This document shows positions 1 to 64,000 of a stretch of 64,000 nucleotides of DNA, piece after piece. How positions within the stretch are numbered: the first letter of the stretch is position 1; each line of letters starts with the position of its first letter. The translations under genes were made by a program, and so were the position numbers. The notes beneath the pieces were generated by a model. It saw nothing but the letters and a program-made list of their open reading frames with translations, made no database searches and was not told where the DNA came from. This stretch comes from an uncultured delta proteobacterium (GTDB lineage: Bacteria > Desulfobacterota > Desulfobacteria > Desulfobacterales > Desulfosalsimonadaceae): assembly GCA_963826785.1 (NCBI GenBank), contig CAWGYD010000009.1, positions 1 through 64,000 of the forward strand, given 5' to 3'.

Positions 1-918
1 TTTCGGATTGTCATCTTCTCCCTGAAAAAAAATTCTGATGGGAATCGTTGCGATCATGAGCCCAGATTCACCAAGATGCGTTTTCTGATTTGGAAATGGT
101 CATTTTACCCGGTTAATCGTCATCTGTCTCAAATATATCCGGTTTGTCTTGGCTCTTATGAAAAAATTGTTGTAAAGCGGATACACAGGATTTGAGTCCC
201 AGATATAATTGCGGACCATCCAGGAGAGAAGATAATAAGTGCCACTATGACATAGGTAAATACGAATGCCCCAGTTTTTTGATAATCATCTGGCTTTCCG
301 GATGCATTCTTGAATAAATCGAATGGAATAGATAGGGTCAGCAGGAGTAACCCGATAAGTCCGACACTTTGTACCTAAGGCTAACCCGCAAAGAACAGCG
401 CTGAAGAATCGTATTTATAGTCAGATTGCGTTATCTATCCATTTGAATATATACATCAAAGCTGCAAACAAAAAAAATGTGAGACCGAGATCTACGTATA
501 CGATGCTGGATAGCTTGACAATGACCGGCAGCGATAAAAACAAAGACTCCCCAATATCCCAAACAGCCGGTCTATCCGTCTGGATAAATATCTGTATATC
601 AAAGCTGCAGTCAGGAGCCCAAATGCGAAATGGATGTATTTGGGGATGATATCTTTGCCGAAATACATGGGAATCATGTAAAGCATATCCAAATTCATCG
701 GATGATAAGAAAATTCCAATTTGGGAATCTCAAATATGCCGCCGTGCTGGAGGTACAATTTTGGAATGGCAAGATGATGGATCAGGGGCGTCACGACTCA
801 CCGGCGGAACACTGGCAAGCAGGAAGATCGTCATACCAGGACAGACTGATTGAGGCTGCCAGGATGAACATCGGAATCTTATTCGAATTGGATTCCAATT
901 TTTTTGTCCAATTCTCAT
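1..918 (-). pseudogene. GT-C-type (ArnT/PMT-like) multi-pass membrane glycosyltransferase, frameshifted, runs off the left edge
   Basis: Fragments in several minus frames join into one hydrophobic protein: ...LLASVPPVSRDA / LIHHLAIPKLYLQHGGIFEIPKLEFSYHPMNLDMLYMIP...PKYIHFAFGLL..., GLALGTK, WMVRNYIWDSNPVYPLY. Breaks may be sequencing errors. Confidence 0.6.
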
Positions 919-2068
919 TTAGGAAATTCTTTAAAATCCGTGCCGGAATTCGGCCCTGGAAAACTTCGCCATTGATCATGTAACCGGGGGTCTCGGTCAG
1001 GCCGATTTCCAAGCCCTTTCAAATCTTTTGCAGCTGGTAAAGAATGTGTCGATTGTATAGGCATTCGCAAGTGCACCGGGGTTCATGCCGAGTTTATCAG
1101 CGATGGTTTTGCTCCCAATGGCGCCAGTGAATTTGTCAATCTGAAAAACATGTCATTTGCCTCCCAGAATTTTCCCTGGGCCTGTGCGCAAATAGCGAAA
1201 ATAGCCAGCATGCCAGAGACCCTGGTGATAAGGTCTTACACCAGAGGATCTGAATTTGTGGTCCATGGGAAAATGGCGGTGGATCAATCGGATTTTTCCA
1301 GGATTGTCAGCAATCAATCGGCGCAAATAAAATGTTTAATCCGGCACTGGGTGCACAGGTAATCGGTGAATTCATCGATTACCAGTTCAGGGTGCTCAGC
1401 CCCGATCCAGGGATGACCGTCTTGGGTACTTCCTTGCGGAACGGATTGGTCCAGTTGCGGTGGCTTCATCTGCCAGTATTCAGGCATGGCATAAATCAAT
1501 CCCCCGATAAGAATCAAAAACCCAAATGCAATGGGTACTGTTCTTTCTTGAGGTTCCACAAAAAGTTTAAATCGATTGCTACCCCTTCGACCGAATCCTG
1601 CATCTCCAAAACGCTTATTGATGAACCACGCATAATATAATAAAGAAAAATTCACCAGATAAGTTAGAATACACATGATGCAGTAACTTTTGATCAGAAA
1701 AGTCGATATGCGGCAAGAATCAGGCTGCCGATACTGTATAAACAGATCCAGAATGAAGCGGCCATAGCCGTTTTCTTCCGATAGATTGACTGCCGGCAAG
1801 GAAAATCAATGAAAGAACCAATGCATATCCGATTGCTCCCCAAATGGCTACGGGTATATCCATAAATACCGCATATGGGCTGGACGAAACCGTATCGCAG
1901 TTTAATGCACGAGAAACTGCGCAAAAGCTTAAATAGCCAATGTCTGAATGAACCCGGTAATGGGAAATGGAGAGATAGATACTATCCAAAAAACCTGTCA
2001 TCCCGATAATGATGACCGGGAAGTGATAATTTAAACGGAAGTAATTTAAATCGATTGATTGAATTCAT
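915..2068 (-). pseudogene. VKOR-DsbA/thioredoxin fusion (disulfide formation), frameshifted
   Basis: ATG at 2068. VKOR loop cysteines FCAVSRALNCDTV and active site YCIMC; then GHPWIGAEHPELVIDEFTDYLCTQC (DsbA-like CxxC) and cis-Pro motif GLTETPGYMING. Spread over ORFs 1720-2001, 1314-1799 and 791-1012; 3' end approximate. Confidence 0.75.
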
Positions 2069-2082
2069 GCCCCTTTTATCCT

Positions 2083-3779
2083 TCATATTCGCCAGTTACT
2101 GTACCCTTTGGCAAACATTCTTCTAAGCGGAAAATTATCTTCTATTCCGATTAGTTTAAGCGCCTGATGAAAGTCCTGCTTCATCTGTAACGATTTTATC
2201 CTGTTTTTCAATCCTTCATCGTCAATTGCCCGCACAAAATAATTCAACGCAGTCGATAGCTGCTCCGTCCCGACTAATGCCAGGCCCATATAGAAATTGG
2301 CTTCCGCATTGTCACTATTCTCTAACAGCACAATTTTTAAGTGTGGTATGGCGTCTGCAAATCGCCCCTGTGCGCCTATCGCACGTCCAAGATCGATGCG
2401 AATTTTCATTTATCTGGTCGAAACAATACCGATTTGCGAAATTGCTGTTCCGCATATGAATAATTTCCACGCCCCGCATATATATGGCCAAGGGCAAAAT
2501 GCGCGAAGTAATTGGGCGCCGCCGCCGCCGCTGCATGCTTAAAGAGAATTTCACTGTTCTCCCATTTTGCCTAAATATTTTCCGGTAATGTTGCCGCCCG
2601 CCAGAATGAGCCCGGCGGCAAGGGTCAGAAGAAATTTGGAGACCGAAGCGCGATCCAAAACATCCCCCACCTTCCAGGTCGCCATTACCAGAATACCCGT
2701 TACAGGCATATACATGTACCGATCAGCCATTGCAAAATCGCCTATTTTTATGATGCCGATTACTGGGATAAGCGTTCCGATAAACCAGAACCATCCGATA
2801 AAAAGGTAAGGCTGTTCTTTATGGCGCATTATAGCCACTCCCGTGATTATGAGATTCTTACAGCGCCGCCGGGAATGGCACTTACGGCCGGAATACCCAG
2901 CCTGAAGGATAAAGTGTCTGAGATTCAGAGGAAGAAATGTTTTAACCAAATAAGATTGATAAGATACAATGACATTGGCCAATCGATCGGCGAGGGGATA
3001 TAAATTAGACCCCACAATTCCCTGGCCTTCCTTTTGCGCATGAACAGTCAAAACGGCCACTACGGCTGTAAGCACAAAAATGGTATTTTTTCAAACAGCA
3101 GCCATGCAGGCCGTCTGTTTTCAATCTTTTTCGGGATATCCGTCAGGTGCCGTTTCAATGGCCAGTAATCCAGAAGCAGGAGCACAAATGGAAACGTCAC
3201 AATCATCGGTTTAGACATCAGCCCAAGACCAAAAAGAACGAGTACAGCCAGGTAACGCCTCAGACCTTTTTTTTAACATACAAAGCATATGCAAATAAAG
3301 CAGCACACCAGAAAAAACAGCCGTAAAACTTCTTTCCGCTCAGCAATCCACGCGACGGCTTCCACGTGCAGCGGATGCACGGCAAACATAGATGCAAGGA
3401 TGAATGAGCGGCCCCGTTTTTGGTCATAATGTCAAACGCAAGGAATAAGAAAATAACGGCAGCCATGTGCAACAGCAGACTGGTGGTGTGAAATCCCCGG
3501 GGCAACATTTTATACAGAGTTGATCCAGCATCAAGGAAAGCCAGGTTAAGGGATGCCAGAATTCCGCATCAAAAGTGGAAAATGCCCAACCATATTTTCC
3601 AGGCTTAGCCCCTGATTTACTCGAAAATTGCCGGTGATATAAATTGGATCATCGATGATCAGAAAACCGAATTTCAGCACCTGCATGTAGCAGATCGCGG
3701 TGATTGCAACCAGGACTCCGCAACAGATAAGCCGGTTATCGGTAATGGGGTTTTTATCGGTGCCTGAACGAACATACAT
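2083..3779 (-). pseudogene. TPR-containing GT-C membrane protein (TMTC/O-mannosyltransferase-like), frameshifted
   Basis: N-terminal TM followed by FLIIDDPIYI (DD motif); FHTTSLLLH; IGWFWFIGTLIPVIG...ADRYMYMP; C-terminal TPR-like helices (ORF 2083-2409). Several frame breaks. Confidence 0.7.
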
Positions 3780-4493
3780 GCTCTTGGCTTTAATGGCCTT
3801 AAAACGGATCAGCAGTAATCGCCACAAAATGCTTCAAAGGCGATGGACAAAGTCATTTTGCTTTTGCCCTGCCCTCTTTCGGTAAAGCATATGGCACTTC
3901 AACAATTTTGGCGCCCAACATATAGGCATAGTAGGTGATTTCGACCTGGAACACATAACCGCCTGATGAGATGGGAAGATCTAATACCCGCTCCAGCAGA
4001 TTCCTGTGCCAGATTTTGAATCCGGCCGTAGGGTCATAAACAGGCAGACATAAAAAATTTCTTGCATACACCGCACCGAAACTGCAGATCATCTTTCTGG
4101 CCATATGCCGTTTTCAGTACGGCCGCCAAGCATATATCGTGAACCGATGACAAGGCCTGCATGATTCACAGCATCAATCATGACCGGCAATGTCCCTGCC
4201 GGATGGGATAGATCTGCATCCATCTGGATGATCAGATCCGGGTTGAGATGTTCGATGGCGAAGCGAAATCCGTGGCAATATGCTTTTCCGAGTCCCTGCT
4301 TATGATTTCTGTGCAACACTAAAATGCGGGAGTCTTTAGCAGCCAGTTGATTTTTCCGGTGCCATCAGGTGAAATTGTCATCAATCACCAAAATTCGCGT
4401 TTTGGGAATGACATTTAAGATGGCTTCTACTGCCGGAGCTAAATTTTTCGCTTCATTGAATGTGGGCAGGCAAACAACAATTCTTGGAGCCAT
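3775..4493 (-). pseudogene. Polyprenol-monophosphomannose synthase-like GT2, frameshifted
   Basis: MAPRIVVCLPTFNEAKNL...LVIDD; KQGLGKAYCHGF; QMDADLSHP; VIGSRY; DPTAGFK; GYVFQVE. At least three frame breaks; 3' end approximate. Confidence 0.8.
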
Positions 4494-4534
4494 TTGGACA
4501 TCATCTGTGATTCAATTTAAAAAAACCAAGCCAT

Positions 4535-6621
4535 TTAAAGACTGCATTTATCTGGTAATTTCAGTCCTGTACCATCTGAAATGGCAGGGCCGATAATATG
4601 TCTGTCAATTGGTGCATATCTCGGGTTTTGCGCATATGTTTCGATGCCCAGTTTAATCTGCTCATCGCTGAATTGTTGCCGCAATTTTTCGACGTATGCA
4701 GAAGTTTTGTCATCTTCACCCGCCCGAATACTGTTTTCAATGATCGCGAAATAGAATGTCATATCTTTCGGATAGCGTTTGAGGCCTTCTTTAAATAGCA
4801 ATTCGGCTTTTGAATATTCTCCTGACCGCGATAGTGCAACGGCTGTATTGAAAACAACTTTTGTCTTATCAGATAGCATTTCATAGGCCGTTATAAAACA
4901 GGATAATGATAGCTCGTATTTTCCCTGCCATAATAAAATATGTCCCTTCAGATTATGGTAATTGCCATTTTGGCTATTTTTTGCCAACAGAATATCTACA
5001 TGCTTCAAGGCGGCATCAAATCCCTGTTGAATAATCAGGGCGTTGACCAGATCCCGCCTGATCTTAAGGTTGCCGGGATGGATTCTTAAGGCTTTCTCAA
5101 AACACTCAAATGCTTTTTCCGGATTATTCTTTTTATGGAAATAGATCAGCGCCATGTTCCCGTAAATGTCTGCCCGTACATAACTGGATGGAAGATGTTT
5201 TTCCAGAGAATTTTCGAAAAGTTTCAATGCCATATCATACCGTTTCGGATGGATGCTGCTTTCTCCCCAGGCCAGTTTGATGGCCAGAATGTTGGAAGCA
5301 CGGGCATTATTCGGCGCTTTGGCCACGGCATCGGTCCATAAGGTAATATCATCTTTCCATGCTTGATTTCGCATGTAGGTACTGATCGAGAAAAAAGAGA
5401 TAATCGATATCATCAAAATGATGGTTAAAGAATAGATAGCCTTATTTATTTTTTTATATGTCAACAGAAGATAATTAAACAGGTAGGCCACCGGCAGGAA
5501 GAGAAATAGGGAAGGCAAGTAGTTTCGATGCTCAAAACTAATTTCAAGTGCGAGTATACTGGATTCAACAATATGATTTAAAAAAAAGAACAAAATCGAA
5601 AAAGAAAGAATCGGTCTTTTTTGTATCCTAAGATAGAAAATGCCGTCAGAAACAAAATGATCAAGATGCTGGGGATGGTGGTCCAAGGCGAGAAAATTGA
5701 ATCCGATAAGATAACATCGTGGGCGATGGATAAACGATCCGACATCGGATAAAAAATTTGGGAGAGGTAAAATAAAACCACTCGGGGTTGTGCAAGCAAT
5801 CGTTCGGTTAACGTAAACGTTCGGGTATTATACCAACTTAAAAACGACAGGGGGGTCCCTTTGAAGAAAAGATAGGAAACCATTAACAATAGGCCACAGA
5901 CAAGCACAGAGAATGCAATGAAGATTCTTTTTCGTGTCTGCTTATCGGCGAGATCTTGAAAGAATGCGACTTCCAAGAGCAATAAAACCAGGGGCAGGAG
6001 CATGGCATTAGCCTTTGAATAGACGGCCAGCAGATAATTTAAGAAGCAAAGGGCAAACCACAGCGAGGAAGCTTTGGCAGAATTGCTGAGTCTTCCTTTT
6101 AAATAGAAAAAAGACCAGGATATAGAACAGCGCCGCCAGTTGCCATTCGTTGAACGATATAGGTGACCGCCTGTGTCTGGATAGGATTGACCGCCCACAG
6201 GAGACTTGTCAGGAATGCTATGAAACAAACATTTTCTTGTTGTAATCTTCTTAGACGGGGCGTTTCGAAAAGGGTGAAGATAAAAAGAAAAAGAAAGAAG
6301 CGGTTAAAAAATGAATAGTGATGTTAACCAGATGGTAACCAAAAACATTATCTTGACCAAAATACCAATTCAGAGCAAATGAAAAACAGGAAACCGGGCG
6401 GTAGAGTTTGCTGCCTAATTTCTCAGGATTGTGAGGACTTGTATATAAAGTCTTGGCAAGTTTATCTGGACGCAGTGAATCGAGATGCAGATAGTTATTG
6501 TTGAGAATATTGGGTCTGTCATCAGGTGCCAGGAGGAATGGAATGTGTTGGAATAAATTACAAAGAGAAGAAAAAATAGGAAAAATCCAGCTGAGAGTCG
6601 AAAAAGATATGATTTATACAA
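4535..6621 (-). pseudogene. Second TPR-containing GT-C membrane protein (TMTC-like), frameshifted
   Basis: Fragments 6415-6621, 5578-6228 and 4535-5686: YSNTFHSSWHL, SKANA, ERLLAQPRVVLFYLSQIFYP, FEHRNYLPS, RNQAWKDDITLWTDAVAKAP, then TPR repeats. Start approximate. Confidence 0.7.
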
Positions 6622-6644
6622 TTTGAATTAAATAGTATTTATAA

Positions 6645-6687
6645 ATAAGGTTTGAAGGATAATGTTAACTTATCCTTCAAACCTTAT
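6645..6687 (-). terminator. Perfect 18-bp hairpin downstream of pilA (terminator or stabiliser)
   Basis: ATAAGGTTTGAAGGATAA-tgttaac-TTATCCTTCAAACCTTAT, 21 nt after the pilA stop. Confidence 0.75.
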
Positions 6688-6708
6688 CATTAAATTAGCA
6701 ATTTGAAA

Positions 6709-7134
6709 TTATGGCTTAATAACCTTAGTGAAAACATTGGTGTTCCAATCAGAGTTAGCGCTTTGATAGTCATCGGGGCAGCGTCCAGATTGATCGGTAA
6801 CAGTTATTGTTATTCCGTTATTAGGACCAGCAGCATCATCTGAAACCGTGCCTGTATTATTGCCGGATAAAGTGACGCCCTTTTTATTGTTTAACTGAAC
6901 GCTAGTTGTCACTGGACCAGTCGGGGTATTAACATAGGAGGGGATAGCGAAATAGTCCGCGACGGACCCGGCAATATTATTGGCATCGGATTCCGCCTGA
7001 CTGCAGAAGGATTTGTTACGATAGGCGATGAAGTTCGGGATGGCGATGGCGGCCAGAATACCGATGATGGCGATAACGATCATGAGTTCGATCAGGGTAA
7101 AACCTTGGGAATTTCCTCTCAGTTTCTGTAACAT
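6709..7134 (-). CDS. pilA: Type IVa major pilin (141 aa, 130 aa mature)
   Basis: Class III signal MLQKLRGNSQG|FTLIELMIVIAIIGILAAIAIPNF with E5; AAGGAGG RBS; sigma54 promoter upstream. Confidence 0.95.
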   Translation of the reverse strand: MLQKLRGNSQGFTLIELMIVIAIIGILAAIAIPNFIAYRNKSFCSQAESDANNIAGSVADYFAIPSYVNTPTGPVTTSVQLNNKKGVTLSGNNTGTVSDDAAGPNNGITITVTDQSGRCPDDYQSANSDWNTNVFTKVIKP

Positions 7135-7276
7135 AGGTGTCCTCCTTGAGTTGAGTATGAGTTGTTCGGGTTATGATGAGATTATCTATTTAATTTTAAA
7201 AATCAACCAAAAATTCTTGTTTTCCCACCCCCTTTTCCATTTTGAATTATTTTGAGTTGAATAATGCTAAACAGCT

Positions 7277-7292
7277 TGCAATCTATGTGCCA
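7277..7292 (-). promoter_or_regulatory. sigma54 (-24/-12) promoter of pilA
   Basis: Minus strand reads TGGCAC-ATAGA-TTGCA, matching the consensus TGGCAC-N5-TTGC(A/T), about 140 nt upstream of the ATG. Confidence 0.85.
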
Positions 7293-7645
7293 TGTAGGGT
7301 CATTTTCTAAATCAAATTTAAGATACTGAATAATTATATTATTTATCACAAGATGAATCTTAATTCCACAATTTTAGTATTTTGAATCCGGAATTTAGAC
7401 AAAAATTGTCAGAACCGGCCGTTTTTTGTCAACCGTATTGCGGCGGGTCAATGAAGTGGATATGATTCCTTTGAAATTTAATTGTGTACTGCTGATAAAT
7501 AATTATCATGTAACAAAATGAATATTTAATCTTTACATGGTATACGCTTGTTCCATATTTTGCTTGACCTCTTTGATCCCAAATTGATAAATTTATAAAT
7601 TTAGTTATAGGTATTAGGGATGATCTGTTTTTGTCCTTAATCATT

Positions 7646-7777
7646 GATGAACCCGTAAAAAGTCCAAAGTTCGTCACTCCGGTGAAAACCGGAGTCTATA
7701 ACCAACTTAGTTTGTAGTAGATTCCGGCCTCCGCCGGAATGACGAAAGCGTAAAATCCGACTTTTTACGGCTTCATC
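7646..7777 (+). mobile_element. 132-bp MITE-like element, copy 1
   Basis: Terminal inverted repeats GATGAA(C/G)CCGTAAAAAGTC; 6-bp direct repeat ATCATT at 7640-7645 and 7778-7783; 130/132 identical to the inverted copy at 17263-17394. Confidence 0.88.
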
Positions 7778-7828
7778 ATCATTCGTAATAAAAATTTTCT
7801 TCTTAAATAGAAAGGGGTTGGATGTATC

Positions 7829-10547
7829 ATGACCAAATATGTCTACACTTTCGGTGATGGAAAGGCCGAAGGAGACGGCGGCCAGAAAAATCTGCTGGGG
7901 GGCAAAGGTGCGGGCCTGGCGGAAATGGCGCGGATCGGACTGCCGGTGCCCGCCGGATTCACCATTACCACCGAATGCTGCATAGATTACATTAAAACAA
8001 ATGGTTATCCTTCCGGACTTAGAGAAGAAGTTCAAGGCGCGCTGAAGAAAACCGAACAGATCATGCAGATGAATTTCGGTGATCCTGAAAATCCGCTCCT
8101 GGTTTCCTGCCGGTCCGGGGCGCGAAGCTCCATGCCCGGAATGATGGAAACGGTTTTAAACGTGGGGCTGACCACCCAGACCATTCCCGGGCTGATCAAA
8201 AAGACCGGAAATGAGCGGTTCGTATGGGATGCCTATCGCCGGCTGATCCAGATGTTTTCGGACGTGGTCATGGAAAAGGCCGAGGGCATCGAGCCCGAAG
8301 ACGGCAAGGGAATCCGGGTCCAGCTCGATCACCTCATGGACCGGATGAAGGAAGAAAAGGGTTATGGCGGCGATACGGATTTTACCGCCGATGATTTTAA
8401 GATTTTAACGGAAAAATTCAAGATCCGGGTCAAGGAAGTTCTGGGAAAGGAATTTCCGGATGATCCCGAAGAACAGCTCTGGAGAGCCATCGGCGCTGTG
8501 TTTAAAAGCTGGGACGGCAAGCGCTCCGTTTCCTACCGCCGCATAGAGGGGATTCCCGATGAGTGGGGGACCGCCTGCAACGTGCAGAGCATGGTTTTCG
8601 GCAATATGGGCGATACTTCCGCCACCGGCGTTGGGTTTACCCGGAATCCGGCCACCGGCGAAAATGAATTCTACGGCGAATGGCTGCCCAATGCCCAGGG
8701 TGAAGACGTGGTCGCGGGCATCCGCACACCCAATCCATTAAATGAACACACCAAAAGCGATCACAACCAGCACCTGCCCTCCCTTGAGACCGCCATGCCG
8801 GAAGTCTATCAGGATCTGTTGCGGGTCCGGGGCATCCTGGAAAATCACAACAAGGACATGCAGGACATCGAATTCACGGTCCAGGAAGGAACGCTTTACA
8901 TGCTCCAGACCCGGGTGGGAAAACGGACCGGTCTGGCGGCACTGAATATGGCCATGGACATGCTTGCAGAAAATTTGATCGACGAGAAGACCGTGGTCAC
9001 CCGGGTCACTCCGCTGCAGCTCGATGAAATGCTCCACCCCCTTCTGGACCCCGAAGCGGAAAAACTGGCGGTTGCCATTGCCAAGGGTCTTCCCGCCGGT
9101 CCGGGAGCCGCCTGCGGGCACATTGTGTTCACCTCTGCTGATGCCGTCAAATGGTTCAGATCCGGCAAAAAAGTGATCCTGGTCCGGGAAGAAACCAATC
9201 CGGAGGATGTGGAAGGCATGCGGGCCGCAGCCGCCATTCTGACCGCCCGCGGCGGCATGACCAGCCATGCCGCGCTGGTGGCCCGGGGATGGGGCAAGTG
9301 CTGCGTGGTGGGCGCAAGCGCGCTGAAGATCGATCCCATCGAAAAGAAGCTCATGATCGAAGGCAAGGTTTACAATGAAGGGGATATCTGTACCTGCAAC
9401 GGCACCAAAGGGTTGATCTATGCCGGGGAACTGCCCATGATGGATGCCACGGAAAATCCCCGGCTGAAGGATTTCATGGCCATCGTGGACAAATACCGGA
9501 CCATGAAAGTGCGCACCAATGCAGAGACCGCCAAAGATGTGAAACTGGCCAAGGAGTTCGGCGCCCAGGGCATCGGCCTGTTTCGGACCGAGCACATGTT
9601 TTATGGCGAAGGCGCCCAGGAACCGCTGTTCCTGCTCCGGAAAATGATCTTGAGCGATTCGGAAAAGGAGCGGCGATCCGCCTCCGAGGATCTTTTCCCC
9701 TATGTGAAGCAGGATGTGAAAGAAACGCTTGCGATCATGGACGGCATGGCGGTCACTTTCCGCCTTCTGGACCCGCCCCTGCATGAATTTATTCCCCGGG
9801 GCGAGGAAAACAAGAAAAAGCTGGCCCAGGCCCTCAATATCGATGTCCACGCCATTGAAAAACGAAGCGAAGCGCTGAAAGAAAGCAACCCCATGATGGG
9901 GCACCGGGGCGTCCGCCTGGGCATCACCTATCCCGAGATTGCCGAAATGCAGATCCGGGCGATTCTCGAAGCATCCGCCGAACTCATCAAGGAAGGGAAA
10001 AAACCGATTCCGGAAATCATGGTGCCGGTCACCTGTGATGTGAAGGAACTCGACCAACATCAAGGAGATCGTGGATGCGGTTTACGGGGAAGTGATCGCC
10101 AAATTCGAACTTGCGGCCATCGATTATCGGTACGGCACCATGATCGAAATTCCAAGAGCCGCCCTGCTGGCGGATAGGATGGCCGAATGTGCAGAGTTTT
10201 TCTCCTTCGGGACCAATGACCTCACCCAGATGATGTTCGGGTTCAGCCGGGATGATATGGGCGGATTCATGCAGCATTACATGGACAAGAACATCCTGCG
10301 AAACGATCCGTTTCAAACCATCGATGTGGAGGGCGTGGGTGCATTGATCAAGGATGCGGTGGCCAAGGGAAGAAAAACCCGAAAAGACCTCAAGATCGGC
10401 ATTTGCGGCGAACACGGCGGGGACGCGGCTTCTGTCCGGTTCTGCTTTGAAAATGGGTTCAGCTACGTCAGCTGTTCCCCGTTCCGGCTGCCCATCGCCC
10501 GGCTGGCGGCGGCGCAGGCTGCCATCGAGGATGGGGGGTCTGATTAA
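7829..10547 (+). CDS. ppdK: Pyruvate, phosphate dikinase (single +1 frameshift near 10054)
   Basis: LLGGKGAGLAEM, RSGARSSMPGMM, GGMTSHAA, GIGLFRTEHM, FFSFGTNDLTQM, GICGEHGG. Removing one C at about 10054 joins ORFs 7829-10177 and 10071-10547 into about 905 aa. Confidence 0.95.
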
Positions 10548-10567
10548 GAATTGAGAAAAGGGGGGGT

Positions 10568-10825
10568 GATGGGTTGCGGACACCCCCCTGACCCCCCTCA
10601 AGGGGGGAATTGGTCGATGGGTTTACGGACACCCCCCTGACCCCCCTGACAATTCAGGGGGGAATTCGTGGCTTTGCGACCCCCCCTCTCGGGGGGAATT
10701 GATCGATGGGTTTACGGACACCCACCCGAATATCTGACCCCCCTGAACATCTTGCGGGTCAGTTTTGATTCTTAATATCGGGAATTGGTCGATGGGTTGC
10801 ACCCCCCTCAAGGGGGGAATTGATC
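10568..10825. repeat. Degenerate tandem array of C6/G6 hairpin units (about 48 bp)
   Basis: Unit GATGGGTT(G/TA)CGGACACCCCCCTGACCCCCCTCAAGGGGGGAATTG(G/A)TC; full or partial copies start at about 10568, 10616, 10705 and 10791. Confidence 0.8.
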
Positions 10826-10846
10826 ATATAATCAATTCACCACCGG

Positions 10847-10874
10847 GCACCGGCGATTCGCCGGTGCTTTTTTT
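10847..10874 (+). terminator. Rho-independent terminator between convergent ppdK and aroC
   Basis: GCACCGGCG-att-CGCCGGTGC followed by T7. Confidence 0.8.
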
Positions 10875-11934
10875 ATGCGGGGCTCTGGTTCGCCCGCTGC
10901 CTCAGCAGATGGTCAACCAGCACCAGAGATACCATGGCCTCGCACACCACATTGATGCGGGGGATGGCGGAGACGTCGTGGCGGCCTTTGATGGCGATTT
11001 TTTGAGGGTTGCCGTGCACGTCGATGCTGTTTTGCTCCAGGGCAATGGAGGGGATGGGCTTGACCGCAACCCGGATGCGGATTTCGTCCCCGTTGGAGAT
11101 CCCGGCCAGGATGCCGCCGGCATGATTGCTCAAAAACCCTTCCGGCGTGATGGGATCGTTGTTCTCCGACCCGGTCATGCCGGCGGATTCAAATCCGGCG
11201 CCGATCTCGATGCCTTTTACCGCCCCGATGCTCATCAGCCCTTTGGCCAGATCCGCGTCCAGTTTATCAAATACCGGCTCCCCCAGCCCGGCAGGAACAC
11301 CCGTGACCCGGATTTCAACGATCCCTCCGATGGAATCGCCCCGCTTTTTCACCTCGGCCACCCGGATGGCCATATCCTGAGCGGCGTCTGGATCCGGAGA
11401 ACAGAACATGTTTTCGCTGATGAGCGTTCGATCAAATGTTTTGGCAACGATTCCACCGAGAACGGCCGTATAGGCATACACGTCGATACCGGATCTTTTC
11501 AGCACTTCGCGTGCAACGGCTCCGCCAGCCACCCGTCCCACGGTTTCCCGGGCAGATGATCGGCCGCCGCCCCGCCAGTCCCGGATTCCATATTTCGCCT
11601 GATAAGTGAAATCACCGTGGCCGGGCCGGTAGATCTCCGCATAAGGCTGATACGAAGCGGAATGGGCGTCTTTGTTTTCGACCATGATCATGATGGGGGT
11701 GCCGGTGGTCTGGTTTTCAAAAACGCCGGAATAGATTCTGGCGACATCGCCTTCCCTGCGGGCGGTGCTGGCCAAAGACCCTCCGGGTTTGCGGCGGTCG
11801 AGCATGGCCTGGATGATGGTTTCATCCAGGGGGACCCGCGGCGGGCACCCGTCGATGACCACGCCTACACCCGGACCGTGGGATTCGCCCCAGGTGGTGA
11901 TCGAAAACAGTTTACCGAATGTGTTTCCGGGCAT
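10873..11934 (-). CDS. aroC: Chorismate synthase
   Basis: [26 protein letters not shown] motifs. Confidence 0.97.
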
Positions 11935-12131
11935 ATTTTTTTTTTCCTTTTTAAGCGTCCGAATTACGGTCCTTGTGCTGGTTGGGATTTGGCATACACA
12001 GGCCCTGCATCACAGGCAAATAATATTGCCGTCAGCAAGTTTTTTTATCGTCTCTTTTGCTAAAGAGGCGATATGCGCTTTAAAATCCCCACCCTCGCCC
12101 ACTTTTGCGGTTGCCTGCCCATTTCGTCTTT

Positions 12132-12537
12132 CTGGATTCCGGCTTAAAGCTTGCCGGAATGACCAATAATGACGATTGTGGTGATCGAAAATAATGAGAT
12201 TTCGGTGCGACGGAAATCCCCCCTGCCCCCCTTTGCGAAAGGGGGAAAAAAATAACGCAAAAAACCACTACTGGAGGTTATGTGGATAAGCAAAAAATGT
12301 TTTCTGGTTATCCGGAATACTCCAGTTAGAATTCCGGATTCAAAGTCCCCCTTTGGAAAAGGGGGATTTAGGGGGATTTGGCGCCTCCCGGGAGAAATCC
12401 CCCCCGCCCCCCTTTTCAAAAGGGGGGAGAAAAACGATTACTGGATTTTTCGGGATAACCAGAAAATGTTTTTTCTCGCAAAGTCGATAAGCTCAAACCT
12501 TATTGGTCATTCCGGCAAGCTTTAAGCCGGAATCCAG
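12132..12537. repeat. Nested inverted-repeat cluster (REP/REPIN-like)
   Basis: Perfect 38-bp outer IR at 12132-12169 and 12500-12537; imperfect inner IR at about 12292-12326 and 12440-12474; three CCCCCTTT..AAAGGGGG hairpin units inside. Confidence 0.85.
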
Positions 12538-12579
12538 TGCGGTCTTTGCGATCCTGGCGAGTTATTCAGATTTTTTAAG

Positions 12580-13092
12580 CTATATCTTGTCCATAATTTC
12601 CTGAACCACGGCGTCAATCGATTTGTTTTCCGTGTCTATGGCAACATCCATGGCCTGTTCATATAATGGAGTGCGCTCTTTTAAAGTTTGTGCCACTTCG
12701 TCGGCAATCTTTTTATCTGTCAGCGGCGGGCGGGTTTCCGGCGTGCGGGTGTCCGCCGCCATTCGTGCCAGGATGGTGTCCGCAGACGCTGTGAGCCAGA
12801 CAATTCTGCCGCCATTTTTTTTCATGTGCCCGATATTTTCCGGACGCAGCACGACGCCGCCGCCGGTGGCGACCACGAGATCCGTCTTTTGGCTCAACTG
12901 CAAAATAACCCGGGCCTCCTTCTCCCGAAATACCGGCCATCCAAAGGTGGAGACCAGATCCGAAATGGCCATCTTCTCCTGATTGACCAGAAAATCGTCC
13001 GCATCGATAAACTGGAGCGCCATCTTTTCTGCAAGCGCTTTGCCTACCCGGGTCTTGCCCGTGCACCGGTATCCGATCAGGTAAATGTTCAT
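12580..13092 (-). CDS. aroK: Shikimate kinase
   Basis: GYRCTGKT P-loop, DAD, FREKE, ATGGG, RPPL. Confidence 0.95.
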   Translation of the reverse strand: MNIYLIGYRCTGKTRVGKALAEKMALQFIDADDFLVNQEKMAISDLVSTFGWPVFREKEARVILQLSQKTDLVVATGGGVVLRPENIGHMKKNGGRIVWLTASADTILARMAADTRTPETRPPLTDKKIADEVAQTLKERTPLYEQAMDVAIDTENKSIDAVVQEIMDKI

Positions 13093-14366
13093 GACGCATA
13101 CAGCCCGTCAAACACTTGCCAGAACCGGGGAAAGGATTTTTCCACGCATGCCGGATTGGATATGATCATGCCCGGAATGAGGAGTCCGGCAACGGCAAAG
13201 CTCATGGCGATCCGGTGGTCGTTATAGGTTTCGATCACCGCGCCCTTTGGCTCACCGCCAGAAACGACCAGGTCCTGATCGGTGGCGGCCGCCTCAATGC
13301 CCATTTTTGTCAATTCCGCGGCCACCGCCCCCAGCCGATCGCTTTCCTTCGCCCGCAGGTGGGCCACGTTCCGGATGATGGTTTTACCCCTTGCAAAGGC
13401 GGCGATAACGGAAAGCGTTGGAACCAGGTCCGGCATATCGGCCATATCCACATCGACGCCGCACAGATCTTTCCCTCTTACGCTGATGCCATCCGGTTCG
13501 TATGCCACCGAACATCCCATCCTGGAGAGGACCTTTACGAATTTCAGATCGCCCTGCCTGGATGTTGCACTAAGCCCTCTGACTTTCACCGCCGATCCGG
13601 TAACGGCGCCTGCGGCCCAGAAATAACTTGCCTGGGAGGCGTCCGGCTCCACCTCGTACTCGCCGGGCCGGTAAGTTTGCCGGCCGGGAACATTGAAGTA
13701 TCGATATTTCTCCCTGGACAGTTCGATGCCGAACTTTTCCATGATGTCGCAGGTCATATCGATATACGGCCTGGAAACGGGCCCGTCGGTGACATGAATG
13801 GAAAGGCCGTTTTCGGTCAGGGGGGCAATCAAAAGAAGAGCGGACAGAAACTGACTGCTGATGGCGCAGTTGATGAAGACTTCTCCGCCCTTGACCGTGC
13901 CGCCGTTTACGGTGATGGGGGGGCAGCCGCTGTTTTTCGATGATACGGCAGAGATGCCGGCCTGCTGCAGGGCATCGAGCAGATCCTGAATGGGACGCTG
14001 GTGCATGCGGTCTGTCCCGGACAGCACGTAAGTGCCCTGCCCCAGCCCCGCGACCGCCGCCATCAGCCGCATGGTGGTTCCTGAATTGCCGACAAATATC
14101 GGCTCCGGCACCGGATGAAACCGGCCTCCGGTTCCGGCAATTTCGATGAAATCCTTAGTCTCCGAACTTTTAGCGCCCAGTTGATTCAGCGCGGACAGAG
14201 TGTAGCGGGTGTCCTGGGCGTCGAGCCAGTTTCGGATGCGGCTGGTTCCTTCTGCCAGGGATGCTGCGATCAGCATGCGGTGGGTATAGCTTTTCGATCC
14301 CGGGACGGAAACGATGCTGTCTTTGATCTTTTGCGGCTTGATTTCACGCATTGGCTTCATTTTCAT
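13089..14366 (-). CDS. aroA: EPSP synthase (start may be at 14351)
   Basis: PGSKSYTHR, GNSGTTMR, SSQFLS, KESDR, DHRIAM. Confidence 0.97.
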   Translation of the reverse strand: MKMKPMREIKPQKIKDSIVSVPGSKSYTHRMLIAASLAEGTSRIRNWLDAQDTRYTLSALNQLGAKSSETKDFIEIAGTGGRFHPVPEPIFVGNSGTTMRLMAAVAGLGQGTYVLSGTDRMHQRPIQDLLDALQQAGISAVSSKNSGCPPITVNGGTVKGGEVFINCAISSQFLSALLLIAPLTENGLSIHVTDGPVSRPYIDMTCDIMEKFGIELSREKYRYFNVPGRQTYRPGEYEVEPDASQASYFWAAGAVTGSAVKVRGLSATSRQGDLKFVKVLSRMGCSVAYEPDGISVRGKDLCGVDVDMADMPDLVPTLSVIAAFARGKTIIRNVAHLRAKESDRLGAVAAELTKMGIEAAATDQDLVVSGGEPKGAVIETYNDHRIAMSFAVAGLLIPGMIISNPACVEKSFPRFWQVFDGLYAS

Positions 14367-15183
14367 TTCCTGATAGTGCCTGATACACGGTCTGCTTCAT
14401 GAGATCCACCGGTGCCTTGGCCCCCGTCCAGTATTCAAACTGGACCGCCCCCTGATAGACAAACATGGATACCCCGTCCACGGTTTTGCACCCTTTTTGT
14501 TCCGCCGTTTTTAACAGCTCGGTTTTTAAAGGATTGTAAATGATATCCATCACCAGCATCTCCGGTTTCAGATAATCGGAAAGAACCGGCATTTTAAACG
14601 TGTCCGGATACATCCCCACCGGCGTGGTATTGATCAGGATGTCGCATGGGATGTCTGCCATATTTTTGAGGGGATGAAAGTTAGCATCCAGCGCAGCGGC
14701 CAGCGCTTCGCCCTTTTGAGGGGTGCGGTTGACGATGGTGAGGTGGGCGCCTTCGGATTTGATGCCGTACCCGATGGCCCGGGCTGAGCCGCCCGCACCG
14801 ATGATCACCACCTGTTTGCCCCTGATATCGACGCGTTCCGACAACGCCTTCATGGCGCCTAAACAATCGGTGTTATATCCCTTGAGCCGCCCTTCCCTGT
14901 TGATCACCGTATTGACGGCGCCGATCTTCTCGGCTGTTTCGTCAAAAAAATCGAGATATTCCATGATCGATTGCTTGTGCGGAATGGTTACGCTGACCCC
15001 GGCGATATTGAGCCCCCGGATGCCGGCAACCGCAGCCCCGATGTCGGTGACACGAAAAGCGGCATAAACCCCTGGATAACCGATCTGTTCAAATGCGTGG
15101 TTATGCATCAGCGGCCCCAGGCTGTGTCCTACGGGATTGCCGATCAAACCGTACACGCGGGTTCTGGCATCAATGCGTCGCAT
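14344..15183 (-). CDS. aroE: Shikimate dehydrogenase
   Basis: HSLGPLMHN, SVTIPHK, GAVNT, NTD, GAGGSAR, NRT, INTTPVGM. Confidence 0.95.
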   Translation of the reverse strand: MRRIDARTRVYGLIGNPVGHSLGPLMHNHAFEQIGYPGVYAAFRVTDIGAAVAGIRGLNIAGVSVTIPHKQSIMEYLDFFDETAEKIGAVNTVINREGRLKGYNTDCLGAMKALSERVDIRGKQVVIIGAGGSARAIGYGIKSEGAHLTIVNRTPQKGEALAAALDANFHPLKNMADIPCDILINTTPVGMYPDTFKMPVLSDYLKPEMLVMDIIYNPLKTELLKTAEQKGCKTVDGVSMFVYQGAVQFEYWTGAKAPVDLMKQTVYQALSGNENEANA

Positions 15184-15193
15184 GCGCTTTGCT

Positions 15194-16186
15194 CTATTTT
15201 TCCGTTATGGTTTCATCGATTTTCATGCCGAAATGCCGGCCGCTATCCTCTAAGGCCACCAGCACCTTATCTTTGGGGCGCAGGCTGATGACGGACACCG
15301 GGTTGCCATCCGGGCGGGTCAGCCGGATGGTTTCCGCGTTTTGCACAATGGTGTTGATCTCACGGTCGCCCGATATTGCCCGGACCAGCATGAGAGGCCT
15401 TTTTTCGATCTTGATCCGGCCGACGATGCCGGTGCTGGTGCGGCCCTGAAAATCGGTGATCAGCACGGCGTCTCCCGCGCGCAGTTCAGAAAGGTACCGG
15501 GTCCTGCCGTCGGGCACCCGGGTGTACGCATGCACGGGACCGGCGTTGACCCGAAACGGCCGGGGGGACACATAGGGGTTTTCGACGCTTTCGGAATGTA
15601 CCAGAAAAAGCGCGCTGCTGCTGTTGCCCACCAGGAGGCCTTCCCCGGTTTTCATTTCCGTGCAGGTGTCCACACAGACCCGGTCGCCCATGCCCACGGC
15701 CCTGATTTCGAGGATTTCGGCCGATTCAAGTGCAATCCCTTCCGTCTGCGATGCGGCAAGGGCGAGCACTTTTTTCAATTCCGGCACATTATCGGTGTGA
15801 ATCAAAATCCGGCCGACCCCCTTTTCCAGAATGCCAAACGCGGTTTGGGCCTCATCCAGGCCGCGCACCATGGCAATGACGTCCGCATTCTTGGCGATCA
15901 GGTTTTCAAGCGGAATGATCGACCAGTCGCTGCATTGGAGCACCACCTGACGGTCCTGGCACAACTTGACGATTTCGTCTTCGTCCCGGCCGCTTTGAAT
16001 GGAAAAGACGACCACGTCTTTTCCCTCCACCAGATCACCGTCATCGGATATGGTCGTAATCTGTCCGAGTTCCTTCACCTTGGCGGAATATCCGGAGGGG
16101 ACCCATACCGCATCGGCCCCGCCTTCGATGGCGGTGGTGGCCAGATCCTTGTTCCACGGGTCGATCTTCACCCATACCTTGCGCAT
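15194..16186 (-). CDS. aroB': 3-dehydroquinate synthase II (archaeal type, AroB')
   Basis: [53 protein letters not shown]. Confidence 0.93.
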
Positions 16187-16196
16187 GGTCTTCTCC

Positions 16197-16997
16197 TTAT
16201 CCGTGAAGAATTTTCAATGCGTCTTCGACAGAGGCATCATGAAAGAGAATGGCGGCCATGGCCTTGACCATCCGGGTCGGGTCTTTATGCTGGAAGACGT
16301 TTCTGCCGATGGATACGCCGGCCCCGCCGGCCTCCACCGAGCCCTTGACCATTTCGAGAATGTCCCTGTCCGAATCCATCTTGGCGCCGCCGGCGATCAC
16401 CACGGGAACCGTGCATCCTTCAACCACCTGGCGAAACGATTCCGGAGACCCGGTATAAGACACCTTGACGATGTCCGCCCCCATTTCACATCCCACCCGG
16501 GCGGCATGCTTGACCACTTCCACGTCGTATTCATCCTTGATCTTCTCGCCCCTCGGATAGACCATGGCCAGCAGGGGCACTCCCCAGTTCCGGGATTCAA
16601 AGCTGACCCGGCCGAAATCATTGAGCATCTCCTTTTCCTGGTGATCGCCGATATTCACGTGGATGGAGACGGCATCCGCACCCAGCTTGAGGGCTTCCTC
16701 CACGGAACAGACCAGGGTCTTGGAGTGCGGATACGGAGAAAGTGCAGTGGATGCGCTGAGATGGATGATCAGCCCGATATCGCCCCCCCGGCGGCGGTGG
16801 CCGGCGCCCACCAGCCCCTTGTGCTCCACAATGGCCTTGGCGCCCCCTTCGGCGACCCTGGCCACGGTTTCCTTGATATCCCGTATACCCTCGATCGGCC
16901 CGACGGATACGCCGTGATCAAGCGGCACAATAATGGTCCTGCCCGAATTGCGGTCCATGATCCGCTCCATCCGGATCTGTTTTCCCAAGATCGTCAT
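16197..16997 (-). CDS. aroA': 2-amino-3,7-dideoxy-D-threo-hept-6-ulosonate synthase (archaeal type, DhnA aldolase fold)
   Basis: [55 protein letters not shown]; adjacent to aroB'; GGAGGG RBS. Confidence 0.9.
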
Positions 16998-17072
16998 GAC
17001 GCCCTCCTGCATCTGTCCTGTTTAGTATGGATTAAAAATACGCCGATGAATTTTTTCCCCGGCGCCAGAAAC

Positions 17073-17109
17073 AAAAAAAGCCGCGGGCATCTGGTCTGCC
17101 CGCGGCTTT
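17073..17109 (-). terminator. Attenuator terminator in the aro operon leader
   Basis: Minus strand AAAGCCGCGGGCA-gaccaga-TGCCCGCGGCTTTTTTT, between the leader peptide and aroA'. Confidence 0.9.
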
Positions 17110-17133
17110 GAATCGATTTATCGAATTTTCAGG

Positions 17134-17220
17134 TTAACATCGCCCAGGCAGACCACTGCGATTATAGCAATAGCTAAAATACCAGTAATAATAAAAAAGT
17201 CTGCCGGAAAAAGAGTTCAT
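17134..17220 (-). CDS. Aromatic-rich attenuation leader peptide MNSFSGRLFYYYWYFSYCYNRSGLPGRC (28 aa)
   Basis: Translated by hand: ATG at 17220, TAA at 17136-17134; run FYYYWYF; contains an antiterminator arm complementary to the terminator 5' arm. Confidence 0.9.
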   Translation of the reverse strand: MNSFSGRLFYYYWYFSYCYNRSGLPGRC

Positions 17221-17262
17221 TTACTGCTTCTTTTTAGGATGATTTAAACAAGACTTAAACTT

Positions 17263-17394
17263 GATGAAGCCGTAAAAAGTCGGATTTTACACTTTCGTCA
17301 TTCCGGCGGAGGCCGGAATCTACTACAAACTAAGTTGGTTATAGACTCCGGTTTTCACCGGAGTGACGAACTTCGGACTTTTTACGGGTTCATC
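17263..17394 (-). mobile_element. 132-bp MITE-like element, copy 2 (inverted)
   Basis: Same TIRs; 6-bp direct repeat AAACTT at 17257-17262 and 17395-17400; two substitutions relative to copy 1. Confidence 0.88.
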
Positions 17395-17430
17395 AAACTT
17401 GATCGAATTTCACTTAAAATTTTCTGCTTG

Positions 17431-18096
17431 TCAAGTGATTATTTTTTCATGGACATTTTTCTCCACGAGATTTGCCGCATTTTTCTGCATGAGCAAAAAG
17501 TCATCTTCATCCAGGCCGGCGCCCATGGCAATGATCCGGGCGGTGTCGATATCGATGAGATCGCCGGGGGAATGGGAGTCGGTGTCGAGCACCAGACGGG
17601 CGCCAGTCTGCCGGGCCAGTCTGGCCACATGCCCGTTGGTCAGGCTGTGCCCTTTGCGCGCCGTGATTTCAAGCAGGACGCCCCGATCCCGGGCCGCGAT
17701 GGCATCGCTTTCCGAAATGAGTCCGGGATGCGCCAGGATGTCGACGCCGGCCTCGATCGCCGCGCGGTTGGTGCCCTTGGCCACGGGTTCCGCCACGGTT
17801 TCACCATGCCCGATCACCAGGCGGGCGCCAAGCTTCCGGGCTTTTTCCACCACACTGCCGAAAAGGACCGGCGGTACATGGGTGATTTCGATTCCGGCAA
17901 TGATCCGGATGGCCATCACGGCATTCAACATACGGGCGGCTTCGACGATCCGGGGAATCACCAGGTCGATGTTGGACATATCGCCGTGATCGGTCATTCC
18001 GATGATGGCAATCCCCCGGTGTTCGGCCCGCCGGGCGAGTTCCGAGGGGATGAGTTCTCCGTCGCTGAACAGGGTATGGGTGTGAAGATCGATCAT
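17431..18096 (-). CDS. PHP-domain phosphoesterase (histidinol-phosphatase-like)
   Basis: DLHTHTLFSDG, TDH, AHPG, DTDSH metal-binding motifs. Confidence 0.85.
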   Translation of the reverse strand: MIDLHTHTLFSDGELIPSELARRAEHRGIAIIGMTDHGDMSNIDLVIPRIVEAARMLNAVMAIRIIAGIEITHVPPVLFGSVVEKARKLGARLVIGHGETVAEPVAKGTNRAAIEAGVDILAHPGLISESDAIAARDRGVLLEITARKGHSLTNGHVARLARQTGARLVLDTDSHSPGDLIDIDTARIIAMGAGLDEDDFLLMQKNAANLVEKNVHEKIIT

Positions 18097-18117
18097 CGTG
18101 TGTGTCCCTATGGAAAA

Positions 18118-18615
18118 TTACACCTTGTATTTGCCGAAATCCTCGGGGGAGAGCTTCTTCAGGTACTCCTCCCATTTCTTGCCCTGATCGCTTTCGTCTG
18201 CGCTTTCATATTCGCCGTCTTTGACCTTCAGGTTTTCCACCACCACATCATCCACGAAAATAGATGCGTTGAGGCGAAGGGCCAGGGCGATGGCATCACT
18301 GGGCCGGGAATCGAGTATGAATTCCTCCTCATCCGAAGAGCAGTAGATCTTGGCGAAAAAGGTGTTTTCCTTCAGATCGCAGACCTCGATCCGGCTGACC
18401 GTGATGTTGACCCGATCGATGAAATTTTTGAACAGATCATGGGTCATGGGCCGTTCGAAATCGATATTCTGGAGTACAGAGGCGATTGAAGCCGCTTCCA
18501 GAAGTCCGATCCAGATGGGAACGGAAAATTCCTCATCCTCGGAATTGAGAATCAGAATCGGGGCGTTTGACGACGGATCCATGGCCAGTCCGCCGATTTT
18601 CATTTTATGCAACAT
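18118..18615 (-). CDS. Bifunctional nuclease family (DUF151) protein
   Basis: VPIWIGLLEA, RPMTHDL, DSRPSDAIALA; start re-set to MLHKM. Confidence 0.88.
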   Translation of the reverse strand: MLHKMKIGGLAMDPSSNAPILILNSEDEEFSVPIWIGLLEAASIASVLQNIDFERPMTHDLFKNFIDRVNITVSRIEVCDLKENTFFAKIYCSSDEEEFILDSRPSDAIALALRLNASIFVDDVVVENLKVKDGEYESADESDQGKKWEEYLKKLSPEDFGKYKV

Positions 18616-20017
18616 GATATTTTCCCCCTGTTGTTTCGCAAGTTTCCCCTTCGGGATGCGTCGGTGTTCCCCACAGGGAATTTCGATAGACTTTTTCGAT
18701 TTTGACCGCAACTGTTTTGCCGATCAGATCGGACAGGCCCGCTTCGTTGATATCGAACTCAAAATTGACAATCCGGTTTTCGGGTGTACGGCCGGTGAGT
18801 TCCTTGCAGGTCAAAGACGGCCGGATACCATTTTTCAGCTGCTTTTTGCTTTCGCCTTCGATCAGCACCGGGCAGATGCGGCCGATAAGCGCCGCATGTT
18901 TTTGGCGGCCGATCCGCTCCTGCAGATCGAGTATAGCCTGCAGCCGCTCCTGCTTGATCCGATCTTCGATCTTGTTGTTAAAATGCGCGGCGGGCGCATT
19001 GGGACGATCCGAATAGGCAAACGCATAAATGCTGTCGAAGCCGACCGCTTCCATCAACGCAAGGGTTTGCTCGAAATCGGCATCCGTTTCACCGGGGAAA
19101 CCCACGATCAGGTCGGTGGTGATGGCAATCTCCGGAGAGACCCGCCGCAGCCGGGCCACTTTTTCAAGATAGGCCTCCCGGGTGTATCGGCGGTTCATCG
19201 CTTCTAAAATACGGTTGGCGCCGGACTGCACCGGGAGATGAATGTGGTTGCACAGCTTTTCCAGCCGGCAAAAAGAAGCGATCAGTTCATCGGATAAATC
19301 CTTGGGGTGAGAGGTCACAAACCGGATCCGCTCCAGACCCGGCACGCCATCGACCATTTCCAGAAGCTGAGCAAAAGAGACCAGCCCTTCTTTGGTGCCA
19401 TAGCTGTTCACATTCTGGCCCAGCAGGGTGATCTCCTTGACGCCCCGGCGGCAAAGCCGGGTGATCTCGTTTAAAATGGATTCGGGTTCGCGGCTGGCTT
19501 CCCGTCCCCGCACATAGGGGACAATGCAGTATGCGCAGAAATTGTCGCATCCCCGCATGATGGTGACAAATGCGGACAGTCCGGCAGGGGCGCAGCTGTC
19601 GGGATGAGCATCTTCCATGCACGCGGTCATATCCGTCTGCACGATGGGTCCATGTTCGGTTTCCAGCAGATCGAGCATCTCCGGCAGTCGATTGACGGCA
19701 TGCGTCCCCAAAACAATATCCACATGGGGAAACCGTTCAATCAGGCCTTGTTTTTCCTGCTGGGCCACGCACCCTGCCACCACCACCCGCAGGCTCGGAT
19801 TGCGCTGTTTAAGTTTATGCAGACGTCCGATGAAGCTGTGGACCTTCTGGACGGCCTTTTCACGGATGGCACAGGTGTTGACGATCACCAGGTCCGCCCT
19901 GGAAAGCACGGTGGTGTTCTGATACTGCCGGTCTGCCAGCAGGTCCAGCATGCGGCCGGAATCATAGACATTCATCTGGCAGCCGATGGTCTGGATATAA
20001 ACGTTTTTCGAATTCAT
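18605..20017 (-). CDS. miaB: tRNA ms2i6A37 methylthiotransferase
   Basis: TIGCQMNVYDS, NTCAIREKA, GCDNFCAYCIVPYVRGRE, IVGFPGET, C-terminal TRAM domain. Confidence 0.95.
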   Translation of the reverse strand: MNSKNVYIQTIGCQMNVYDSGRMLDLLADRQYQNTTVLSRADLVIVNTCAIREKAVQKVHSFIGRLHKLKQRNPSLRVVVAGCVAQQEKQGLIERFPHVDIVLGTHAVNRLPEMLDLLETEHGPIVQTDMTACMEDAHPDSCAPAGLSAFVTIMRGCDNFCAYCIVPYVRGREASREPESILNEITRLCRRGVKEITLLGQNVNSYGTKEGLVSFAQLLEMVDGVPGLERIRFVTSHPKDLSDELIASFCRLEKLCNHIHLPVQSGANRILEAMNRRYTREAYLEKVARLRRVSPEIAITTDLIVGFPGETDADFEQTLALMEAVGFDSIYAFAYSDRPNAPAAHFNNKIEDRIKQERLQAILDLQERIGRQKHAALIGRICPVLIEGESKKQLKNGIRPSLTCKELTGRTPENRIVNFEFDINEAGLSDLIGKTVAVKIEKVYRNSLWGTPTHPEGETCETTGGKYHVA

Positions 20018-20250
20018 ACGCTCAATAATTGACGGTCCGAAGACATGGGTTGGATGGGAAAACTTTTGCGCAGGTCCGACAATACAAACTCCACATCGGC
20101 CTCGCATCCCGGCGCGATATGCAGCGCAATGACGGTTTCATGGGGGTCGATGGTTTCCAGCACCGCGATGCCGTCGTATGCCTCGAAAATAAACTTGATG
20201 AAATAAACGGCGCTTCGATCCACATGAAACAGCCTCCGGGAGGTTTTCAA
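20014..20250 (-). CDS. Small conserved protein (DUF4911-like)
   Basis: FIKFIFEAYDGIAVLETID motif; overlaps the miaB start. Confidence 0.7.
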   Translation of the reverse strand: MKTSRRLFHVDRSAVYFIKFIFEAYDGIAVLETIDPHETVIALHIAPGCEADVEFVLSDLRKSFPIQPMSSDRQLLSV

Positions 20251-20459
20251 TCCATTGCCCCTTGTACCCGTATATTGGTGATTCTGGCCTGTCGTTTAGA
20301 AAAGGATACCATCAAATGCGCCTTTTTCAATAAAAATAAGGTCGCCGTAAATGATACGGCACTGTTAATATAAGCATCGGCCTTCATGCGTCAAACCCGG
20401 ACTGAAAAGCCGCAAGATTATCATTGTCCGAGAAGTCATCATGCGGTATAGGCCAGTTT

Positions 20460-22181
20460 ATGAAAAAAGAATGGGTCATTTGCGCTCCGGATAAAACACT
20501 GACAGACCGCATCCGCCGCCTCAGCGGATGCCATCCGGTGGTGGCCGCCGTTCTGGCGAATCGTCATATCTGCGAAAAAGCTCAGATCGATGCTTTTCTG
20601 CGCCCTTGCCTGAGCCACATCCGGTCATTTTCTCTTTTGACCGACATGACGCCTGCTGTCGAGCGAATTGCGCACGCACTTGGCCACAAGCAGAAGATTC
20701 TGATTTTCGGCGATTACGACGTGGACGGCATCACCTCGACGGTGCTCATATACGAATTTTTACAGCAGGCCGGTGCCGATGTCCGCTATTATATTCCGCA
20801 CCGCATCGATGAAGGATACGGCCTTGCCGCCAGTCACGTTCGTGAAATCGCCGCTGAAGGCCAAATCGACCTCATCATCACCGTGGACTGCGGTTCGGCC
20901 AGTCACGAGGCGATTGCCTGTGCGACGGCCTGCAATATCGATGTGATCATTACCGATCACCATGATATCCCAGCGCCTCTGCCGGCTGCACATGCGGTGA
21001 TCAATCCCAAGCGCATCGACTGCACCTCCAAAAGCGATCACCTGGCCGGGGTGGGGGTGGCCTTCTGCCTGGCCATCGCCCTCCGAAAACACCTGAGGGA
21101 GTGCGGGTATTTCAATGATGACCGGCCCGAACCCAACCTCAAAAGCCTGTGCGACCTGGTGGCACTGGGCACGATCTCCGATATCGTTCCGCTGGTGGCG
21201 GAAAACCGGGTTCTCACCCATGCCGGCCTCCAGGTGATCAATTCGGCTCCCCGGCCCGGGATTGCCGCCCTGATCGAATCTTCCGGTATCCGCAAACCGT
21301 TCATCGACGCGGAAGACATCGCGTTTCGCCTGGGCCCCCGGCTAAATGCGGCCGGACGGATGGATCACGCCGATTCAGCCGTCAACCTGCTGCTCACCCG
21401 GGATATCGATCAAGCCCGGGTCATGGCGTCGAGCTTGAACGAAATGAATTCCCGGCGGCAGCAGGTCGAAGGCCGAATTTTTCAGAACATCCTGATGTTT
21501 TTAAATGAAAAGCCGGAATTCGGGCAACGCAAATCCATCGTATTGGGCGCCCCGGACTGGCATGCCGGCGTCTTGGGAATCGTGGCCTCCCGACTGGTGG
21601 AGCATCTGCACCGGCCGGTGGTCCTGTTTTCCTTCAAGGACGGCGGCGCCACCGGTTCCGCCCGGTCCATTCCTTCTGTGAACATGCATGAAGCGCTGAC
21701 CGCCTGCGCCGATCTTCTGGAAGGCTACGGCGGACACGCCATGGCTGCCGGACTCCGCCTCAAGGCAGTCAATTTCGAGCCCTTCCGGGCGGCTTTTGAA
21801 CGCCAGGCCGCCAAAATGATCGCCCCCGATGATCTTGCCCCCACCCTGATCATCGATGCCCCGCTCAGCATAGAGGATATCGATGATCGCTTAACCGATG
21901 AGATTGAATCTTTGCAGCCCTTCGGCCCGCTCCATCCAGAACCGCTGTTTTATGCAAAAGATCTTGAGATCCTGTTTTCAAAAGAGATCGGAAGCCGGCA
22001 TTGCCGGTATATCGTAAAGCCCCGCCATTCAACAAAAGACATAAAGCTTCCCGCCATCTGGTTTAACGCCGGTGCAGACGGACCCATCCGGCATCAATTC
22101 GCTTCGATGGCCTTTAAGCTGCGGTGGAACCACTGGAATGGAAAAAGAGCCATCCAATTGATCATCGAAGATGTCCGATGA
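20460..22181 (+). CDS. recJ: ssDNA-specific exonuclease
   Basis: GDYDVDG, TVDCG, TDHH, GPRLNAAGR, GSARS, GGHAMAAG. Confidence 0.96.
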   Translation: MKKEWVICAPDKTLTDRIRRLSGCHPVVAAVLANRHICEKAQIDAFLRPCLSHIRSFSLLTDMTPAVERIAHALGHKQKILIFGDYDVDGITSTVLIYEFLQQAGADVRYYIPHRIDEGYGLAASHVREIAAEGQIDLIITVDCGSASHEAIACATACNIDVIITDHHDIPAPLPAAHAVINPKRIDCTSKSDHLAGVGVAFCLAIALRKHLRECGYFNDDRPEPNLKSLCDLVALGTISDIVPLVAENRVLTHAGLQVINSAPRPGIAALIESSGIRKPFIDAEDIAFRLGPRLNAAGRMDHADSAVNLLLTRDIDQARVMASSLNEMNSRRQQVEGRIFQNILMFLNEKPEFGQRKSIVLGAPDWHAGVLGIVASRLVEHLHRPVVLFSFKDGGATGSARSIPSVNMHEALTACADLLEGYGGHAMAAGLRLKAVNFEPFRAAFERQAAKMIAPDDLAPTLIIDAPLSIEDIDDRLTDEIESLQPFGPLHPEPLFYAKDLEILFSKEIGSRHCRYIVKPRHSTKDIKLPAIWFNAGADGPIRHQFASMAFKLRWNHWNGKRAIQLIIEDVR

Positions 22182-22439
22182 CGCCATTTCGCATCCAACA
22201 CAGGCTTTTTCGGCTGCATGTTCGGATTGCCAAATATTTGCCGCCCAGGGCCTGATTTTATGATCTGAAGTAATTTCTGAACGTAAATGGAACAATTCAT
22301 ATTCGAGACGCCCCTGATCAGTGAATTTTTACTTGAAATCTGCGCGGCTTGGGGTTATTGTTCCCTTTTAATTGTTTCCCGTTATCGTAGCGATACCGGG
22401 CTGACGGAAATAAGTGTCTGAACGGAAAAGGGACCCCAT

Positions 22440-22865
22440 ATGTCAAAACGATTTCGACCCAGCAATCTCGGCGAAACCCGGCTGATTTCAAAAATTGAAT
22501 CCTCCAAGGAATACGAACGCAGAAAAGCCATCAATTCAGTCGGGGATCATCTGGAAGCGCTGAGCAATGCCATTGCCATGAAACTGGTCGAAAACGAACT
22601 GGTTGAAACCAACAACAAGAATTCCCTCCAGGAGCAGATCACCTTCTGCCTGGAAAAATTGACCAATGCAGATGATTTTGAGATCGACTACCAGGTGGCG
22701 ACCATCCGGAACCTGGTTTCCAATCCGCACGTGGTCAGCCTCTATGTCACGGCATTTGTCATTGAACAGCTCATCCGGCACAAGGACATTATCGATGTGT
22801 ATGGCTCGGATGAGGAAATTTATCTCTGTATCCATAAACAGGTGGTCAAGCACCTGCCCAAGTAA
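22440..22865 (+). CDS. Conserved hypothetical protein (141 aa)
   Basis: Clean ORF with AAGGGA RBS, core-like codon usage, stop/start overlap with the next gene. Confidence 0.75.
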   Translation: MSKRFRPSNLGETRLISKIESSKEYERRKAINSVGDHLEALSNAIAMKLVENELVETNNKNSLQEQITFCLEKLTNADDFEIDYQVATIRNLVSNPHVVSLYVTAFVIEQLIRHKDIIDVYGSDEEIYLCIHKQVVKHLPK

Positions 22866-23872
22866 TGCCTCCGCTGTTCAAACCTCGGCTGACCAACACT
22901 CCTACCGGGGATCCCGGCTTATTTGTCCCCTTTTCCTTTGACAGACGGGCCGTTCTTTTCGACATCGGTGATATCGATACCCTGTCGAGTAAAGACCTGC
23001 TTAAAATTTCCGACATCTTCATCACTCACACCCACATGGATCATTTCTCCGGATGGGATCGACTGCTGCGCCTGGTGCTGGGGCGGGAGAAGATTCTCAA
23101 TCTGTATGGCCCAAAGGGGTTTCTGGCCAACATGGATGGCCGCCTGGCCGGCTATTGCTGGAATCTTTTGAAAAATTACACCAGCGAACTGATTCTAAAT
23201 GTCACCGAAATCAGGCACGACACAAAGATCCGCCGCCGTTATTCCACCAAAACCCAATTTCAACCTGAAGATGAAGACCGAATCGAGCCCTTTTCCGACA
23301 GGCTTCTGCTGAAAGAGGATGCTTTTGTTGTTGCGGCCACGGTGCTGGATCACGGCATTGACTGCCTCGGCTTTTCGCTTAAGGAAAGATTTACCATCAA
23401 TATTCGAAAAGATGCCTTGTCGCGACTGGGTTTTCGACCCGGTCCCTGGCTGCGGGAATTCAAGGATGCGCTCTACGGAGGACAACATGCGGATTCCGAA
23501 CTGATCATCCCCGCCCATTACGCGAAAGAAGGTGAAAAAAGGCTCCGGATCGGCGAATTGGCAAAACAACTGGCCATCATTACCCCCGGCCAGAAAATCA
23601 CCTATGTTTCAGACGTGGCCTATACCGATGAAAATATTGAAAAGATTCTTCAGATCGCAAAAGACTCGGATCACCTCTTCATCGAAGCGGCGTTTCTGGA
23701 GGCCGATGCATCCCACGCCCGGCGAAAACACCATCTGACCGCCCGCCAGGCCGGTAGAATTGCGGGCATGGCAGGGGCCAAACGATTTACCCTCTTTCAT
23801 TTTTCCCCCCGGTACAACGATGCACAGCGGCAGTTTCAGGAAGAGGCGACGGCGGCATACGAGAAAAAATAA
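22865..23872 (+). CDS. RNase Z-like metallo-beta-lactamase fold hydrolase
   Basis: THTHMDH, LDHG, YVSD, HHLT, FHFSPRY. Confidence 0.85.
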   Translation: MPPLFKPRLTNTPTGDPGLFVPFSFDRRAVLFDIGDIDTLSSKDLLKISDIFITHTHMDHFSGWDRLLRLVLGREKILNLYGPKGFLANMDGRLAGYCWNLLKNYTSELILNVTEIRHDTKIRRRYSTKTQFQPEDEDRIEPFSDRLLLKEDAFVVAATVLDHGIDCLGFSLKERFTINIRKDALSRLGFRPGPWLREFKDALYGGQHADSELIIPAHYAKEGEKRLRIGELAKQLAIITPGQKITYVSDVAYTDENIEKILQIAKDSDHLFIEAAFLEADASHARRKHHLTARQAGRIAGMAGAKRFTLFHFSPRYNDAQRQFQEEATAAYEKK

Positions 23873-23891
23873 AAAATGGCGGGAATAACCA

Positions 23892-24506
23892 TCAGGCGGT
23901 CTGGAGCGTATCCATGCTGCCCTGACGCATGATCAGAAGGGCCAGCTGGTGCATCGCCTTTCTTTTTTCTTCCGCGGTCCGGCCCGGGTAGTTTCTGAAT
24001 GTCAGAACCACGCCGGCAAGGGAGGCGAAAAACGCCTGGGTATTGAGCCGGAGGTTTTCCGCCCCTTCGGTCTGGCGGATCACCTTGTCGAACATGGAAA
24101 GGAAATATTTCTGGACGGCATTGAATTTTTTCAGGGCCTGGGGATTTAATTCTCCGCGGATCATGAAATGGCACATCATCTGAAAAGCGGCTTCATTATC
24201 GACCATGTAATCCACCACCGCAAGGGAAAGGTCTTCAATATTGCTGCCGCCGGCCAGACGGTCCCGGAGACGCTTTTCAATGGTGTTGATATCGAGCATC
24301 AGGGCTTCCACGAACAGGTCGTCCCGGCTGGGGAAATACCGGTAAATGGATGCGGCCGAAACACCGGCTTTTACAGCGATATCGCGCATGCCGATTTCGT
24401 GAAACGATTTTTCCTCAAAAAGTTCCATGGCCGCCTTGATGATCAGATGTTTTCTGACCTCCCGCTCATCCTCCCGCAATTGTTTGAATGTGGACCTGTC
24501 CGACAT
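23892..24506 (-). CDS. TetR/AcrR family regulator
   Basis: N-terminal HTH: MRDIAVKAGVSAASIYRYFPSRDDLF. Confidence 0.9.
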   Translation of the reverse strand: MSDRSTFKQLREDEREVRKHLIIKAAMELFEEKSFHEIGMRDIAVKAGVSAASIYRYFPSRDDLFVEALMLDINTIEKRLRDRLAGGSNIEDLSLAVVDYMVDNEAAFQMMCHFMIRGELNPQALKKFNAVQKYFLSMFDKVIRQTEGAENLRLNTQAFFASLAGVVLTFRNYPGRTAEEKRKAMHQLALLIMRQGSMDTLQTA

Positions 24507-24773
24507 CCCGCTTTCCCTCCGCTGACTAAAAGGATTCAAAAAGTTAATGGAAAACATTCATTACCAAAGTTTAGGAAAACAAACAATGTTTTTTTAAAGA
24601 ATAGTTCTCATTATCATCACCGTAAATGGTGCGAAACACAGCGGGGGCAGGCGGATTGCGGATGCAGAACGGACATTTCGGTTTAAAAGGCGATTGCGCG
24701 GGGAAAACGAGGCCAATACAAACCGATGGGGCTGATGATACCGCGTAAAATGAGATTTTAAGCGGTTATTTTT

Positions 24774-26375
24774 TTACTGGTCGGGATAGCGGTTGTTGAT
24801 TTCAGTGAATTCATCGATATGGGTCAGGAAAATGTCCACCAGTTCCGGGTCGAACCGCAAACCGCGCTGTTGCTGAATCAAATCGGTTACCCGGGTGATT
24901 TCCCATTTTTCCTTATAAATACGCCAATGGGACAATGAATCGAAGACATCGGCCAGTCCGGTGATGCGGCCGAAGATATGGATTTCTTCTCCTTTGAGGC
25001 CATTGGGGTACCCGGTGCCGTCCCAGTGCTCATGGTGCTGAAGGGCAACGATTCCCGCGGCCTGCAGGATTTTCCGATCCGATTTTTTAAAGATATCGAA
25101 CCCGATGGTGGTGTGCGGCTTGATCTTTTCAAATTCATCCGGGGTCAAGCGGCCCGGTTTGAACAGGATGGAATCCGGAATGGCCACCTTGCCCACATCA
25201 TGAATCGGGGATACGAGCCTCAGCAGGTCGGCCTCTTCCTGACTCATTCCGGCCTTTAAGGCCAGCAGGTGGCAGAACAGGGAAACCCGGTGGGCATGCT
25301 GTCCGACTTCCGGCGATCGGTTTTCCACCACTTCCCCCAACGTCAGCAGCATTTCCTTGTGGGTTTCCACAATTTCCTTGTTGAGCAGGATATTTTCAAA
25401 AGCAATGGCCACATTGCTGGAAAAAATTCGGATAAGGTCCCGGTCCAGCTTGTTCAGATGGCTGCAGCTCTTTAAAAACAAAAGATTCTTTTGACCGTTT
25501 TTGGTGGCAAAAAATCCCACATAAATGTCATCGATAAACTGGCTGCGGCCCTCATTCACCGCTTTTTTAAGATGCTGCAGAATTTCATCGGGAAAAATTT
25601 CCGACACGTAATGATTAACGGCATTTTCATACCGGCCCGTGGCGGCCAGGATGACGAAATCCCCCTTTTCATCCAGGGCGCTGAACCCGGAAAACTGGAT
25701 GTAAACCGAACTTTCATCCAGCTTCAGAATGGAAATCAATTGCATCAGAACCCCTTTGGCGAATTCACGCAGGGACTGATTTTCAAACAGGTGCGCCGAG
25801 GACTTGATGATGCGCTCGAGACCGATCCGGTTTTTTTCGATAATGCGCAGGTCCCGGTAGGAGCGCAGGGCGGAAGTGATGGTGGTGAAGAGCTTTTGTA
25901 CGGTCAGCTCGGTTTTTTCCTTGTACTCGTTGATGTCGTATTCGAGAATGACATCTTTTTCCGGGGCTTTGCCCGGTTGTCCGGTCCTTAGAATAATGCG
26001 CACAAACTGGTTTTTCAGGTCCTGGCGGATAAACCGGGCCAGTTGCAGGCCGGCATCATCTGTTTCCATGACCACATCCAGCAGGATGATGGCCGTGTCC
26101 GGGTGCTGGGCGAGCAGTTCCCGGGTTTCCTGGCCGGAATACGCGCTTAGAAATTCGAGGGTGCGGCCCTCAAACTCGTAGTCGCTTAAAACCATTTTGG
26201 TAACGTGGTGGACTTCCCCCTCATCATCGGCAATGATGACTTTCCAGATTTTATCGGCTTCGGACCGGCGACGGTCGTCCGCATCCGGCATGCGGTTTTC
26301 CCCGTGAACCGGATAAATAGCGTTCACGCTTGCCGTTTCTTCTGTTGTGCCCATTACGATATGCCCCGCCTGCAA
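24774..26375 (-). CDS. REC-DUF3369-HD-GYP response regulator (c-di-GMP phosphodiesterase); start uncertain
   Basis: IIADDE, LLDVVME, LRTGQPG; IHDVGK; HHEHWDGTGYP; ADVFD. Confidence 0.9.
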   Translation of the reverse strand: MQAGHIVMGTTEETASVNAIYPVHGENRMPDADDRRRSEADKIWKVIIADDEGEVHHVTKMVLSDYEFEGRTLEFLSAYSGQETRELLAQHPDTAIILLDVVMETDDAGLQLARFIRQDLKNQFVRIILRTGQPGKAPEKDVILEYDINEYKEKTELTVQKLFTTITSALRSYRDLRIIEKNRIGLERIIKSSAHLFENQSLREFAKGVLMQLISILKLDESSVYIQFSGFSALDEKGDFVILAATGRYENAVNHYVSEIFPDEILQHLKKAVNEGRSQFIDDIYVGFFATKNGQKNLLFLKSCSHLNKLDRDLIRIFSSNVAIAFENILLNKEIVETHKEMLLTLGEVVENRSPEVGQHAHRVSLFCHLLALKAGMSQEEADLLRLVSPIHDVGKVAIPDSILFKPGRLTPDEFEKIKPHTTIGFDIFKKSDRKILQAAGIVALQHHEHWDGTGYPNGLKGEEIHIFGRITGLADVFDSLSHWRIYKEKWEITRVTDLIQQQRGLRFDPELVDIFLTHIDEFTEINNRYPDQ

Positions 26376-26406
26376 GTTTATGGATTTTAAATTTTAATAC
26401 CATGAT

Positions 26407-29343
26407 TTAATTTGATTTGGCAAGGAATCCTTTTTCATCATCTGATAACAACGGAAGCGAAAAATGCGACCAGTCCACCGGAATCCGGATCGTTTGCCCC
26501 GCTTTGTTGCAAAACAGAATATAGCCGTTAACGCAGCCATAGTTAAATATCTCAAGGGTGATTTTGACATCCATCTTGCAGTACTCGATGATTTCGCAGA
26601 TCCGGCCTTCTTTCCACCATCTCAGGGCCTGGAGGCCGTCCCCGTTTTTCTCCAGGCCCAGCGTCACTTTCGCCAGATGATTGAGAGAAAGGCGGTAGCC
26701 CAGGCGGGCATGAACCGTCTCCAGCAGGTCCAGGGTGGGAAGGGCCCTGAAATTAAAATCGGTGTACCCGCTCAACACCCGGTAGTCGAAACGTTTGATA
26801 TTGAATCCCACCACCAGATCCAGGCGCCGGAGATGATCCAGCAGCAGTCCCACATCGGATTCCCGGTATTCCAAATAGGATCCGGTCTTCGAATCGAATA
26901 CAATGGCGCAGCTGACCTTCATGCGATGGGCCATGTGCCAGCCGCCCACCTCATCGGCAGAGCACTGGGTTTCGATATCGAGCACCCCGTAGCGGCAGAC
27001 GGGTCCGGGAAGCGGTGCGGAAACATCAAGGGCGGGCACGGGCTTTTTGCAGGGTATCGAAACTTTGGCGGGTGATTTCCGGCCCGGGCGCATGAGCCGG
27101 TCGATGATGAACAGGGCGGCGGCCTTGTCGATGGGGCGGTTGCCGGAGCCGCATTTGGGGGAATGGACGCAGCAGGGGCATCCGGTTTCGCAGGGGCATG
27201 ATGCGATCACCTCCCGCGTCTTTTCCAGCAGGGCCCCTGCCAGATCGAATGCCTGGCGGCTCAGGCCGATGCCGCCGGGAATGCTGTCATAGATGAACAC
27301 GGCCGCATCTTCGACCTGGGGATGGTAGGGAATGGAGATCCCGCCGAAATCATTTCGGTCGGTGAGCACAAACAGCGGGCAGATGCCGATGGCCGCGTGT
27401 TCGAGCGCGTGGATCCCCCCCATGAAATGCAGCTTTTCCGCATCCGCCTGCGCGTAAATCGCCTGGGGGATCACAAACCAGATCCCTTCGGTTTCGAAGA
27501 TGCGGGGGGGAAGATCCAAAGGAACGAGATTGATCCGTTTTTTGGCATGGATATGTATTTTTTCATATCCGGTGATCTGATCGGTGACCTTGAGCCGGCC
27601 GAAACAGACCCGGGTGCCGCCCACCTGCTTCTGATGCAGGACTTCCAGGATTTCCGTGTCCTTGCTTCCCCTGGACCGGGTGTAATAAACGGGCCGGGTT
27701 TCGGTTACGGCAACGGTCTGGGTGGACAGGTCCAGGCGGTCCACCCGGAAGGTGACGCCCTTGTGCAGATAAATGGCCCCCGGATGGGTTTCCGAAAATG
27801 CACGGAAACCGTCGATTTCTCCCAGGTGTTCTCCGGTGGCGCTGGATACGATGCTGTAGCGCGAACCCGATCCACGCAGATCCACTTCCCGGTGGGGCGA
27901 GTGGATCGCGGCATACAGGCACTGGCCGTCTCCGCTTCGCAGGAGCCGGCCGGCCTTTTCCAGGTCAAAGACGCATTTTTCAACTTCGGGTGTGCGCAAG
28001 AACATATCCCCTTCACAGAGGGGGAGTTCGGCTGCCGCGCAGACCAGGTGCTTTTCGAGGATGTTGGGATTGTGGGGGTTGATCACCGCGGATTCCGGAG
28101 CGCTGCTGAAAAACGCATCCGGGTGGCGCATGAAATACTGGTCCAGTGCGTCTTCGCCGGCAATGAGAATGACGGCGGACGCGCTGCCCCCCCGCCCTAC
28201 CCGGCCGCCCCGCTGGAGGGTGGACATGACCGTCCCGGGATACCCCACCAGCAGGCACAGATCCAGATCGCCGATATCGATGCCCAGTTCCAGGGCGCTG
28301 GTGGAGATGACCGCCAGCAGTTCCCCGGAAAGGAGCTTCTGCTCCACCTCCCTGCGCTCTTCGGGCAGAAAACCGGCCCGGTAGGCGCTGATCCGGTCTT
28401 TGAATGCCCCGCTGCGGCTGCCTGCCCACATGGCGATCAGTTCGGTCAGTTTGCGCGACTGGGTGTAGACAATAGTGCGCAGTTCCCGGTGAAGAGCGGA
28501 CTTGAGCAGCATGATGGCCATATGGGCGGGGCTGTCATCCGGATTGATGAAGATCATGTGGCGTTTTCCCACAGGGGCGCCGCTGTCCACTACCGGTTTT
28601 ACGGAAACCCCTGCCAGGGCTTCGGTCAATTCCTTTGGGTTGGCGATGGTCGCCGAACTGAACACAAACGTCGGATCACTGCCGTAATGTGCGCAGATCC
28701 GCCGCAGGCGGCGAAAAATCTGTGCCATGTGGGACCCCATCACCCCCCGGTAGGTGTGCACTTCGTCCACCACCACCATTTCCAGGCGCGAAAACCAATC
28801 CCCCCATTTTTCATGAAAAGCCAGAAAGGCAAGATGGATCATCTCCGGGTTGGTCATGATCACGTTGGGCGGCAAGTTGCGGATTTTTTTCCGATGCCAG
28901 GCGGATGTATCCCCGTCATAAATGGCGGCCGTGGGAATGGGATTCTGAGGGCACCGGGCGGCCATGTGCTGGAAAGTTTTCAACTGGTCCTGGGCCAGGG
29001 CCTTTAAGGGGAAAATATAGAGGGCGCGGGAATCCGGCCGATTGAAGATTTTTTCGAACAGGGGGAAGTTATAGATGATGGTCTTGCCGCTGGCCGTGGG
29101 GGTGGCCACCACCACGTGCCGGCCTTTCCGGATGGCCTGGATGGCCTGGTACTGGTGCGTGTAGAGGGCGTCGATCCCCATTCCGGCAAGGATCTGAGCC
29201 ACCGGATGGTTTCGCCACCCGGACACCCGGGCGACTTTTCCGGGTTTGGCATCGATGGTCTTGTGATAGGCTACGGTATGCCCCAGCCGTGTGGAAGCTG
29301 AAAGAGCGGTTATATACTCATCGATGTCTTTATGGTGGGCCAT
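26407..29343 (-). CDS. SF2 DEAD/DEAH helicase (Hrq1/MrfA-like, DUF1998) fused to a C-terminal DEDD/RNase H-like exonuclease
   Basis: TPTASGKT, DEVH, SAT, TSALELGIDIG, QRGGRVGR, CPCETGCPCC; C-terminal LDIETQ, GFNIKRFD, YCKMDV. Confidence 0.9.
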   Translation of the reverse strand: MAHHKDIDEYITALSASTRLGHTVAYHKTIDAKPGKVARVSGWRNHPVAQILAGMGIDALYTHQYQAIQAIRKGRHVVVATPTASGKTIIYNFPLFEKIFNRPDSRALYIFPLKALAQDQLKTFQHMAARCPQNPIPTAAIYDGDTSAWHRKKIRNLPPNVIMTNPEMIHLAFLAFHEKWGDWFSRLEMVVVDEVHTYRGVMGSHMAQIFRRLRRICAHYGSDPTFVFSSATIANPKELTEALAGVSVKPVVDSGAPVGKRHMIFINPDDSPAHMAIMLLKSALHRELRTIVYTQSRKLTELIAMWAGSRSGAFKDRISAYRAGFLPEERREVEQKLLSGELLAVISTSALELGIDIGDLDLCLLVGYPGTVMSTLQRGGRVGRGGSASAVILIAGEDALDQYFMRHPDAFFSSAPESAVINPHNPNILEKHLVCAAAELPLCEGDMFLRTPEVEKCVFDLEKAGRLLRSGDGQCLYAAIHSPHREVDLRGSGSRYSIVSSATGEHLGEIDGFRAFSETHPGAIYLHKGVTFRVDRLDLSTQTVAVTETRPVYYTRSRGSKDTEILEVLHQKQVGGTRVCFGRLKVTDQITGYEKIHIHAKKRINLVPLDLPPRIFETEGIWFVIPQAIYAQADAEKLHFMGGIHALEHAAIGICPLFVLTDRNDFGGISIPYHPQVEDAAVFIYDSIPGGIGLSRQAFDLAGALLEKTREVIASCPCETGCPCCVHSPKCGSGNRPIDKAAALFIIDRLMRPGRKSPAKVSIPCKKPVPALDVSAPLPGPVCRYGVLDIETQCSADEVGGWHMAHRMKVSCAIVFDSKTGSYLEYRESDVGLLLDHLRRLDLVVGFNIKRFDYRVLSGYTDFNFRALPTLDLLETVHARLGYRLSLNHLAKVTLGLEKNGDGLQALRWWKEGRICEIIEYCKMDVKITLEIFNYGCVNGYILFCNKAGQTIRIPVDWSHFSLPLLSDDEKGFLAKSN

Positions 29344-30824
29344 GTGGTTTCGTCTGAACGGAATCGGGATCCATGCAGATTCCGAGAATAACGGCTTCCA
29401 GGATGTACCTGGGGGTCTGAACCGATCGCTTCAGCTTTCGGTCCGCATCGGAAAGAAGCTTAATCGATGCGCAAAGCGCCTGCAACGAAAAATTGTCCGC
29501 ACGCAGAAACATCTGGTAAACCGGATATGGATTGTTCGGCTGTTTGGCGATCAGCAGGTCGGTTGCCGGTTTGGCCTTAGACCTGGCCCCGGCTTTTCCC
29601 GTTAGCGGAATCCCGGAGGAAAACCAGCTCCAACTCCGGGGTGATGGTCTCATCATAGGCGCGTATGGCGGGCATAACCGTGTTTTTAAACTGGGTGAAA
29701 TTCATGCCGGGCTGCCAGACATATCCTTCCGGACCGGCCGCAAATTCCTTGATCAGCAGCAGCCGGCGCATCTGGTTGGTCAAGGCGCTTAAAATCTGGA
29801 GATAATGATATCCCGAGCGCAGAAGCGAGCCCAAAAAATACAGCGCGCGGACGGTGTTTTTTTCGGAGACCGCACCGGTGAGTTCATAAACGGGATCTTC
29901 CCGGGTCTGGTTGAGCACGGTCCGGACATCGGCGGCGGTGATCCGGTTTCGGTCGCTGGCATAGCTGATCAATTTCTCCAGGTTGGCGGCAAAGGTCCGC
30001 ATGTCAAATCCGGTCAGATCGGCCATCATTTCAAAGGCCCCGGCTTCAGCCTGCTTTCCCGATTTTTTCAATGTGGCCTGCATGAACTGGCGAAGAACCA
30101 GCGATTGTGCGTCACGATCGGCCTTGCGGGTGCCGGATGCCACGCTGCAGTCGACGACGCACCCCTTGTCCGCCGCAAGCTTGTACAGTGCCGTCCGTTT
30201 ATCCGCGGTGGCAGAAACCATGATCAGGTAATGATGTTCAGGAAATCCTTTTTCAATGGCGCTTTTGAGCAGTTCGGCCCCGTTCGCCGTACTTTTTGCC
30301 GCAGGTGTTTCCAGGTGTTGCTCGCTGCAGTATCGCGCAAGTTCGGTGATCATGGGAAGATCGGCCACCTGATCGTCATCGAGGCCCAACAATCTTACAA
30401 TGGAATGGTCATCCACCAGATCCCCGGGATCGACACCCGTCCGGCCCAGCAATTCCAGAAACATCTGCGCGGCGCCGTCGCGATCGGTTTCAAAAACTTT
30501 TTTGATCTTATCCAGGTTCTGCCCGGGGGGGGACTGCCGGGATGAAAACAGGGTGTCGTCTCTGAGTTCAACGACTTTTTTGCCGGAAAAGAAGGCATAG
30601 GTGTTCAGCCGCTCGATGGCATCGACAATATAGCCGTCTTCTCTTGAGGTGATCACCTCGAGATGATGCTTCTGCGTGCCCGGATCGGGGAGGAGCGCAT
30701 TCACGATACTGCCAACAGCCTGGTCTCTCAAAAATTCATCGCCATAAATCAAAAAAAGGGGACTCAGATGTTTGGCGATGGTTTTCAGGTGGCTTTTTAA
30801 ATCCTTGAAGGCAACTTCAGACAT
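29330..30824 (-). CDS. holA: DNA polymerase III delta subunit-like protein (frameshift near 29625)
   Basis: PLFLIYGDEFL, LNTYAFF, DKRTALYK, NLEKLISY, VYELTGAV; C-terminus (LLSDADRKLKRS...LEAVIL) lies in ORF 29330-29656. Confidence 0.75.
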
Positions 30825-31593
30825 GCGATGCGGTGTTTGCTCTTCGTGAAAGAATGATCAGCGTGACGGCGGCAATTGCGGCAAAGCTGAGGCCGATGGC
30901 CTGTGAAATGGACAGCATGTGAAAAATCATCCCGCCCCGGTCATCTCCTCGGAAATATTCGATGATCGAGCGGGTGCTCCCGTACAGCAGGACATAGATC
31001 CAAAAAAGCTGGCCGTCAAAGCGTTTTTTCGTGCGAAGCGAAAATATGATGAAAAAAATGGCCAGATTCGAAATGGCGGAATAGAGCTGGGTCGGATGAA
31101 GGGGAACATCCAGCGGCGCCAGGGAGTCGGATCGCGTAAACATCACGGCCCAGGGATAGGTGCAGACTTTACCATAGCAGCATCCGGCGGAAAAGCAGCC
31201 GAGGCGGCCGAAAAAATGGCCCAGGGGAAGGGATACCGCGGCAATGTCGACGGTCTTGCCCAGGGGAAGGCGGTATCTGCGCAACAGGATGATCACCAGA
31301 AGCCCTGCGGCAATGAAACCGCCGTAAAAGACCAGCCCCCCGTTCCAGATTTTGACGATTTCCAGCGGGTGCTGAAAAAAGAAACGCGGGTTGGTGGCGA
31401 CATAGAATAATCGGGAACCCACGATGGCCGCGATGACCACGTAAAAACAGAGATCAACGATCTTTTCGTCATCGAGGCCCACCCGCCGTGCTTCGTGCCG
31501 GGCCATGAAAATGCCGGCAAGGACGCCAAGGGCGACGAAAAAACCATAGGTGTGGATGGCAAAACCATGAAAATCGATCAGTATGGGATGCAT
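30817..31593 (-). CDS. lgt: Prolipoprotein diacylglyceryl transferase
   Basis: IHTYG, GSRLFYV, GGLVFYGG, GRLGCF, HPTQLY, EYFR. Confidence 0.96.
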   Translation of the reverse strand: MHPILIDFHGFAIHTYGFFVALGVLAGIFMARHEARRVGLDDEKIVDLCFYVVIAAIVGSRLFYVATNPRFFFQHPLEIVKIWNGGLVFYGGFIAAGLLVIILLRRYRLPLGKTVDIAAVSLPLGHFFGRLGCFSAGCCYGKVCTYPWAVMFTRSDSLAPLDVPLHPTQLYSAISNLAIFFIIFSLRTKKRFDGQLFWIYVLLYGSTRSIIEYFRGDDRGGMIFHMLSISQAIGLSFAAIAAVTLIILSRRANTASHV

Positions 31594-31602
31594 GAAAATC
31601 CT

Positions 31603-32100
31603 TTAAATCGCGGCTTTTCGGAAGACGACGTAGAAGACGAATATGACCATGCCCGCGGTGATGGCGCTGTCCGCGACATTGAATGCCGGCCAGTGGAGAT
31701 CACCGGCGTGAAAATCGATGAAATCGACCACCCAGCCGAAGCGGAACCGGTCGATCATGTTGCCCAGCGCACCGCCGAAAATCAGTGCGAGTCCGGTTGC
31801 AAGCACCGGATACTGGCGCGGGGTCTGGTGGTAGAGATACAGGATCAACCCCATGGCCAGGCAGGAGACCGCGATGAGCAGAAAACCGTACCCGTTTCCG
31901 GCGTGGCGGGCAAAAAAACCAAACGCGCCCCCGGGATTCCGGACGTGAACCAGGTCCAGCACCCCGGGTATCAGTGAAATCGAATCATGCAGGGGCATCC
32001 TGTGCAGTACCATGATCTTGGTCAGCTGGTCGGCAAGGACCACCATGCCTGAAACCACGATCAGCCAGAGATATTTGATTGCAGAGGCCTTGATATTCAT
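31603..32100 (-). CDS. lspA: Signal peptidase II
   Basis: DQLTK, NPGGAFG, GALGNMIDR, VVDFI, AFNVADSAI. Confidence 0.97.
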   Translation of the reverse strand: MNIKASAIKYLWLIVVSGMVVLADQLTKIMVLHRMPLHDSISLIPGVLDLVHVRNPGGAFGFFARHAGNGYGFLLIAVSCLAMGLILYLYHQTPRQYPVLATGLALIFGGALGNMIDRFRFGWVVDFIDFHAGDLHWPAFNVADSAITAGMVIFVFYVVFRKAAI

Positions 32101-32101
32101 C

Positions 32102-34888
32102 TCAGGAAGCTGCCGTAAGCCGGGTCAGTACCTGATGACAGCGGCTGCAGACATCCGGCCGATCGTCAAACGTCCCCACGCTTTCATCATAGATCCAGCA
32201 CCGCTGGCATTTGTCTCCCGGGGCGGAGGCGACCGAAATGGACATCTGTTCCGAACCGGTCTCGGATGCGGAGAAAAGAGCGGCATCCGAGACGATGAAA
32301 ATGGCGGCCAGATCTTCCCGGTACCGGTTTAGCACATCATAGGCGGCCCCGGATGCGGTGATTTTCACGGAGGCATCCAGGGAATGGCCGATGCGCTTTT
32401 CCGCTCTTGCCTTTTCCAGCACCCGGGTCACCTCGCCCCGAACCGCAAGAACCGTTTCCCACCGGGCGGCGTTCTCATTATCCATAATATTGGGATCTGA
32501 TGCCGGAAAATCTGCCAGATGGATGCTTTCCTCCCGGTCTTTCGCACCCGGAATGAATTTCCAGATTTCTTCCCCCGTAAACGGCAGGACCGGCGCCATG
32601 ATTCTGGCGATGCTGTCCACAATGCAATAGAGCACCGTCTGCGCGCTGCGGCGGGCATTTGAGTCGGGCAGCGAGGTGTACAGCCGGTCTTTGAGGATGT
32701 CGAGGTAAAACGCGCTCAGGTCCAGGGTGCAGTAGTTGTACAGGCAATGGTACACCACGTGGAAATCATAGGTTTCATAAGCCCGGCGGGTCTTCGCGAT
32801 CAGCGCCTGCAGGGTGTGGAGCATGTAGCGGTCCATGTCCGGCATCTGCGCCGGATCCACTAAGTGGACCTGCGGGTCGAAATCAAACAGGTTTCCCAGC
32901 ATGAACCGGCAGGTATTCCGGATTCGCCGGTACGCATCGCTGAGCTGGGTCAAAATGTTGTCCGAGATGCGGATATCATCCTTGTAATCGGATGCCGCCA
33001 CCCACAGCCGCAGAATTTCCGCGCCATACCGGTCGATCACCTTTTTGGGGGCGATCACGTTGCCAAGGGACTTGGACATTTTTTTCCCCTGGCCGTCCAC
33101 CACGAACCCGTGGGTCAGAACGGTCCGATACGGGGGTGCGTCTTTGAGCCCCACGGCGGTGAGCAGGGAACTGTGAAACCAGCCCCGGTGCTGGTCGCTG
33201 CCTTCCAGGTACAGGTCGGCCGGCCATCTAAGATCGGGCCGTTCATCGAGTACCGCCGCATGGCTGACCCCGGAATCGAACCACACATCGAGAATGTCGT
33301 CCTCCTTTACAAAATCGGTGCTGCCGCAGTTTTCGCAGTGCGCGCCTTCCGGCAGGAAATCGGATGCCTGTTTTTCAAACCAGATGTCGGCCCCGTGTGC
33401 CTGAAACATCTTGTAGATACGCTCGATGATATCGACGTTGACCAGCAGGGCCTCGCATTTCCGGCAGTAAAACACGGTAATGGGGACCCCCCAGGAGCGC
33501 TGCCGCGATACGCACCAGTCCGGCCGGTGCCGGATCATGCCGTAGATCCGCTCCCTTCCCCAGGACGGAATCCATTTTACCGTGTCGATGGCGGCCAGGG
33601 CACGCTCGCGCAGGTCGTTTTTCTCCATGGAAATGAACCACTGGGGCGTGGCCCGAAAGATCACCGGCTTCTTGCATCTCCAGCAATGGGGATACGAATG
33701 GGTGATCCGCCCGTCCGCCATCAGGGAGCCGCCGGAGCGAAGCGTTTCGATGATTGCCGCATCGGCCTCAAACACGAACTCATTGGCAAAAAACTGGACA
33801 TCATCGGTGAAGCGCCCGTTTTCATCCACCGGGGAATAGGCTTCCAGTCCGTACCGGGTCCCCACTTCATAGTCCTCCCGGCCGTGCCCCGGCGCCGTAT
33901 GTACGCACCCGGTTCCCGCCTCCAGGGTCACATGGGTCCCCAGGATGATTTCAGAGGGGCGCTCATAGAGGGGGTGCCGGCAGAATTTGTGTTCCAGGTC
34001 GGCAGAGGCGATGTCGGCCACGATGCGATAGGATTCGATATGAAAGGCTTTCATGCATTCTTCCACCAGGTCCCTGGCCACGATCAGCACTTCTCCCGTA
34101 CCGATCTCGACGGCGGAATAGACGAAATCCGGGTGCAGCGAAATGGCAAGGTTGGCCGGCAGGGTCCACGGGGTGGTGGTCCAGATGACGACATACACTT
34201 TTTTGCCGCTCAACTGGGGGACAACCGGGCTGAGGTCATCGATCATTTCGAAACGGACGAAAATGGAGGGGGATGTTTCATCGGCGTACTCGATCTCGGC
34301 CTCGGCCAGGGCGGTCTTGCAGTTGCAGCACCAGTAAATCGGCTTCTTGCTGCGGACCAGGCTTCCCTTCAAGGCAAATTGTGCGCACAATTTGGCAATG
34401 GTCGCCTCGTAGGCATAATTCATGGTCAGGTAGGGATCATCCCATTTTCCCATCACCCCCAGGCGCTTGAATTCTTCTCTTTGGATATCGACATATTTTT
34501 CGGCATATGCCCGGCAGGCCCTGCGGATTTCCACCTTGGACATGGATTTTTTCTTCGGCCCCAGGTTCTTGTCCACATTGTGCTCGATGGGCAGCCCGTG
34601 GCAGTCCCAGCCCGGCACGAATACGGAGTCAAAGCCGCTCATCTGGTGGGAGCGGACCACGATGTCCTTTAAAATCTTGTTTAAAGCGGTTCCGATATGG
34701 ATGTTGCCGTTGGCATAGGGGGGGCCGTCGTGAAGGACGAATGACTCCCGGCCGCGGGCGTGTTCACGGATTTTTTCATGCAGGCCTTCTTCTTCCCATT
34801 TCTTCAACTGTTCCGGTTCGCGGTTCGCCAGGTTCGCCTTCATGGGAAACCCGGTGTCCGGAAGGTTCAGTGTCTTTTTATACTCCAT
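32102..34888 (-). CDS. ileS: Isoleucine--tRNA ligase
   Basis: [52 protein letters not shown]-terminal zinc finger. Confidence 0.98.
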
Positions 34889-35216
34889 GCAGATATTCCT
34901 CCGGGGACGTAAAAACCTATAGATATTAAAATTATGTATTTGGGAACAGAGACGCTTGTCAGGCGCTGCAAACGATCGAACCCGCATCTAAAAATTTATT
35001 AATTTAAGCCACATAACGTAGGTGTGTCAAGGAAATTAGCACCTTTTGGCCGCCTTTTGCCGGTCCATTCTTTTTGCGACCGGGATGGCTTGACAAAATC
35101 GGTGCGGCCGAATACAGCATAAGGGGTCCATAAATCCCTCTTGCCGGCGCTCCATGCGTCTTGTCGGCGGGATAAGATCAATTCCCAACGCAATTTTTCA
35201 ATATATAAGGGTATCC

Positions 35217-35660
35217 ATGCGGGCAGTCATCCAGCGCGTCAAAAGCGCTTCGGTCACCATCGGCGGCCGGGTGGCCGGAGAAATCGGACCCGGCCTGATG
35301 GTGCTGCTGGGCGTTTCGCCATCCGATGAAACTTCCGACAGTGCTTTTCTGGCCGAAAAAATCATCCATCTGCGAATCTTCGAAGACGACCAGGGCAAGA
35401 TGAACCGGTCGCTGGTCGACACCTTCGGCGAAATCCTGGTGGTTTCACAATTTACCCTCTATGGCGACTGCCGGAAAGGCAGGCGCCCCTCCTTCATCCA
35501 TGCGGCCGCACCGGAAATAGCCGAACCCCTGTATGAACATTTCATATCCGTCGTCCGGGGAAACGGAATCCGGGTTCAAACGGGTGAATTCGGCGCCATG
35601 ATGGATGTGGCCCTGGTCAATTCCGGACCGGTCACACTGATTTTAGAGAGCCGGCCGTGA
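35217..35660 (+). CDS. dtd: D-aminoacyl-tRNA deacylase
   Basis: [26 protein letters not shown]. Confidence 0.97.
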
Positions 35661-36943
35661 TCATGTTACGCAGGTTAATTCGTTCAGATGGAGGGTTCCG
35701 GCCGATCGTCGGCCGTTGCTGCCTGCTTCTAACCCTCTTTTGGATAATGGCGGCAAATCCGGCCATTGCCAAAGACAATTCTGAAAGTTTTTCCGCTCTG
35801 TCCCGGTTTTCAGGCCCGCAAAATGCCATCGTGGTTGCCGATCCGTGCGGGAACTTCCGTTATGCCGACAATCCGGACCAACTGCTCATTCCCGCTTCCA
35901 GCTTAAAAGTCTTTACCGCCCTGCTGGCGCTTTCTCATCTGGGGCCGGATTTCCGGTTTACCACCGAATTTTATCTGGATGCCAAAAACAATCTAAAGAT
36001 CAAGGGATATGGCGACCCCCTGCTGATCTCGGAAGCCGTCGACCGCATATGCGCCCGCCTGGCGGAATCCACCCATCATGTTCGCCACCTGATCATCGAC
36101 AACTCCTATTTTGACGGACCGGTAAAGGTTCCCGGTTCACGAAACGGTTCGCTGCAGCCCTATGACGCCCCCAGCGGCGCATTGTGCGTCAACTTCAACA
36201 CCATTTACTTTTCGTCCGATCACGGCCGGGTCGTCAGCGCCGAACCCCAGACCCCCCTGCTTCCTCTGGCGATCCGACGCATCGGCAAAACCGGGGCGCC
36301 ATCGGGTCGGATTCTGCTCACCGATGATGACGGCGACGCCGTGGTCTATGCCGGTGAACTCTTTTCCTGGTTTCTGCGGAAGCATCAGGTGGCCGTTACC
36401 GGAGAAATCCGGTGCGGCACCGTGGATACCCGAAACGACAGGCTCATCTACCGGCATGAATCGGAATATCCATTGACGGAAGTGGTAAAACGGCTGCTGA
36501 AATACTCCAACAATTTCATTGCCAACCAGCTGTTTCTGGCCACGGGAGCGCACTTGTCAGGGCCACCGGCAAATCTTGAAAAAAGCGTGCATGCCGCAGA
36601 CCTGTTTGCACAAACGCTGGGGATCAAAGGCATGGTCATCGCGGAAGGATCGGGAATCTCGCGGCGGAACCGGGTATCGGCACGCATGTTCATGGACATC
36701 CTTGCGGCTTTTGCGCCCTATCACGACCTGATGTCCAAAGAAGGCCGGATCTATTTTAAAACTGGGACATTGAAGGGCATCAGCACCCGGGTGGGGTATG
36801 TCGGGACGGAATCCGGCGAGTTGCTGCCCTTTGCGGTGATGATCAATAAGCCAGGCCAAAACGCGGCGGAGGCGATGCGCAGGCTCAGTCAAATCAGATT
36901 TACATCAGCCCCCTGCCCTTCTCCGGACCCCCAACCCCAATAG
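35657..36943 (+). CDS. dacB: D-Ala-D-Ala carboxypeptidase/endopeptidase (PBP4, S13)
   Basis: Signal peptide; PASSLK (SxxK), [14 protein letters not shown]. Confidence 0.9.
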
Positions 36944-36990
36944 CGTCAAATCCTAAGAAAATGCAGGTCATCAGAAAAGATGGATGGTGA

Positions 36991-37797
36991 CTAATCCGGG
37001 TGTTTGCCGCCGGTGATGAAGGCATAGGCATTGTGGTTGTGGATGGATTCGAAATTTTCCACCTCCACGGAAAACCAGGTGATGTTCTTGTCCGCCTTCA
37101 GCGACAGGGCGATGTCTCTTACGATGTCTTCCACGAACTTGGGGTTGTCGTAGCTCTTTTCGGTGATATATTTCTCATCGGCGCGCTTGAGTACGGAATA
37201 GACATCGCAGGAGGCGGCGCGCTCCACCAGTTCGATCATGTCCTCGATCCAGATGAACTTCCTGAAGCGGGTGGAAAGCTTGACCATTCCCCGCTGGTTG
37301 TGGGCCCCCGCATCGCTGATTTCCTTGGAGCAGGGGCATACCGATGAAACCGGGACCACCACCTGGGAGATCAGGTCGATCTTGCAGTCCGGATGGATGG
37401 AACCGATCAGGGTGCAGGTATAATCCATCAGCCCGGGGGATTTGCTCACCGGCGCGATCTTCTCGATAAAGTAGGGAAAGGTCACCTCGATATGCGCCGA
37501 TTCGGCATTTAAATGCTGCTTCATCTGGGTGAGAATTTCGGAAAACGTCCTCAGCGAAATCTTGGGGCGAAACAGGTGCAGCATTTCCACGAACCGGCTC
37601 ATGTGGGTCCCCTTGCACTCATGGGGAAGGTCCACGAACATGTTGATGGATGCGACGGTGTGCTGTTCCCCCCGGTAGCGGTCCAGAACGGTGATGGGGT
37701 ATCTCAGTCCCTTGATGCCCACCTTGTTGATGGCAATGTTCCGAAAGTCCCGCTCATTTTGAATGTCTTTCATCATTTCCGGCATAAATCCGCCCAT
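36991..37797 (-). CDS. folE2: GTP cyclohydrolase IB
   Basis: KGTHMSRF, CPCSKEIS, GAHNQR, PKFVEDIVRD, ESIHNHNA. Confidence 0.95.
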   Translation of the reverse strand: MGGFMPEMMKDIQNERDFRNIAINKVGIKGLRYPITVLDRYRGEQHTVASINMFVDLPHECKGTHMSRFVEMLHLFRPKISLRTFSEILTQMKQHLNAESAHIEVTFPYFIEKIAPVSKSPGLMDYTCTLIGSIHPDCKIDLISQVVVPVSSVCPCSKEISDAGAHNQRGMVKLSTRFRKFIWIEDMIELVERAASCDVYSVLKRADEKYITEKSYDNPKFVEDIVRDIALSLKADKNITWFSVEVENFESIHNHNAYAFITGGKHPD

Positions 37798-37821
37798 ATC
37801 CCTAAAACCCTGTCGGGTGCG

Positions 37822-38544
37822 TCAGAGGAGATACTCCCGGTTGACGTGGCTCAAGGATCTGAAAATATTTTTTTTGATTTTTTTGTTGGCTCGGTACAGA
37901 TCGTTTAAAAACGACTTGATTTCCCGTCGTTTGGATTGATCCGCGGAAGGACAGGGATTGACAAACTCAGGGAATTGCTGGTCTTTGGCAAAGCGTGCGA
38001 TCCGGGCTTCATCCGCGAAGGCGAGCGGCCGGATAATGCGCAACCGGCCGCCAAACATCGGCTGAACCGGAAGCATGGTCCCCATGACCCCCGTATAGCA
38101 GATGTTTAAAAAGAAGGTTTCGATGATATCATCTTTGTGATGCCCCAGGGCAATCTTATTGCAGTCCAGCTCCCTTGCGATTTCAAACAGGCGCTGGCGC
38201 CGGCGGCGGGCGCATAGAAAGCAGGGGTTTTCCCGGTTGGCCGCACTGTGGGCGACGATGCCGAAATCCGTATGCTCCACCCGCAGGGAAACGCCCGTCT
38301 GCGCCACCCATTGTGTCAGCTGATCGCCGAAGCACCCTTCAAAGCCCGGATCGATGTACACGGCATGCAGTGTATAGGAAACCGGCACCCGGGGCAGGCG
38401 TTCGCTCAACAGCCACAGCAGCGTCAGGCTGTCTTTTCCCCCGGAGACACCCACCAGTATCCGATCGCCCGAAGCGATCATCTCATACTGGTGGATGGCT
38501 TTTCCCAGATCGTGATTGAGCGCCTTGAAACTGTAGGTGGTCAT
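37822..38544 (-). CDS. ttcA: tRNA 2-thiocytidine biosynthesis TtcA-family protein
   Basis: SGGKDS PP-loop, PCFLCARRRR, GHHKDD, IIRPL. Confidence 0.85.
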   Translation of the reverse strand: MTTYSFKALNHDLGKAIHQYEMIASGDRILVGVSGGKDSLTLLWLLSERLPRVPVSYTLHAVYIDPGFEGCFGDQLTQWVAQTGVSLRVEHTDFGIVAHSAANRENPCFLCARRRRQRLFEIARELDCNKIALGHHKDDIIETFFLNICYTGVMGTMLPVQPMFGGRLRIIRPLAFADEARIARFAKDQQFPEFVNPCPSADQSKRREIKSFLNDLYRANKKIKKNIFRSLSHVNREYLL

Positions 38545-38557
38545 CAGCCCCGCAGGA

Positions 38558-38788
38558 TCAGCACTGATCCGGCTCTTTGACTTCCGGGTCCTTCTTTTCC
38601 GATTCCTTGATGAAAACCTTTCCGGCGGCGATTTCCCGCAGTGCGGTCACAATGTCCTCGTTGTTGCGGGATTTGACCAGCCGCGGGCTTCCTTCAGCCA
38701 GCTGGCGCACCCGTTTGGCCGCCACCTGCACCAGGAAAAACCGGTTGGGGATCCGTTTCAGGCAGTCCTCTATGGTTACTCTTGCCAT
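38558..38788 (-). CDS. rpoZ: RNA polymerase omega subunit
   Basis: MARVTIEDCLKRIPNRFFLV...ALREIAAG. Confidence 0.96.
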   Translation of the reverse strand: MARVTIEDCLKRIPNRFFLVQVAAKRVRQLAEGSPRLVKSRNNEDIVTALREIAAGKVFIKESEKKDPEVKEPDQC

Positions 38789-38812
38789 GTATACTCTCCT
38801 TTTGTTTCCCTG

Positions 38813-39280
38813 TTAAAGGATTTCAATCAGTTCATAATTTCGTTTGCCGGCCGGCACCTGGATGGCGATTTCAGCCCCCAGCTTCTTGCCCAGCATGGCC
38901 TGTCCCAGGGGGGAATTCACGGAGATCCGGCCTTCCTTGATATTCGATTCTTCCGGCCCCACCAGCTGATAGGTAACCTCCTCGCCGGTGTCGATATTTT
39001 CCAGAACCACCGTGCATCCGAAGAAAACGGCTTCTTTGCTCAGCTTGGTCGGATCGATCACGTTGGCATGGCCCAGTTTGAATTCCAGTTCACTGATCCG
39101 TCCTTCCAGGAAGCTCTGGCGTTCCTTGGCGGCCTCGTATTCGGCATTTTCGGAAAGATCCCCGTGGGCACGGGCCTCCTCGATGGCCTTGATATTCTTG
39201 GGCCGTTCAACGGCTTTCAGCCGGCCGAGTTCTTCCTTCAAGGCATCGTATCCCTGTTTGGTCATGGGTATCTGCTCCAA
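38813..39280 (-). CDS. greA: Transcription elongation factor GreA
   Basis: ARAHGDLSENAEYEAAK, ISVNSPLGQA. Confidence 0.97.
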   Translation of the reverse strand: MEQIPMTKQGYDALKEELGRLKAVERPKNIKAIEEARAHGDLSENAEYEAAKERQSFLEGRISELEFKLGHANVIDPTKLSKEAVFFGCTVVLENIDTGEEVTYQLVGPEESNIKEGRISVNSPLGQAMLGKKLGAEIAIQVPAGKRNYELIEIL

Positions 39281-39282
39281 GA

Positions 39283-40359
39283 TCAGTCTCCTGTGCCGTT
39301 TACGATATAGTTTGCAATGAGATCGCCCACTTCGTCGGTGGCATACCCCATTTTTCCGGCCGATACATTTTTGATATCGTTCCGGAGGGCTTTTTTGACC
39401 GCACTTTCGATGGCCGCCCCCGCCTTGTTCTCTCCCAGTGTTTCCAGCAGCAGCTGGGTGGAAAGGATGGCGGCAATCGGGTTGATTATCTTCTTGCCGG
39501 TATACTTGGGCGCCGACCCCCCAATGGGTTCAAACATGGACACCCCTTCGGGATTGATGTTGCCTCCGGCGGCAATGCCCATGCCGCCCTGGATCATGGC
39601 CCCCAGGTCGGTGATGATGTCCCCGAACATGTTGTCGGTAACGATCACGTCAAACCATTCCGGGTTTTTGACCATCCACATGCAGATGGCATCCACATGG
39701 GCGTAATCGGTTTCAACATCCGGGTACGCTTTGGCCACTTCATAGAAGGTGCGCTCCCACAAGTCAAACGCAAATGTCAATACGTTGGTCTTGCCGCACA
39801 GGGTCAGCTTTTTTCGCCGGTTGCGATTCCGGCAGTATTCGAAAGCATAGCGGATGCAGCGCTCCACCCCTTTGCGGGTGTTGATCGATTCCTGAATGGC
39901 CACTTCGTCTGCGGTCCCCTTCTTGAGGGTACCGCCGGCGCCGGCGTAAAGCCCCTCGCTGTTTTCCCGGACCACGACAAAGTCAATATCCGCCGGCGTC
40001 TTTCCTTTCAGAGGGGTGTCGACGCCTTCATAGAGTTTGACCGGCCTCAGATTGATGTATTGATCGAGTTCAAACCGCAGCCTGAGCAATAATCCTTTTT
40101 CCAGGATGCCGGGTTTGACATCCGGGTGTCCGATGGCGCCTAAAAAAATGGCGTCTGCTGAAGACAGCTGGGAAACAGTTGTGTCCGGCAGAATCTCACC
40201 TGTTTTTTTATAATGCTCACCGCCCAGATCATAATAGGTATAATCCAGTTTGAAGCCATAGACGCCGGCAGCGGCATCCATCGCCTTGATGCCTTCGGCC
40301 ACCACCTCCGGTCCGGTCCCGTCTCCGGGGAGAACTGCGATATTGTACTGTCTGGTCAT
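39283..40359 (-). CDS. leuB: 3-isopropylmalate dehydrogenase (beta-decarboxylating dehydrogenase)
   Basis: PGDGTGPEV, LLRLR, NLRP, VRENSEG, NMFGDIITD, FEPIGGSAP. Confidence 0.88.
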   Translation of the reverse strand: MTRQYNIAVLPGDGTGPEVVAEGIKAMDAAAGVYGFKLDYTYYDLGGEHYKKTGEILPDTTVSQLSSADAIFLGAIGHPDVKPGILEKGLLLRLRFELDQYINLRPVKLYEGVDTPLKGKTPADIDFVVVRENSEGLYAGAGGTLKKGTADEVAIQESINTRKGVERCIRYAFEYCRNRNRRKKLTLCGKTNVLTFAFDLWERTFYEVAKAYPDVETDYAHVDAICMWMVKNPEWFDVIVTDNMFGDIITDLGAMIQGGMGIAAGGNINPEGVSMFEPIGGSAPKYTGKKIINPIAAILSTQLLLETLGENKAGAAIESAVKKALRNDIKNVSAGKMGYATDEVGDLIANYIVNGTGD

Positions 40360-40454
40360 GTATAACGCTCCTCAACTTTGAACAAAATTCCGGCAACTGA
40401 TGAATATGAATATGCACTCAGATACCCGCGAGTACCTTCGGCAAACAATAACAC

Positions 40455-41129
40455 TTAGTGCAGGTGCGCCAGGATCGAACTTCCGGCCTTCACCCGATCG
40501 CCTTTTCTCACGATGATTTCCGAATCGGGCGGGAGGTAAAGATCAAGACGGGACCCGAAGCAGATCAACCCGAACCGTGCGCCACGAACTATCGCATCTT
40601 TTTCCGAAACAAAACAGATGATGCGGCGGGCCACCAGTCCGGCGATCTGCACAAAGGCGATCTTCCGGTGGTCTTCGGTATCCATCAGCACCGCATTATG
40701 TTCGTTTTTCATGGATGCGCTGTCCCGGTCCGCGGGATAAAAACGGCCGGGCCGGTAAGTGATGGTATTCACCACGCCTGAATAGGGGACCCGGTTGACA
40801 TGCACGTTCAACAGGGACATGAATACCCCGATCTTAACGCAGGGACCGTCCCAGTAAGGATTTTCAGAAGCCACCCCCACGCTGACCACCCGGCCATCGG
40901 CCGGCGATACCACGGCCTTGGCCACATCCGGAATAAGCCGATCCGGGTCCCGGAAGAAAAGGCAGATGCTCAAGGTCAGGACCAACCCGGCGATGGCGGG
41001 TATGCTCCATCCGAGCAGGGCAAAGACCAGGGTGACAAACCCGGAAGCGATAATAAACGGGTATCCGGCTGAAGCAATGGGAAATGCCGTCAGACGGGGA
41101 GATTCGGCTCGATAAAAAGGTGTCGTCAT
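40455..41129 (-). CDS. psd: Phosphatidylserine decarboxylase family
   Basis: FFRDPDR, SPADG, NVHVNR, QIAGLVARRI, FGSR cleavage motif. Confidence 0.92.
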   Translation of the reverse strand: MTTPFYRAESPRLTAFPIASAGYPFIIASGFVTLVFALLGWSIPAIAGLVLTLSICLFFRDPDRLIPDVAKAVVSPADGRVVSVGVASENPYWDGPCVKIGVFMSLLNVHVNRVPYSGVVNTITYRPGRFYPADRDSASMKNEHNAVLMDTEDHRKIAFVQIAGLVARRIICFVSEKDAIVRGARFGLICFGSRLDLYLPPDSEIIVRKGDRVKAGSSILAHLH

Positions 41130-41193
41130 TAAATTATCAACTTTGAATTAAATATATAAAATCCGACATCTTTAATCAAAAAATCGCCGCATG

Positions 41194-41910
41194 TCAATGA
41201 AAACAGCCGGATTCGCTTAAATTTTTGTTTAAAACACGGTTTCTTTCCGCATCGGGTTTGCGGATATAATGAGGGATCAGCGATTCTGCCGAATCCACCC
41301 TGCCCTGCTCAAATCGTCTGATTGCCATTTCCCCGACAACGGCTGCGCGAACCGTGTGGCAGGCGGGCGGCGGAAAAACCGCCAGGCTCCCCAGTGCCTT
41401 CAGAATGATTTTCCGGTGGGCAATGGCACCGTCTCCAATCACGATCACCGGTTCATGGATCTGAAAAAAAGCAGCCTCCGGGGAAATCACCTGCTCAGGG
41501 AAGATTTTGACCGTCTGATTTTCGGTACGTTTAAATCCTGCGGTGTAGATTTCTCCTTTCCTGGCATCGAGCATGGGACAGATCAACATCGAATGTCCCC
41601 AGAAGGGGTAGGCCAGGACCTCAAGGGTTGGAATACCCACCAGCGGCTTTCGGGTGGCCGCGGCAAAGCCCTTGACGGTGGAAAGCCCGATGCGCAGTCC
41701 CGTGAAGCTGCCGGGCCCGGTAGTGACCGCAAAACCGTCCAATTCAGCCATGGTCATCCGGTGGGCGCCAAGTGCCTGGTCTACCAGGTCCAGCACCACC
41801 CTGGCATGGGTCTGTCCATGATTGACCGTCAGTTCGGAAATGAGGGTCTCACCGGCGTGAATGGCCACACTGCAGGACCGGGTCGCCGTATCCAGAGAAA
41901 GAATTTTCAT
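41194..41910 (-). CDS. tsaB: t6A biosynthesis protein TsaB
   Basis: [31 protein letters not shown]. Confidence 0.95.
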
Positions 41911-41917
41911 GAGGTGC

Positions 41918-44365
41918 TCAGTTTCCGGAAGCGGCTTTTCCGGCTTTTTCTCTTTTGGCGGATGCGCGCTTGGGTTTCGGAGTAGCGATCAGATCGCTGC
42001 CGATGGCCACTTCAATGACTTCATCGATGTGGGTGACCGGGATGAACTTGATCTTGCGCTTGACATTCTTGGGGATCTCGACCAGTTCCCGTTTGTTTTT
42101 TTCCGGGATGATGATGGTTTTGATCCCGGCCCGCAATGCCCCCAGCGCCTTTTCCCGCAGCCCGCCGATGGGCAGCACCCGCCCCCGCAGGGTGATTTCC
42201 CCGGTCATGGCCACTTCCGTGTTCACCGGGCGCTGGGTAACGGCGGAGATGAGCGCCGTGGCCATGGCGATGCCGGCAGAAGGCCCGTCCTTGGGGATGG
42301 CGCCGGCCGGCACATGAATATGAATATCGAGATTTTCGAAAAAATTTCTTTCCAGCCCGAAATCATTGATGTGCGACCGGGCGTAACTCACCGCCGCCCG
42401 GGCGGATTCCTGCATGATCTCCCCCACCTGACCGGTGATGATCAACTCCCCCTTTCCTTCCAGCAGAGACGCTTCCACATAGAGGACCTCACCGCCCACG
42501 TTGGTCCAGGCAAGTCCGGTGGACAAACCGATCTGACTCTCTTCCTGGTCCATTTCGGGGATAAACTTGGGGGGTCCGAGATATTTCGGCAGCGACTGCC
42601 GGGTAATATGAAAAGGCCCCTTGTCCCCTTCGGCGATCTTGCGGGCGATCTTCCTGCAAATGGCGCCCAGTTCCCGTTCCAGATTCCGCAGGCCGGCCTC
42701 GGAAGTATATTCCTCGATGATCTGCCGAAGGGCGGGGGGGCTGATCTCCAGATGATTTTTCCGCAGGCCGTTTTCCTTGAGCTGCCTGGGGAGCAGGTAG
42801 CGTTCGGCGATGATCCCCTTTTCCTCGATGGTATACCCCGACAGGTAGATCACCTCCATCCGGTCCAGCAGGGCGGAAGGGATGGTATCGGTAATATTGG
42901 CGGTGAGGATGAACAGCACATCCGACAAGTCAAACGAAAGATTCAAGTAATGATCGCTGAAGCTGGCGTTCTGTTCAGGATCCAGGGCTTCGAGAAGCGC
43001 GGAGGAGGGATCCCCGCGAAAATCGGAGCCGATTTTGTCAATTTCATCCATCATGAACACCGGATTGCGGGTACCGCATTGTTTCAGTCCCTGCAGGATA
43101 CGACCGGGCATGGCGCCGATGTAGGTCCGGCGATGTCCGCGGATTTCCGCTTCATCATGGATGCCCCCCAGCGAAAACCGGAAAAATTTGCGGTTCATGG
43201 CCTTGGCGATCGCCTGGCCCAGCGAGGTCTTTCCTACCCCGGGCGGCCCCACGAAACAGAGAATCTGCCCTTTTTTCTGAGGATTGAGTTTCCGGACGCT
43301 CAAGTATTCGAGTACCCGGTCTTTGACAATATCAAGGCCGTAATGATGCTTGTTGAGCATCTTTTTGGCCGCCGGAATATCGATGACATCCTTTGAGGCC
43401 TTGCTCCAGGGAAGCTCCGTCATCCAGTCCAGGTAGCCGCGCACCACCGTGGCTTCGGAAGAATCCGGATGCATCATTTCGAGGCGCTTGAGCTGTTTTT
43501 CCGCTTCCTTTTGCGGTTCCTTGGGCAGCTTGGCCCGTTTCAGCCGTTTTCGATAGTCTTCTATCTCATCGGCCTTTTCATCAAATTCCCCCAGCTCCTT
43601 GTTAATGGCGCGGACCTGCTCTCTTAAGAAATAATCCCGCTGGCTCTTTGATATTTCGTTTCTGACATTGGACTGGATCTTGGCCTGCATCATGGACAAG
43701 TCGACTTCACGGGTCAGGTAATCGTTTACCACCTGCAGCCGCTCTACCGGATTGGTGATCTCGAGCAGTTCCTGGGCTTCTTCAATCTTGAGCTTCAGGT
43801 TCGATGAGACCAGGTCCGCCAGCTTGCCGGGGTGTTCGATGTCTTCCAGAAGAACACCGATCTCGCTGGAGTATTCACCCCGTATCGTGAGTATTTTTTC
43901 GCAGTTTTCCCGGACATTGCGCATTAATGCCTGATGTTCAAGTTGAGCATTTTCAAAATAATCATCCGATATAACTTCGATTTTAACATTATATACGTAT
44001 TTTCTGCTCACGAATTTTTTAATCCGGCCCTTGGTCAAGCCCTGCACCAGGATCTTGAACTGCCCTTCCGGAAGCTTTAAAATACGCAGAATGCGGCATA
44101 TGGTACCGACCCGGTAAATCTCTTCCGGTTTCGGATCCTCGAGGGAGGGGTCTTTCTGGGTTGCCAGAAAGATCAGGCGATCTTTGTCCATTCCAGCCTC
44201 CACCGCCTTGATGGAACGCTCTCTGCCGATGAAAAGGGGCAGGACCATGTCTGTAAAGATCACCACATCCCTTACCGGCAACAGCGGCAACTGGGCCGGC
44301 ATCACCGGTTTGACATCTCCGTCTTCCAGCAAACTGACGAGATCGTCTTTGTCTGTCTCTGCCAT
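41918..44365 (-). CDS. lon: Lon protease
   Basis: LPLLPVRD, GPPGVGKTS, RGHRRTYIGAMPG, DEIDK, PKDGPSAG, GGLREK. Confidence 0.98.
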   Translation of the reverse strand: MAETDKDDLVSLLEDGDVKPVMPAQLPLLPVRDVVIFTDMVLPLFIGRERSIKAVEAGMDKDRLIFLATQKDPSLEDPKPEEIYRVGTICRILRILKLPEGQFKILVQGLTKGRIKKFVSRKYVYNVKIEVISDDYFENAQLEHQALMRNVRENCEKILTIRGEYSSEIGVLLEDIEHPGKLADLVSSNLKLKIEEAQELLEITNPVERLQVVNDYLTREVDLSMMQAKIQSNVRNEISKSQRDYFLREQVRAINKELGEFDEKADEIEDYRKRLKRAKLPKEPQKEAEKQLKRLEMMHPDSSEATVVRGYLDWMTELPWSKASKDVIDIPAAKKMLNKHHYGLDIVKDRVLEYLSVRKLNPQKKGQILCFVGPPGVGKTSLGQAIAKAMNRKFFRFSLGGIHDEAEIRGHRRTYIGAMPGRILQGLKQCGTRNPVFMMDEIDKIGSDFRGDPSSALLEALDPEQNASFSDHYLNLSFDLSDVLFILTANITDTIPSALLDRMEVIYLSGYTIEEKGIIAERYLLPRQLKENGLRKNHLEISPPALRQIIEEYTSEAGLRNLERELGAICRKIARKIAEGDKGPFHITRQSLPKYLGPPKFIPEMDQEESQIGLSTGLAWTNVGGEVLYVEASLLEGKGELIITGQVGEIMQESARAAVSYARSHINDFGLERNFFENLDIHIHVPAGAIPKDGPSAGIAMATALISAVTQRPVNTEVAMTGEITLRGRVLPIGGLREKALGALRAGIKTIIIPEKNKRELVEIPKNVKRKIKFIPVTHIDEVIEVAIGSDLIATPKPKRASAKREKAGKAASGN

Positions 44366-44617
44366 AAATCCACCTGTTGTTCTTTATTTCAATGACTTAG
44401 ATCATTCGATCCAAATAAGATAAGCATCGGTATTTTATATTCAATATGCAATGAAAAAACGCGATGGCGTTCCGGTGCGTTTGAGCTGTCTTGATCTATT
44501 ATGTTTATTTTCCAACTTCAACCCTAAAATCATTGATTTGAGTGAAAAACGATTATGATGTTTGAAAAACAGCCGGTTTGTGTTATTGATCCGAAACACG
44601 ATAAGTCAAGGAGTTTC

Positions 44618-45409
44618 ATGGATCCAATCGCTGTTTCGTTCATGCCGGAGCCTCTGTCGATGATCATGGCTTTTATTTTCGGGGCCTGCATCGGCAGTTT
44701 TTTAAATGTCTGCATTTCCCGGATGCCCCAATCCATTTCCATCGTGAAACCGGGTTCCCGGTGTCCCGACTGCAAAACTCCGATCCGGGCCTATGACAAT
44801 ATCCCGATCTTAAGCTTCCTGTGGCTTCGGGGCAAATGCAGGGGCTGCGCAAAGTCCATCTCTGTCCGCTATCCCCTGATCGAGGCGCTGACCGGCGGAC
44901 TTGCCGTCGCCGTCCTGCTGAAGTTCGGCCTCTCTTTTGATGCGGCCGTCTATTTCATTTTCATGTGTGCACTGGTGGTCATCACCTTCATCGACATCGA
45001 CCACCAGATCATTCCCGATATCATTTCTCTGCCGGGGATCCCCGTGGGAATACTGGCATCGATCCTGCTGTCTTCTTTAACTTTCTGGGAATCGATCATC
45101 GGGGCGGTCTTCGGAGGCGGCATTCTCCTTTCCATCGCCTGGGGATACTATCTGTTCACGGGCAAAGAGGGCATGGGCGGCGGCGACATTAAGCTTCTGG
45201 CCATGATCGGCGCCTTTGTCGGATGGCAGGGTGTGGTATTCACGATTTTCCTTTCGTCGGTGACCGGAACCGTCGTCGGTGTTCTGCTGATGGCTTTTGC
45301 CCGGAAAGATCTGAAATTTGCGGTCCCTTTCGGCCCTTTCCTGTCCATTGGCGCCATCGTCTACGTATTTTTCGGTCCTGCAGTGATCACCTGGTATTAC
45401 TACGGTTGA
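44618..45409 (+). CDS. pilD: Prepilin peptidase
   Basis: GSFLNV, CPDC and CRGC, FIDID, GMGGGDIKL, PFGPFL. Confidence 0.95.
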   Translation: MDPIAVSFMPEPLSMIMAFIFGACIGSFLNVCISRMPQSISIVKPGSRCPDCKTPIRAYDNIPILSFLWLRGKCRGCAKSISVRYPLIEALTGGLAVAVLLKFGLSFDAAVYFIFMCALVVITFIDIDHQIIPDIISLPGIPVGILASILLSSLTFWESIIGAVFGGGILLSIAWGYYLFTGKEGMGGGDIKLLAMIGAFVGWQGVVFTIFLSSVTGTVVGVLLMAFARKDLKFAVPFGPFLSIGAIVYVFFGPAVITWYYYG

Positions 45410-45497
45410 ACTACAAAAATCAGCGACTTGCCGCCATTCCCCCGTCAAAACCCCTGTTTTCAGGCACACCCGGCGAAGATGCAAGTTCTGATTTTTC

Positions 45498-45526
45498 TTG
45501 ACACACCAGAATGTTAAAAGTAACTT
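45498..45526 (+). promoter_or_regulatory. sigma70-type promoter upstream of HU
   Basis: TTGACA-17 nt-TAACTT. Confidence 0.55.
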
Positions 45527-45701
45527 CGATGTTGTCGAATCGCCGATATTTCTTGCCATTCAGCGAATCGTTGATCAAATGTTCTTTGCCAGATTCCGAC
45601 TAAAGCGGATCGTTTTTCCCCATACCGGAAATCTCCGGTATCCTCAGGCAACTGTAAACCCAGGAACAACGGCAATCCAATCCAACGAAAGGAGAAACAC
45701 G

Positions 45702-45971
45702 GTGAACAAAAAAGACTTAGTAAACGAAGTATCCAAAGTCGTCAGCACCAAGAAAGAGGCACAGGCAGCTGTGGATTGTGTTATCCAGACCATCAGCGAT
45801 TCACTTGCAAAAGGCGATACCGTAACGCTGGTCGGCTTCGGGACCTTCAAGGCGGTAAAACGAGACGCCAGAACCGGCCGCAATCCCCAGACGGGCAAAC
45901 CCATCAACATCAAGGCCAAAAACGTCCCAAAGTTCGCTCCCGGCAAGGCTCTGAAGGATGCGGTAAACTAA
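45702..45971 (+). CDS. hup: DNA-binding protein HU
   Basis: GTG start after AAGGAG; NKKDLV...LVGFGTF...RTGRNPQTG...PKFAPGKALKDAVN. Confidence 0.96.
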   Translation: MNKKDLVNEVSKVVSTKKEAQAAVDCVIQTISDSLAKGDTVTLVGFGTFKAVKRDARTGRNPQTGKPINIKAKNVPKFAPGKALKDAVN

Positions 45972-45994
45972 ATTCCGGCTCCTTATCCCACTTC

Positions 45995-46050
45995 TTTTGA
46001 ATTGTACCTCAAGTAATTGTCTTTATAAATACTTGGGGTACAATTCAAAA
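45995..46050 (+). terminator. 21-bp hairpin downstream of HU
   Basis: TTTTGAATTGTACCTCAAGTA / TACTTGGGGTACAATTCAAAA (one G-U pair). Confidence 0.6.
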
Positions 46051-46167
46051 TCCCATGCTCCATTTATATTCCGCTTCTCTCAGTTTTGTTCTACTTCTTA
46101 AAGACATCGACGGGCTTTTTATTCCATAAAGGCCGGCGCACTCATTTCGGCCCCACGAGCCAATGAT

Positions 46168-46204
46168 AAAAAAAGGCGGCACATGTTTAAGTGCCGCCCT
46201 TTTT
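46168..46204. terminator. Bidirectional intrinsic terminator
   Basis: A7-GGCGGCAC-loop-GTGCCGCC-CTTTTT. Confidence 0.8.
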
Positions 46205-46224
46205 GTATCATTTAAGAAAAAACG

Positions 46225-46563
46225 CTAATGGCTGCAGGAGCCCCCTTCTGAAGTGGACCCGCAACCCGAGCATCCGCCGCCGCTGCCGCCCATATTCAGA
46301 TTTGAACGGATCTGGAAACCCATTCCCTGATAATCGATGGTTACGGGCTGGGCCTGTTCCATCAGATCCTTGCTGGCAATGATCTGAAATCCATTAACAT
46401 CAAATACCTCATCCGACTGTGTCGGCTCATCCAGAGCCAATGACAAAGACGGACCGCCTCACCCGGATTGGTTGAGGAACAAGCGGATCGGCTTGGTCTC
46501 CATCTTGTTGTCCTCAAAGAACTGATTGATTTTCTGCTGTGCAGAATCCGTTACTTCCAGCAT
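46225..46563 (-). CDS. HesB/IscA-like selenoprotein (UGA = Sec at codon 35), 112 aa
   Basis: GGAGG RBS with ATG at 46563; MLEVTDSAQQKINQFFEDNKMETKPIRLFLNQSG-TGA(46461-46459)-GGPSLSLALDEP in frame with ORF 46225-46446; SECIS-like hairpin downstream. Confidence 0.9.
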
Positions 46564-46725
46564 GACTACCTCCAAAATAAAGATTTCGCGAAATTTACGC
46601 TATGATAAATAGTATTCATCATTGTTAATTCTGTCAACGGGGTGATTTGTTCCATGAACCTATAGCCCAAACCGGCTGGTTTAGTCCATCGTTTTTTCAC
46701 GCGGCTTGCTTTTTATTTTAATTAT

Positions 46726-47250
46726 TTATTCGATAGATGAAAGGTATTGGCGATATATATCCAGATCCGAGGGCGAGAACAGCACGAAAATGACCTTTTC
46801 GATGGTTTCATTTCGGTTCAGGAAGTCCACTGTGGTGTCGATGGCGATCTTTGCGGCATCCCCTATGGGATACCCATAAATGCCGCAGCTGATGGCCGGA
46901 AAGGCCACAGATGCCACATGGTTCTCCACGGCGCGTTTCAGGCTGTTTTCATAGCAGCCGGCCAGCAGTTCGGCATCTGCCTTCCTGCCGCGATAAACCG
47001 GCCCCACGGTGTGGATGACAAATTCTGCGGGCAAATCGTAGCCCTTGGTGACCTTGGCCTCACCGGTCTCACATCCTCCCAGGGTGCGGCATTCCTCCAG
47101 CAGCCGGGGCCCGGCCGCACGGTGGATGGCGCCATCCACGCCGCCGCCGCCCAGCAGGGTCTTGTTTGCGGCATTCACGATGGCATCCACCGACAGCCGC
47201 GTGATATCCCCGAGCATCAGCTCGATGCGCGCTATGGCATTGCTGGACAT
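46726..47250 (-). CDS. Macro-domain O-acetyl-ADP-ribose deacetylase (YmdB-like)
   Basis: [43 protein letters not shown]. Confidence 0.93.
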
Positions 47251-47407
47251 TGTCTCCTCCCCAAATCCACTTTTTGCATCCATGCAAATAGATGCAAATA
47301 ATTCTTAAATTGACTTAACTATCGCCTTCTGGTATTTCCCGGTGCACTTAAAATATACATCCGATTGATTTAAATTCATCAAATTCATTATAGAAAGGAA
47401 TCATTTT

Positions 47408-47821
47408 ATGCAAAGAACGCTATCGCTCATCAAACCGGACGGAGTTTCACGGGGGCTGATCGGAGAGGTGATCCGGCGGTTTGAAAAAAACGGCATCCGG
47501 ATTGCGGCCATGAAAATGCTGCACTTGACCCGGGCACAGGCGGAAGGCTTTTATGCCGTGCACAAAAACCGGCCCTTTTTCCAGAGCCTGACCGAGTTCA
47601 TGTGCTCCGGACCCATCGTCGCCATGATCCTGGAAGGGGAAAACGTGATCGAAAAAAACCGGACCCTGATGGGCGCCACCAATTACAAGGAAGCCGCCGA
47701 AGGAACCATCCGGGCCGATTTTGCCACGGATATCGAAAAAAATATCGTTCACGGCTCCGATGCGCCGGAAACTGCCGAATTCGAAATGAATTACTTCTTC
47801 AACCGCTTCGAAATCGTTTAG
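47408..47821 (+). CDS. ndk: Nucleoside diphosphate kinase
   Basis: IKPDG, SGP, GTIRADF, NIVHGSD. Confidence 0.98.
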
Positions 47822-47851
47822 ATTCAACCAACCTGCAGGGCAATATCCAAA

Positions 47852-47899
47852 CTCGCAGGGAGCGTAAAGTTCAAATTCTTTCTTTGCGCTCTTTGCGAG
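47852..47899 (+). repeat. Imperfect palindrome between convergent ndk and lepA
   Basis: CTCGCAGGGAGCGTAAAG / CTTTGCGCTCTTTGCGAG; mismatches are G-U compatible on the + strand. Confidence 0.55.
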
Positions 47900-47923
47900 A
47901 AATCTCTTCCAACTTCCAACCGA

Positions 47924-49717
47924 TCAATCCTTGCTTTTTAAAACCGAAAGAAACGCGGACTGGGGTATCATGACCTCCCCCACCATCTTCATCCGCTTTT
48001 TGCCTTTCTTCTGCTTTTCCAGGAGTTTTCGCTTCCGGGTAATGTCCCCGCCATAGCACTTGGCCGTTACGTCCTTGCGAAAAGGGGAAATGGTTTTGCG
48101 CGCGATCACCTGGGCGCCGATTGTCCCCTGGACGGCGATCTTGAACATCTGGCGCGGAATCTCGTCTTTCAATTTGTCGCAGGCAAACCGGGCCCGCTCC
48201 ACCGCTTTGTCCCGATGCAGGAGCATGGACAGGGCATCCACCCGTTCCCCGTTGACCAGAAAATCCACCCGGACCAGGTCGGTATCCCGCATGTCGAGCA
48301 TTTCATAATCGAAGGACCCGTATCCCTGGGTGACGGATTTGAGCTTGTCGTAAAAATCGTAAACGACTTCGGCCAGGGGCAGTTCGAAAACCATTTCCAT
48401 GCGGTCGCGGGTCAGGTACTGGTAGTTGCGGTTGATGCCGCGCCGCTCCAGGCAGAGCGTCATCACCGCGCCCATATAGCGGTCCGGGATGATGATGGAG
48501 GCCTTGATGAAGGGTTCCTGGGATTTGGCGATGGTGGTGGGTTCGGGATACAGGGCCGGGTTGTCGATCCGAACCACAGTGCCGTCATTGAGTTCGATGC
48601 GGTACTCCACCGACGGGGCGGTGATGATCAGGGAAAGATCATATTCACGTTCCAGCCGCTCCTGCACCACTTCCAGATGCAAAAGCCCTAAAAAACCGCA
48701 CCTGAAGCCAAACCCCAGGGCCACGGATGAATCCTTTTCATACACCAGGGATGCGTCATTTAAGGTGAGTTTCTCCAGCGCCAGGGCCAGATCCGGGTAA
48801 TCATCAGTGGAGACCGGATACAAAGACGAGAATACCACCGGCTTGCTGATCTTGAAACCCGGCAGTGCCTTGTCGCAGGGTCGGCTTTTCAAGGTGATGG
48901 TGTCGCCGATCCGGGTATCGCTGACGGTTTTGATGCCCGCGATCATGTACCCCACCCGTCCGGCGGCCAGTTCTTTCTGGGGCATCCGCTTGATCTGGAG
49001 GATGCCGACTTCCTCCACCCCGTATACCGCCCGGTTGGACATGAACATGATTTCATCTCCGGGCCTGAGCGTGCCTTCGAATACCCGGCAATAGATGATG
49101 GTTCCCCGGTAGGGATCATAGTGGGAATCGAATATCAGCGCCTTCAAGGGGGCACCAACATCCCCTTTGGGCGGCGGCAGCTTGGTCACCACGGCTTCCA
49201 GGACCTCGTCGATGCCGATCCATTCCTTGGCGGAACACAGGATGGCGCTCTCCGGGTCCAGTCCGAGATCGTCGGCGATCTGCTCCTGCACCATCTCGAT
49301 TTCAGCGGATGGCAGATCGATCTTGTTGATCACCGGGATGATTTCCAGATCATGCTCCAGGGCCAAATACATGTTGGCGATGGTCTGGGCCTCTACGCCC
49401 TGGCTGGCGTCGATCACCAGCAGAGCCCCCTCGCAGGACGCCAGGGCGCGGGAAACCTCATAGCTGAAATCCACGTGCCCCGGTGTGTCGATGAGGTTGA
49501 GCCAGTACTGTTTGCCGTCGGCCGCGGTATAGGGGAGGCAGATGGTCTGGCTCTTGATGGTGATTCCCCGCTCCCGTTCGATATCCATGGAATCGAGCAT
49601 CTGATTTTTGAAATCCCGTGCGGAAACGATATCCGTCTTCTGGATCAGCCGGTCTGAAAGGGTCGACTTGCCATGGTCGATATGTGCGATGATGCTGAAA
49701 TTGCGTATATTTTTCAT
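47924..49717 (-). CDS. lepA: Elongation factor 4
   Basis: IRNFSIIAHIDHGKSTL, DTPGHVDF, GFRCGFLGLLH, KCYGGDITRKRKLLEKQK. Confidence 0.98.
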   Translation of the reverse strand: MKNIRNFSIIAHIDHGKSTLSDRLIQKTDIVSARDFKNQMLDSMDIERERGITIKSQTICLPYTAADGKQYWLNLIDTPGHVDFSYEVSRALASCEGALLVIDASQGVEAQTIANMYLALEHDLEIIPVINKIDLPSAEIEMVQEQIADDLGLDPESAILCSAKEWIGIDEVLEAVVTKLPPPKGDVGAPLKALIFDSHYDPYRGTIIYCRVFEGTLRPGDEIMFMSNRAVYGVEEVGILQIKRMPQKELAAGRVGYMIAGIKTVSDTRIGDTITLKSRPCDKALPGFKISKPVVFSSLYPVSTDDYPDLALALEKLTLNDASLVYEKDSSVALGFGFRCGFLGLLHLEVVQERLEREYDLSLIITAPSVEYRIELNDGTVVRIDNPALYPEPTTIAKSQEPFIKASIIIPDRYMGAVMTLCLERRGINRNYQYLTRDRMEMVFELPLAEVVYDFYDKLKSVTQGYGSFDYEMLDMRDTDLVRVDFLVNGERVDALSMLLHRDKAVERARFACDKLKDEIPRQMFKIAVQGTIGAQVIARKTISPFRKDVTAKCYGGDITRKRKLLEKQKKGKKRMKMVGEVMIPQSAFLSVLKSKD

Positions 49718-49860
49718 TGAATGCGCGTTTGTGCCTGCCGGATTATTGAATTGAAATTCTAAATACAGGTAAAAGCAAATTGACTTGTGTCAAGTCCCTA
49801 TGCTACGTCTGTAATTGCCTTTTTTGTGAAAAGACGCCTATTTATCAGGAATATGGGCGC

Positions 49861-50817
49861 ATGTCAACATATGTGAACGATGCGAAAGGAATAAATTCCG
49901 GGACCATGACCGCACAGATTCTGATCGTTGATGATGACACGGGCGTCCGCAGCGCCATGGAAGAGTTCCTGTCCATGTTCGATTACACCACCCATACCGC
50001 CGGCAGCGCCGAGGCGGCCCTCGAGTTTCTCAAAACCCGGTCCGTGGACGTGATCATCACCGATATCATTCTTAACGGCATGGATGGCCTGGAAATGACC
50101 CGGCGGGTCAAGGAACACTATGACACGGATGTCATCGTGGTCACCGGTTACACCGCCGAATACTCCTATGAAGAAGCCGTCAGCAAGGGGGCCGATGATT
50201 TTATCTTCAAGCCCTTGAAATTCGAAGAGCTTCTCCTGAGGCTCAAGCGGGTGCTCCGGGAGCGGGAACTCACCCGGGAGCGGTCCCAGATGCTGGAAAA
50301 GTTAAGGCAGATGGCCATCACCGACGATCTCACGCAGCTTTACAATTCCAGGCATTTCTACGATCAGCTGCAGCAGGAAATCAGCCGGTTTGACCGGTAC
50401 CACCATTGCATTTCGCTCCTGCTCATCGATATCGACCATTTCAAATATTTCAATGACAGTTACGGGCATCTGGAAGGCGACCGCATTCTTCACCAGATGG
50501 GAGGACTGATCACCTCGTGCCTTCGGAAAATGGATACCGCCTATCGTTACGGTGGCGAGGAATTCACGGTGATCCTTCCGGAGACCCCCTGCGATGCGGC
50601 ATACAAGGTCGCAGAACGGATCCATGAAACCGTCGGCCAGCAGCTTTTTGATTCGGTCAACGGCGATCGCATCACCGTGAGCATCGGCGTGACGGAATAC
50701 CAGCCCGGTGAATCCATGAATGAATTCATCAAACGGGCGGATCAGGCCATGTATATCGCCAAGGGAAAGGGCCGCAACCGGATCTCTTCTCTTTTACCGG
50801 ATCAACCCCAGGGCTGA
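49861..50817 (+). CDS. REC-GGDEF diguanylate cyclase response regulator (start uncertain)
   Basis: ILIVDDD, ITD, FKP; DIDHFK, RKMD I-site, YGGEEF. Confidence 0.92.
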   Translation: MSTYVNDAKGINSGTMTAQILIVDDDTGVRSAMEEFLSMFDYTTHTAGSAEAALEFLKTRSVDVIITDIILNGMDGLEMTRRVKEHYDTDVIVVTGYTAEYSYEEAVSKGADDFIFKPLKFEELLLRLKRVLRERELTRERSQMLEKLRQMAITDDLTQLYNSRHFYDQLQQEISRFDRYHHCISLLLIDIDHFKYFNDSYGHLEGDRILHQMGGLITSCLRKMDTAYRYGGEEFTVILPETPCDAAYKVAERIHETVGQQLFDSVNGDRITVSIGVTEYQPGESMNEFIKRADQAMYIAKGKGRNRISSLLPDQPQG

Positions 50818-51783
50818 TCGATTTTCACCTTCAAAAACAGATCCCCTTTTTCTCCCCCGGGTATTGTACGGCCCAGCCCTTTCAATCTCAGCACATTGCC
50901 TTCACGGGTTCCTGAAGGCACCACGATGTTATAGGATCGGTTGTAGAATCCCCATGGAATGGTGACCATCTTTCGGGTGCCTGCCCTGGCCTCATAAGGC
51001 GTGATCCGAAGGACATCGTACATATGAACCTCATCCGAAACGCCGGCGGGCCGAAGCACCTGGAGCCGTTCGGTTCGTTTCCGAGCGATCCCCGGACGCT
51101 TGTGAGCCCCGGCTGCGGGCTCCGATTTTACCCGGAACGCCTTTAGCGCAATCACTCCGAATAAGAACCCCCCGATGTGCGCCCACCAGGCGATTCCACT
51201 GGCAAACGCCTGGCCGATGCCGGCATTGGCCAGCTGAAATACGAACCAGAAACCCCAGGAAGAAGAAGGCCGGAATTTCAATGATCCAGGGGATGATGAT
51301 GATGGGAATGAGCGTGAGGATCCGGGCGTTGGGAAACAGCACCAGATAGGCGCCCATCACCCCGGCGATGGCACCGCTGGCGCCGATGGTTGGCATGGCG
51401 GAATTAATATTGACCAACAGGTGGCACAAACCCGATATCAAACCGGCGGCCAGGTAGAACGCCAGGTAATAAGAAGAGCCGAGCCGGTCTTCGACGTTGT
51501 CCCCGAAAATGTATAAAAACCACATATTCCCCAGAAGATGCCAGAATCCGCCGTGAAGGAACATGAAGGAAACCAGGGAAAACAGCTGCTGTCCCAGGGT
51601 GAAATGGGCGGCATAAAACGGCACCGAATACCGGGCCGGTACCAGGCCGTAGGTGAATATGAACTGCTCGAGATGCGGCCCCTGGGCCATCTGCAGCAGG
51701 TAAACCGCAACATTGATGCCGATGAGGGTCATATTGACCACCGGGTAATTCCGGGAAGGAACGGTATCGCGCAGTGGTATCAT
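50802..51783 (-). CDS. Rhomboid intramembrane protease with C-terminal DnaJ_C-like domain (frameshift near 51251)
   Basis: HGGFWHLLGNM, GASGA, AWWAHIGG; C-terminus ITPYEARAG...VPSGTREGNVLRLKGLG...KGDLFLKV. Removing one T joins ORFs 51031-51783 and 50802-51281. Confidence 0.88.
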
Positions 51784-52635
51784 TTATATGTGCAGGGGCT
51801 TGATCTTCATGCTGATGTCCACAGAAACGGCGCTATGGGTCAGGGCCCCCACGGAAATAATATCGATGCCGGTATCGGCCAGCAGGGGCAGATCTTCCAT
51901 TTTCACCTGACCGGAAACTTCAACCAGGGATTTGCCGCCGATAATGCCCACCGCCGTGCGGATCAGGTCCGGCCCCATATTATCGAGCATGATCACATCC
52001 GCACCCGCCGAAAGGGCCTGGCGCACTTCCTCCAGACTCGATGCCTCGATCTCGATCTTCAACAGATGCGACACCCGGCTGCGGATCGCCTCGATGGCCG
52101 GGTGGATGCCGCCGAAAGCGGCAATGTGGTTATCCTTGATCAGCACGCCATCAAAAAGCCCCATACGGTGGTTATGCGCACCGCCCGCGCGCACAGCATA
52201 CTTTTCCAGCATCCGCCATCCCGGGATGGTCTTTCGCGTGTCCACCAGCCGCACGGAACTGTTTTTCAGGGCGTTGGCATATTTTCTGACATTCGATGCA
52301 ATCCCGGACAGACGCTGAAGAAAATTCAATCCTGTCCGCTCACCGGTCAGCAGGGCGCCCATGCGGCTGGAAACCTCTGCGATCACGGTTCCGGCCTGAA
52401 CCGCTTCGCCGTCATGAAAGCTTGAATAAAATACCGCATGGGGATCGAGTTTTTCAAAGACGCGCCGTATGACCGGAAGCCCTGCGATGACCAGGTCCGC
52501 CTTGGCCAGTATCTTTCCTTTACCCGGGTCCCCCAGGTTGGGAAGAAACCCCGTGGTCACGTCGCCGGGACCGATATCTTCTTCGAAGGCCAGTTCGATC
52601 AGGTGGTCGATGACAAAGGGGTTGAGTTGATCCAT
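51784..52635 (-). CDS. nadC: Nicotinate-nucleotide pyrophosphorylase
   Basis: EDIGPGDVT, ERTGLNFLQ, DTRKT, LIKDNH, MLDN, SVGALTHS. Confidence 0.96.
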   Translation of the reverse strand: MDQLNPFVIDHLIELAFEEDIGPGDVTTGFLPNLGDPGKGKILAKADLVIAGLPVIRRVFEKLDPHAVFYSSFHDGEAVQAGTVIAEVSSRMGALLTGERTGLNFLQRLSGIASNVRKYANALKNSSVRLVDTRKTIPGWRMLEKYAVRAGGAHNHRMGLFDGVLIKDNHIAAFGGIHPAIEAIRSRVSHLLKIEIEASSLEEVRQALSAGADVIMLDNMGPDLIRTAVGIIGGKSLVEVSGQVKMEDLPLLADTGIDIISVGALTHSAVSVDISMKIKPLHI

Positions 52636-52652
52636 GATATAATTTTCCGCCT

Positions 52653-55322
<2,670 letters not shown>

Positions 55323-55405
55323 TTTCATCGTCCTTTGAGTGTCGATCCTTATATGAATAATTCGGAATGGTTCAGCAGACAACCGATCCTTCGGAGATTA
55401 AGATC

Positions 55406-55438
55406 AAAAAAATGGGGATTAACACGTAACCCCCATTT
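55406..55438 (-). terminator. Intrinsic terminator-like hairpin between the acidic gene and valS
   Basis: Minus strand AAATGGGG-loop-CCCCATTTTTTT. Confidence 0.55.
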
Positions 55439-55490
55439 CTGCAATTCTTCTTCCGGAAAAAATTCCGCCGGATATACGATTGTATGAAAA

Positions 55491-56111
55491 CTATTTTTTC
55501 AATGCGGAAATAATGATCTCCTTGAGACGGCCGACTTCTGCGGTCACCGCTTTTTCGACCATCTCCTCAATCATGTGGTTAATCTGGTCGGTGTACATGT
55601 GACGGATGGCCCTTTCAACCGCTTGGTCCATATCGGGAGATACCGGCGCCGGCGTTTCGGGCCGGGCGGGTTGACCATCATCGGAAAATACGGCCTGCGG
55701 CGCTTTCTTCAGGCCGGGAGCGTCTTCATCTTCCGGACCGAAATAATCGTCGAGTTCACGGGAAAGTTCTTCCTCCATATCATCGTCAGGAGGCAGGGAT
55801 TCATCACCTGATGAATCAGAATCGGTGGAGGATCTTTCGGCAATGGGGGGGGCGGATTTTTCATCGTGGGACAGATCGAGCATATGGTGATCATCGGATT
55901 CTTCCACCGTGACGCCGGAAATTCCGTTCATGGCCTCGTCGATCAACTCCTCAGTGAGTTCGATGATCGCCTCATCTTCCTGGGTGGTGCCGATGGCGAT
56001 ATCCGAAAGCTCGATAACCTCGTTTTCTTCACGGGCGACTTCCCCCTGCCCTTCTGCTTCGGATGGTTTCGTCTCCGCATCTGCCCGGCTATTTTCCTGA
56101 TAATCGGTCAT
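55491..56111 (-). CDS. Highly acidic, probably disordered protein with helical C-terminus (PopZ-like architecture)
   Basis: 206-aa D/E/P-rich ORF; repeated (V/I)IEL(S/T)(D/E); C-terminus VERAIR...IEEMVEKAVTAEVGRLKE. Confidence 0.75.
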   Translation of the reverse strand: MTDYQENSRADAETKPSEAEGQGEVAREENEVIELSDIAIGTTQEDEAIIELTEELIDEAMNGISGVTVEESDDHHMLDLSHDEKSAPPIAERSSTDSDSSGDESLPPDDDMEEELSRELDDYFGPEDEDAPGLKKAPQAVFSDDGQPARPETPAPVSPDMDQAVERAIRHMYTDQINHMIEEMVEKAVTAEVGRLKEIIISALKK

Positions 56112-56318
56112 TTAGATTCGGCCCCCTGTTTCATAGATTCATTTCGGTTCAAAGATCATGAATTTTTGAGATATTTCGGTATTTTTCTATCACGGGGGAC
56201 ACTGTGGTGTCAAGGAAATTACACCCATTTTACCCCCTGCAGGCAACCGGGTGCTGCTATTTGCATAAAAGACGCAAATTGGAATTGATTTCAGCGGGGT
56301 AGTTTTTTAAGATAGGGC

Positions 56319-57056
56319 ATGACACTGCGCAGATTCTACATCGACCCCGAAGCGATCAAATCGGCCGCACCCGCGGTTGTCGGCCCGGATGCCCGCCATA
56401 TCACCACCGTGCTGCGCCTGAAAAGAGATGACCGCATCCTCCTTCTTGACGGAACGGGATCGATGTATGAGGCCAGAATCACCAGCCTTTCAAATGAACG
56501 GGTGGAGGTCTGTGTTATCCGCACCTGCGGCGGTGAAGCCGAATCGCCGATTCGGATCATCGTGGGGCAGGGTTTTTTAAAAGACAAGAAAATGGACCTG
56601 CTGGTGCGGCATTTGACTGAAATCGGCATATCTGCATGGATTCCGGTGTTTACCCGAAATGCCATCCCCCGTCCGGATGGAAAACGCCTGGCATCGCGTG
56701 TCGAGAGATGGAAAACCATCGCCATGGAAGCGGCCAAACAGTGCCGACGCAGCCGGCCGCCCGATATCTCTGATCCGATTTCTTTTGACGACCTGTTGAA
56801 AATCGACGCGGACATCAAAATCGTGTTCTGGGAGAACGAGACCGGACGATGGATGGAAAAGCCCCCTGCCCGCCAGGAAAACGCATCCATCCTGATGCTG
56901 CTGGGCCCCGAAGGCGGATTCACTGAGGACGAGATAAAAAAGGCCAAAGGGGCCGGGTTTGCCACTGCATCCCTCGGACCCCGGATTTTGAGAGCGGAAA
57001 CAGCCGCGATTGCCGCCGCCGCATTGATACAGCACCACTATGGCGACATGGGATAA
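56319..57056 (+). CDS. rsmE: 16S rRNA m3U1498 methyltransferase
   Basis: RHITTVLRL, TEIG, EAAKQCRR, GPEGGF, LGPRILRAETA. Confidence 0.96.
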   Translation: MTLRRFYIDPEAIKSAAPAVVGPDARHITTVLRLKRDDRILLLDGTGSMYEARITSLSNERVEVCVIRTCGGEAESPIRIIVGQGFLKDKKMDLLVRHLTEIGISAWIPVFTRNAIPRPDGKRLASRVERWKTIAMEAAKQCRRSRPPDISDPISFDDLLKIDADIKIVFWENETGRWMEKPPARQENASILMLLGPEGGFTEDEIKKAKGAGFATASLGPRILRAETAAIAAAALIQHHYGDMG

Positions 57057-57083
57057 ACATGTCGGAAACGATCTATAGAAGTC

Positions 57084-57130
57084 AAAAAGCATAAAAGGCG
57101 GCCTTTTTAGGGCCGCCTTTTATGCTTTTT
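57084..57130. terminator. Bidirectional terminator between rsmE and tRNA-Phe
   Basis: Perfect 20-bp IR AAAAAGCATAAAAGGCGGCC / GGCCGCCTTTTATGCTTTTT. Confidence 0.88.
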
Positions 57131-57140
57131 AAATATAAAG

Positions 57141-57213
57141 TGCCGGGGGACAGAATCGAACTGCCGACACGGGGATTTTCAGTCCCCTGCTCTACCGACT
57201 GAGCTACCCCGGC
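57141..57213 (-). tRNA. tRNA-Phe(GAA), CCA end not encoded
   Basis: GCCGGGGTAGCTCAGTCGGTAGAGCAGGGGACTGAAAATCCCCGTGTCGGCAGTTCGATTCTGTCCCCCGGCA; cloverleaf with anticodon GAA. Confidence 0.97.
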
Positions 57214-57340
57214 ATAATTTCTGGATTAATTCCCTGCTGCTATATGCTGCATAGCAATAGTCAAAAACCAAACCCAAGATCAAAAACGTTGCCGACCTAA
57301 TAAAATCAGTAACTTACAAAGTTGCTGAAAGTTATTCTTA

Positions 57341-57368
57341 ACTATAATTTTCTGGCTATTCTTGTCAA
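57341..57368 (-). promoter_or_regulatory. sigma70 promoter for tRNA-Phe
   Basis: TTGACA-16 nt-TATAGT on the minus strand. Confidence 0.7.
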
Positions 57369-57411
57369 GCGGTTTTTCGCTGATTGAAAATTTTTCCAAA
57401 AGCGGTTGATT

Positions 57412-57660
57412 TCAATACCCGCCGCGCTTGGCTTTTTGAGGGCCTACGGCATTGTTGCATTTGGGGCACCGGCCGGCATGCACGCTCACCATTCCCTGCC
57501 ATCCGCACAGGTCACACTGAGCGGCCCGGGTGTAGGCACTGCTTTTTCCTTTGAACAGGAATTTACGGACATTTTTCCAGATAAAACCGGCCGCCGCCGC
57601 AACAATGACGATCATAACAACGTCGTATACCGTAAAATCTCCGAAAACGATTGTCTCCAT
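57412..57660 (-). CDS. Small membrane protein with zinc ribbon (82 aa)
   Basis: GGGGAG RBS; one TM helix; CDLC...CPKC. Confidence 0.7.
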   Translation of the reverse strand: METIVFGDFTVYDVVMIVIVAAAAGFIWKNVRKFLFKGKSSAYTRAAQCDLCGWQGMVSVHAGRCPKCNNAVGPQKAKRGGY

Positions 57661-57864
57661 GATCGACTCCCCATCTTTAAATATGAAAATGTCCGACTTG
57701 GAACTCGGATTTGAATACCACAAAGAGGTCTTCTGTGTCTACTTCCTTTAAAGGCGTTGACGCAGTCCCGATTTTAATATAGATATTTACAGATCTGATC
57801 AGTAAAAAAGAAACGGAAATCTCGGAAAAAATACGGCAGGAAAAGACAAATGGAGGACTGGCGC

Positions 57865-58329
57865 ATGAAAGCTGTTCCCGGAGGTTCCTTCGACATCAGA
57901 TTCATCCAGATCCTGATGATTGCCGCTGTCGCCTTCGCGCCCGTTTTTTTTGCCGGATGCACGACCACCCAGAAGGGTTACAGCGGCCCCTATCGGCAAG
58001 CCGGTGAAGTGGCCTATCTTCAACCCGACCGGGAGAAGGCATTTACGCATGTGGCCATCCTGTCGGTGGATGGCATCAAATGGAGCTATTTGGATTCACG
58101 ATTCGAAATCCTGCCCGGCCCGCACCAAGTGGATGTCCGGATTACGCTCGATTATCCCTACCTGGATGAACCCCTTTCCTTTCGCCAGGATATCTCATTT
58201 GAAACCGAAGCGGCCCAGACATACACTATTCATGGCAAAATCGAACCCATCTTCCGAACAGGTGATATCTGGGTCACCTCCGACCAGACACCCGGCGAAT
58301 CGATGGCCAAATGGCACAGTTCCTTCTGA
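57865..58329 (+). CDS. Putative lipoprotein
   Basis: GGAGG RBS; hydrophobic stretch ending in lipobox FAG|C. Confidence 0.7.
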   Translation: MKAVPGGSFDIRFIQILMIAAVAFAPVFFAGCTTTQKGYSGPYRQAGEVAYLQPDREKAFTHVAILSVDGIKWSYLDSRFEILPGPHQVDVRITLDYPYLDEPLSFRQDISFETEAAQTYTIHGKIEPIFRTGDIWVTSDQTPGESMAKWHSSF

Positions 58330-58425
58330 AAAAGTGCTGCCCGGATGCACTGTTTCCGACTTTTTTGCGATTTCATCAATTCTGCATCGTTTGAATCAGG
58401 TGTTTAGACCGATCTGGCAGAAAAT

Positions 58426-58463
58426 AAAAGGGGCGGCCTTTTTAACGAGGTCGCCCCTTTTTT
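58426..58463. terminator. Bidirectional terminator
   Basis: AAAAGGGGCGGCCT-loop-AGGTCGCCCCTTTTTT between convergent genes. Confidence 0.8.
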
Positions 58464-58484
58464 CTCAAATTTGGATGTCAAATA

Positions 58485-58703
58485 TTACTCTGAGCCGGGC
58501 TTATACTTGAAGGAGAGTCTGACCGTTGCCCTGAAGAGCGCGACCTTTCCATCTTCGAGTTTCATGTCCAGATCCTTGATTTCAGCAACCCGCGTATCCC
58601 TTAAAGACTTGGATGCGGTTTCCACGGCGGCTCTGGCGGCATCCTCCCAGGATGTGGCACTGGTCCCGACCATTTCAATGAATTTGTACACACTGTCACT
58701 CAT
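58485..58703 (-). CDS. Dodecin-family protein (72 aa)
   Basis: SVYKFIEMVGTSATSWEDAARAAV...LSFKY; AAGGAGG RBS. Confidence 0.9.
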   Translation of the reverse strand: MSDSVYKFIEMVGTSATSWEDAARAAVETASKSLRDTRVAEIKDLDMKLEDGKVALFRATVRLSFKYKPGSE

Positions 58704-58942
58704 AATCCCCTCCTTGCATTTAGTTGGGTTTACAGCCGGCCCCTGCAAAAACACATCTGCAAAAGCCCCGGATTCTTAAAGAGAAAAGCTCCGGTAAATT
58801 TACAGAAAGGGTAACCATCAGACGTTTTCATATCAAATAAGGCGGCACGCTTAGTCATAATAAGCATATGATATTCAATTGTTTTTTGAAATATTTCGCA
58901 AGCCTTGCATTCACCGGAGCCTGTGCTTATATTCAGTGCACT

Positions 58943-60748
58943 ATGAAAACTGAAAATGAAAAAACACCCAATCCGAACGAGATCGAAAAAGAGATCGGCG
59001 ATTTTCTGAGCCGCAAATATGGAAACCAGGTCAAACTGGTGTCGCCGTTTGCCATGCCGGAGGAAAACCGCTCCGAAACAGATGATTTTTCCGCAAAGAA
59101 AGGGCGGGGTTTCAACACGGAATTAAAACCCGAGGAACTGATCGCCCATCTTGACCAGTATATCATCAAGCAGGATATGGCCAAAAAGATCCTGTCCACC
59201 AAAATCTGCACCCATTACAACCGCATCCGGCGCCGCGAACAGGGCCAGATCCCGGAAATCACCGGCAACATCAAGAACAACGTGCTGATGATCGGCCCCA
59301 CGGGCGTGGGAAAGACCTACATGATCAAATTGATCGCCAAGAAGATCGGCGTCCCTTTCGTCAAGGGCGATGCCACCAAATTCAGCGAAACCGGATATGT
59401 GGGCGGGGATGTGGAAGACCTGGTGCGGGACCTGGTCCGCGAAGCCGACAACGACATCGAGGCGGCCCAGTGCGGCATCATCTACATCGATGAAATCGAC
59501 AAAATTGCTTCCAGCCATAATCTGGTCGGCGCCGATGTGTCACGCACCGGTGTGCAGCGGGCGCTGCTCAAACCCATGGAAGAAACGGACGTCGAGCTCA
59601 AAGTCCCCCATGATCCCATCTCCATGATCCAGGAAGTGGAGCAGTTCAGAAAGACCGGCAAGCGGGAAAAACGCTCGGTCAACACGAAAAACATCCTGTT
59701 CATCATGAGCGGGGCTTTCGGGGAATTGCCGGAAATCATCCGAAAAAGAACCCAGTCCCAGGGGATCGGTTTCGGCGCCCAGATGAGCCGGCCGGCAGAT
59801 AAATCCGAAATTTTAAAGGCCACCAAGGCGGAAGACCTGATCGCCTTCGGGTTCGAATCCGAATTCGTGGGGCGGCTGCCGGTAAAGGCCGTGTTTTCGG
59901 AACTCAAGGAAAACGATCTGCTCGAAATTCTTCGAAACCCGAATAACCCGGTGATCCTGAGCAAAAAACTCGATTTTTCCACCTATGGGGTCGATATCAA
60001 ATTCTCGGATGAAGCATTGAAGATGCTGGCCCGTAAAGCCTGCCAGGAGAATACCGGCGCGCGCGGACTGGTCAGCGTCATTGAAGAGGCATTGATGGAT
60101 TTTGAAACCCACCTGCCCTCTTCCAGTATCCGGCACTTTCCGGTCACCCGTGAGGTGATCGATCATCCGGAAAAGACCCTTTCGGACTGGCTCAATGGCG
60201 GTGGGTCGGACCTTAGGGATGCGCAATACAACGGAATAATCGATGAGAATCAGAACTTCATCAGGGCCTTTCTGAAGCAGAATCGCAAAAACGTGGTGAT
60301 CCAGTACGGCATGCCGCTGACCGATTATCGTATCGAGCGGATCGCCGAATACTACAGCTTCCATGTCACCGAAATCGGAAATGCCGTCAACCGGATCAAG
60401 GCCTATTATGACCGGATCAAAAAACTGGAAATCGATTTTTACAACAAACACGACATCAACATCGTTCTGGAAGAGGATGCCGTCGATTACCTCATGGACG
60501 GACTCATTGTCCGCTCAGCTGACGTCAAAGCCGTCTATGAGAAGATCGTGGCGGATTTTGAATTCGGACTGAAGCTGATCCAGGAGAAAACCGGCCGGAA
60601 CCGGTTCTTCATCCCCCGGCAGGCACTGGATGAACCGGAAACATTCCTCAACCAGATCATCCGGAGTGAATTCAATAAAACCAACGGTGAAATCCCCTTT
60701 TCAATTAACCCCATCAATTATGATTCTTCTGGAAATAAACCACTTTAG
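58943..60748 (+). CDS. ClpX-like AAA+ ATPase lacking the Zn-binding N-domain, with C-terminal extension
   Basis: GPTGVGKT, DATKFSETGYVGGDVE, IDEIDKI, GVQRALLK, IGF loop, EFVGRLP, TGARGL. Confidence 0.88.
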   Translation: MKTENEKTPNPNEIEKEIGDFLSRKYGNQVKLVSPFAMPEENRSETDDFSAKKGRGFNTELKPEELIAHLDQYIIKQDMAKKILSTKICTHYNRIRRREQGQIPEITGNIKNNVLMIGPTGVGKTYMIKLIAKKIGVPFVKGDATKFSETGYVGGDVEDLVRDLVREADNDIEAAQCGIIYIDEIDKIASSHNLVGADVSRTGVQRALLKPMEETDVELKVPHDPISMIQEVEQFRKTGKREKRSVNTKNILFIMSGAFGELPEIIRKRTQSQGIGFGAQMSRPADKSEILKATKAEDLIAFGFESEFVGRLPVKAVFSELKENDLLEILRNPNNPVILSKKLDFSTYGVDIKFSDEALKMLARKACQENTGARGLVSVIEEALMDFETHLPSSSIRHFPVTREVIDHPEKTLSDWLNGGGSDLRDAQYNGIIDENQNFIRAFLKQNRKNVVIQYGMPLTDYRIERIAEYYSFHVTEIGNAVNRIKAYYDRIKKLEIDFYNKHDINIVLEEDAVDYLMDGLIVRSADVKAVYEKIVADFEFGLKLIQEKTGRNRFFIPRQALDEPETFLNQIIRSEFNKTNGEIPFSINPINYDSSGNKPL

Positions 60749-60882
60749 ATAGCCAATAGGGATTGACGGCATCGAATTTGGTTGATACAGGATACATCTC
60801 GTGGTTGCGGCAAGAGCAGCTTTGCCGCAACTGTTCTGCCCCATGATCAACACGGGTGAATGCCCGAACGGAGTATACATTT

Positions 60883-62064
60883 ATGATCGGAATATCCAAA
60901 CTCTATTGCGGCACGGTTGAACCCTCCGATGCCCTTCGCTACGGCCGCCAATCCAAGGAACTGCCTTCCCACCTGCTTCAGTTTTCCGCAGACAAGAAGC
61001 CGGTGGTGGTGTGGAATATCACCCAGACCTGCAATCTCAAATGCGTTCATTGCTATGCCCATGCCAAGGCCCGGCAGCAGGACAACGAACTGAGCACCTT
61101 AGAAGGAAAGCGCGTCATCGATGACCTGGCCGATTTCGGCGCCCCGGTCATCCTGTTTTCCGGCGGCGAACCCCTGATGCGAAAGGACCTCCCCGAACTC
61201 GCCGCATATGCGGTGTCAAAGGGGATGCGGGCGGTTATCTCCACCAACGGAACGCTCATCGACGCGGACACCGCGCGCATGCTCAAGGATATCGGACTTT
61301 CATACGTGGGGATCAGCCTGGACGGGATGAAAGCCATCAACGACAAGTTCCGCGGGGTGGACGGGGCCTTTGAGGCCGCCCTCAGGGGAATCGACAACTG
61401 CCAGAACGCCGGCATCAAGGTGGGGCTGCGGTTCACCATCAACCGCTTCAACGCCGGAGAAGTCCCCGCCCTGTTTGATGTCCTGGAGGAGCGCGACGTC
61501 CCCCGCATCTGTTTTTACCACCTGGTATACGCCGGCAGGGGGTCGGGCCTGGTCAACGACGATCTCACCCATGAGCAGACCCGAAAGACCGTGGACCTGA
61601 TCATCGACCGGACCCTTCGCCTGCACGAGGCGGGCAAATCCAAGGAGGTGCTCACCGTGGACAACCATGCGGACGGCCCCTACCTTTACCTTCGCATGCT
61701 CAGGGAAAACTCCCCCCGGGCAAAGGAAGTGCTGGAATTGCTCCAGATGAACGAGGGGAATAATTCCGGCCGGGGCATCGGCTGCATCTCCTGGGACGGT
61801 CGTGTGCATGCCGACCAGTTCTGGCGTCACGAGAGTTTCGGCAATGTCCGGCAGCGCCCTTTTTCAGAAATCTGGACCGACCTGTCCAATCCGCTGATGG
61901 AAAAACTAAAAGACAAGAAGCGCCATGTCACCGGCCGGTGCGCCAAATGCCGCTGGCTGGATATCTGCGGCGGCAATTTCCGCGTCCGGGCCGAAGCCGT
62001 CACCGGCGACCTGTGGGCCCCGGACCCGGCCTGTTACCTGTCGGATGAAGAAATCGCCAAATAA
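60883..62064 (+). CDS. ahbC: 12,18-didecarboxysiroheme deacetylase (radical SAM, alternative heme pathway)
   Basis: MIGISKLYCG, CNLKCVHCY, YHLVYAGRG, VDNHADG, SPASM-type C-terminus; context with hemB and ahbD. Confidence 0.9.
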   Translation: MIGISKLYCGTVEPSDALRYGRQSKELPSHLLQFSADKKPVVVWNITQTCNLKCVHCYAHAKARQQDNELSTLEGKRVIDDLADFGAPVILFSGGEPLMRKDLPELAAYAVSKGMRAVISTNGTLIDADTARMLKDIGLSYVGISLDGMKAINDKFRGVDGAFEAALRGIDNCQNAGIKVGLRFTINRFNAGEVPALFDVLEERDVPRICFYHLVYAGRGSGLVNDDLTHEQTRKTVDLIIDRTLRLHEAGKSKEVLTVDNHADGPYLYLRMLRENSPRAKEVLELLQMNEGNNSGRGIGCISWDGRVHADQFWRHESFGNVRQRPFSEIWTDLSNPLMEKLKDKKRHVTGRCAKCRWLDICGGNFRVRAEAVTGDLWAPDPACYLSDEEIAK

Positions 62065-62076
62065 AGGATTCCGCCA

Positions 62077-63057
62077 ATGCAATTTCCTGAATATCGCGCC
62101 CGGCGCCTGAGGCAGAACAGCGGCTTCAGGCGGATGATCCGGGAAACCCGGCTTTCTCCGGACGACCTGATTCTCCCGGTATTTGCCGCGCCGGGTAAAA
62201 ACGTGGAAAACCCGATTCCTTCCATGCCGGGCCACGCCCAGCTTTCCGTGGACAATCTGATCAAAAAGGTTCTCGAGGCCAAACGCCTGCGCATTCCCGC
62301 GGTGATGGTGTTCGGCATACCGGAGAAAAAGGATGCACTGGCCACCCGGGCGTATGCCAAAGACGGCATCGTCCAGCGGGCGGTAAAGGAAATCAAGAAC
62401 AAGGTGCCGGACATGATCGTGATCACGGATGTGTGTCTGTGCCAATATATGGATCACGGCCACTGCGGTGTGGTGGAAAAAGGCGTTATCGCAAACGACG
62501 CATCCCTCGACCTTTTGGCCCGGACCGCGGTTTCCCATGCCGGCGCCGGTGCGGATATGGTGGCCCCGTCGGACATGATGGACGGCCGGGTGGCGGTGAT
62601 CCGGGAAGCCCTGGATGACGATGGCCATTTCAATACGCCCATCATGAGCTATGCCGTCAAATACTGTTCGGCCTATTACGGACCATTCCGGGAAGCCGCC
62701 CATTCCGCCCCGCAGTTCGGGGATCGGCGGACCTACCAGATGGACCCGGCAAACGCGCTGGAAGCCATCCGGGAGGCGACTTTAGATATCGAAGAAGGGG
62801 CCGACATCATCATGGTCAAGCCCGCCCTTCCCTACCTGGATATCATCTGCCGGCTGCGCGATGAGCTCGATCTTCCCCTGGCCGCCTACAACGTGAGCGG
62901 CGAATACGCCATGGTCAAGGCCGCGGCCGAAAACGGCTGGATCGACGGCGAAAAGGTCATGATGGAATCCTTGACCGGCATCAAAAGGGCCGGCGCGGAT
63001 ATGATCCTGACCTACTTCGCCCTGGAAGCGGCAACATTTCTGGAAGAAAACCGGTAA
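62077..63057 (+). CDS. hemB: Porphobilinogen synthase
   Basis: [41 protein letters not shown]. Confidence 0.98.
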
Positions 63058-63179
63058 AAAATAATTTTCTGAAATCACGGCTTCATGCTGCTTCGAGACC
63101 TTCGGGGGTAGAAACATTCCTCAATTTTGCCAAGAAGGCGAAGCACGCGAAGCGATGTACTGATAGGGAGCAAAATTCA

Positions 63180-64000
63180 TTGACTGAACCCGGCCACCCC
63201 CACTCGCACGGACATCCCGGAGCACCTGAAAACAAAGGCGAAAAATTTCCCCTGCGGCTGGTCGCCTGGGAAACCACCCGGAACTGCAATCTAAGCTGCG
63301 TCCACTGCCGGGCGGCTGCCACCTGCGGCCCCTATACCGGTGAACTCGACACCGTCGCATCCCTTGCCCTGCTCGATGAAATCGCCCTGCTGGGGCGTCC
63401 CATCGTGATCCTGACCGGCGGCGAACCGCTGCTCCGGGAGGACATATTCAAGATTGCATCCCATGGCACCGAAAAGGGCCTGCGCATGGTAATGGCGCCC
63501 AACGGGACCCTGATCACCCCTGACATGGCCCGACGGATGGCGGAATCGGGAATTCAGCGGATCAGCGTCAGCCTGGACGGGGCCACCCGGGAGCGGCATG
63601 ATGCCTTTCGCGGGGTGGACGGTGCATTTGAAGGCGCGCTGCGGGGAATTCATGCCGCCAAAGATGCCGGCATCGAATTTCAGGTCAATACCACCATCAC
63701 CAAACTCAATCACGACCAGATCCCCGAAATCCTGAAAATGGCGGAGCGTCTAGGGGCCGTGGCCCTGCACATTTTCCTGCTGGTCCCCACCGGCCGGGGC
63801 AAATACATTATCGACAAGGAAATTTCAGCCCAGGAATACGAGGCCACCTTAAACTGGTTTTATGATCAGAAGGATAAGACGCCGCTTCAGCTCAAGGCCA
63901 CCTGCGCCCCCCACTACTATCGCATCCTCCGGCAGCGGGCCCGTCAGGACGGCCGCTCCGTGACATTTGAAAGCCACGGCCTGGACGCGGTCACCCGGGG
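63180..64000 (+). CDS. ahbD: Heme b synthase (radical SAM), truncated by the window edge; absent from the ORF track
   Basis: TTG start after GGGAG; MTEPGHPHSHGHP...LRLVAWETTRNCNLSCVHCRA, LTGGEPL, FLLVPTGRG, KATCAPHYYR. Confidence 0.9.
   Translation, partial: MTEPGHPHSHGHPGAPENKGEKFPLRLVAWETTRNCNLSCVHCRAAATCGPYTGELDTVASLALLDEIALLGRPIVILTGGEPLLREDIFKIASHGTEKGLRMVMAPNGTLITPDMARRMAESGIQRISVSLDGATRERHDAFRGVDGAFEGALRGIHAAKDAGIEFQVNTTITKLNHDQIPEILKMAERLGAVALHIFLLVPTGRGKYIIDKEISAQEYEATLNWFYDQKDKTPLQLKATCAPHYYRILRQRARQDGRSVTFESHGLDAVTR

Follow-up and report, generated by a model that had tools for sequence, protein, structure and literature searches.

A conserved aromatic-codon leader, likely a ribosome-mediated attenuator, precedes the aroA'-aroB' shikimate operon in Desulfobacterota

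In attenuators of the pheL and trpL kind the helices of the leader transcript are numbered 1:2, 2:3 and 3:4; the his operon attenuator comprises six segments, with only the last hairpin acting as a terminator, and the thrL leader carries Thr and Ile codons. The original prediction for the locus described here assumed that classical leaders of this type sense one amino acid, which does not hold generally, since thrL, ilvB and aroR all carry codons for several. The relevant passages of PMC10272879 describe Ile, Leu and Val codons in ilvB leaders, and in those of PMC11802643 and PMC4046766 the Corynebacterium glutamicum aroR leader, which precedes aroF, reads Phe-Tyr-Phe, and only Phe limitation acted despite the Tyr codon. 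Thus, as far as the description in PMC11802643 goes, sensing cannot be read off from the codons present. For the Desulfovibrio vulgaris operon aroA'-aroB'-pheA-aroF-tyrA-trp, a putative upstream attenuator is given by Song et al. (2005; PMC1173090, Table 7; Merino database), and a possible pheL is mentioned for Desulfobacterium autotrophicum in a passage of PMC3082878.

Whether the present element had been described before was left open by the original prediction; judging from that table entry, an attenuator at this operon was partly anticipated in print, for D. vulgaris in 2005. For the leader peptide and the two-terminator relay discussed below, no description was found in the literature searched, and possibly relevant surveys lay outside that search. 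A term search of the main text of PMC4833913 and PMC2965389 gave none, nor did the portions covered of PMC5764234, PMC3766115, PMC9413887, PMC3223726 and PMC2659441.

We herein describe a leader found in the window, i.e., the whole 64,000-nucleotide stretch of Desulfobacterota DNA that was analysed. We are fairly confident that it is a ribosome-mediated transcription attenuator of aroA'-aroB'-aroE-aroA-aroK(-aroC), and predict that it responds above all when charged Tyr- and Phe-tRNA run short, and probably when Trp-tRNA does. The element is real and well conserved, and it very probably functions as an attenuator.

Layout of the leader and its operon

The leader lies on the minus strand, directly ahead of aroA' (Table 1). 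Translation of its uORF bore out the 28 codons that had been predicted, with 3 Phe, 6 Tyr and 1 Trp, seven of them in a row (FYYYWYF, codons 9-15). The GC hairpin with its U7 tract also stood, as it is called by the terminator scan (hairpin 17109-17077, U7 at 17079-17073) and appears in the MFE fold of the leader, which has a z-score of -4.84, with none of 200 shuffles as stable. The mutually exclusive antiterminator, in which UGGUCUGCCUG (17155-17145) pairs with CGGGCAGACCA (17102-17092), comprises the expected 11 bp, including one G-U, and can lengthen by 3 bp to a total of 14 bp. With both conformers folded, helices 2:3 and 3:4 reach -25.3 and -26.2 kcal/mol, respectively. Three features lie beyond those originally noted, namely the protector helix 1:2, a second hairpin (17065-17040) followed by U5, and a repeat insert (17394-17263). 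The second hairpin is weak and is absent from the terminator-scan calls; helices 5:6 and 4:5 amount here to -11.8 and -10.9 kcal/mol, and the combination 2:3+4:5 (-36.2) offers no gain over 2:3+5:6 (-37.1). By these folding energies the relay is weak in this genome, hairpin 2 being degenerate and 4:5 having no energetic edge over 5:6.

Table 1. Coordinates of the leader elements, neighbouring features and operon genes in the window
Feature	Position	Strand	Basis or remark
Leader peptide uORF	17134..17220	-	28 codons; kept in homologues
Control codons: FYYYWYF (17196-17176), Tyr17 and Tyr19	17164..17196	-	
Segment 1, protector arm, partner of segment 2	17199..17207	-	Fold and alignment
Segment 2, partner of either 1 or 3	17142..17155	-	Alignment; helix 2:3 -25.3 kcal/mol here
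Segment 3, terminator 1 5' arm and loop, antiterminator partner	17092..17109	-	Terminator call and pairing
Segment 4 and U7 tract, terminator 1 3' arm, able to pair with segment 5	17073..17089	-	3:4 -26.2 kcal/mol
Second hairpin (segments 5 and 6, 17065-17040), AU5 tail	17034..17065	-	MFE fold; degenerate copy of family terminator 2
Candidate sigma70 promoter: TTGACA 17434-17429, poor -10 at 17411-17406	17406..17434	-	Sequence
MITE/REP-like palindromic repeat (17394-17263), flanked by 6-nt direct repeats	17257..17400	.	Insert, outside conserved attenuator
aroA' (2-amino-3,7-dideoxy-D-threo-hept-6-ulosonate synthase)	16197..16997	-	TIGR01949 366 bits, cut-off 299
aroB' (3-dehydroquinate synthase II)	15194..16186	-	NF002627 480 bits, cut-off 392
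aroE (shikimate dehydrogenase)	14344..15183	-	TIGR00507 above cut-off
aroA (EPSP synthase)	13089..14366	-	TIGR01356 above cut-off
Shikimate kinase (AroK/L-like)	12580..13092	-	NF002988 149.9 bits, below 161 cut-off
aroC (chorismate synthase)	10873..11934	-	TIGR00033 above cut-off

The candidate promoter was missed by the promoter scan. Between it and the uORF lies the repeat, whose terminal inverted arms (17261-17284 and 17373-17396) give, counting both arms, 87 BLAST match lines in the genome; once the 138-nt insert is removed, the promoter-to-start distance is 76 nt, within the normal range for the family. Since the -10 element is poor and a repeat is inserted upstream of the uORF, the expression of this particular copy is uncertain. 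MITE/REP-like palindromes are abundant in the intergenic DNA of the window (17263-17394, 7644-7778 and 11935-12579). The gap between aroK and aroC consists here of 645 nt of repeats; in relatives the two genes adjoin, and from this adjacency we infer that aroC is co-transcribed with aroK.

Directly upstream, in the same direction, lie miaB, a gene with a bifunctional-nuclease domain (BFN) and a PHP gene (17431-20107, minus strand). MiaB modifies tRNAs that read U-starting codons. Because miaB is found upstream in only 22 of the 53 loci with enough DNA, all of them closer relatives, a link of miaB to the element was rejected. Elsewhere in the window, a pyruvate phosphate dikinase gene (7829-10547, plus strand) seems split by a frameshift near 10070-10177 into 782 and 158 aa, possibly an assembly error.

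Of the 64,843 ATG ORFs with 10-40 codons in this genome, no other has as long an aromatic run as these seven codons, and of 2,794 stretches of 500 nt upstream of long ORFs just one contains a uORF in which 7 or more of 10 codons are aromatic. Terminator-like sites, at 3 found against 2.2 expected, are not unusual alone. A genome scan for tandem terminators was noisy, missing known cases, and was kept out of the evidence.

Conservation and alternative helices among relatives

The 110 aroA' loci sampled, of which 94 are distinct, yielded 91 orthologues with at least 68% identity; 6 had too little upstream DNA, leaving 85, the window included, with at least 300 nt upstream. The best AroA' relatives belong mostly to Desulfobacterales/Desulfobacteraceae. 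A uORF with at least 5 aromatics in 10 codons precedes aroA' in all 85; at a threshold of at least 7, it is found in 82/85 on the sense strand, in 5/85 on the antisense strand and in 2/425 dinucleotide resamples. These counts are not independent events, since the genomes are kin. In a sample of the phylum, AroA' is matched at E 1e-60 in 59 of 201 genomes. When 58 further loci (two partial AroA' matches being left out) were read individually, 39 had an aromatic-rich uORF, in 38 cases with a hairpin directly upstream of aroA' and in one, a rearranged operon (L266), before aroK, which is now the first gene. Of the 19 loci lacking the leader, 2 have less than 170 nt upstream, and the others include operon-internal copies and distant paralogues. 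Moreover, the element occurs in none of 10 aroA' paralogues (54-58% identity) from Desulfobacterales genomes; at one of them (L171) a Phe-rich ORF of 51 codons is present, and inspection by eye shows no GC hairpin.

A wider set of 122 leaders was compiled after L052, the proximal ORF of L127, and L166 had been dropped as non-members; L052 is still counted within the 85 (uORF counts, alignment and pairing statistics). A TTGAC promoter-like motif lies at most 130 nt from the start codon in 64/122, and 81/122 have an SD-like word. L052 belongs to a Candidatus Falkowbacteria record: its aroA' is 76% identical, an atypical aromatic uORF stands 500 nt upstream, the helices are atypical and no aroB' follows. 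It may represent a transfer or mis-binning.

Alignment of the 85 leaders resolved six segments that can pair in two ways. In state A (1:2+3:4+5:6) 89.0% of the cells are paired, with 165 double-change cells, and in state B (2:3+4:5) 90.6%, with 41; none of 500 shuffles matches the paired and double-change-cell values of either state, and slid controls give 32-54%, with the reservation that both states were drawn from the same sequences used to score them. Helix 1:2 is paired in 78.2% of cells with double changes at 6 of 9 pairs, 2:3 in 88.5% (6 of 10), 3:4 in 93.6% (8 of 12) and 4:5 in 92.2% (4 of 7 core pairs). The number of state B pairs with double changes is not clearly above chance, as 31 of the 500 shuffles reach it. 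The uORF kept in relatives and the compensatory changes in the helices thus lend support to the trpL/pheL-type architecture that had been proposed ahead of aroA'-aroB'.

In most homologues the second hairpin is strong. It lies at most 25 nt away in 98 of 125 candidates, and in 65 of these 98 both hairpins are U-tailed. The 4:5 duplex averages -17.6 kcal/mol, against -8.1 with a shuffled segment 5, and 91/98 two-hairpin leaders beat this shuffle null by more than 4 kcal/mol. At the family level, then, 4:5 is an alternative to both 3:4 and 5:6, i.e., a six-segment relay of the his type. Some lineages have hairpin 1 only (L004, L030, L108 and L118); in others (e.g., L115, L122, L123, L125 and L128) hairpin 1 has no U tail and hairpin 2 is the sole terminator, an arrangement that makes sense only if 4:5 is in use.

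Control codons and competing readings

The position of the control codons is tightly constrained. In 65 of the 75 leaders with a matched segment 2 core (of 85), the last aromatic codon ends 8 nt before that core, and the other two frames contain stops in 48 and 63 of the 85 leaders. When the leader was folded with a ribosome footprint, assumed to be 10 nt, removed, helix 2:3 formed for A-sites at codons 9-19 and was lost from codon 22, so that in this model a stall on the control codons frees segment 2.

On this basis we infer leader translation, termination and the starvation that opens the leader, as follows. With charged tRNAs plentiful, the ribosome would pass segment 2 and reach the stop, 3:4 (and in most relatives also 5:6) would form, and transcription would end near 17073. 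A stall at the aromatic codons would keep the ribosome over segment 1, with segment 2 free to form 2:3; the freed segment 4 would then pair with 5, disarming the second hairpin, and the operon would be transcribed. Without translation, 1:2 would form, making termination the default. Such a leader may follow an OR logic, in which any one of three starved tRNAs could stall the ribosome, with a weight set by codon number and position. A uORF rich in end-product codons, a predicted and conserved terminator before the first gene, and the mutual exclusion of 2:3 and 1:2 are all found here, as expected of an attenuator.

Possibly, the same attenuator is effectively a one-amino-acid sensor (for Tyr here, for Phe in Phe-richer relatives), with the remaining aromatic codons tolerated as U-rich filler that keeps the region unstructured; we regard this as a minority reading, doubtful though with some real chance of being right. 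It narrows the reading favoured above and contradicts the originally proposed sensing of all three end products. The aroR precedent, in which Phe acts and Tyr does not, speaks for it, as do the absence of Trp codons from 32/122 leaders, the strong use of UUU (286/318) and UAU (336/420), against about 48% and 50% in the long ORFs of the genome, and the presence of separate Phe- and Trp-rich leaders in the same genome. On the other hand, Phe occurs in 122/122 leaders, at least two Tyr in 120 and all three aromatics in 90; similar leaders of the phylum use near-pure Phe or Trp runs, so the F/Y/W mixture before the pathway-entry genes looks selected; and the Trp codon sits mid-run, where, by folding, stalling frees segment 2. 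The proposal that one leader integrates all three end products therefore stands in part: the codons for all three are present, whereas Trp has a single codon in the window leader and separate leaders of its own, and the Tyr codon of aroR is silent. Since Trp is a single codon, missing from those 32 leaders, and has its own leaders, Tyr/Phe sensing by the attenuator appears the safer reading, and Trp sensing is plausible from codon content.

Two further explanations do without tRNA sensing, and we consider both highly improbable. The uORF could encode a functional small peptide, or a TnaC-like arrest peptide sensing free amino acid in the ribosome tunnel, with the hairpins just ending its transcript. 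A GLP motif recurs near the C-terminus and the length is held at about 22-31 codons, as such a peptide would predict; however, GLP is segment 2 translated, and 21/107 matched leaders read segment 2 in a different frame. There are 102 distinct aromatic cores among the 122 leaders, helix 2:3 is conserved, and the peptide together with four to five homologous ones has no real match in Pfam or NCBIfam. The free order of the aromatics and the variable frame of segment 2 indicate that codon class and RNA pairing are kept rather than a peptide. Alternatively, the ORF could be incidental in U-rich DNA, and the hairpins could either terminate the miaB-BFN-PHP transcript constitutively or belong to an RNA switch under the control of a protein or ligand. 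The upstream genes are indeed co-directional, and the Rfam trpB motif (RF04312), reported from Firmicutes and Fusobacteria in the part of PMC11109978 concerned, matches weakly over the region (29.8 bits, below the gathering score of 59). Against this stand the presence of miaB upstream in 22/53 loci versus the uORF in 85/85, the frame-specific openness, the chance controls, the position of the hairpins downstream of a conserved promoter-like motif, and the finding that in 20 loci no T-box or riboswitch reaches its gathering score.

Related leaders and comparison with described systems

It had been proposed that the pathway is entered through AroA'/AroB' instead of DAHP synthase, which the genome contradicts: it also encodes two DAHP-synthase-family genes and AroB, with Phe- and Trp-rich leaders of their own, as well as a probable KdsA (contig C10). 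One of the two DAHP-synthase-family genes is a DAHP synthase-prephenate dehydratase (PDT) fusion on C5, and the second DAHP synthase adjoins aroB on C3; a type II dehydroquinase is encoded on C10, and no match to a type I dehydroquinase was found in the genome, which is 88% complete. The fusion is preceded by a Phe-rich leader with a TTG start, an antiterminator and two terminators (L276, C5:200377-200192, minus strand), and in 10 of 11 fusion loci the leader contains 5-9 Phe and no more than one Tyr; the remaining locus was too short. A Trp leader (WW and one W) and a terminator precede the second DAHP synthase (aroF) and aroB (C3:213328-213170, minus strand). Ahead of trpE there are three consecutive Trp codons and two U-tailed hairpins (L275, C5:294876-294680, minus strand), with a repeat-flanked insertion of ~600 nt between the hairpins and trpE. 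A short Phe-ending uORF with two hairpins precedes a phenylacetate-CoA ligase-like gene (L277, C1:754267-754043, minus strand; L319 and L321 are similar), hinting that PaaK-like ligases with Phe leaders serve Phe supply. Upstream of an ilvD-like gene, a terminator and a Leu/Val/Ile-rich stretch (L278, C5:114825-114622, minus strand) make up a candidate branched-chain attenuator. F/Y-rich leaders (L298, L302, L304, L320, L340, L341 and L346) precede a PLP aminotransferase (PRK06836 family in the three annotated cases), which suggests that the lineages concerned use it as the aromatic aminotransferase.

When this genome is scored with a covariance model derived from the 85 leaders, the trpE and fusion leaders come second and third and the Phe leader of the PaaK-like ligase fourth; the model has matches in 78/151 phylum genomes. 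For 55 of the matches the uORF and the next ORF were read, 30 of the latter being annotated. Leaders with mixed F/Y/W, or in some cases Trp runs, precede DAHP synthases; F/Y leaders precede PLP aminotransferases, F leaders precede PaaK-like ligases, and Trp runs stand before anthranilate synthase and before a TrpB-like enzyme. Unrelated targets (leuA and ilvD) are few. The agreement of codon content with target, as in the Trp runs before trpE and the TrpB-like gene and the Phe runs before the fusions, counts in favour of the attenuator reading. These matches may share architecture rather than descent.

Codon usage in the aroA' leader may also follow operon content. The Phe share is 0.47 with pheA in the operon (35 loci) versus 0.32 without it (27), and 0.45 versus 0.31 on 100 rows. 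Among the 50 of 62 classified genomes covered by frame counts, 27 have operons without pheA, with PDT in a frame of 629-694 aa in 23, standalone in 2, truncated in 1 and in 1 not found; none of the 23 with pheA in the aroA' operon has a frame longer than 405 aa. On quick trees, 4 and 5 independent pairs were available, with 2.3 and 2.9 in the expected direction and 0.0 against, which is not significant; hence, such codon tuning is a lead.

We tentatively speculate, at somewhat less than even chances, that aromatic synthesis in Desulfobacterota is served by a modular cassette of attenuation. A single decision by the ribosome would pass through two serial terminators, and the codons would be retuned for each target: three-way Tyr/Phe/Trp at pathway entry, Phe before DAHP synthase-PDT fusions and Trp before trp genes, with a lower share of Phe in the aroA' leader once pheA has left the operon. 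If this were true, the one-, two- and last-terminator-only forms would mark out a route between attenuators of the trp type and those of the his type. The attenuator proposed here would add a signal to what was only listed for D. vulgaris in 2005, and it offers a specific mechanism, open to test, for the control of aromatic synthesis in a large phylum made up of sulfate reducers and syntrophs, the regulation of which is little charted. Two terminators coupled by a relay would lend themselves to a switch with little leak and to a small reporter of aromatic amino acids. No new principle is involved, since the mechanism is textbook; what is gained is a further family and its design.

The RNA family is absent from the databases searched (Rfam, Pfam and NCBIfam). 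In the window leader, His_leader (22.1 bits, gathering 49) and Leu_leader (22.4, gathering 50) score below threshold, and Trp_leader, Phe_leader and Thr_leader give no match at E up to 10; none of these families is matched at gathering score in 20 loci. Like the E. coli and Salmonella pheL-pheA and trpL-trpE leaders, within what PMC1183508 sets out of the general model, ours combines a cognate-codon uORF, alternative helices and a U-tailed terminator. The numbering 1:2, 2:3 and 3:4 applies to both. Those leaders, however, serve a single amino acid and branch-specific operons, and no Rfam match links them to the present one. With the his attenuator the family shares three hairpins in the terminating state and a two-helix read-through relay; unlike his, both hairpins are U-tailed in 65 of the 98 two-hairpin leaders, and some lineages keep only the first or the second. 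As in ilvBN, ilvGMEDA and thr, codons for more than one end product of a common pathway are combined in a single leader, although there these are branched-chain or Thr/Ile codons, and we know of no second terminator in those leaders. The D. vulgaris attenuator (PMC1173090) was likewise predicted at the head of a sulfate-reducer aroA'-aroB' operon, but as a terminator/antiterminator prediction; the word "leader" is absent from the main text of that paper, which names neither a peptide nor a signal, a family or a relay. Our leader (F2 Y3 W2) is present at a locus (L150/L246) whose genes stand in the same order. Compared by the published description, a further likeness is to C. glutamicum aroR-aroF, where mixed Phe/Tyr codons also precede a shikimate-pathway entry enzyme; whereas aroR, as described in those passages, has Phe-Tyr-Phe and responds to Phe alone, the leaders reported here have 7-10 aromatic codons including Trp, precede AroA'/AroB' and possess a second terminator.
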